Part shown: positions 1 to 45,573 of the stretch, piece by piece | How positions within the stretch are numbered: position 1 is the stretch's first letter | Layout of the letters: every line of letters starts with the position of its first letter | From: Parasitella parasitica NRRL 2501 | Lineage: Eukaryota; Fungi; Mucoromycota | Assembly (NCBI GenBank): GCA_025201805.1 | Contig: MU619414.1 | Location: 1 to 45,573 of the forward strand | Reading direction: 5' to 3' | Length of the DNA stretch: 45,573 nucleotides | The notes under the pieces: model-generated | What the model was told of the DNA's origin: nothing | The model's database searches: none | The model's input: only the letters and a program-made list of their open reading frames with translations | Position numbers and translations under genes: made by a program

Positions 1-269
1 TCTGCTTAAATTTGTCATTATTGACAAAACAATCAATACACTGACAAATTCGTCAAAAATGATCAAGATTTATCATTTTTTTTCGCCATGGTGTGAAACG
101 AAAGGTTTGGAGAAGCATTTTGGCGAAATGGTCCAATTAAAGAAACGCATTGATATTTATATCATTTGTTTTAAACTTATTATTATTGCTTAGTTCTGAA
201 GAAGTTTCAAAGTATTACGATTATATAATCAGTTTTCTTGATTTAACTGATTCAGAGCAAGCCGTGAAA

Positions 270-1403
270 ATGCAAATGTTCAAAGATTATGCTGTGAGTT
301 GAATTTTTGGAAGTCCTGAATGACTTCGTGACATGTATCTTAGAAAATAACGCAAAATTCAAACAAAAGAGCAATGATCCGCCCCTCAAGTTCTGCAAAA
401 ATTACGTCGAATGAAATTTCCACTACGATTGTAAGTAGTTTTAGCAAATTAATCTTTTTATTGCACATATCTAATGTTATACCAAGAATATCAACAGGAA
501 TATTACTCAAGAATTGGATAATTTGATGTCATCTTCAGTAAAAAATCAATTCACTAGGTGGTAAGGTCTTGCACTTTTCAATATAATTTAGACTTCTATC
601 TCAGAATCTCTATTCATAACTAGGTTAAAAGAAGGAGTTCTTGTCTGTCAAGAGGAAATGTTTGTGTTGTCGAATCGTTTCGTCAAATTGAAGACTATAC
701 TTTCTCAAAGCATTTTCCAGCCATTTGAACGAAATAAATCAGTTCAGAAATATTCAAGAGGTAATTTCAACCAGTCGTGTTAATGCAGCATTTACTAATG
801 ATAGCTTCTTCTAGGGTACAACTAATTTTGATGGCATTGGCAACAGATTATTATTAGTAGAAAAGTTTATAACGCTGATGTAAGTAAAAGATTATCACCC
901 TTGATGCCATTATTGTAAATACTGAGTAAACAATTCAGGAACGAAGAGTTTCCCCTGAATGTTCGAATCAAATCAATGAAAGAAGATCAGTTGATGGACA
1001 AAATCAGGCCTATTTTTGAACTCTTTTTTCTATATGATTTGAATTCTACTTTTACTGTTGAGGGGTAAGCAAGTAGCTATCATAATAGTTTGTCTATTAT
1101 TTAACATGAAGAAGCAATACATTCCGTATAGAAAGAAAAGATCAAAGCATAAACCGTCAATAAAAGGTGGATGCTGGCTTGCGATTAATGAGTAATGATA
1201 GGCCCTTTCTATACGTAGAATGCAAAAAACATAGTTCGAAAAGCCAAAAGCTTATAACTGATGATCTTGCAAAACTGATCAACTCATTGCATGTATCATA
1301 CAAACAGTACTTGCATCTTCTGATTGGCATCCTTGTTGATGACGACTTTATCCTCATTTATTTAGCGCAGCCATTAGAATCATGTCTCTGTGTTCCAGAA
1401 TAA
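270..1403 (+). pseudogene. Decayed multi-exon gene with a C-terminal PD-(D/E)XK nuclease-like motif (Crinkler/REase-like repeat family)
   Basis: Several short GT..AG introns between ~295 and 1120. The last exon reads KVDAGLRLMSNDRPFLYVECKK...DDLAKLINSL, a D...ExK-plus-helix pattern. Boundaries are approximate. Confidence 0.4.
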
Positions 1404-2015
1404 TTGCTCGCTACTGATGTATATTTCAGATATTTCAATAAAATAAAAAGAGACTTGTAATAATTCACAGCTTTCAACTGTATCCGAACAATAAAAGAAG
1501 TATATTATCGTTTATTATGATATAAATACAGGGTATTTATATCTTCAATTATTTACTACAACTGAGATGGTAGCTGTAATAACCAATAGATTAATCTGAT
1601 AGTATGTTGTCACTGTTGATGAACGAATAGAAAATACACCGCCGTGTTAGCATTGTCAATTGGTTTGATATGTTTCATTGTTGAGATTGATCCAAGATGC
1701 AGTAAATTTGAAAGATTTACGAAATAAAATAAAATAAAAAAATAAAAGCGATATGAAATTACAATTATAATCAAGTTTGGGGTTCTTTATTATAAAAGTA
1801 TACTGAGGTTTTATCTAGAGAAAAACATCTTAGTATTTATAGGATTTGAATTGTTGTATATCAGTTCTCATGAATGAAGCATTGATCCTAGAGTCAATGC
1901 GTTAATTTGTTGTTGTTTAATTTTAGGTTTTAAGGAGAAGCAAATGATGCCCTGAATGCTTTCACCATTGATGGAGATTTGCGTAACATTGGTTGGCCGT
2001 GTTAGGATGGCTATC

Positions 2016-2515
2016 NNNNNNNNNNNNNNNNNNNNNNNNNNNNNNNNNNNNNNNNNNNNNNNNNNNNNNNNNNNNNNNNNNNNNNNNNNNNNNNNNNNNN
2101 NNNNNNNNNNNNNNNNNNNNNNNNNNNNNNNNNNNNNNNNNNNNNNNNNNNNNNNNNNNNNNNNNNNNNNNNNNNNNNNNNNNNNNNNNNNNNNNNNNNN
2201 NNNNNNNNNNNNNNNNNNNNNNNNNNNNNNNNNNNNNNNNNNNNNNNNNNNNNNNNNNNNNNNNNNNNNNNNNNNNNNNNNNNNNNNNNNNNNNNNNNNN
2301 NNNNNNNNNNNNNNNNNNNNNNNNNNNNNNNNNNNNNNNNNNNNNNNNNNNNNNNNNNNNNNNNNNNNNNNNNNNNNNNNNNNNNNNNNNNNNNNNNNNN
2401 NNNNNNNNNNNNNNNNNNNNNNNNNNNNNNNNNNNNNNNNNNNNNNNNNNNNNNNNNNNNNNNNNNNNNNNNNNNNNNNNNNNNNNNNNNNNNNNNNNNN
2501 NNNNNNNNNNNNNNN
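2016..2515. other. Assembly gap (500 N)
   Basis: Run of N; ORFs called across it are artefacts. Confidence 1.
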
Positions 2516-2793
2516 ACTATGCGTGACATTTGAGTCTTATTTTTTTTAGTTACTTGCTTTTAGTTATACCATTCCATTGCACAAGAATATGAGCTGATGT
2601 AACATATCAAATAGTTTGTTCGCACCTTGACATTTGAGCAAGTCCGCATACGTTGTTGATGTCATGGCAGCCGAGACATTGCGATATCCAGTGACTGTTG
2701 AGATATTATACTGATTCGTATCTGATACAATCATATAATATATTTGCAGTAAATCAGCAAGCGTAGTTATTGTAGGAATTGATATAGTGCAGA

Positions 2794-3521
2794 TGTAGCA
2801 GTGCGTATACATCAGCTGCTATCTTCAATTAGCAAGAGACGACTTTAGCAGACTCCCACAATTGTATGATGCTGGTGGAGCATCTAATAGAGTCAAAAAG
2901 CTCTTCTACAGTGACTTAAAAGATACGTAAAATAATGGTATAGCCTCCTTGCTCATGGAAAAATAAAAATTTGATTGATCATATACAATATAGATTCACA
3001 GTAGTAGTATAGTTTATTCTAGAGTGGCATAATCTAACAACGTCTAGTAAGTTACCCTAGTCTAAATTTTCGTACTGATCTGTGCAAGTAGCTGTAGTGT
3101 ACATTTTTGGTTACACATCTTTATATAGTAATAGATCGATCTTGCTGTAGGTTGCATATGTTTTGCATATGTCAACGTGGATTATAGAATAAGCTACGAG
3201 TTGTAATTGGATCTCTTGCAAGGTTTCAGGCTTATTCAAAGAATACATCTAGATCAGATCGCGGGATGTCGGGAAGACATCCTACCCAATCTTCTCTTTA
3301 ATGTAAAGTAGAAAGATAATAGGTCTGTCCTGGAAATGCTGTGATTTAATAAGGTTTGACACTTCTTGTCAAACATCAGATGTTATGTGGATAAACATTG
3401 ATTAGGATATACTTTAGTATAAATAGAGATCATATCTTATGTCAATAAAAGTCTTCAGTTTTGTATCTGGTTTTATTCAGAAAAGTCTTTATTACTTTAT
3501 ACAAATCATATTTACATAACA
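2794..3521 (+). mobile_element. Possible solo LTR remnant
   Basis: Non-coding. TATAAATAG at ~3418, AATAAA at ~3445, and the tract ends ...ACATAACA at 3521. The left boundary is uncertain and no target-site duplication was found. Confidence 0.3.
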
Positions 3522-4306
3522 TTACGCTGCGCCCTTTGACACTGGCACAACACTCAATATTCAAGTAAAGTGGGAAGATTATGATTTTTTTCTGGTTGTG
3601 TTTATTATGTTTTTTATCAAAAAAAAAAAAAGTGCTGAAAAATTATAAATCGAGCGATTAATTTGGCTAAGTCAACCCCAAAATCTTAAAAACAAAAAAA
3701 CAGGGTTTCCCCCTGTTTTGATGTTAGGCGGAACTTGAAATTTGACCAAAAATAGAAATTGGTAGAATTTCAATGAATACCCCCCCTCAATAGCCGAAAA
3801 ATGCCTTACCACACTTCACAGCTTCGGATAAAATGGCCCATCTCAAAAACTGCTAGGGTAAGCACAGTCGATGAGTAGAAACAGCCTACATGCTCCTGTA
3901 TGACCCGGATAAAAAGCTTATGTCAAGTTTCAATGATAGGCTATCCACTTGACATCAAGAGAGAACTAAAACTACAAATGTAAACTTTTCAATTAGTAAG
4001 AAAACTCTCACTAAATCATAATAAATGATAATACCTGAATGAACTATTGCACTAGAAACACGCCATCCTGTATATTGTTTTCTTGTAATAGGTACTATAA
4101 AAAATGTGCGTGAGAGTGTTAGTTATGGTCTTTTAGAAAACGTATGTATTATTCACTGTTTTTAAGGATAAAAATCGACTTTACCCAGAATCAAAGCGGT
4201 ACAAAGTATAGTACGAGCAATAATGAACACAAATTGCACGCGTTTGGATTGTAGATGATTAAGCATAAGAGTATATAATAGTAACATAATAACGAAATAG
4301 AAGTAG

Positions 4307-4316
4307 NNNNNNNNNN
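4307..4316. other. Assembly gap (10 N)
   Basis: Run of N. Confidence 1.
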
Positions 4317-5220
4317 CGTAGCCAATTTTTTAATACGCCAGTGACCGTATTTTTGCGTAAGCAGTAAATGAATGCAATATAATAAACAATATTAAGTGAG
4401 AAAACTAAGTTAAAAACTATAATCTGGTGAACCAAAGCTAAATGACAAGATAGACTTGATGTTGTGGAATATGATACTTTTTATGTTTAAAAAATTGGTT
4501 GCTTGGATGAAAAGTTATTTCAATTTAAAATCTTGACGAAAAGAGGAAAAAATGAAAAACACAGCTATTTCAAGTCTCATAGTTCTTCTCCAGACTTCTA
4601 ATTATGACTGCCAAGTTTGAATGCATTGTAGCATTCGAATGGTGTATTGTAATTGACATGTGGGTTGTTTCTCTTGTCTCTGCGCTGCTCAATACAAGAA
4701 ACCAAAATTGAGAAATCTGCGACATACAGCAGTATCATTTTAAAAATATTACGGCTATAAGGTATTTTTGTGTTTTTTATTGGTATTGTATTCAAATATG
4801 ATACAGATTATGATCTATCTTGCAGTACTGATTTCTCAAAAGAGAAATAATTCCATGCTGATTTATCCCGGTTAAGTTACCAGCTGTACCTCAAGGGCCT
4901 TTGATTGAGCACGCAGCTGAATTTAAAAAAGCAAACGCGTTTTTCTGTTCTGAATGATTCAGTTCGCCAAAAAAACCCATTTCGAAACAATTCAATTGCA
5001 TATTTGATGCCAAATTCAACACTGTTTAGGATACAGATCAAATCTTAGCGGTAATGTTTTATACTCTGTAAAATACATCATAAAGCGAGCATGAGTAGAA
5101 ATGCGTAGTAGAATGGAATGATTTTATTCAGACATGGCAAAGAGACATAAGTGGTGCCATTGAATGGCGGATCTTTATCCCTGTCGGTTTTCGCCTATTA
5201 ATTGAAGGTTGAATCTTATC

Positions 5221-5640
5221 TCAATTCCAATATTGACACTGACATTCAAATGGAACTGTATAAAGACTTTTAGAAACCAAGACCAGAGCAATCCTGGCTT
5301 CCTTTTCAATCGTGAATAAAGACCCTACGTTCTGCGTGATATAATCGCTTGTAGTCTCTTTATTTAATTGTCTTTGGAAATAATCGTTATTTATATAACT
5401 CTCAATCCCAGTACAAAGTGGCAATATCCTATGACATTTGGTTCCTGAGATCGGTGTTAAATCCTGACGAATTTTCTTCCATCAAAGCTAAACTGGGAAC
5501 AACATTCTATCCTTTGTACGTATCTATGCTCTTGTCTTACGGGTAACTCGGGAACTCTTATCCACCAAGCTCATAGGGATTGGTTCAAGGTGTACCCAAT
5601 TATCCCTCATCCTAGATCATGGTCCTATTGCTGCGGCACT
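5221..5640 (-). pseudogene. Possible LINE apurinic-endonuclease fragment
   Basis: YFQRQLNKETTSDYI resembles the TF.R....TTIDYI motif of non-LTR retrotransposon endonucleases; heavily decayed. Confidence 0.25.
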
Positions 5641-6440
5641 GTCAAATAACTTTAGATATACCTTCAAAACATACACTAGTTTAAGTCTTCATTCAATCTT
5701 GGAATAGCAAAATAAATATATTCAGTTCTAATTGTATTTTCTGTCTATATTTTGTTATTCTGAACAAACACAAATTCTCCGATCATAATACAACACATTC
5801 ATACAAGATTTGGTGCTCTATCTAACTGTGCAAAGATCAAAGTGAATTGTATTGAAAAATTAATGGATTAAACAGAAAAATCGAAACTTTGTTTTTTAGG
5901 CCAGAATGTCCGATTTCTCACACTTTATTTATTGTAGGAACAAAAATTGTGGATGACATACTTCTAAGTCTAATAATGTAGGTAATGTGCAGTATGCTCT
6001 AGGTTTTTTTTACTAGTGTCTTTTTACACACTTTATTAACCGAATATTTGTTCAGTTCATTAATAAATCGAGTGGAGCAAAAACAACAAAATATGTCTGT
6101 AATCATCACAAAAACACTTTTTTTTTTTTTTTTTTTACTACATACCAAACGCTTTCTTCTATTGATAGATCGAGTTGTTCGTGATCCTGAGTTTGAAAAA
6201 GCTAGCGTTGTGATAATATATATGATCTTTTTTAAGAGAACATCTTTTCCCGTATAATTTGGATTGTGTTCTCTTTAAATACGGAAAATCATCTTCGTTT
6301 TCCCCATATACAGTAAAGCGCAGAGCGAAATGTTGTGTAAATGTGTTATTTTAACGTGATAAAAACTTTCCGAATAATATCTCTATTTACTGTATACCAA
6401 AGCCTAATCTTGCTTAACCATTACCCGTATAGCTTGCTAT

Positions 6441-6773
6441 AAAATATATTTGCAAAATCTTGTTTTGGCAGTATCTCGACAACTAAGATAGATATTGTTG
6501 GCATTCAGAGAGCGTGGTGACGTACAGTTATTGTACTAGTACTTGGATGCATACTTGCCTTGGACCCCAAAATCGTACCTAAAAATGACCCTAAAGATTG
6601 CCCCAAAGTTGAAAATTGAAAATCGAATATGAGGTTTGGGGTCCAAACATAACAAAATCTGAAAAATGGCCATACGTACATAAAACTCGGACATGTTGTA
6701 GAATGCTGCAAAAAAAGAAGATTTTGGCTGAAGTTTGTGTCTCTATCACTTAATAATTTGCAAAGATATCAGA
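6441..6773 (+). repeat. ~330-bp direct repeat, copy 1, with internal 12-bp inverted repeat
   Basis: Aligns by eye with 7921-8248. TTGGACCCCAAA (6560-6571) and TTTGGGGTCCAA (6635-6646) are reverse complements. Confidence 0.9.
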
Positions 6774-7920
6774 AATTGCATTATAGGTGTTAAAGTGGGA
6801 AAAGAGGTTTATTTCAGATTTGGTGGTAATTTCTTCATCAAAAAATGAAGGTATACAGAGATGGTTTTTGAGCTCGTATTATATAGTATCTCAGCTATCG
6901 TATCATACTAAGACATAACCAAGCTACCTAATAGAATCATACTTTGCTTTTGAGTTGAAAATAGTTGGTGCCCTCATTTTACAGCAAAAAGATAGGCAGT
7001 AGATTGAATCTCAGCACTGTGTTTCCATTTGAGTCAAACCAGTTTCGAACTTTTTTTTGCGTAGTTTCTTGCTGGATATCTCAAGAACGTAATAGGTATA
7101 TCGGATATGCATACTAAGTGTTTTATTACAAAGAGTAAATTCCACATCCAGCCATATAAATTACAGCATTACAGAAACATCTTTTCTTATTACCAATTTT
7201 CAAATATTCAAAAAACGCCTTTTTTGATAGTTTTTGAGTAAAATCAAGCATATTTTAAGCATATTCAGCTCTATAAAGTTGACCAAAAACAAACCTCCAT
7301 GTCAATACCTACACATTAATATTTTGTTTACAACTGCGGCTTTATTTTTTCTCCCAAAAATCAAAATCTTGTCTCGACCAAAATGAATTTACGATTTTCC
7401 GGTCCTATGTTTAGAGGGCTAAAATGAAGCCATTCAAAAGGGTAAAAATCGATTCCGTTTTTCGAAATTTTCTCGCTCAGAAATTCATATTTTTTGACAA
7501 AACAAAAACCTTTTGGTAGCTATGTTGTAGATCTATTTTTGTATTGCTATATAATATATCTTTATATACCATTTATTGCTCTGAAAGTTATGAAAATAAA
7601 TTAAGCGTCGGCTAAAAACATATGAGAAAATATTTTTTTCGACCTATTCATTCAAAAGCTAGTACATCTAGTAGAGAATCAAGTCTCAAAAAGATTTTAA
7701 TAATACCTCAAGCCAAAGTGTCTTAGTGGTTTGTTGAGAAACTGGAGAACAAAGTTTAATGTAAAAAGTCAAAATTGGTTCAAGCTTTTCAAATTCGAGC
7801 TTCAATACGACATGTTTATTACCAGTAGCTGTAATAAAACGTGGTTTATTACTTTACTTAGGAATCTGAAGTTGCTTTAGTTGCAAAATATGGTACTTGT
7901 TATAGGAACATGTGCTGCTG

Positions 7921-8248
7921 TAAAATCTGCAAAATCTAGTTTTGGCAATATCTCGACAGCAAAGATAGATATTGAGAATCGGAAGACGTAGTGACTTACA
8001 GTTATCATACCAGTACTTGGGCGTATACTTGCCTTGGACCCCAAATCCGTACCTGAAAATGACCCTGAAGGTTGATCCAAAGTTGAAAACTGGAAATCGA
8101 ATATGAGGTTTGGGGTCCAAACATAACAAAATCTGAAAAATGGTCATACGTGCATAAAACTCGGATATGTTGTAAAATGCTGCGAAAAAAGAAGATTTTG
8201 GCTGAAGGTTGTATCTCTATCGCTTAATAGTTTGTAAAGATGTCAGAG
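7921..8248 (+). repeat. ~330-bp direct repeat, copy 2
   Basis: Same sequence with scattered substitutions; inverted repeat at 8034-8045 and 8109-8120. Confidence 0.9.
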
Positions 8249-8699
8249 ATTATAGATATTATGCTTTTAAGCAGCATGGAAAAAGGTGATGGTCATGATT
8301 AAGTGACACCTATTTTAACCAGACCATAAAGCTACATGGAAATAACATTTGAAGTCATATTTTCAAGCATCTTGGCTATTGATTTGTATTTATACATAAC
8401 CACATTGCTTATGGAGTTTATGTTTTGCTCCTCAATTGAAATAGGTGCTTTACTGCTAAAGGCCCTATATTCACACTGGTAAATTCAAGCTCAGAAATAT
8501 GTTCCCATTGCCATACTTGCGGTAATAATATCTCTAGTAGAAGTTACATGTAAATAATATAACAATGCATATTTTTGTTAAATGTTTTTTATCAGCCTTT
8601 GAATTCTGCATCAAACTCTATATCGGTTTTTAGACTTTAAAACACCTTTTCCTATTACAGATGGTCTTGCTCTTACAATTTTTGATGCTTTTGTTTTGC

Positions 8700-10600
8700 G
8701 GCAAAAAAAGTTATATTCTGAGCCTATACAAACACATGGAGTCGTCGACCAATCAATCCATCGTATCAATATGTTGGTCGTATCCATAGTTTTACTATTT
8801 CTGTGGAATCGACGGCGCAAGATATATATATATATCTTCTTGTTATCGATTTCCGTAATTGTTTGATACGGGCGAAAAGATTGTTCATTTTCTTTTGCGG
8901 AACGCTGATTTTCATCTTCTTGGTGTTGAAGGTGAAACCCAACAAGAAGTCTTGGATATGGCTTGCTGTGAGGTGGTTGCTCTTCTCGAAGTTGATGATG
9001 AGCCCTAATTCTTGCAGGTGGTTCACTACTAGCTCGGCATTCGACAGAAATTCTGCCTTTGTTTTCCCCAAGGTGCAGATGTTGTCGTCTAAATAATTGG
9101 CCATCCTGATAGATACCCTTTTGCCGCAAAGATTCTAAGGCAAAGCGAGTCAATTTGGTAAAATGACAAGAGGGGAGGAACTCATCCCAAACACTAACGA
9201 AGAATAGCGGTATACAATACCTCTGTGTTCGAATGACAAATATTTCCTCGATTGGGAATGGATAGGGACAACTACATAGGCATCTTTGAGGTCGATTTTG
9301 ACTGCAAACTAGTCCTGTTCGATAAGTTGGCGCAAAGCAGCAGGTATGCCTTCTATCTTGAAATGTTGGACCTGGATGTGTTTGTTGATTCGCCGGCAAT
9401 CTAGTATATGGGTCGAATCTTGTTGGTTTCCTGGATCGTGAATAGAGTTGAGAGAAAACGGTCGTCTTGGTCCGGTGCCCGTTCGATTACTCTTGAGACC
9501 AAAAATTTTTTCACCACAGGATCCAGCGCCGGGTTCGGTGATCGGTGCCTCTGTTTCCATGGTACAGAGGAGGATTGGGACTGTATCTGGTATCCTCGGC
9601 TGATAATAGACAAGGGCTATTTGTGTGTTGTGATCTTTTTCTTCCAGTTGTGGAGGAAGTGCTGTAGACGTCCTCCTGGAGGAAACCCATCTGCCGGTAC
9701 AGTGTAATGCATGTCGATCTTTGTTTGTTTTCTATTTTCTGATGTTTTTTTTTTTTTTGCGCTTCTATTACGGTCGACGTCGATAATCTCACTGGTCTGT
9801 GGAGTTTGACGGATGGTGGGATATTGTTGTAGTTGGTGGGGTGGTTTTCCTCGACCCCTGCCCTTGCCAAAAAAATTACTTCGTCCTCCTCGTGAGAATC
9901 CTCCTCGATGGCTACTACGGTGGTTTCCTCGAGATTTGAAGCCGCCGTATGACCTTGAGGTGGCCTGTTTGAGGATCGTTTCTTCATAGCGGCCTTGGTA
10001 AATCTTCTCGACAACCTCGGTAGAAAAGGCCAAGTCCCTGTCTTCCTGTTTGTTGTCGCGGAGGTACTGCATGTTTTCTGGTAGCTTGATTGTCCTTGTG
10101 GCCAAATCTTTGGCATCTTGGTCCAACTCTTTACCAGTGGCGAACGAATAGACTGCCAAACGCTAGATTTTCTGCAAGATGATATCCATTTCATTCTTTC
10201 CACCTCCCTGTTCAATGATGTGTTGGAAGTCTGCAAAGATTTCAGCGCAGGCTCTTCCTGTCGTACGCAAACGATCGGCTCCCTTTTAGAAGGCATTGAT
10301 GGTCTGGGTGGCATCCAGCCTCTGCTTCTTGAGCTCGGATAAGAAGATACGATTAATGGCTCCCGATCTTGTCCATTTGCCTCCCTCATACTTGAGGAGG
10401 GTGTCTTTGCGGAATTGTTTGAGCTTGCGCCTAAGCTCAGAAGAGGTAGACTCTTCCAATTCTGTGATGATTTGTGTAGGTAAGTCAAAGAGCTGTGACC
10501 TGTCAAATGCTTCTTCTTCATTGTGATCTCCTTAATTTTTGAATTTTTTCGTCGGTGAGTCCATTGATACTTGACATAGTATTTCCACACCACGGTGCGC
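8700..10600 (-). mobile_element. DIRS-type retrotransposon, frameshifted and 3'-truncated (gag plus reverse transcriptase)
   Basis: A gag-like ORF with an RGG-rich tail overlaps the RT start PPGGRLQHFLHNWKK..IISRGYQI. RT motifs FLSTLFTIQE, ILDCRRINKHIQVQHFKIEG, KIDLKDAY, YLDD and LGLIINFEKS lie in shifting frames. No RNase H or tyrosine recombinase was seen. Confidence 0.85.
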
Positions 10601-10689
10601 GGTTTTGAAAGGTATGAAAGGAACAGGATAAAAGTTTATTACATATTTATATTGAAAATAATTAAAGCGTGGCTTGAGAGCCTATAACC

Positions 10690-10990
10690 ACATCCAATGT
10701 CGGATGGAGGCAACCTCAATTGTGTTAGAAGGAACGACACACAATCAATGCTATTGTCCGCAATGACGGTAAAAAATTGAATTTTATTCGTGTTACTTAC
10801 CGGTGGAAGCATACCGAACACAACCCCACCACATTTGAAGAAGTCATCAATGAACATTCTCAAATGTATGTCATCTAATTTATTAAGGAGCAAGTCAAAA
10901 ATAACATAATTTGGTATAATATAAAAGCAATATTGAGGCTCGACAGATCCGCCTTAAAATTTGCTCGATGTGATGGAGTACAATTATCTA
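10690..10990 (+). mobile_element. MULE transposase N-terminal fragment (WRKY/GCM1-like)
   Basis: The + frame reads IRVTYRWKHTEHNP, then IWYNIKAILRLD, resembling N-termini of fungal Mutator-like transposases. Confidence 0.45.
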
Positions 10991-11223
10991 GTAGTATGAG
11001 TAGAATGATGTACTATGTCAATGGACGGTTGGTGTATCTAATTGTTGACATTGCTAGCAGGGTTATTACTTACTATATAATATATGAAGATATTATTGGA
11101 CAAGAAGTAATTGACAGCAATGCGATGATGTTTATATGAACTATAAACTTATATGTGATGTGTCAATGTCCCAACCGGAAGTCAAACTCAAGTAAACTCA
11201 ATCCTGAACACAATTCAGGAACA

Positions 11224-11328
11224 NNNNNNNNNNNNNNNNNNNNNNNNNNNNNNNNNNNNNNNNNNNNNNNNNNNNNNNNNNNNNNNNNNNNNNNNNNNNN
11301 NNNNNNNNNNNNNNNNNNNNNNNNNNNN
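11224..11328. other. Assembly gap (105 N)
   Basis: Run of N. Confidence 1.
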
Positions 11329-12422
11329 TATAAACCATCATTTTTTCCATGTAATAAACGAGATCTTTACCTGATTAATTCACAACCGTTTTATTTGAAT
11401 AATTTCTCATTCTGATAAATCAATATGTAAACAACGATCGGTAGTGACAGATCAGGTTTGCAGTGATAAGGATGATTTATAGATAATAGATTTGCTAGTA
11501 TATGAGAAATGTTTATGGTAATAAACTATAGTAGCTATTACAGATATTTTCACTAGCGTTCAAATATCTGGTAAAAGTTGAACCTTGTGAAATACATTCA
11601 CTATGATGATCTGCATTCCACTTCTAGATTCATCCAGTTACCTTAAATTGATATAAACTACATATGCGCACAAATAATAAGATGTGCAATACAGATTTAT
11701 ACTATATAAGATATAAGCTAGAGACGGCACCATTAGGATGGATGACGCTATAGACTGAGATACTTACATCTCGACACGAGCCTTAGATATTTACTAGATT
11801 TAGTATATGCTACGAGCTTATGCTATATAAGATCTATGCTTCAGATGTGTATTCCCAGTTTCTAGATACGCACTACAAGACATATACTTATATTCATGAT
11901 AGTAGCTACAGATACATCATGTACTACAGACTTGTACAATATGTGCAATGCTATAGATATGCTTATGACATGCTATAGACATGCTACATATACTGATATA
12001 TGCTAAGATGAATACCAAGTGATATACACTCAACATGTACTATTAATATAGACTGGATAAGACTATACAAGGAATGATATACGCTTATGGATCGATATTA
12101 ATAATCTTCGCATAGAAGATTGATCAGGGTACTACCTCGGGTAAAGTCTATCTCCTCACTCAAATAGATTTAAGTTATCTTGAGTCTGCTGATATGTAGG
12201 TCAGCACAAAGTTAAGACGCTAGTTACGCAGTATTGTCGTACATGTTAAATTGCGAGAATAGAACATTTATCCACAGTTTAAATATATAAAGGTTCATCT
12301 ACCTGGCCAGTAGATGAACGGGAGCTTTATACACCTGTCGATTTGATAATAACACCTATACCTTTATCAAGTTGACTTTATTGTTTTTTTATTATAATTT
12401 TTTTCCGTGAATCCATATAACA
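11329..12422 (+). mobile_element. Possible LTR remnant
   Basis: Degenerate CTA(C/T)AGA(T/C)A-type short repeats, a TATATAAAAG box at ~12284, a perfect hairpin at 12293-12319, and an end in ...TAACA. Confidence 0.4.
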
Positions 12423-12479
12423 ATTTATACTGATTCCACAAACCTATTTATAACAATTGGATGTTTCATGTAAAATGAG

Positions 12480-13925
12480 ACATCATGTAATGTGAATCAT
12501 TACACTCGACAGTGAGAACAATAATGTTTCTACTGGTCTCACAATCCAACAGCATCAACTCTGTTACCAAATGAAAAAGGTGTTGTATCGTCGAGCTCGC
12601 CTTGATACTGATATCGTGTTTAGTATTAACAAGCGGCTCCTCAAGGTTACCAACCAAAAGACTCCAAATCAGGGTTTTTCTGTTTCCAGGAATTTGGATA
12701 CATACCAAATAAGAATGGTTTTTGTAGAAGTTTTGTCGGAATGGCAACTGCAGTTGCTGATGAAGAATAGCGATATGGTCTGTTCAGAATCTAAAATTAA
12801 AACTTGAGCAGATGCCTTCAATAGATTTTGCTATTTATATACTTTAGTTGCCTTGTTTGAATGGTAATGAATAATGAGGACCGATACCTTGTTCGCTTCT
12901 GGCTGGGATGGATCAATTTGAATATCTCCATCCATTGTGATGATTGACAATTCTGACACCGATATTGCAGCAATCAATCACGTTTATAATAGAACTGAAG
13001 TACCCGACGTCTTAAACACCAGTGTCAAAATCATGATTAGTCATTGGCATATATTGTAGGCATGGATGGCCAAGATTCTATCAAAATTGGCGGTAAAAGT
13101 AGGCCGTAATCACCCTCGTAGATCCAAACAAGAGCAGTAACTTAAGAGGAGTGTTGCGCTGGACTGCTTGATTGCTATAATGTAGGCACGAGAACCTGAA
13201 GGATTTGATTTTGCCTTCGATTAATTTAAGATTTGGTGTCAACAAAACAAAGGAGAGTGCGAGACTCAAGAATTGCAGCATTATATCAAAGAAGATTACC
13301 TTGAAAAAAGTACAGTTGGAGTAGAGCCTGGAGAAAAGGTAATCATAATATTGACGCCATCAACTACATTGAAACATGACAGAGACCTTTGAAAGCAGTC
13401 TACTTGATGAATATCAAAAAGCAAAGACTAGATATTCGAATGTGTCTTCTTTGGGATACTCTGCTTCCTGATATGATGCAAGGTCATTTAAGAACCACGT
13501 CAGGCATCCAAGCTAAATGAATTATTGATGCTGAGAAACGCAGAATCAAAAAGACCATGTCATTCAATGATACGGAGGCAGATGCCTTAAGTCGCTTCTC
13601 AAGGTGGCCTAATCAAGTTTTGCCATTCATTACTGATGACAAAACTTATGAAATCGAAGCTGACCTTCAACAAGACTGGATGAAACCATGTACTTGCATG
13701 AATTATCAAATCAACAAAGCTTCATGTAAGCATATGCACTTTGTCAGTAAATGTTTAAACACGAGAAGCAAAACAAAAGTTGATACAACTATGCAGCAGG
13801 AAGAAACGCAAGGATTATTGCTCACATCATTTAAAAGAATAAATATCAAATTATTCGGGAATAGCCATATAATCATTAACCGATATGCTTACTCAGAGCA
13901 AGAACTGTCATTTAGAGTATGGTGA
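12480..13925 (+). mobile_element. MULE (Mutator-like) DDE transposase pseudogene with SWIM zinc finger
   Basis: SPSIVMIDNSDTDIAAI (~12927), SHWHIL*AW (~13040), INYIET*QRPLKAVYL (~13360) and SWIM CTCMNYQINKASCKHM; contains stops and frameshifts. Confidence 0.8.
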
Positions 13926-15647
13926 TTATGCTTCTACAGAACTTACCGAAGGAAACTATGGTGCCTCTGCTGGTCATGGGCAAAAGGTTTGAGAAAAATC
14001 TTCAATGAATGAAAGCATATAGGAAAAAAATTTTGGGAAGCTATCAGAACACGTTTTACTAAAAAGGTTACCATATGGATGTCAATAAATAATCACAACA
14101 CTACTACTGTATTAATAATACTTGACAGCTTTTATTAGTTAGAGGAGAAGGCTTTGAATGGAAGAAAGATATTAAAACCTCTGGGTAGAGAATAGGGGGG
14201 GGGGGAGAGAACTGAATAAATTAATATACTTGCAAGATTCAAGTTTACGGTAGAAGTAGACTTTTTGACGCCAAAAACAGATGCTGTTGATGCACTCAAT
14301 AACTGGTCTTTTGACAAGAAATTCAACGAAATCACCACTGCTGATTTCAATGCCATAATTATCTTTTGTAGAGATGCAAGTACCATTTATAGCAGTAACT
14401 TCAAAACTCATAGCTTTTGCTTTTGCTTTGCGCCCCTTTTGTGATTCATTCTGCGGAGTACTTTTCTCTGCCTATGATGGATCCGGTACATTTGACTAGT
14501 TGTTTAACGATTTCAAGTTTCTCAATCTATCTTGCTTCTTTTTTTTTAACATATTAAAGTTGGTTGAAAGTCGTCATCTGAGCAATCTTCTGCATACACT
14601 TCAAATAAATGTAACTACTATACATGTCCTTAATCAGTAACATTTTGACCCATTATGTTAGATACATGCAGCCTACCATTTTTGATTTTGGCGGAAATCT
14701 TTTCTTGGTTTGAAGAGACTGAAGTACTCCTTCGCTATCCTTTCATTTTCCAGTTTGATTTCATGGGTAAAAAGAGAAAAAAGAATCTTTTTGAAAACTG
14801 ATGAGAAATGTTGATAAGAATTACGACTTTATTCATTCGTGCATTTCTGCAATAGAAGTCTAATTAAAGCGATAAAATGCGCAAGCCGCACTGTACCGTA
14901 TAATCAAATGTGTAACAAGAATCCGAATTATGACACTTTTTCAACTGCAGGCAAAAATCGAAAAAAAGAATTAGTATACGTATGAAAGTTAAAAAAATTT
15001 AGGACGGTTCGAATATCTTGCTCATTTATACAGATAAAGTGTCAAAAATGAGCATAAATCAGTACATTGACGTTATATAAACTAAAGCAAGTTTATAGTG
15101 TATTGGTTGAGGTGATTGAGCTCCGAATTTTACGTGAAAGCGCAAGAAACAGAACTAACGATTGAGTGATGGCGGTTGTCGGTAAGGGGCAATTAATTTG
15201 TGAACTAGTATATTATTTCGAAAATACAATAGCTACAAGTTTTTGTGAAATCCTAATTATTTTTTAAGGCTATTACTCTGTCATTGTTCAAATGTTTGAA
15301 GGTAAAAAATGTCCGTGTGCTCAAGTTCGTGCACAAAATATACAAATCAAGATACCTTTTATTCTTATCTGATGGCGCGTTAAGCGGAACCCGAATCAAG
15401 AAAGAGAACATTGATGTATAGAATTCTAAGTTTATTAGTGTATTTTTTTCTGTTTGTTGTGTACATGTGTTTTTTTCGAAAAAAAGATTGTCATAGTGGA
15501 AAAAAAGCAAAAAATAATACAGGAAAATAATTTAAAAAGAAAAAAAAGATTTGTGTATTGAAAGCAATCATGAATGGGAGACAAAAAAAAAGGGGGTGCA
15601 TGTGATTTGTAGAATGTAATGTTAGAAAATAGCATAGTGGACCTCTA

Positions 15648-16900
15648 TTAATTACGTGAGTCAGGAGATGAGGAGGTGTTGGTTGATGTCGATGCAGAAG
15701 GAACGGGCTCAGATTTGACAGCTTCAGACAAGTGAGGGCTATTTCTTTGAGAAGAGGGCTGGCTGTGCTGTTGGTGATGATGTTGAGATTGTTGCTGCTG
15801 ATGAGGCTGGGCTTGTTGATAGTAAACTTGAGGACTGCCAGCAGGTGATTGATGCATGACATGTTCATTATGTTGGCCCATCATAGGAGGACGAGAAATT
15901 TGCTGAGGACTTGCTTGGTGCATCATGTAACTATTGTGTTGATATTGAGGTTGCTGCTGCTGTTGCTGTTGATGTTGCTGCTGTTGCTGCTGCTGTTGAT
16001 GCTGCTGTCCTTGTTGCTGTTGCTGAGGTTGTTGTTGACTATTGTTATCACCACTGGGGACAATGACGGGGTAGCCCATAGGCGGATAAACAGGATTGAC
16101 AACGTAGGGCTGAGGCATAATTTGGTCTTTGTGATAGCTCGCATATTGGCCATATGGATCGTAGTGTGGACTGTATTGATTCAAATTACTGGGATAACCA
16201 AATGGCAGAGCAGGCGCACGCATGGGGGCATATTGGGCAGGCTGACCGGTTTGATCAGGAGCGTTCATCTCGGGAGCATTCTTACGGGTCTTTTCGTCTA
16301 CAATCAACGAAAATAAGATTAGATAATCAAGACGCGTAGGATGGAAAAAAAATTACATGTCAAAAAAAAAATTTTTTTTCTCTCTCTGACATTGTGCAAT
16401 CATATCACATCATTGATTCCCTTTGCCAAAAAGTATAAACTTACCACCAGTCTTTTGTCTTCTCTTGTAAGGGCCACGTTTGATGCCTTTCTTACGTTCC
16501 TTCCTAACAGAATTTACACAAGTGTCGGCGATTCCATACTTGATACATCTAGGGCAGGGTCTAGCATCATCACACTTTTTGCAAGCTTTTTGACAGTTGG
16601 CTTTGAAAAAGAATTAATATGAATGTACACAAGATGTAAACAATAACACAAAATGATAAATAAAGAAATCCACTTACTGCATGCGTTTTTCACTTGCTTT
16701 CGCTTGGGAGCTTGCTGGGAGCCAGTAACCATCGCTTGTTGCGACTGATCAGGAATACCGGGATGTTGCATAGGGGGGAGTCCGCTGTGATGGCCCAGCA
16801 TAGGAGCGTTATTCAGAACATTGGGCGCTTGAGGCTGGGCTTGATAAGGAGCTTGGGGTTGGTAGCCTTGCTGCTGCTGATAGTATGGCATAGATTGCAT
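15648..16900 (-). CDS. Zn(II)2Cys6 transcription factor with glutamine-rich C-terminus (3 exons)
   Basis: Exons 16900-16678, 16600-16445 and 16297-15648 splice to KNACTNCQKACKKCDDARPCPRCIKYGIADTC...RKERKKGIKRGPYKRR, followed by polyQ. Confidence 0.92.
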
Positions 16901-18014
16901 TTCAAATTGTTTTCAAGAACGATAAAAACTGAGAAAATAGAGGAGTCCTAATGAATGTGAGAAAAAAAAACTGGAAGAAAAAAAGCAAAAGTAAAAAAAA
17001 AAGGAAGAGTAAAAATAAATTCTTTGCTGCAAGGGTTTCTTTATGACAAAAGAAAAAAAAATTTTTCAATTTTTTTTTTTTTTTTTTTCAGAGGTTCCGT
17101 TTTTTTTGGTTTTTCTTGCACCCTTTTTTAGAATACGCTTTTTTCGGTCAGTATGCCAATGAAGTGTCTTTTCTCGGTGGGATTTGTAAAATACCAAAAA
17201 ATGGGGGAACAATGGCTTGTTTTTTCCATGAACCGAGAATCAAATGTCATAACAAGAGGGGGGAAAGAGGGGCCAAATGATCAGCATGTAAACACACACA
17301 CAAACAATATATGAGGAATATGCCCATTGAATATTACATATGTTTGTCAATTACAAAAAGGGAAAAAAAGCCAAATTCAACAAATGCGTACAAGAACATC
17401 GCCGCTGTAATCTGACGAGGGTGTTTAAAGTAAAAAAAAAACGAACAGGATGCCATTATAACGCAAGTAGCTCGAGAAAGTAAGGGAAAAGACGATAAAA
17501 GACACATCATTGGCATTCTGTTGCCAAGAAATGAAAGCATTCTTTGGTTTCCCATCAAACGCAGCGTGAAGGTAGAATAAAGTGATGTGTGGGTTTAAAA
17601 GGAGTCTTAACTTACCGCAATAATGAAAAAAAGTATTCTTGTCTTGTCTTGTCGTATTTATACGTATGTAAATACAGATTGTTATGAATACAAAAAAAAG
17701 GAAGAAAAAATGTTGTTGATGGAAAAAAGAAGACCAAATCTGTTTTGATTGCGAAAAAAACGAGATTTATCGATCGGGTATTCAACTCAGACGAAACATG
17801 GCAAGAGAAATGTCGCATTGCCTATAGCTAAATTGCAAGAGCACTCGCAAATATACAGAGCGAAAGATTGATAAAGCCGTAGAGTGTATGTCTAGGACTG
17901 GAAGAGCATCGATTGCTGTTATTTTGCCTATTGGAAACTTTTTTTTTTTTTGTCATTTAAGAAAGCTGAGATCAAATCTAGGAACCACGTTTTACTGTGT
18001 ATGTGATTTATCTG

Positions 18015-18019
<5 letters not shown>

Positions 18020-18072
<53 letters not shown>
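18020..18072. repeat. Poly(T) homopolymer of about 53 nt
   Basis: Direct count. Confidence 0.95.
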
Positions 18073-18257
18073 CAAGTATAGCATATTATACATTTTGTAT
18101 ATCAACACAGACATTTTTCAAGATTCGTTATCAAAGCTAAATTTGAGGGAAGGGAGAATGTATATGTAAAGAAAAACAAGGACGCCGAGCAAACGGAGAA
18201 CAAATGGTGGTATAATCATTTAGGCATTGTCATTTTAATTGGTGGTGTTTTTAAGCG

Positions 18258-21004
18258 CTACACTCGTTCCGCTACCATTTTTTTCCGTAAAACAGTAATA
18301 CGATGACGAATAGAACTGATGACTAGATAAAAGAAGAAATGTGAGTCAAAAGGAGCGAGATGCAAAAGCTAATAAACGTTACATTTGTTGATGATAAGCC
18401 GATCGTTCTCATCGATTGTCATTTCGCCTTTGGGACGGACTTGATAGATGGCTTCCAACATCCATATCGCCGTCTGATAATCTTGCTCACATTCAGTGAT
18501 GTTTTCTCCAACCAGTTCGTGGACCGCTGCAGCCCGACTCTGACAAAATCAGTTAGTAAATATATCCTAATGAGGACAAGACCACGGCTCTTACCATTTC
18601 CAACGCTCTGTCGTACAGTAGCTTGTCAACAAACGCACTGTTGTTGAGATTAGTCGACGCACTCATGTCAGTATCTACAGATTCAGCTCGTTCCAGGCTT
18701 TCATTGAACTTTTCTCGCATCCATTGCACTGCATCATACAACCTGCTTGCAGCAATTTTTCTCTCTTCTTCCTCTTCGACATCAATCAGGTCCGAGCTCC
18801 AGTACTGCTGTGCCACAGATAGCCCTACTTCTATCAGCGCCAATGCCTTGAGAAACAATGCGGATGTTTCCTCCGATAAAAGCTTCATGTCACCGCTACT
18901 GCCGTTTTGTAACAGCTCGTACTTCTGATCTCCATACTTTGCCACAGCATGAGCCATACACGCCATGCTCTCGATACGCTTTATCGTGTGATTTGTCTTG
19001 TGATGGCGTTGGTGATGGCGTTGGTCGTGTGACGATGACATAAATCCATGCGGTGACCCCACTAGATGATGAGGCTCTTTTGGTGGTGATGGCATGCTTG
19101 TGCCGAATAATCTGACAGATGCCTTGCTAATTGCTTTTGCCAGCGCAGAGCCTGCAGAAGAGCCTGTGCTTGATTTTCGTTCTCTAATGAATGGAGATGA
19201 AGAAGGAGAGACATTTGCGCTTGTTCCAGACGTAGCAGTGGGTATATTGACAGCATGTGATGTTGCAGCACTGCTTGGTGATTTTGACAACCTTCTTTCG
19301 TTCAATGGTGTTGATCGCGGAGGTGTGACTTTCAACTCTACAAACAGGCATACGTTAAATTTAATGCGCTTTCAAAAACACATGTGTAAAAACATACCGT
19401 CAGCAAATTGGTTTGTTTCAATCGAGCGAAGATCTAGCATGACATATTCCTGCAGCATTTCTTCTTCCTCTTTTTTGCTATTTTGAGGTTTGGTGCCTGA
19501 ATTCATCAAACTGCTAGGTTGAAACGGCGATGAGGGCGTCCAAGGCTGCTGATCTTTGGATTCAAACTTCGAAGGACGGCGACCTTGCGAATAAAGCGGC
19601 GAAATGGCGTCAGGGCCCGTATTCCTTCTTGTTTCAATCATGCCGTTAAAAAAAACACTTGTCCTTAAAATTCATGCATATAACATACCTCACAGTAGTA
19701 GATGACCATCTTCTTTGGTCTGGCTTACTGCTTGAAATTTGAGCAAATGGTGGTGGCTCATAGCTGCCCGTTTTATGATGATGGTGCTGCGAAGGATCAG
19801 ACTGGGACTGCGTCTGCTTGGAGGATGATCTTTGTGGTTGAACACTGGCTCTTCTTTGTATAGGCTGAGGTTGTGGTTGCTGCAGTAACACAGCAGGGTG
19901 GTTAAAGAACTCTTCAAACGACGATCGCTCGACTGGGTTCTTTTTAAGCAACTTTCGAATTAAGTCCTTTAAATCGCTTCCAATCACGATATCGCTATGG
20001 CGTTCGTCTGGAAATTGAATTTTATCGTTATTTTCCTGGATTTTCTTTAGTAGTTCAATGTGATTTTGCGCTCGAAATGGGGGTCGTCCGGTGACCATTT
20101 CGTACAAGACAGCGCCAACGCTCCATAAATCTGCTTTAGCATCGTATTTTTTATAGGATAAAATTTCTGGTCCCATGTACAGTGGTGAGCCGCAGAGGGT
20201 ATCAGCTAAGCTAGCATTGGGTAAAAATCGAGCAAAGCCAAAATCAGCGACTTTTAATACTGGTAAATCGTCGCTGTGGGTATTTGAAGGTGTTAATAGC
20301 AAATTCTATCGCAAAAATTGAGTAAAATGTCTATATTTTCCGTTGAATATACTGTATACCTGCGGTTTGATGTCTCTGTGAATGAGGTTTTGTGATCTTA
20401 AGAACTGTAATGCATTTGCTTAATTGATAAATTAAGTTAGACTCGATTCCTTTAACCAAGAAATTACATGTAGTTTTCTCTTTTTACCAAGTTGCTTTAA
20501 AAAGTGGCGAACAACCCTTTCTGGCAATCCACCAGCAGTGTTTTTGATTGATTTGTCTGAGCGAATTTCTTTAATGTAATGCGACAAGTCACCCATCGTG
20601 CAATACTCCATCACCAAATAAATATGTGCTTCCGTTTTCTATCGTTATAATGAGTTTTTTCTTTTTTTTCTCCATGCAAGTGGTACATGGCATTAATCTT
20701 ACCTGACATTCAATCAAACCAACAATATTGTCATGTCTTATCCTTGTAAGAATGGATATTTCTGATTCAAGATTCTCCAGCAATTTCTTTGTTAATTTAG
20801 ATCTCTTTACACATTTTATTGCAACGTTCTGGCGGGTGTCCTAATCATGAAGTTAGCCATCTGCATTTTCGCTTATCTATTATTTCTTACTTTATGCTGC
20901 GCTTTATACACTACTGCAAAAGATCCTTGTCCAATGCGATTTTTTATCAGGTAATCTCCAACTTGTTCAATTTTTTTATCCACAAATGTATGTGATGAAG
21001 ACAT
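18258..21004 (-). CDS. ATG1: Serine/threonine kinase Atg1 (multi-exon)
   Basis: [67 protein letters not shown], and a C-terminal MIT-like region ([11 protein letters not shown]); canonical introns. Confidence 0.95.
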
Positions 21005-21545
21005 GTCTTAATAGTTTAGGTATACTGATGTTATAATGATAATAATAAAAAAGTGAGAGAGAGAGAAATAAAAGGGGGGGCAAGAGCCAAAGGGAATTAT
21101 TTAAAAAGAGTAAAATCACTTTATGATTGGAAGGCTCGTTTTCAATCATGTGCGAGCAATGGAGTCATCCTGGCACAGCAACGCACACCAGCTGAAAAAA
21201 AAAAATAAAAATAAAAATAAAAAATGACACACAACGTAAATGACTTGAAGAACAGAAAGCTATAAATTTACTGATTCAAATGTTTTGATGGAAATACCTA
21301 TTAAAATGGAATGAGCCAAGTGTTTGCTTATAAAGGGCAAATATTACACCTAGACCCAACATCCCTTTTTTTTTTTTTTCGCTTTAGAAACGAATTATTA
21401 TTTGTGTTGGATCATGTGCCTTAATTTTTTTTTTTCTATCAGAGATCTATTTAAACTTTTTTTTTTGTTGCCATGCGTTTGATTAAATTTTCTTCATTTT
21501 TTATACTTTTTTTTTTTTATTTTTATTTTTAATATATACGCAAAT

Positions 21546-23193
21546 ATGGTACGTACCTTCCAGCTGTTTCCTTTTATTATGAAATTCTCATCTAGTTTAA
21601 TAAGCTTACGGCCCCTTATGTTCATTCAACTAACGCTACTCAACGAGATGTTCGAGGTAGTCATGACAATACAACGCCTACCACTTCAATGATTGATTAT
21701 ACCAACTTGTATATAAAGAATTTGGATCCTGTAGTCACCAGCTACGACTTATTCGAAAAATTTAAAGCTTATGGTAAAATCATCTCTGCCAGAGTAATGA
21801 AAGATACTATGACAGGCATCTCCAAAGGCTATGGATTTGTTAGTTATACGACTATGGAGGAAGCAAATGAAGCTTTGCAAAATATGAATGGCACTACCTT
21901 GAACTCCAAGACACTTACCGTTACGTTTCATACACATAAAAAATCTGTTCACCAGCAACCAAAGCAACCGAAAATGCACCCAGATTATATCAACTTATCT
22001 CCTCCTTCGAGCGCATCAACTGCTCTAAACAACCAAAAATACCCTTCTCAGCTATCTCCACCTTACCAATGTCATAATGTGCCTACCTCATCTTATGATT
22101 TTGCTCAAGAACAATATCATAATATACCCTCAAATGTAAGTTATTGTTTACAATATGTTTGGTGAAGAAAAACAAACAAACAAGCACTAGTTTTTTTGTT
22201 ATTATTCTTAAATGGTTACCATGACAACCGAGCCTCCTAACCCCCCTTTTTTTTTTACCGTTTCCATGGTTTCTGATTTCTTTCTTTCTTTCTTTCTTTA
22301 TAGCTGACCTCGCCTTCTTTTCAACGACCTGATAATCCTTGGAAGGAAACTGGTGGCTGGATACAACCTTCTGCGGGACCTTATCATGCGTATCATCATA
22401 CTTCATCGATGCATATTGCAGGACATCCAGCAACAACAAATACAACAACAAATGCATCCGTACTGGTGTCACCCAACAATAGCCCACCTTTGATTGATTT
22501 AGAAACCTCGCCTAATAACAATATACCTGGTTACTATCAAAAGCGTCAAGAAATTGATGCTGACACCAGCCAAATTCATTTACAAAAAATTCGCTCTGCT
22601 GTAGCATCTCATTTGAAAGACTATCAACAAAAGGATTTGAATGATTTGGTAGACTTGATCAAATCTTTGAAAAGAAAAGATTTATCACTTTGTTTGTTTA
22701 ATTCTGCTTTTTTGAAGCAAAAGATTGATGAAGCTTACGAGGCTCTAAGCTTGTTTCAGATTCCTGCCAACACACAACAACAGCAGGTTTCCTCCATGTC
22801 AACAACGCCTTCTCTTGTCCCTCACCAAACAGTAGATTCATCAGCAAACAATGGCTTCAACCATGCAATGGCCTTTTTGAGGTTATTAAACGGATTCAAG
22901 TTGAATGACAAGAAACGGGCCTTTGGCGAAATTTTCTTTCCGTATGTTAGAGTAAGTATATTTATTTCAAGTAGCATTGCTGAACCTCACATCATTCAAA
23001 CCACTAGGCCACAGGTGTCAAATATGCTCCAAAAGTTACTATTCGTTTGTTGGACACTGTTCCTTTGGAAGAACTAGCCATTCTTACGGATAATAAAGAA
23101 AAACTGACGAAAATGGCTGAAAATGCATATGCTCACGTTCGATCCACACTACACCAGCAGCAGCAGCAGCAGCAGCAGCAAAAACAAGAATGA
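21546..23193 (+). CDS. RNA-binding protein with one RRM and two MLLE/PABC-like domains (Rrm4-like)
   Basis: RNP2 NLYIKNL and RNP1 KGYGFVSY. LSLCLFNSAFLKQKIDEAYEAL and KRAFGEIFFPYVR|ATGVKYAPKVTIRLLD resemble MLLE domains. ATG at 21546 is followed by intron 21549-21604, in frame with the RRM exon. Confidence 0.85.
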
Positions 23194-23362
23194 ATATTAA
23201 AAATACAAACATGAACTAAATAGTTTTTCCTCGATTATTTACGACATTCATTTATTATACGATTCATGCTTTTATTTTTTATTTTTTTTCCCTCTTTTCT
23301 CTATGCTATTAACATTTTTATGAACTTATCAAATATCCAATATCTATTCAAATAAACTAGTC

Positions 23363-24733
23363 TTACTCATAGCCCCCAATCCCATCAAACATAAAGTAGT
23401 CATCTTGAAATGATGGCAATATTTTGTCAAATGATTCCACATAGGTATTAGAACTACCAGCAAAATTCATGCATCCGATCGTTGTATTTTCTACGGTGTA
23501 GAATTCTGGCTTGGGGGAATTGTTGGATCGATCATCTCTGTATCTTTTCACAAAATGCCACGGACGTTGATCTTGATTCACATCGAAAAAGACTGATTTT
23601 GGAATCTGTTTCATCAAATTTGCATGTACAAACAAAGGCGGCCGCTGCTGCTGCTGCTGGTGGTGGTGGTGGTGATGATCGGCTGCATATTGAAGCATGC
23701 TGTGGCCGCAAAATGTTCCATTTAACATGAATCCCCCCATACCTAAAAAGGTCTCGATGCGATGAAAAGGTGCATCCAAGGCTCTCCATGCATATTGAAA
23801 CGTATCTTTATCCCCATTCAAAAGTCGAAAGTAGACCTCATGAAAGTATTGCATAAACCAGCTAAGCTGCAATGGCATCCAGTGCCTTGCTTTGTCAACC
23901 ACGATTTGCCCGGATTCTTGCTCCCATGTGTCGATACATTCTATTTCTAACAATCGAAATATCTTGTTCTCTGCAGCTGTCTTCCAAAAATCAGGCCAGA
24001 ATATAGCTCCCTTTTCCTTGTACTCGGTTGTATCAAATAAAAATGTAGGATCTCGGGTTGGGATATTGTCAGAATCAAGATAGAGAACATGTTGGAACCG
24101 GGAATTAATGATGGCTGCTGCTTTGACTTGAAATCTACACATGCATGCGATTCAAAAAGAGATTTTTAACGTCTGGAAATTCTTGGGTCATACCAAACAT
24201 AGATCAACCTACTGCTTTCCTCGATTTCTCATCCTACTAATGTACCTTGGCAACCCAGACTCAGATAGATCACGCAGCCTCACGTTACCTAGCAACTCTA
24301 ATACCTTTGCACTAAACGTAGCGGTAGCAGCTTGAGCCTCGTGCTCCATATGCCAAATTTCAATAGGTAGCGTACAATTGTAAAAACGTAAAAGCCGTAT
24401 TGTGCTTGACGTACGTTTCAATGTATCGTCATTACCTGCCACAAATACGATCCCTCTATCTTCCTGCCAACTTGTAGGCTGTGGTTTTGCCTTTTCTTTT
24501 TGAATGAAATCTTTCCATCCAAATTTATATCTGTCAATTGAAATATCAGATAGCTGGTTCCAATAAGCTCTGTTGGTGTCTCGATGGTGGTTATCCACAT
24601 TTCTTTCTACATTTGAATCAAGACATCTGCCCGAGTAACCCTCTATGTTGTATTCTTGATTTCGGATAGATAACATGTACATGGTATATACTATCAAGCA
24701 CGCAATGACAGCACATGATCTTTGTTTAAACAT
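23363..24733 (-). CDS. GT71-family alpha-mannosyltransferase (MNN2/MNN5-like), 2 exons
   Basis: N-terminal signal-anchor, RGIVFVAG, LPIEIW, DxD motif LYLDSDNIP, GAIFWPDFWKT, QESGQ and GDKDTF; intron 24212-24135. Confidence 0.92.
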
Positions 24734-24920
24734 GGGGGGTTTTATTCGAGAGAAATGCTTCTAAATAGGATAAAAGCAATTATTATACAATTTTATATCA
24801 ACGTTTTGAGGATACACAAGGTTATTAAAAGATCGTCGTTTTTTTCCCCACCATCTATTGGGAACTATGATGGATTATTACAAGTACCAATACAATGACA
24901 CAAGGGCAACACAAGCAAAT

Positions 24921-25250
24921 CTATTTCGCAGCTTCCTTCAGCTCAGCAGGTGGCTCATCGATTTCTTTCCAAATAGCCTCCAATTTCTTTCTCTTTTCTT
25001 GAGCTTTGCCTTTATTTGCTGCTCGCATGGCAAGAAACTATGCACTTGAGTGTCAAAACAATACCATTTTAATAAATAAAAAAAAGCGTCTAGACATTAC
25101 CTCCTCTTTTAAGCACTCGTCCACAGCTCTCTTGGCTGCATTGCAAGTGCCAATAAACTTGTTAAATGTTCCGGCTCTATGACATTCTTCCAAGGCTTCA
25201 ATCACTTTGTCGCAACCTTCATGTTTATGTGCGTCTAAGGGGGGATGCAT
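24921..25250 (-). CDS. CMC2: Twin CX9C cytochrome c oxidase assembly protein Cmc2, 2 exons
   Basis: MHPPL..H.H..C..VIEALEECH...KFIGTCN..KRAVDECLKEE; second exon ends ...AELKEAAK*. Confidence 0.9.
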
Positions 25251-25444
25251 ATTGTCAATATAATAATAATATTAATGAAGAAAGAAATGAAGTGTATCAG
25301 ACCCTGGTGCACTCAAATCATCCATTGCGGGGTATATGGAAAAAGTATGATGCAGTGTGGGTAGTTTTATACTCACTCTGGTTTTTTTTCTCTCTCTCTC
25401 TCTCTCCACTTGCTCTCTCTCTCTCTTTCTTAACCATTTATTAT

Positions 25445-25903
25445 ATGAAAGAATCACAACTTAAGCTCGGACGGTTGGTTCAATGTTTTTGTTCAGATTG
25501 CAACTGGAATGAACAAGGTTTTCAGTGGATCTTACCCAGAACAAAAAGTAAGCATGTTATGTATGAGAAATCAATCAAATATAAAGACACACAAGGTACA
25601 GTAAGGTGTAGCACCTTGTAGACGTTCATAGATTTTGATGATATGCTGTACATAGCGCAGAAAGATATGGATATGATCCAACAAAATCTTGCATTTATAT
25701 CCATAAACAGTGATCATGGTGGGATTGTCGTTAAAAAGAAGCCGAGAAAACCTGCCTTTCGACTATCGATGGCTTTACAAAGAAAATTAAATCAGATCGG
25801 TTACAAGGAAACGTTGGTAGTACTGAAGGAGTTTACTGTAACCTCCTCCCCATCCTCGTTTGATGCCTGCTTGCAAGATATACCAGTTACAGATTATTAC
25901 TGA
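25445..25903 (+). mobile_element. Possible CACTA/EnSpm-like transposase 5' fragment
   Basis: VQCFCSDC....GFQWILPRTKSKH resembles the C.C..C...RT...H leader of fungal CACTA-like transposases; no catalytic core follows. Confidence 0.35.
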
Positions 25904-26208
25904 ATGCTGCGATGAGTATATATTCAAACATCGTAATTACGTACTTATATCATTTTTAATACTCGCTTTTTTTTTTATTCTACTAATTTACATTACTGTA
26001 TTTCATATATAAAGAAACTTATTTTATCTACTGCTTAGGATGATTAGGCACAGGATACTACCGTAGTAGTGCGTGACATTCATTGTGTGCGGCATGATGC
26101 AATCTGCATATGGACATTGCTATATGGTTAAAAATACAGCAAAATATCTGTTCATTATTAGTAGCACTGGATCAACATCAATCACCATAGCATCTGACTC
26201 CACGGACC

Positions 26209-26478
26209 TTACCATATATAGCATAGATTATATGATAACATTATTGTATACATAGTAGGTATATGCAAGTGATTGCACCATAAGAGTTTTCTTGGAATAT
26301 TGAGCATGCGTTTGTTTAGTAAGACACTCATTAACCTCCTCTGGAAATCTGGAACAGTAATTTTACGCATAAAGGGATACAATGCTTGATAAAAGTGAGT
26401 ATCCTTAGCTTTGGATACGTATATTTTACAAATAAACAAAGTTTTTTGACCTAAAGCATTTGTAAACAAGACAGACAA
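26209..26478 (-). CDS. Unknown short ORF, divergent from the structured tract
   Basis: 89-aa ORF without a recognisable motif; may be a decayed fragment. Confidence 0.2.
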   Translation of the reverse strand: MSVLFTNALGQKTLFICKIYVSKAKDTHFYQALYPFMRKITVPDFQRRLMSVLLNKRMLNIPRKLLWCNHLHIPTMYTIMLSYNLCYIW

Positions 26479-26563
26479 TATTCATCACTTAATTTATGAT
26501 AGTGTAAGTTTATAGCCTTAACTTATAATAGAAATTTGAAGATTATTTAATCCAATACAAATA

Positions 26564-27415
26564 CAACTATCCCTTGGTAGTTGATCCCTGAAAGGCTGAT
26601 TTATCCAATTCACAGCTACTTGTTCTCAAGTAATTTGTACAACATATTCCTGGGTTCTTGCTCCGACCAGGGGAGGGGCGGGGACGATATTATGGCCAAG
26701 ATGATGCTTTCAAGTGGCATCTACTAACAGATGACCTGACTACTATTGGATCGTATTAAACGCTTAAAGTGCCATTTAAAGTCCTTTTGGCCAGAAGGCC
26801 CAAGAAAATAGCTTTCCTGTTGAAATAAAGCTACACTCAATGCTCTGCATACTACATACGTAACATGCAATGCAGAAATCGTTGGCAATAAACTTACGAG
26901 AGAGGGTGATGTCGAGATCATGACACAACTACGTACATAGCAGCCTGGATTTCCCGGGTATTGTACGGATCAAGTAAGATGCAATTTGAGAAAAGGCTAA
27001 ATGCAAGGTGCCTCTTTTTAGGCGCTGTATGCATATGTTAAACTTGCGCTTCCACTGCAATCGGGAACACCTACAGTTTTAGCCAGGCCTGCAGCATACG
27101 TTATATTATCAACAATGTCAGCAGAATGAATAGCAGGCATGGACCTGGTACTAATCAATATGGAACGTATCCCCCGTCCCCCTCCCCAATCAAAGCAACG
27201 AATCTCCTCGGCACAGATACTAGTATACAATATAGCATTCGCCCGGGACCTGGGTGATGAGAAAGTGCTTGGTGGCAATTATCTGCTGATAGTTTGAAAA
27301 CGATTAATTTCTCATTTAAAGCGCGTGAGCAAGCAAACCCAACAAAATGCAATCTAGATATTGTGATGTACTGCCAATTCCCAAACATATGCGTCATACA
27401 GTAGCTTGGATAAAT
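26564..27415 (+). ncRNA. Putative large structured non-coding RNA (~850 nt), family unknown
   Basis: Nested long-range stems 26599-26620/27400-27415 and 26658-26686/27168-27198, plus about ten local helices, most with G-U wobbles on the + strand; no convincing ORF. Confidence 0.6.
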
Positions 27416-27552
27416 GAGGCTATGTTGTGTGTTACATGTTCATGTAATGTCAGTACTCTGCCCACTTCTTTGCAGCGTTTCAACATCCGATGTAAAGCTT
27501 GTACGGTACTAGATCAAATATGCCTGGCTATTTGTTTTTTTATCAAGTAGTC

Positions 27553-27726
27553 ATGAATATTATTTCTCGTGAAGAAGCAGTGTATTTGTTTTATGCCGTT
27601 CCGTTCAATCAAGAGAACGTGAATAAATACACTTCGATAATCAATCAGATTGAGGACGTAGATATATATTTTACTCGAAACCCTCATAAAACCCAGATTG
27701 TTATGCACCAGAGTTATTTACGCTAA
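27553..27726 (+). CDS. Small accessory ORF (MNIISREEAVYLFYAVPFNQ...), copy 1
   Basis: ATG at 27553; conserved at protein level with the inverted copy at 28948-29111. Confidence 0.65.
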   Translation: MNIISREEAVYLFYAVPFNQENVNKYTSIINQIEDVDIYFTRNPHKTQIVMHQSYLR

Positions 27727-27744
27727 TGCATTTGATATTCATTT

Positions 27745-28841
27745 GTGCTTAAAACTTGGTATTTGTTTACAGTAAAAAAAGTTTTTGTTCCTCCTAAGAC
27801 CAATTTTATTGTTACTATAGAATCAAAGGAGCAACTAAAGCAGTTTATACAAATTGTATATCTATCCACTGATCCTAAATCAATAACATATGAGCAGAGA
27901 TTTATGTCACTTAATGATAGTATGTCAGATTTGTGGAAGTATACTTTAGTTTTTCGAGAAGAGCGTATTAACAACTTCGTTAACTGGTGTACGGCACAGA
28001 AGTTTGAATTTCTGAACGCAAGAAATAAAAGGAAACAGAAAGACTCTGAGTTAAGAACATCACAAAGAGCATTATACGTATTAAAGAGTGGCTATAGAGG
28101 TAAGTGACGTTTAACATTATCTGTTTATTATTATTAATTATCGTATTGTAGATATTTTATTGAAAGAGATAGCTAAAGTACATGAAAAATACCAAGACTA
28201 TATTGCCAACTTAAAAAAAAGAAGGCTACTGCATATTAGGATATTGCCCTAAATCAAGATAGAGATGAAGCTGTAAAGTCACTTCGAAACATGATTACCG
28301 GATTGAAAAGCAGGTCTTTAGTCGAATATGTGTACGTCGCTGTCAGTTGCAATGCCAAGACTCCGATGAACAGAAGAGACTTGCAAAAAGTACTCTGCTC
28401 TACCAGCCCGTAAACCTTTTCTCCTGCTAAACAGATTTCAAGGTCTACAGAAGCTGTTAAGAAAAAGAATATGATAATAGGCGAGTTATCAGGAGTGATT
28501 GGTAAAGCACAAGGTATCCAACATCTTACAAAATGCAATTATAATTAATACTAATTTTTGTTGATAGATTTTAAAGGAATTGGCAAAGATGTTTAGTGGT
28601 TATCGATTCGGCGGGTTTAACCACAAACATGAGCGATTTAAAATCATTCATTCGGTATGTGAAGTATTATTTTTTGCAAAACGATTAGCTAACTTTGGCT
28701 TCAGTGAGCATCGCTCATGATAATCAAGTACATGTAGTGGAATGCGATGAGGAAATCGTCAAATTAAAATTTCTATTTAAATTTGATGGTTGAGAAAATT
28801 TATTTCATCGCTCCAAGATGTTACCCTCTCCCACTCCCTAA
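27745..28841 (+). pseudogene. Intron-containing decayed gene with a serine-recombinase (resolvase)-like C-terminal domain
   Basis: Introns 28100-28151, ~28513-28567 and ~28654-28704. The reconstruction reads LKKEGYCILGYCPKS..DEAVKSLRNMITGLKSRSLVEYVYVAVSCNAKTPMNRRD...GKAQ..CLVVIDSAGLTTNMSDLKSFI...FKFDG*ENLFHRS, with frameshifts and stops. Confidence 0.6.
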
Positions 28842-28947
28842 ATGATTTAGTTCTTAAATGATTAATTAAAGCTAGTATTATTTTATCGCTTCAGAAGTTC
28901 GTTTAGTTGCTTGCAAAATTGCAGGATATTGTTTATATTCTAATGGA

Positions 28948-29111
28948 TTAATCTTCATTGATTTTTAGCGAGCAAAGTAATGGGCGCTTCGGATTTTCAG
29001 AGTAGCAAAGGGTTATACCTTCTATTTCATCGATGATTTTGGAATATTTATTCACGCTCTTTTGATTGAACGGAACGGCATAAAACAAACACACTGCTTC
29101 TTCACGAGAAA
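28948..29111 (-). pseudogene. Inverted second copy of the small accessory ORF
   Basis: SREEAVCLFYAVPFNQKSVNKYSKIIDEIEGITLCYSENP aligns with copy 1; 64/67 nt identical over 29045-29111. Confidence 0.85.
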
Positions 29112-29384
29112 AACCAAGTGACGAGCTGAAATGAACGTCCGAAAACCAAGTAGTAAATTTGGTTAAATGAATCATGCAATGTGCTACGATGTTTATTATA
29201 ATATAAATTACTCATTTCAAGGGAATAGTATAACTATATGGGCTGTAGGAATGCAACTAATTACAAAAATGATAAGATGTGGGGTGATGAGTAATACTTG
29301 TTTATCAACATTTAGGCAAAGAGAGAGTGTGTGTGTTCTATAGTATATACAGGCGTAAATATAAATAAACAAATCTGATGATGA

Positions 29385-29927
29385 TTAATCGGTGCAACTC
29401 TCAGCAGCATCCACAAACAGATCTTCATCATCACCATTACCCTTACCCACATCATGCTTGTTGCTGCTTGTTAAAGGCTGCATCAAATTACTACAACTAA
29501 CACTCTTGTCTTGGTTTATAACAGTAACCGTTTCGTTGAATGACACCGACTTGGACCTCGATTTTTTGGTAATTCTGATATCATTCTCAACTTTAAATGT
29601 GTAGGAATTAGTGATGGTGTTTCTCTCTAGCTCTGTACATGTTGCCATGACAGGCTCTTTCGATTCTCCAAGCCAATTCTGATTTTGTGATGGCAGTCTT
29701 TTTATAGCGTGAAAATAAGACGACTGCTTCATCATCATCGCGCTACTGTTTGGTGGTGGTGGTGATATAATGCTATTGGCATTGCTATCAAGGTATATGG
29801 AGAGCAAATGGTAGATTGATTTGTCAATGTCTATTTCTTTCTGGGTCAGTTTTGTTTGCTGCCGTTGTTGCTGCTGAGTGTTATGAAATGTTGGGTATAC
29901 GGCAGGTAATCTTGGTTCAACGTTCAT
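29385..29927 (-). CDS. Hypothetical low-complexity protein with RVxF-like motif
   Basis: Open frame from ATG 29927 (MNVEPRLPAVYPTF), with polyQ and KSVSFNETVTV near the C-terminus. Confidence 0.65.
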   Translation of the reverse strand: MNVEPRLPAVYPTFHNTQQQQRQQTKLTQKEIDIDKSIYHLLSIYLDSNANSIISPPPPNSSAMMMKQSSYFHAIKRLPSQNQNWLGESKEPVMATCTELERNTITNSYTFKVENDIRITKKSRSKSVSFNETVTVINQDKSVSCSNLMQPLTSSNKHDVGKGNGDDEDLFVDAAESCTD

Positions 29928-30238
29928 TTTCTTATTTTCAACTAAAAATGTAGGGAAAGAAGAGGTTCTTTGCTCTCTTTTTATAGAACATTGCGAGAAA
30001 AAAAATGCGATCAAGGGGCGCACAAGGGGTGGCAGCAGGAGAAGCCTATCGTTAGGATTAGAAACCGGCCCAAGAAAGATAATAATGTACTTTTTTAAGC
30101 TTTTCCCGCTTAAAAACACTTGCGGGTGAACACACGGCACACCTTCCGAAAAACTTCATACCGACGCAACCTTATCCCTTTTACTCCATGAAAACTGCCA
30201 AAAATTTCATTCTTGTGAGGGCGAAATATGATGTATTA

Positions 30239-30873
30239 TCATATATGATATTGAATAGGTGATAGGGGGATCTTTGTGCCTAGAAGACAATAACTGAACA
30301 GATGTAGGGAGGTCATCAACCCCATCTTTTTTTTTTCTATCCTTTGATTTGCTTGACTTGACTTGTTTGTTGTTTGTTTTGATGTGTTAGACAGCTTCTG
30401 ATAATCGGCATATTGGTCCAGCACCATTTGACTGACTGTCACCACTATTAGAAGTATCAGCAGGTATTGAAGAAGTGTATGAGTGCTCATCATCTATCGG
30501 CTGATTCAACATTGCAGTGCTTGCAGATGGAATCCGTACTGGATATGGACGAGGGAGAGGGAGTCTTCTTGCAGTTCTATCTACGGCAAATTGTATACAT
30601 GTTTAATTGATTTTATATTTTGGGAGTAGCGCTCCCTTTACATATAAACTGCCATCGGAATTACTTAGATATACGTAGAAGGCACAAGCACCTTTGCGCT
30701 TTTGAACAACGCGATTACATATTCTCGAAACATCGATACCCATCAGTTACACTACTACTTTTCATTTTATTGGGCTTGAGTACAAATCTTGAGGTACATT
30801 TGTTGTTTTCATTTCGGCCCCGAATGCTGGATGAGTACAAATCGTGATGCATACGATTATCCGGGGAACTCAT
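30239..30873 (-). CDS. Possible small membrane-protein gene or pseudogene
   Basis: Hydrophobic stretch LLQYLLILLIVVTV; exon structure unresolved. Confidence 0.25.
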
Positions 30874-31568
30874 GCGAATATGTATTTAATTACAACTATC
30901 AATCCACCATTCCTAAATAAAACAAATATTTTATGAAAACGGCGCATGACAATTCAAATAGTTCAAACGACACACATAACTTGTTGTTCAAAGCTAAATT
31001 CGATCAGTATACGGTTACTAATGACATACAGTAGCGATCACTGGCCCTGAAGAAAGAATCAATAAATTATTTGCATATACCGTAAAATAATCAATTACTG
31101 CATTTAATATCCCAACATTAACCGTGCATTACTAAATGCTCGACAAAAATTAGTTTTTTGTCTTTTTTTTTAGCTGGTCGGCATATGTAGAAATCGCTAA
31201 TATAAGTCGAAAATATTTCATTCTATTCATTTTAGGCCCTCTCATCAGCATAGATTACTTCTGATTTTAAGTGTGCCTCTCTAAGTTAAGTGATTATTTT
31301 GCAATCAATTTTGATACAAAAATATCTATTAGTTGTAGCAAGATCTTTCATATCAATTTAATGATCTGAATATAAATTCATAGAATTATTAAACATTTTA
31401 ATTCCATAATATGGACGTCAACACCAACATCCAAATGAGTCGCATGTATACTTATGAATACAGAATTTAAGCTTTATTATTATTATCAATAGAGCATTGT
31501 AACTAGAACATTGTAACTATTGGATAAGTGTACCTGATATTTCTATACATATTGTAATTGCATTGAAA

Positions 31569-34500
31569 TTAGTCAAGTAAATCTACTAAAGCTATTTTAT
31601 CGTTGAAGATGTTAGTCAAATAAACATGGAAAGTGGGATCACTTTTTCTCACCCTGAAAAATCAATGAGCCGGCTAACGTACATAGAAGCACAATAGCGT
31701 CCAATTTAGCAAAAGGCAATGCACACAATGACCACAACACAATAGCGTTGATAATTCTTGAACAGATGATGACTTTGCCATACAAGTCTACGAACGAATT
31801 AGACAAATTAAATTCTTGGTCATTATCAGTGGTGACATTCTTACCCGAGATTTTTGTATTGAGCGCTTTTATCATTGAATTAATAACCAAAATGAGGCCC
31901 GCAAAGATGAGAAACGTCTTGTAAACAAAGACATTTTCGGTTTCGGTCATTGTATCAGTGAAAGAGCCTCCTGCTCCTTCAGCAGGTTCACTTCTTCGCG
32001 TTAGATGATGGCTATTATTATTATTACCTGAATAATTATCTGAGATGGTGTCAACACCACTAGATGAAATTATTTGTAATGTACTTGTAAAGAGCGTAGC
32101 CGCAATGTATTTACACCATGTGGTCCAGTGGTCGGATTGCAGTTGTTGTTGTTGTTGTTCTTGTTCTTGTTGTTGCCCATTTATTTGCTGTGCCAGCTCC
32201 ATAGGATTGTAATCGACGGTGTCATGATAGGTGTATTCTTTGCTAACCATCATAATAGCTCGTTTAGCTTTACTATGTGCTGTCTCGGCAGTTTTTTCAT
32301 GAATCGGTGTACTTGTGCTTTTTGCTGCATCGGGCGAAGAAGCTGGATGCTCTGAAGAGCCCTTAGTTTCTCCTGTGGTAGGAGTACCGTGCTCACTAGT
32401 CGCTGACGAGGTTCCATGATTTTCTGTTGTGGATGGAGTACTATGCTCTCCTGTTGCAGCGGCAACATTGTGTCCTCCTTCTGAGGCAACATATGGATCA
32501 TCTGCAGGAAGTTTATGGTCTCTGACTAGTTGAAATCTGTAAATTTTAAGGCTACGCAGATGTATTAGAATTAATTATATTAACTTTGAATGCAACTTAC
32601 ATATCAATAAGCGAGATACCAAATGCAACTTGACATAAGTGAAGAGGGAAATGCAGATAAACCCAGATTTGATGGTATTTATTATGCAGAAAGATCTAAA
32701 AAAACAAGAAAAGTTGGTATCATACGAATCAACCTTTTTTTTTTTTTTTGCCATGGATACCTACCTCTTTATTGAAGTCTTCGAAATACATGAAAAAGAA
32801 CCCAAATATGATAAATACAGCTATGAAATTTGGTACACTAATGTAGATCAAATCAAGTTAGCATCTAGTCTTTTTCTTGGTAAAAAAAAAAAAAAAATAC
32901 TTGCACTATGATCAAGTAGTTTCCCGCAACAGAGACCAGAGTGACTAGACCCATCAAGTTCTCTCCCAGTACAATCAAGGAAAGTAGACCAAGTCTTTCA
33001 GCCAAATGACTTGCAGCCCAAGAAAGTGCTTTATCATCACGAACAACAACATTTACCAAAACTTCAGACAAAACACCCATGTACCAGAGAATACGGTGTG
33101 TTTCTTTCTCTAGAATAGATAAGGAGGAAGCCCATAGAGCTATAGATAACAGATTGGCAAAAACATAGAATGCCAAGGCAATTCGGGATTTCGATTTAGC
33201 AAGAAGTGCAACGACAAATACTTTTTTGGGGCGAGGTTAAATATACGTCTGCCATGATGTGCCTGTTGAATGAAACTTACCGACAAAGTATTCTAGAGCG
33301 AGCACAGCTTTTAGTGCTACGTTCAGTTTTAAAAAAGAAAACAATCAGTAAGCACTAAAAGTAAAAATAGAGCGTAATTTACCAATATAGCCATAAACAT
33401 AGCCAGAAGAATTCAAAAAATATTCAGATGATCCAGCCATTCCAACTATTTATAACATGTGTCAATACTGTAAACTTGAATGATGATCGTGCATTACTTA
33501 CTAACTGCGCACATTTCTATTAATTTATAAATATGATGCACAACGTCGTCTCTATTATCATGCACACGTTAACGCGGTTCTTACTATCAACGTATATATA
33601 ATCTTACGTATCAAATCGTGAGGTATATCTAAGCTATAATTAGTATCCAAATCAAGTTACTAGATGACTTCAAACTGCTTACAAAGAGCTAGCACACCAT
33701 GCCCACCAAGTAATGACAAACCACTGTGCGTACAGACCCAGAGATTGCCAGTCAGTGATATGATGGCTGTGTGTAAATTGCGTCAACGTTGCTACAAAGA
33801 ATAAATCATAGAACAGTTCCAGCCATGATGCAGCCTTTTCTACGCCAATGTCTGCACTAAGATCTGGCTCAGGATGCTGAAAGAAAGGACGTCGATTTGC
33901 TTCAGCTGATAATATAATATCGTGATGGCTGTGCTTCGGTTTAAATTCAATGTATACATTTTCATTGAATTCAATGGTGTGGTTTTCGGGATGATGATGG
34001 TGAGAATGGTGGTGCTCACTGTGGGAAGTTTTATGGTGGATTTTAATCGAAAACTCTCGCTTGATTTTGTATAGGAATTCAGTTAGTCCATCTGTATCGT
34101 GAATGCCGTTAAATGCAATGCGTTCTTGCTGAGTAAAATTAAGCTATTGTGTTTGTTGGTTTTGAGTACAAGGGCACACTACTACTGGGGATTAAAAATA
34201 ACACAATTACCCTTTTGCAGAAATCTGTGGCTGCAGCATGATCCAAAACGAATCGTTGATTGCCTCGAAGTTGACGGAAATGCAAAACTATCATGACATG
34301 ATACATTAATATAAAGTTAACATTTTATGCAGTAAATTGTGCACACCTATAGAATAATGAATAACTTCTTGAGCGGGGTCACTTTAATAATAGATTGGAT
34401 TAGCCAAACGAAAATCAAAAAGGGGCTGATGGCAAATGCAAAAATTGAATGTTCGAAATAATTTACCTATTCAAGTATGGCTGCTGCTGTTGTACTCCTG

Positions 34501-34951
34501 TTCCTACTCCTGTTCCTGTCCCTCCTCGACCTCCTTTTCCGCTGCCTGGAGAATGAAGTGCTGACCATCTTGACGTTCTTGATTTGAAACTCTCTCGCCG
34601 ATGCTGATGGTCTTGGAACTCTTGAACTGGATGAGTCAATAAATCACCAAATGTCTCTTCTCCGTGGTGGTACACTGGTTTCTCGTTTTCGTTCGTCTCT
34701 AGCTTTTCATTACTAGTATGATCTCTCAAGTTCACATTCTCAATCATCTCAAATTGATATTTATCATCCTCTTCGTCACTGCTACTGTTTGTTAATCCGA
34801 TTCTCTCTTCTTCGTCATTTCCACCTTGCTGCTGTTGCTGTGGAACCCGATGGATGGTTCTTCCAATGGCAGGTCTGAAACGGCCACCTCGGAGTGTAGG
34901 CCCTCTTCTGATGGATGAATTTGTGCTGGATGTAGGGGATGTGTTACTCAT
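31569..34951 (-). CDS. LtrA-family (low temperature requirement A) multi-pass membrane protein, many exons
   Basis: AASWLELFYDLFFVATL (~33840-33790), HLAERLGLLSLIVLGE, several transmembrane segments; last exon ends ALVDLLD*. Confidence 0.88.
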
Positions 34952-35849
34952 AAGCGTTGTTATTTTGTGCGAGTAAATGAAAGAAAGAGAAAGAACAAAC
35001 TACTTGGCTGCTTTGATTACTTTATATGATTGCTGTATCCCACTAAAGTTTAGTGCCCTTTTGCGTCGATCCCTTTTGGTTTTTCTTTTAATAGTTGGTG
35101 GCACCATAAAGTATCACTCACTTTTAAGCCCTATTAGGATAAATGAGATATATCAGCGCATTCGCATATCTTCGACTATCCTCAGTGTATCAACCTCGTT
35201 GATAGAATGAAGGCTTTTTCTTGGTTTTTTTTATCTAATTACACTATTGTAAAAGTTTTTCTTTTCGGCTAGAAATGCATGGCATACAGCCTAAACTACA
35301 GCGAAACAGCAGTAGCGAAACAACAGCAGCAGCCACATAAAAGACCTTGAGTACTCGTCTTATAAGTTTAAGTAGTTTGTGATTGAAGGATCCAGTTTTT
35401 GAAGAGGTATTCAAATGTGCTGTTGCACAGTTTCACAAAAAAAGAATATTTTTGCTTAACCTCGGTAATCGTACTCCTTACCAGCCCACTTTTTGAACAA
35501 GGCAATTTAATATTCATTAATAATATCTCCTCTATTTCTTTAATTCGACCCATTACCATTTTCCAGTGATTCGATTAAAGATTATATTAATGATGTACCT
35601 GATAATACAACTTGATTTTTCTCTGGCACAGTACTGTAAATAATACAATAAATAAGAGAAGTCTTTTTTTTTTTTTTTTGCTTTCGTGTACAATGCTCTA
35701 GAACTAGTAAATTCACTTGTTCTAATAATATATGTACATGTATAAGCAGCTAAGTGCGAGGATCACTGCTTGCTGATCTGATTACGTAGCATTAAAATGT
35801 TAATGTTGAGTAATGCGCAATTGTCAATTTCTTTCAGTAATATTAGCTC

Positions 35850-36700
35850 CCACTGCATTCACACCAAGTGGATGGGGGAATTTCATCTACATTGAGACAG
35901 TTTCTCTCTTGGTTTGGTAAAGTATGGTGGCGCAGATGATGAAGAAGAAGATAATATACCAAAACCTAGAGGTGTATCATCACTGCTACTACTGCTGTAG
36001 GAAAAACCTATATCCTTTTTAGGCACAGTAAATGTGCACTTTCGTTACTTTTGCTGCTTCATGGCTGGCGACGACGGACGGTTGATTCCTTTTGTCCTTT
36101 ACATTAATGGATTACGATTTTTTATGTCTGCTTTATCAGCCGTTGTAGAAAGCGAAGATGTCGACATAATATTAGCATACAGATTTCACTGTGCCTCTAT
36201 TTCACACTACATGCATTACAAAGTAATCCTGGTCCATTTGGTCCTCTGTAATGGAATTCCTCGTTGCTGCTTGTATTCGTACTCGATTTTGTCATGGTGT
36301 TTATATATGATTTTTCTTCCATCTTTTTAGCTTCAATAATCTGACATCCCTACTTAAAATTTTCGGTATGTTGAATATATCATTTCAGTTATGCCGCTGA
36401 AAGTGTTAACTCTTCAAGGGCTGCTTTCATTTCAGCAACCATCCGGTACTCCAACGCTAATGACAGCAGATTCCATCCCGAATTGGAATGATGTTTTTAT
36501 CTCTGCAAAAACCATGGCCCGTGTTCTTGAAAGCTCTTTGGTCAATCATTAGAACGAAATGGTATGACAACCTGTAGCCCCAAGACGTTAAAATCAACAG
36601 GTTTGGTATATTCTCATGAGCCTTTGCCTATTCGTCGTTAAAACTTGTAAGCTTGCCTCTGTAGGCATCAAAAAGTATTCCTTCGTTTCACTGAAACTCA
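35850..36700 (-). pseudogene. Decayed GATA zinc-finger gene remnant
   Basis: RGPNGPGLLCNACSVK* at ~36247-36197 matches the second half of a GATA finger; surrounding frames have stops. Outer boundaries are approximate. Confidence 0.55.
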
Positions 36701-37045
36701 TTTCGTGATGTTTCAAGCAAAAAAATAACATGTAGCGGTTTGCGATTTCTGGGATGCGTGTCTATCTCCTCACTACGTGTAATGCAAAAGGAGGCAAGAA
36801 TAGAGAATCCAATATTATCAAAGCGCCATTCAGATAGTTGCCAGACATGTAAAACAATTCTGCAACATGTTTTCTATATAATAATGAATAATGCGCCGTG
36901 TTGCTACAAAAATAAAGAAAACGGCATCCAATTAAAGTCGCCTGGCTAATGCTGCTGTAAGAGTAACTTCAATGAAACTTTTTATTTTACTTTGAGTGAG
37001 CTATGCTTGAACAAAGCGACAGAGCAATCAACCATGTAGATACCT

Positions 37046-38069
37046 TTAACCAGATCCACCAGAGAACTTCTTTCCAAACATAATCAACTGAAGTTGATCG
37101 TATCCAGAAAGGACACCAGCACCTGCAATAGCACGAAGAATATTTGCGCCTGCACCCTTGAAAAGGGACTTTGTGCCTTCTTTGGCAACAATTTCACGGA
37201 AGGCATGAAGGGAGGAGTCATATTTGACAGCAGCACCGGAGGTCATCATCATGCGACGACGGACAGTATCAATTGGGTAAGATGCTACAGATTAAGACGT
37301 AAATAAAATAAAAAAGTTTGATTGCTCAAGCTTTACTCACCGAGACCAGCACCAGTAGTAACAGCCCAGCCGAGCAAGAAAGTGGCCAAGAAAGAGGATT
37401 GAAGATTCTCAGGCATAATAGGTTTGATTGAATCGTACATGCCAAAGTAGAGACCGCGATAAACAATAATACCAACACAAGAAATGTTGAATCCACGATA
37501 CAGACCTGCAATACCATCGCTTTGCAATGTCTTTTTGTACACATCTACCAAGCCATTAAATTGACGCTCACCTCCCTTTTTGGCTGACTTGTTGTCGTTA
37601 GCAAGACGAGTACGAGCGTAATCCAAAGAGTAAACGAACAAGAGCGACGAGGCACCAGCGAGACCACCAGAGGCTAAATTACCAGCAAACCAAGCCCAAT
37701 AACCATCCTTTTTGTTTCTATTGAACATGCGCTTGAACTTGTCCTTGAAGGCAAAATTCAAAGCTTGTGTGGGGAAATAACGGATTACATTGGCAGTGTT
37801 ACCTCTCCATAAGGAAATAAGACCTTCATCTTTGACTGTACGAGTGAAGCAATCGCCAATACCCTTGTAAGGAGCAGATAAACGGCCTTGCTTGATCATT
37901 TCATCTTGGTTTTGAATCAAAAGTTTAATACGTTCAATTGGAGCGGCAGCAGTTTTGGATACAGCGGCAGAGACGCCTCCCATCAAGAAATCCTGCTTTG
38001 TTTTAGAAATCGAGATTTCACGTTAACACGTTGACTTACAATAATGAACTTGTTTTGATCAGTGGCCAT
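37046..38069 (-). CDS. AAC: Mitochondrial ADP/ATP carrier, 3 exons
   Basis: [48 protein letters not shown] and the RRRMMM signature. Confidence 0.98.
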
Positions 38070-38572
38070 TTTGCCTCGTGTTAATTAATTGACGAAAAAG
38101 AAGGAGAGAAGAAAGGAAAAGAAAAACAAAAAGCCTCGATCTATTTTAAACGTTTCACCTTCCAACAGCAGAGTATATTATGAATTTATCTGGGAGACAA
38201 AAAACTGGTTTACTCCAGATAAGTGTGCATAGAGATGTATAAATAAAAGCTTGCGTCAACATATGCTTATTTTGAACTCGATACAGGAGAACAATGAGCA
38301 ACAATTGCCACAGAAGACTTTCTGTGCATGCATAAACCATTATATATAACATCTTGTATGAGTCGATACATAGAACATCACTCTTTGACTCGTAAAAAAT
38401 ATGTTATACAGACGGATAAAGCCTTTATTATTTACTGTACAAAATAGCTATGGATACACGATGATCCCCTGTTCCTGAGTACCTTCATCTTGGTTATGAA
38501 TGAATGCCCGATTCTTCCAGGGTTTTTCTCTATTCTATTAAGGTAATGGGTGAATGGGGTGGCTCTTGGAAC

Positions 38573-39262
38573 TCAGTAAATTTTGTCCAGGTCAATATCA
38601 TACGAGATGTTGCAACCACAACTGTGTTTTGCATTTGGATTATCAATAACTTGAAATGTCGATCCAATTAATTCCTGTACATAATCAACCATAGATCCTC
38701 TCAAAAATTGAAGTGATACACTGTCAATTACAACTCTAACACCATCTTTTTCAAATACACTATCAAGAAATTGTTAGAAATCGGACTTGGTGACCCCACA
38801 AAAAGAAAAAGAAACTTACGTATCATCTTCATCCAACGTATTTGTTAAATCCATTTTATTTTGGTACCCATGGCATCCTCCAGAATCAACTAGAACCCTA
38901 AGCATTTGTTCGTTATCATTCTCTCTTTTCTGAATTAGTTGTAATTGCTATTTCAAGAAATACTTGATTATTAATATAATGGTTGACATATATACCTATG
39001 TATTTACCTTGACAGCCCGCTCTGTTATATCTATTCCGTCTTTTGTAGAAGCTGCTTTGAAAACAACAGATTCTGGTACTGTTACGAAATGTCTGATAGT
39101 TGGCTGAATGTATCTCAAAGTATATTTACTTGTGTTGATTTTTGATGTGGTATGAGTGGTTTGGGCTGCGCACATATGTAATGTTCTTCTTTTTAATGTA
39201 GATTGCGTTGCTGATTTATATAGTTGCATTGAAAATACTTTACTGGCTGCGCCTTTGAACAT
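38573..39262 (-). CDS. ISA2: Mitochondrial A-type Fe-S assembly protein Isa2
   Basis: Basic presequence, LRVLVDSGGCHGYQ, GSMVDYVQELIGSTF and NPNAKHSCGCNISY. Confidence 0.93.
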
Positions 39263-40443
39263 TTTGTGTATGATATGGCTAAATAGTATTTAAAGAGAAG
39301 GGGGTTATGAAGAAAGAAAAGAAACCATTAAGACTTACTCGATATGTACAGGCAATTTGTAAGCCCAACAGCTTCCGGTCCGGCTATAAAGTATTACCCT
39401 AGAATGAACACTGCGAGTGTCACCTTGAGCCCCTCTTATCAATAAATGACCCAATGCCTTCATTTTAAAATGATATTGAAAGACTAAGCATTGATCTCAA
39501 ATTTACTTATCAATTATTTACTCTATATTTCTATATAAAATATTGTAATTTGACGGTGAGCAGACTGTCTTCATTTCTCTTGTTTTCTTACTGATCTTAA
39601 CCACGAAGAGGCCAGAATCCTTGATGGTACGATTCAAGGTTGCAAATAGTAATAATAAAATTTCAGTAAGCATTTTCTATAAGCATATCATTCTGTGGGT
39701 TGGGGTACGAACAGAGTTTAATTTTATTGTGGTGATCTTTGAATTTGATAACCAACAAATTCACATTACAACCATTTATTGTGTTCTTAAAATCTGTTTT
39801 CTGATAAGAATAGTTATTTAGTAGAATATTTAGAAAGATGTGCTATTTTAATAGCAAAAGCTGGGTAACATTACTATCCGTGCCATTAATTAATATATGC
39901 ATAGATATCACTGAACAATTGACAACCATATAAACTAGTTTATAGTAATAACTTTATATATTGTTGTGTGGTGGCGCATACCAGGTCGTCTCTTTGCCTC
40001 CCCCACATAATATAGTCAAACGATCAGAACACCCCCCCATATAAATAGTATATATTTTATCATCGTTAAACAAATAAAACAACAGCCTTTATTCCCATAA
40101 CCATTAGTTTTGGTAGCTTTGGTTATATCTCTGTTGTGTGTTGTGTATTCGTATTGAGTAATCGCTTAGTTTTAAATCCTATATCAGGTAAATATCGGTC
40201 CACGCAACAATATAATGAATGGCGATTTTTAATTGTCATATACAACGCTTTTACAGCTTAGAAAATCGCCTTTTATTGATAAGTAGCGTAACGTTTTTGA
40301 AAGACCTAAGTAAGTCTTATGATATAAAAAAGCAGTGGGATTTGAATCGAGGTGTGATGATGCATATGTATCACACTGTAAATAGATTTGTCTAATGTGG
40401 CAATGATATAATATTCCGCTTGATCTGAGGTTTGACATGTTGA

Positions 40444-42094
40444 TACAGTAAGAACGGTAAATTTTGTCACTTTGAGAAAATTGAATGTCTGTAACCAAAA
40501 AATAAATGTCACTTTCCAAAAAAATTAATGGCACTAAGCCAAAAATGATTGTTCCTTTATGTCAAATCAAATTGACCTAAAAATGATATGTGTTTTTGAC
40601 TTCAAAACGTTTAGAATGGAGTTTTATTATAACATTGAATGATTTGTCGTTTAGAATGACTGGCAAAGTTGTATAGAATTTCAGCAGGTATGGCATTACA
40701 TGCCTCAGCAATTCTATCAGACATTTTTTCTTCATTCAATAGTTTGTGGCGTTTCAATTTTCCTTTTAAGATTGCCCAAAACTGTTCAATTGGGTTTAAT
40801 TCAGGCGAATATGGAGGCAGATATATCAGCTTATACCCACGACTTTCGATTTTTCTCATCATCGGTTTTGATTTGTGTATAGTACAGTTATCCATCACGA
40901 AATAATTCCCTTTTAGATCTTCATTAAGATCCATGATATCAAGCAGAACATTCATGAATTTGATAAAGTGCGCAGTTGTCGTACCTTTTGATATCGATTC
41001 TGAACTATCTTGCGCACTGCTCTCGTTATTATCATCAACATACTCTGTAGCTGGTTCTTCTATAATAAACCCATCTACAGTATGTTTTTTGCCCTTTGCT
41101 ACTTTTCTTTTCTTGCTTGTAGATGCCTTGTTACTTTGAAGCTTCTCTTTTTTTGGTGGTGGCTTCTTTATCGCTACATGAATGACGCTAGATGCATGTA
41201 TAGCTCCAATGATCGTATGAGATGGGGTCTTTGTTTTAGTTGTCTTCACTATGGCAGGTGTTCCAGTATCTGCTCTGGCCCAATTATTTCTCAAATTTAT
41301 ATGAAATCCAGCTTCGTCGATAAAGACACAGTTTTTTGTAAAGTCTACATCAGAGTCTTTCCATTTCATAAACCATTCATATCTCGTCTCTAAGTTATCA
41401 GTAGAGTTTCTAGCTCCGGGTTCAAATGTAGGTTTTTTAATCGTCACAAGCATATTGTTCCTCAAGTGATGATTAAGCTGCGTTTTGGAAATAGAAAAGC
41501 CCATAAATTCTTTAGATAGCTCACCGATAATATCTTCAGAATAAAGCTGAGGATCTTTATCAAGTAGTTCTCGAATATATGTCTCGTGTTCAGTTGTGAA
41601 AGAGCTTGGACGGCCAACATTATTTTTTGAAAGTTTGTATGGCACTTCATTTGTTTCCTGATAACGTTTCCACCATCTCCGGGCAGTGCGAGGCTCAACA
41701 CCAAGCTCTTTTGCAAATCGAACTATCCTTCCTCTTTCTTCAGCGCTTTCTAACATTCGATCTATAAACACCTCTCTTGTATTATCGCTATAATCATTAT
41801 ACATATTCTGCTTCAATTTTGGTTTCGTGACGGCTTTTGGCTCTACATCATCGCTTTTCTTAACATTTCTTTCCTCAATAGATTTGCGAGCTTCTAAATA
41901 TGAGCTCTGTGTGGCTATAGTTTCCAGGACAACGTTAGGGTCTGTGATTTGCGTTAGAACATCCTCCATAGGGTCAAAAACTTTTATCCCTAGATCGTTG
42001 TAAACATTCTCCTGCCCATCTTCATAAAAAAAAGTATTTGCCATAGTTTCGAAATAAAAGTTGTTTAGAATTTAAGTATTATTTAGGTCAATTT
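40444..42094 (-). mobile_element. IS630/Tc1-mariner DNA transposon
   Basis: TA-CAGT start at ~40444; 13-bp inverted pair AAATTGACCTAAA (40569-40581) / TTTAGGTCAATTT (42082-42094) flanks the transposase. A matching outer right end was not found. Confidence 0.75.
40611..42044 (-). CDS. IS630/Tc1-mariner DDE transposase, intact intronless ORF
   Basis: HTH (AKELGVEPRTARRWWKRY), GRP linker, FIDEAGF, VMDNCTIHK and LPPYSPELNPIEQFW. Confidence 0.95.
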   Translation of the reverse strand: MANTFFYEDGQENVYNDLGIKVFDPMEDVLTQITDPNVVLETIATQSSYLEARKSIEERNVKKSDDVEPKAVTKPKLKQNMYNDYSDNTREVFIDRMLESAEERGRIVRFAKELGVEPRTARRWWKRYQETNEVPYKLSKNNVGRPSSFTTEHETYIRELLDKDPQLYSEDIIGELSKEFMGFSISKTQLNHHLRNNMLVTIKKPTFEPGARNSTDNLETRYEWFMKWKDSDVDFTKNCVFIDEAGFHINLRNNWARADTGTPAIVKTTKTKTPSHTIIGAIHASSVIHVAIKKPPPKKEKLQSNKASTSKKRKVAKGKKHTVDGFIIEEPATEYVDDNNESSAQDSSESISKGTTTAHFIKFMNVLLDIMDLNEDLKGNYFVMDNCTIHKSKPMMRKIESRGYKLIYLPPYSPELNPIEQFWAILKGKLKRHKLLNEEKMSDRIAEACNAIPAEILYNFASHSKRQIIQCYNKTPF

Positions 42095-42498
42095 TTAACT
42101 TATTAGAGACGGTATTGGCTAATAGAAACTTTTAAATTACTTAAAGAGCAGTCATACTGTGATAAGGTGACAGTGATCAGATGAGAGGATAAAACCTGGT
42201 CCAGGAACCTAGATTGTGGAAGTGATACAAGTGCACTAGTGTCAAAATAATATAAAATTCTATCCTTGCTTAATTTCTCGACTATAATTAAAACTCTCAA
42301 AACGCAAAGGAGTTATAACTAATCACTCAAATAAGAACGGGGAAGAGAGGATGTTTTAAGTCAATGGGTAAATTACGATCCCGATACAACAGGTCATACA
42401 AAGTCTCGAAAAGTAATTTACCTTGGATCTCACCCTGATCTGAGACCCAGCTTAATCACGAGAAACCTTCTTTATTTGACTAATAGAAAAGAAAATGT

Positions 42499-43440
42499 AC
42501 AGTGCGGTTATCTAAAAATAAATGGCGCTACTGGAAAATGATTGGTCATTTGTTAGCAAATGATTGTCGTTTTCAAAATTTTAATTTGTCTCTTAAAAAT
42601 ATAATTTGTCGGTTTCATTGTATGATTGCCATGTGCGTATAATTGAAATGTTTATTAAAGTAAGCAGCTTTATTAGAAGTTTGTCTTGTTATAGCAGTTG
42701 ATGATTTGGCGCTTGGAGTTTCCACAGAATTCCTGGAGATCGCTGAAGCGTACATTGTTACATGCTTCAGCAATTCTTTGTGATAGATTCTCTTCAATCA
42801 TCAACCTGTGGCGCTTCATTTTTCCTTTGAAAAGAGCGCAAAACTGCTCAATTGGGTTTAGCTCTGGCGAGTAAGGAAATAAGTACATTACTCTATAACC
42901 TCTACTCTCAATTTCTCTTATCATTGGATGAGACTTATGAATAGTACAGTTATTATTCATTACAAGATAACAACCCATATGACTCTCATCCATGTCCATG
43001 ATATCCAGAAGCTCATTCATAAATTTCACAAAATGGGCAGTAGTTGTACCCTTTGCTCCTAGCTTGTTGTTTTCGACAGCGATCCTCTCCTCAACATCAA
43101 CGTACTCTATGGTAGGCTCTTTGCTCTTTGCCTCCTGCCAGCTTTCTTTTTTTTTTTAGGTTTAGCCGTCTTCGATGTTTGAGTTTTTGGGCCTCTTTGC
43201 TTTTTAGGTGGTGGTTTTTTCATAAAAACATGGATAACACTACTACAGTGTATAGCACCGATAATGGGGTGGGAGGGAGAACGAGTCTTTTCAATCTCTA
43301 CTTGGTAGGTGTTCCTACAGCCGACCTAGCCCAATTGTTTCTCATGTTGATATTAAATCCAGCCTCATCAATAAAGACGCAGTTCTTAGTATAATCCAGA
43401 TCTGAGTCTTTCCACTTCATGAACCACTCGTAATAATCTT
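42499..43440 (-). mobile_element. Second, 5'-truncated and frameshifted IS630/Tc1 transposon copy
   Basis: YEWFMKWKDSDLDYTKNCVFIDEAGF, KGTTTAHFVKFMN, VMNN (catalytic D lost), PYSPELNPIEQF; TA-CAGT end at ~42499. Confidence 0.88.
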
Positions 43441-43858
43441 TTATATATAAATGTCATAAGTAACGTCTCTTCTAATAATAACCTGTTCAGTTCCTATACA
43501 AGTTAGCTACTCTCATACAGGTAATAACTACAAACGGATGATCGTTCTTATGTTCCATCTTTTATTTGTTTATATCAATTACTTACAATTAGCGTTCTGC
43601 TTATTGTTATATAACTAATTGAATAGTATTAACTTGTGCAACAACTTTTATAGAATTGATTTTAATACTGGACAATTCATTATACGAAGCTTTCTTGTTT
43701 CTTTTATTATAGTGAACATTTATTACTTTTATAAATGTGAACTATCCTCAAATACAACAAATTCCATTAAAACCAACAGTACAGAAGAATCAGGTAAGTA
43801 AAAGTCAGAAAACAATAAGCCTTTTTTATTATAAGTCATAGAAGATCGGAAAAAAAAA

Positions 43859-45420
43859 CTATTGCTCAAAACGCAAGGCACAAGTTCTACCTTTGTTCTT
43901 GCTGCTATCAATGAGATTGTAGAAACATGGATGTGTAGGACGAGAGTTGCTAATCATTACATCAATTTCCGAAGCAGGTACGGATTTGCACAATCGCCAA
44001 AATGATTCGGATACTTGAGCCAAAGATCGAAGATTTTTCAAGGATATAAATGATGAGAGTTCTTCCAATGAACGCGGGAATAATACTTTTGCGATTTCAT
44101 ACATAATGTAGATGCCATCGTGACGTAATCGCATCAAATAGAAGACAATGGTAAATCCGTGAATCTGAAAAGCTAAACATGCATTCCAATGGTGGGTATC
44201 GATGGCTTCTTTGCAAAAGATTCCTAAGCGCAGGAGATCATGGCATAGATCATTGTTGTTTGTAGTGGGCTGTGCCACTTTTGCTTCACCAAAGCCCAGG
44301 CTTGGCCCATACGAGAGTTGGGTGAGTTTTGTCAGGGTTGCATCTGGTCTTTTATCACCACTGGCATCCGATTCGATATTGGTCCATCGTAATAAAACAC
44401 GCTTTTCAGGACTGGATGAAATGCATGACAAGATTGGATGAAAATAGGTGGTTGTTAATTCATATTCGCTAATTGAGTGTTTGTTCTTTATAGCCTGTAA
44501 TGGTAACTCGCCCATCGCTTTGGCAATACCACGGATCACGCAAGCAGTGTGTTTATCTACATGTCTACAAAGCTGTAATAATTGTACATTGGCTTCATCA
44601 TTATCCAGTTGATGCATTTGTACCGAATCGATAATCCGAAATACTTTTCCGCAGATAACGTCGCCAGTATCGAGTTTCAGTTTCAATGATTCATGTACAA
44701 GATTTTCGGTCAGAGCATCCAAGATTTCTTCAGTGAAAACCATGAGTTGACTATGTTGTTGAGGAGCTAAGAGCAATACATGAGATAAAGCGAGTGCTTC
44801 ATGGATCGATGTTTCCATATGAAGCAAAGCAGATGCTGTGATGTCAACTACCTTTTGTTGAAATATCATGAATAATGTCGAGATGTTTGTGCCTTTGAAC
44901 ATCCATCCAGCTGAAGCATTTGCATGAGAAAGCAGTGTCGATGATGTCTGATGTCCAGGCAGATCTAGGAGATCAGCGTCATTATGTCTTGTCATATCCG
45001 CAGAAGCCGAGTCATCGGTGGAATTCTCATTATCAGTGGCAACGAAGCAGTTAGAATTTAAAACAGAATCTGCCAGTACAGGCGTATTCGCAGACTCTTG
45101 CCAGTCATTAGTCTCTTGATTATCAGAATTCGAGGTAATAGAAGTGGTGTTATCATCGATTGATGGTGACGTCGAGCGATGAGTTGTATCATGGCTGGAA
45201 ACGCGAACGGATGTCGAGCAATTGACATCAGGCAAGACTTGAATTTCTTGTTGAATAACTTTTTGCACGTATTCGGCACTGCTGAGATGTGCGTCAAGAT
45301 CCGTCACCAATCGTGTTTTCTGTAACCAAAACTGTTTGCTTGCGAAGGAACTTTTCCATAAATTGAATTCCTTTGTCAGCCTATCGCAATCATCCGGTAT
45401 ATACTGTACTTGGATACTAG
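43859..45420 (-). CDS. Repeat-family protein with C-terminal PD-(D/E)XK nuclease-like domain
   Basis: KRPDATL...LGFGEAK...DLLRLGIFCK...LAFQIHG. The frame stays open upstream of the ORF call (FNLWKSSFASKQFW) to an in-frame stop near 45435, so the 5' end is uncertain. Confidence 0.7.
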
Positions 45421-45573
45421 CCGTTTGATCTCGCTACGCTCGATGACGGCGTCGCCCTGCGGGAAGATATAATTTACACAACAATAAAAATTTAGTTAAA
45501 TCAAGCAGTCAGGCATTGATAATTATGGAGAAGTTTACATAATAGTCAGAGGGAGGTATCCCCAATGAACCCC

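Follow-up and report, generated by a model that had tools for sequence, protein, structure and literature searches.

A decayed inverted-repeat cassette in Parasitella parasitica, probably a dead copy of a Mucorales-specific mobile element whose long protein has a predicted serine-recombinase fold

The locus and its flanks

We have analyzed a 45,573-nucleotide stretch of the genome of Parasitella parasitica NRRL 2501 (contig MU619414.1 of assembly GCA_025201805.1), referred to here as the window. Between positions 27504 and 29151 it carries an inserted cassette of 1,648 bp, in which a leader, a long pseudogene, a short open reading frame that faces it and a second leader follow one another. The cassette is preceded by the remnant of a host gene and followed by another host gene. 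The features are as follows.

26555-27431, minus strand: aldo/keto-reductase pseudogene outside the cassette, identified by tblastn and colinear DNA matches to contig C21 of the same genome
27504-29151, plus strand: whole inserted cassette, its limits set against an empty site
27553-27723, plus strand: exon 1 of the long gene, N-terminal domain, 57 codons; N-domain HMM match at 27553-27714 (E 2.2e-6) and alignment with the N-domains of full-length members
27563-27653, plus strand: left inverted-repeat arm, lying within exon 1; 91 nt that pair with 29021-29111 at 85% complementarity (blastn 90% over 81 nt)
27814-28100, plus strand: exon 2, winged-helix domain; HMM match at 27814-28098 (E 2.7e-23)
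28153-28792, plus strand: broken exons of a serine-recombinase-like (SR) domain, from three-frame translation and SR-domain HMM fragments
28966-29106, minus strand: facing mini-ORF with the N-domain only, a convergent mini-paralog; N-domain HMM, E 1.2e-10
29021-29111, minus strand: right inverted-repeat arm, pairing with 27563-27653 (85-90% identical)
29388-29927, minus strand: flanking host gene X, the synteny anchor; 180 aa, no Pfam family

The long gene (27553 to about 28790) is a pseudogene, with two frameshifts, in-frame stops, an Arg-to-Pro replacement in its GYxRKS motif and a lost C-terminus. A preliminary description of this DNA had reported an ORF of about 57 aa followed by an intron-containing frame with ILGYCPKS ... 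VYV ... LVVID. Both are present, the second as a multi-exon frame, but the ORF does not stand alone as a gene: its counterpart is exon 1 of full-length members of the family described below, with which it aligns. Exon 1 is degenerate (ICY has become IYF) and its frame is closed by a stop, while that of exon 2 is still open up to a GTAAGT intron that begins at 28101. The GT..AG introns lie at 28101-28152, about 28516-28573 and about 28656-28705. The serine-recombinase-like exons contain a frameshift in an A-run near 28213-28221; in GYCPKS, Pro replaces the conserved Arg, and stops and then the second frameshift follow. A further stop (28411-28413) comes after LCSTSP; LVVIDSAGLTTN is retained. 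The C-terminal F-x-CR...RSK tail is lost, the frame ending in KFDG and a stop. Only fragments of the SR-domain HMM are matched in the window, at 28255-28389 (profile positions 19-63) and 28587-28658 (positions 92-115). Exons were searched individually, and the full-length analyses given below were made on database proteins.

The tract upstream of the cassette had been described as about 850 nt of structured non-coding RNA acting together with a resolvase-fold protein, in the manner of bridge RNAs, omegaRNAs or IStrons. The nested inverted matches on which this was based are real (26593-26608 with 27406-27421, 16 nt, 88%; 26670-26689 with 27168-27187, 20 nt, 75%). The minimum free energy has a z-score of -2.15 on the plus strand, where 1 of 20 shuffled sequences folds as well, and of -0.68 on the minus strand; overall the tract folds no better than chance. 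It matches no Rfam family by gathering or E-value thresholds, and is instead the remnant of an aldo/keto-reductase gene on the opposite strand. An intact paralog on contig C21, which matches Pfam PF00248 with E values of 2e-20 and 2e-27, aligns by tblastn to 27030-26614 (E 1.9e-10, with several in-frame stops) and to 27288-27136, and colinear DNA matches to C21 extend over 26569-26625, 26947-27035 and 27406-27431. The remnant lies outside the insert and is also present in a second Parasitella assembly that lacks the cassette, and thus in both Parasitella lineages. The co-occurrence of tract and gene, a check suggested in the preliminary description, was sought in the 900 nt upstream of 16 other copies of the gene; these have nothing in common with the tract, which by the standard set in that description refutes the RNA part of its proposal. 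Known RNA-guided systems (IS110 with its bridge RNA, TnpB with omegaRNA, IStrons) keep a conserved structured RNA beside the recombinase or nuclease, whereas the upstream regions of the 17 copies share no element. We therefore consider a role for this tract as a guide-like RNA extremely improbable, and follow-up effort on it can be spared.

Two further observations concern the same tract. The inverted 16-mers were considered as the ends of a terminal-inverted-repeat element, and this was rejected: no contig other than C21 has the tract in common, and on C21 it is the aldo/keto-reductase gene. At least 18 sites in the genome contain the 19-mer TTGGATAAATGAGGCTATG, and these belong to an unrelated repeat.

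The protein family and its fold

Intact long genes have 3-4 introns and encode about 350-390 aa, arranged as a 65-aa N-domain, a winged helix, a long helix and a C-terminal domain with the catalytic fold of serine recombinases; the short gene encodes the N-domain only. The family comprises 613 representative clusters at 50% identity (phmmer, E <= 1e-3) and is unannotated: all 18 named members that were checked are Mucorales "hypothetical proteins". A profile search with word pre-filtering returned only 4 proteins and is uninformative on taxonomic range. The Parasitella genome harbours at least 13-26 divergent paralogs, and many copies of the family are pseudogenes. Literature searches found no description of this protein family.

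The AlphaFold2 model of an intact member of the Hesseltinella type, P0010, scores pLDDT 91.7 and pTM 0.80. When its residues 206-349 were compared with 48,161 PDB chains by VIA-align, which works independently of Foldseek, the top 13 were all serine-recombinase catalytic domains (Z 7.1-9.9), led by gamma-delta resolvase (2rsl; Z 9.9, rmsd 2.5, 102 of 115 residues) and TP901-1 (Z 9.9), and including Sin, Tn3, Bxb1, phiC31, TnpX and IS1535 TnpA; the best unrelated chain reached Z 5.6. Foldseek searches of PDB and BFVD and an Atlas shape search agree, the best viral matches by Foldseek being IS607-type COG2452 proteins (250 columns, E 1.3e-4). The resolvase fold proposed in the preliminary description is thus borne out, and as modelled the long protein has the fold of bacterial serine recombinases. 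The winged helix matches the RFX DNA-binding domain (1dp7; Z 6.2, 73 of 76 residues). The N-domain, folded alone and searched against PDB, found nothing better than Z 2.5, and is thus without a known fold.

Part of the serine-recombinase active site is nearly invariant. Among 129 aligned representatives the Gly-Tyr-x-Arg-x-Ser motif (motif A), located at strand 1 of the catalytic core, is conserved at G (95%), Y211 (99%), R213 (99%), K (93%) and S215 (89%), and an RD pair is found in 94%. The position that we take to be equivalent to D67 of gamma-delta resolvase (D298) is conserved in 84%, and those that presumably correspond to the motif C arginines carry other residues, Y (45%) or F (43%) at 299 for R68 and L (84%) at 302 for R71, these equivalences being drawn from the secondary structure of the model and resolvase numbering rather than from a residue-level structural alignment. 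The long E helix that follows the core of resolvases is absent from the P0010 model, which has two short helices there (338-343 and 345-351) and ends at residue 362, about 25 residues past strand 5; a 27-residue helix (177-203) precedes the core instead. Sequence profiles do not recognise the family. Pfam gave no match for 8 members or exons, PF00239 found nothing across the whole genome while matching in 12 control genomes, NCBIfam and PDB profile searches on family members found nothing, and hhalign of the family profile with E. coli PinE aligned only 15 columns, those of motif A. The substituted arginines, the missing helix and the blindness of these profiles argue against an active recombinase, and catalysis of conservative site-specific recombination by the family is putative.

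The lack of the two arginines and of the E helix would also fit a lineage-specific family of host genes, such as DNA-binding regulators derived from a recombinase fold that lost its activity. These would have multiplied by ordinary duplication rather than by an activity of their own, and their inverted repeats would be local duplications. Replacement of the motif A serine by Pro in some members, the age of the Parasitella paralogs (30-50% amino acid identity), the spliceosomal introns and the occurrence of solo genes without repeats in several genera point the same way. However, the active-site region keeps its polar residues almost unchanged across the family, and many copies are pseudogenes. 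Together with the evidence for mobility given below, this makes a non-mobile host family quite improbable.

Cassette anatomy, the empty site and mobility

In an intact cassette an inverted repeat encloses two convergent genes. Its arms supply the promoter region, frequently together with tandem arrays, and codons 1 to 30-50 of each gene; every cassette has its arm boundary within exon 1, and from either arm the reading direction is inward, into an N-domain. An inverted partial copy of exon 1 beyond the 3' end of the long gene had gone unnoticed in the preliminary description. In the window the mini-ORF is shortened and no longer has a start codon of its own. Of the approximately 17 fairly complete copies in the genome, 12 (that in the window and 11 others) have such a facing N-domain mini-ORF, as do all three Hesseltinella loci. 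Not every locus takes the cassette form: mini-gene and repeat are both missing from single loci examined in Phycomyces, Lichtheimia and Gongronella, and from the relatives in M. saturninus, M. mucedo and Pilaira of the copy on contig C29.

Arm identity ranges from 100% (over at least 3.6 kb on C29, counting readable bases only, and over 690 nt on C22) down to 81%; the intact cassettes on C22, C209 and C15 have arms of between 200 and 700 nt. Arms are 91-100% identical in cassettes whose proteins share only 30-50% identity with each other. The identical C29 arms both contain a Tc1/mariner ORF, and copying between the two arms is needed to account for this. These observations, and the presence in both arms of a promoter and the same 5' coding part with a boundary always inside exon 1, could be explained by an inversion cassette like that of Hin or of the 2-micron FLP system: the arms would be substrates, the spacer would be flipped by the serine-recombinase-like protein or by host homologous recombination, each flip would reassemble the long gene on the opposite strand with the 5' part that the second arm provides, and spread would be rare and secondary. 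However, no inversion isomer was observed, and the two Hesseltinella copies have the same orientation. The inner arm boundaries differ among copies, and a fixed crossover site is thus lacking. Past the identical part the mini-ORFs are conserved in their own way, 5 of 8 having a Cys after P..P.L that no long gene has, which favours two separate genes over a single gene with a choice of 5' ends. Nor would inversion by itself explain the empty site or the cross-genus identity described below, and we regard it as a rather unlikely account of the cassette.

The comparison of filled and empty sites proposed in the preliminary description was made with the second Parasitella assembly (L082), which is colinear with the window on both sides at 72-82% DNA identity. 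Here the equivalents of positions 29152 and 27503 are joined directly (L082 7786|7787), and the 1,648 bp between them in the window are a discrete insertion, polymorphic between the two Parasitella lineages. No target duplication longer than 1 nt is seen at the empty-site junction, and no domains of the family were found in L082. The syntenic site of Mucor plumbeus is also without a cassette. Host gene X anchors these comparisons: a relative adjoins the empty site in L082 (72% amino acid identity), and others adjoin the intact aldo/keto reductase on C21 (52%) and in Mucor plumbeus. An exact-protein lookup of gene X gave no record.

Comparisons between genera point to movement of other copies. 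Over 1,283 bp the C29 copy shares 97.97% DNA identity with a copy in Pilaira anomala that lies in a different context, while host genes of Pilaira are 65-81% identical; in M. saturninus the corresponding figures are 86-93% for the copy and 69-80% for host genes. C29-type copies occupy non-syntenic positions in four species, and two identical protein copies are found on different contigs in Hesseltinella. No recent duplicate of the family was seen within the Parasitella genome. The empty syntenic site, and a similarity to the Pilaira copy that greatly exceeds what host genes show, make the family look mobile; both, together with the non-syntenic C29-type copies, speak against ordinary host gene duplication. 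Two points do not fit a classic transposon, namely that the outer arm ends of seven cassettes have no conserved terminal motif, and that the cassette form is not universal. Target duplications were likewise not found at those ends, and the sequences flanking the C22 and C3 arms on the outside show none.

The best overall explanation, and in our judgement a probable one, is that 27504-29151 holds a mobile cassette of a kind specific to Mucorales, in a copy that is dead and fixed. The preliminary description had recognised a decayed fungal element without DDE, reverse-transcriptase, tyrosine-recombinase or TnpB genes, and a discrete insertion with a broken gene agrees with this; the sequence features that it listed are real and half of its interpretation holds, the supposed RNA being a host pseudogene. 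New here are the inverted-repeat cassette with its facing N-domain mini-gene, the empty syntenic site and the 98% identical copy in another genus.

In intact cassettes the long protein would most likely bind the arms through its winged helix, presumably a DNA-binding domain, and use the conserved serine for conservative break-and-join recombination. The cassette would then move as a whole and leave no target-site duplication; that the stretch between the arms is inverted instead is less likely. The mini-protein may modulate the long protein via the shared N-domain. A bolder reading, which we offer tentatively and with some doubt, is that the family represents a previously unrecognised superfamily of eukaryotic mobile DNA. 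Its serine-recombinase-derived enzyme would be active with a rebuilt active site, in which residues particular to the family (R-D, T-Q-D and the C-terminal CR...RSK) take over from R68 and R71 and act with the Ser and Arg of motif A. The cassette, with its two genes and inverted repeat, would be moved with no duplication of the target and would spread horizontally among Mucorales, perhaps via the cytoplasmic fusions made by the mycoparasite Parasitella. A Mucorales-wide family of hundreds of clusters with this fold would add an enzyme class to fungal transposon biology, a case strengthened by the cassette layout, the insertion polymorphism and the signs of horizontal transfer. It would also account for many "hypothetical proteins" of medically and industrially relevant Mucorales and provide a compact, eukaryote-adapted recombinase scaffold for testing.

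Comparison with known systems

To our knowledge, the mobile DNA of eukaryotes uses DDE, reverse-transcriptase, tyrosine-recombinase or HUH enzymes. In the literature searched, the serine recombinases of eukaryotes are confined to a small number of IS607-like elements from protists and giant viruses. Unlike cut-and-paste DDE transposons with terminal inverted repeats, the Mucorales cassette has no DDE domain, and its empty-site junction shows no duplication longer than 1 nt. MuDR/Mutator-type elements have convergent genes driven from promoters in both terminal inverted repeats, and some transposons encode truncated inhibitors, such as Tn5 Inh and the P-element KP protein, which are shorter proteins with the N-terminal part of the transposase. 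The Mucorales cassette resembles them in both respects, with convergent genes presumably driven by promoters in the repeat and a shorter protein that shares the N-terminus. However, MuDR/Mutator, Tn5 and the P element have transposases of DDE or RNase-H type and make target-site duplications, whereas the Mucorales enzyme has a predicted serine-recombinase fold and no duplication is seen. The 2-micron plasmid carries the gene of FLP, a eukaryotic tyrosine recombinase, together with inverted repeats; it is similar in associating a recombinase gene with long, perfectly homogenised inverted repeats, but the Mucorales cassette is chromosomal and multi-copy and its enzyme fold is that of serine recombinases.

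The small serine resolvases and invertases (gamma-delta, Tn3, Sin, Hin, Gin, PinE) share the catalytic-core fold (Z 9.3-9.9) and G-Y-x-R-x-S at strand 1, and the gene of Hin also lies inside a segment bounded by inverted repeats. In the Mucorales protein, however, the DNA-binding domain precedes the core instead of following it, and motif C reads D-[YF]-A-G-L rather than D-R-x-x-R. The cassette arms run to hundreds or thousands of bp and take in coding sequence, compared with sites of 26 bp, and inversion was not observed for the Mucorales cassette.

Giant viruses and a small number of eukaryotes carry IS607-like elements (Bao and Jurka 2013, PMC3627910). The Mucorales protein differs from IS607-family TnpA (COG2452) in having no detectable sequence similarity past motif A, an extra N-domain, no equivalents of R68 and R71 and no long E helix. 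Its DNA-binding domain resembles RFX (Z 6.2) rather than the MerR type of IS607. Its gene has spliceosomal introns and no TnpB/Fanzor partner in the cassette; IS607-type elements have neither terminal inverted repeats nor target duplications, while the Mucorales cassettes combine long inverted arms and a facing mini-gene with the same absence of target duplication. The likenesses are in the order of domains, with a winged-helix-type DNA-binding domain at the N-terminus followed by a serine-recombinase catalytic domain at the C-terminus, in insertion without target-site duplication, and in structure, IS607-type proteins being the best matches in the viral library and IS1535 TnpA matching with Z 7.1.

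A pseudogene and the tract upstream of it

The window features needed here are, in order:

26555-27431, minus strand: aldo/keto-reductase pseudogene, paralogous to locus L061 (contig C21:30800-34800 of the source genome)
27553 to about 28790, plus strand: recombinase-like gene (the long gene)
28966-29106, minus strand: facing mini-ORF, found by the N-domain HMM
29388-29927, minus strand: gene X, a flanking host gene; a 52%-identical paralog directly precedes the C21 reductase

The preliminary description reported a separate ORF of ~57 aa followed by a spliced gene. The 57-codon ORF (27553-27723) and, after it, a multi-exon frame with ILGYCPKS, VYV and LVVID are both present. The small ORF, the next exon and the recombinase-like exon were each searched for in the source genome; they recur at many loci, keeping this order and a common orientation, and all three pieces are united in full-length annotated proteins of other Mucorales. 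By this arrangement the short ORF is exon 1 of the long gene, coding its N-terminal domain, instead of a gene apart. The view of the window copy as decayed was confirmed: it has a frameshift in an A-run near 28213-28221, GYCPKS with Pro replacing an invariant Arg, then stops, a second frameshift, a stop at 28411-28413, and loss of the conserved C-terminal tail. To judge from these lesions, it is a pseudogene.

The tract 5' of the ORF had been taken for a structured RNA working with the recombinase. Two nested inverted matches were indeed found there in a repeat search of the window. Rfam gave no match for the tract, and its folding was unconvincing against shuffles (z = -2.15 on the plus strand, with 1 of 20 shuffles equally good; z = -0.68 on the minus strand). 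DNA comparison with the whole source genome (32.8 Mb) located its sole relative on C21, where it matches an aldo/keto-reductase gene that is still intact (PF00248, E 2e-20 and 2e-27). On the minus strand of the window the C21 protein matches 27030-26614 (E 1.9e-10) and also 27288-27136, and several stops interrupt the reading frame. The 900 nt 5' of 16 other copies of the recombinase-like gene have nothing in common with the tract. Taken together, these results refute the RNA part of the description, and an RNA-guided element, with a host reductase pseudogene in place of its RNA, is hardly credible.

The window and C21 are paralogous segments: on C21, X and the reductase stand side by side and intact, and in the window the reductase is decayed. 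Mucor plumbeus has the same gene pair, X then directly an intact 337-aa reductase. The reductase is also decayed in the second Parasitella assembly, and its decay is thus older than the cassette insertion. An unrelated dispersed repeat with at least 18 copies in the source genome, ~150 nt of it well conserved (including C6:397454, C32:171906, C46:33120, C69:78837 and C74:103046), shares by chance the 19-mer TTGGATAAATGA[GT]GCTATG with window 27406-27424.

Predicted fold, active site and family

A Hesseltinella-type family protein, P0010 (362 aa), was modelled with AlphaFold2 from an alignment of 150 family members (pLDDT 91.7, pTM 0.80). For residues 206-349, the top 13 of 48,161 PDB chains were all serine-recombinase catalytic domains, led by gamma-delta resolvase (Z 9.9, rmsd 2.5 Å, 102/115 residues) and TP901-1 integrase (Z 9.9) and including Sin, Tn3, Bxb1, phiC31, TnpX and IS1535 TnpA; the best unrelated chain scored Z 5.6. 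Foldseek searches of PDB, Atlas and a viral library were concordant, bearing out the resolvase fold first surmised from the window. Residues 86-177 form a winged helix resembling the RFX DNA-binding domain (Z 6.2, 73/76 residues). Residues 1-70 (model m0da971fd837a; pLDDT above 90 for 1-65) are the N-domain common to the long gene and the mini-gene; modelled alone (pLDDT 84), it resembled no PDB structure (best Z 2.5).

Among 150 representatives, motif A is almost invariant, with G (95%), Y (99%), R (99%), K (93%) and S (89%). A Ser (94%), an R-D pair (94%) and G-x-T-Q-D are conserved as well; the D67-equivalent Asp stands at 84% and the C-terminal F-x-C-R...R-S tail at 73-90%. The domain is homologous to serine recombinases in fold and at motif A. 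Two defining features failed: the positions equated with R68 and R71 from the secondary structure of the model are Tyr/Phe and Leu, and the long E helix after the core is absent from the P0010 model. We therefore regard the domain as a derivative of the serine-recombinase family and do not file it as a member; its recombination activity is putative.

A phmmer search of 1.84 billion representatives with one member, P0004, returned 613 clusters at E <= 1e-3 and 266 at E <= 1e-10. All 18 members looked up are Mucorales 'hypothetical proteins' (Mucor, Pilaira, Thamnidium, Rhizopus, Phycomyces, Lichtheimia, Hesseltinella, Gongronella, Absidia, Apophysomyces, Syncephalastrum); a profile search added Sporodiniella, and the ESM Atlas clusters are from Mucoromycota only. 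For the members searched, no Pfam or NCBIfam entry covers the family and no PDB sequence matches it; no description was found among open-access papers. Many copies are pseudogenes.

Anatomy of the cassette

Domain-HMM scans of six-frame translations revealed a feature absent from the preliminary description: past the 3' end of the long gene and on the opposite strand lies a short N-domain-only ORF. Besides the window, this mini-ORF occurs on C8, C67, C31, C326, C209, C29, C15, C127, C22, C3 and C37 and in 3 of 3 Hesseltinella loci. In most of these copies the 5' parts of the convergent pair are inverted repeats of each other, and the inner limit of this repeat falls within exon 1.

Inverted-repeat arms of cassettes in the source genome (copy; identity; length)
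C29; 100%; at least 3.6 kb readable, a Tc1/mariner ORF in each arm
C22; 99.9%; 690 nt, a deletion derivative with a 511-nt spacer
C209; 96%; 329 nt
C15; 91-95%; about 240 nt
C3; 87%; 378 nt
Window; 85-90%; 81-91 nt
C37; 81%; 214 nt

The C29 copy (15851-25491; L062/L073/L074) is a palindrome of ~9.6 kb. Over 3,404 + 245 readable bases its two arms of ~4 kb show 100% identity, and each carries a 438-aa Tc1/mariner transposase ORF (L062 1204-2520). The 1,563-bp spacer between them holds a recombinase-like gene that appears intact. Perfect arms in young copies fit either recency of the copy or copying between arms, the latter favoured by the transposon insertion common to both C29 arms.

Intact cassettes have tandem arrays just 5' of the start codons of the two genes, made of 12-nt units (x11 and x20) in Hesseltinella and of 41-nt units (x8) on C15; the arrays lie at L070 5828-5969 and 7965-8233 and at L063 5084-5413. 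The window copy has none. The arrays are candidate protein-binding iterons or promoter elements. Next to several cassettes, stretches read as N are placed symmetrically in the arms, apparently over these arrays (L068 on C97, 1371-3980 and 5565-7161; L062 4256-4690 and 6744-7088; L069 7685-10000; L067 4629-5018), and they raise the identity given by the repeat search. Outside the stretch of identity, the mini-ORFs still have the domain's conserved P..Y..Y end, and 5 of 8 have a common Cys found in none of the long genes, which suggests a distinct gene under selection. Neither mini-gene nor repeat is present at the one locus sampled in each of Phycomyces, Lichtheimia and Gongronella, or in the copies of M. 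saturninus, M. mucedo and Pilaira that are related to C29.

In Hesseltinella vesiculosa, L070 and L071 hold identical cassettes inside a larger 5-kb segment, 98% identical between contigs. A further inverted-repeat pair (8483-8712 / 10600-10829) is part of this segment, and a 2.5-kb block that flanks the cassette on one side in L070 flanks it on the other in L071.

Mobility and mechanism

The comparison of filled and empty sites proposed at the outset was informative. Locus L082 of the second Parasitella assembly (GCA_000938895.1) is colinear with the window through LtrA, X, the reductase remnant, Cmc1 and a mannosyltransferase (72-82% DNA identity) and lacks window 27504-29151, its flanks joining at L082 7786|7787. 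Junction ambiguity is at most 1 nt, and hence no target duplication is present. One end of the insert lies 49 nt before the long-gene ATG and the other about 40 nt past the right arm. The two-gene cassette moved in one piece. It is missing from Mucor plumbeus and from the C21 segment as well, so that insertion in the NRRL 2501 lineage is the parsimonious reading. Two identical protein copies occur on two Hesseltinella contigs.

Divergence between genera bears on mobility as well. C29:19998-21274 and Pilaira anomala L075 9901-11183 share 97.97% DNA identity in different gene neighbourhoods; the Pilaira flanks match the source genome elsewhere, at only 65-81% (ribosomal protein S14 gene, 81%). 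The M. saturninus copy likewise has other neighbours and reaches 86-93% identity, where host genes such as Sec24 and a DEAD helicase reach 69-80%. Copy identity above that of host genes, in differing contexts, suggests horizontal transfer, and the C29/Pilaira pair is a candidate case of horizontal transposon transfer in which one genome is that of a mycoparasite. Parasitella parasitises other Mucorales by fusing with them, which would offer a route. The Pilaira copy begins ~60 nt inside the C29 left-arm inner boundary and is without exon 1.

Overall, this is probably a mobile cassette whose movement depends on an enzyme derived from serine recombinases. We hold the descriptive part (anatomy, fold, family and mobility) with high confidence; the enzymatic part is tentative, at even chances or somewhat less. 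The winged helix is predicted to recognise the arms, and the enzyme would move the cassette leaving no target duplication. That the inverted arms instead mark an inversion cassette is unlikely beside the empty site, and a non-mobile host family on an inactivated fold, the reading on which the R68 and R71 positions bear, is less likely still. IS607 and Tn4451-type serine transposition likewise leaves no target duplication, and IS607-type COG2452 'integrase-resolvase' proteins were the best viral-library matches to the model, with both domains aligned (E 1.3e-4).
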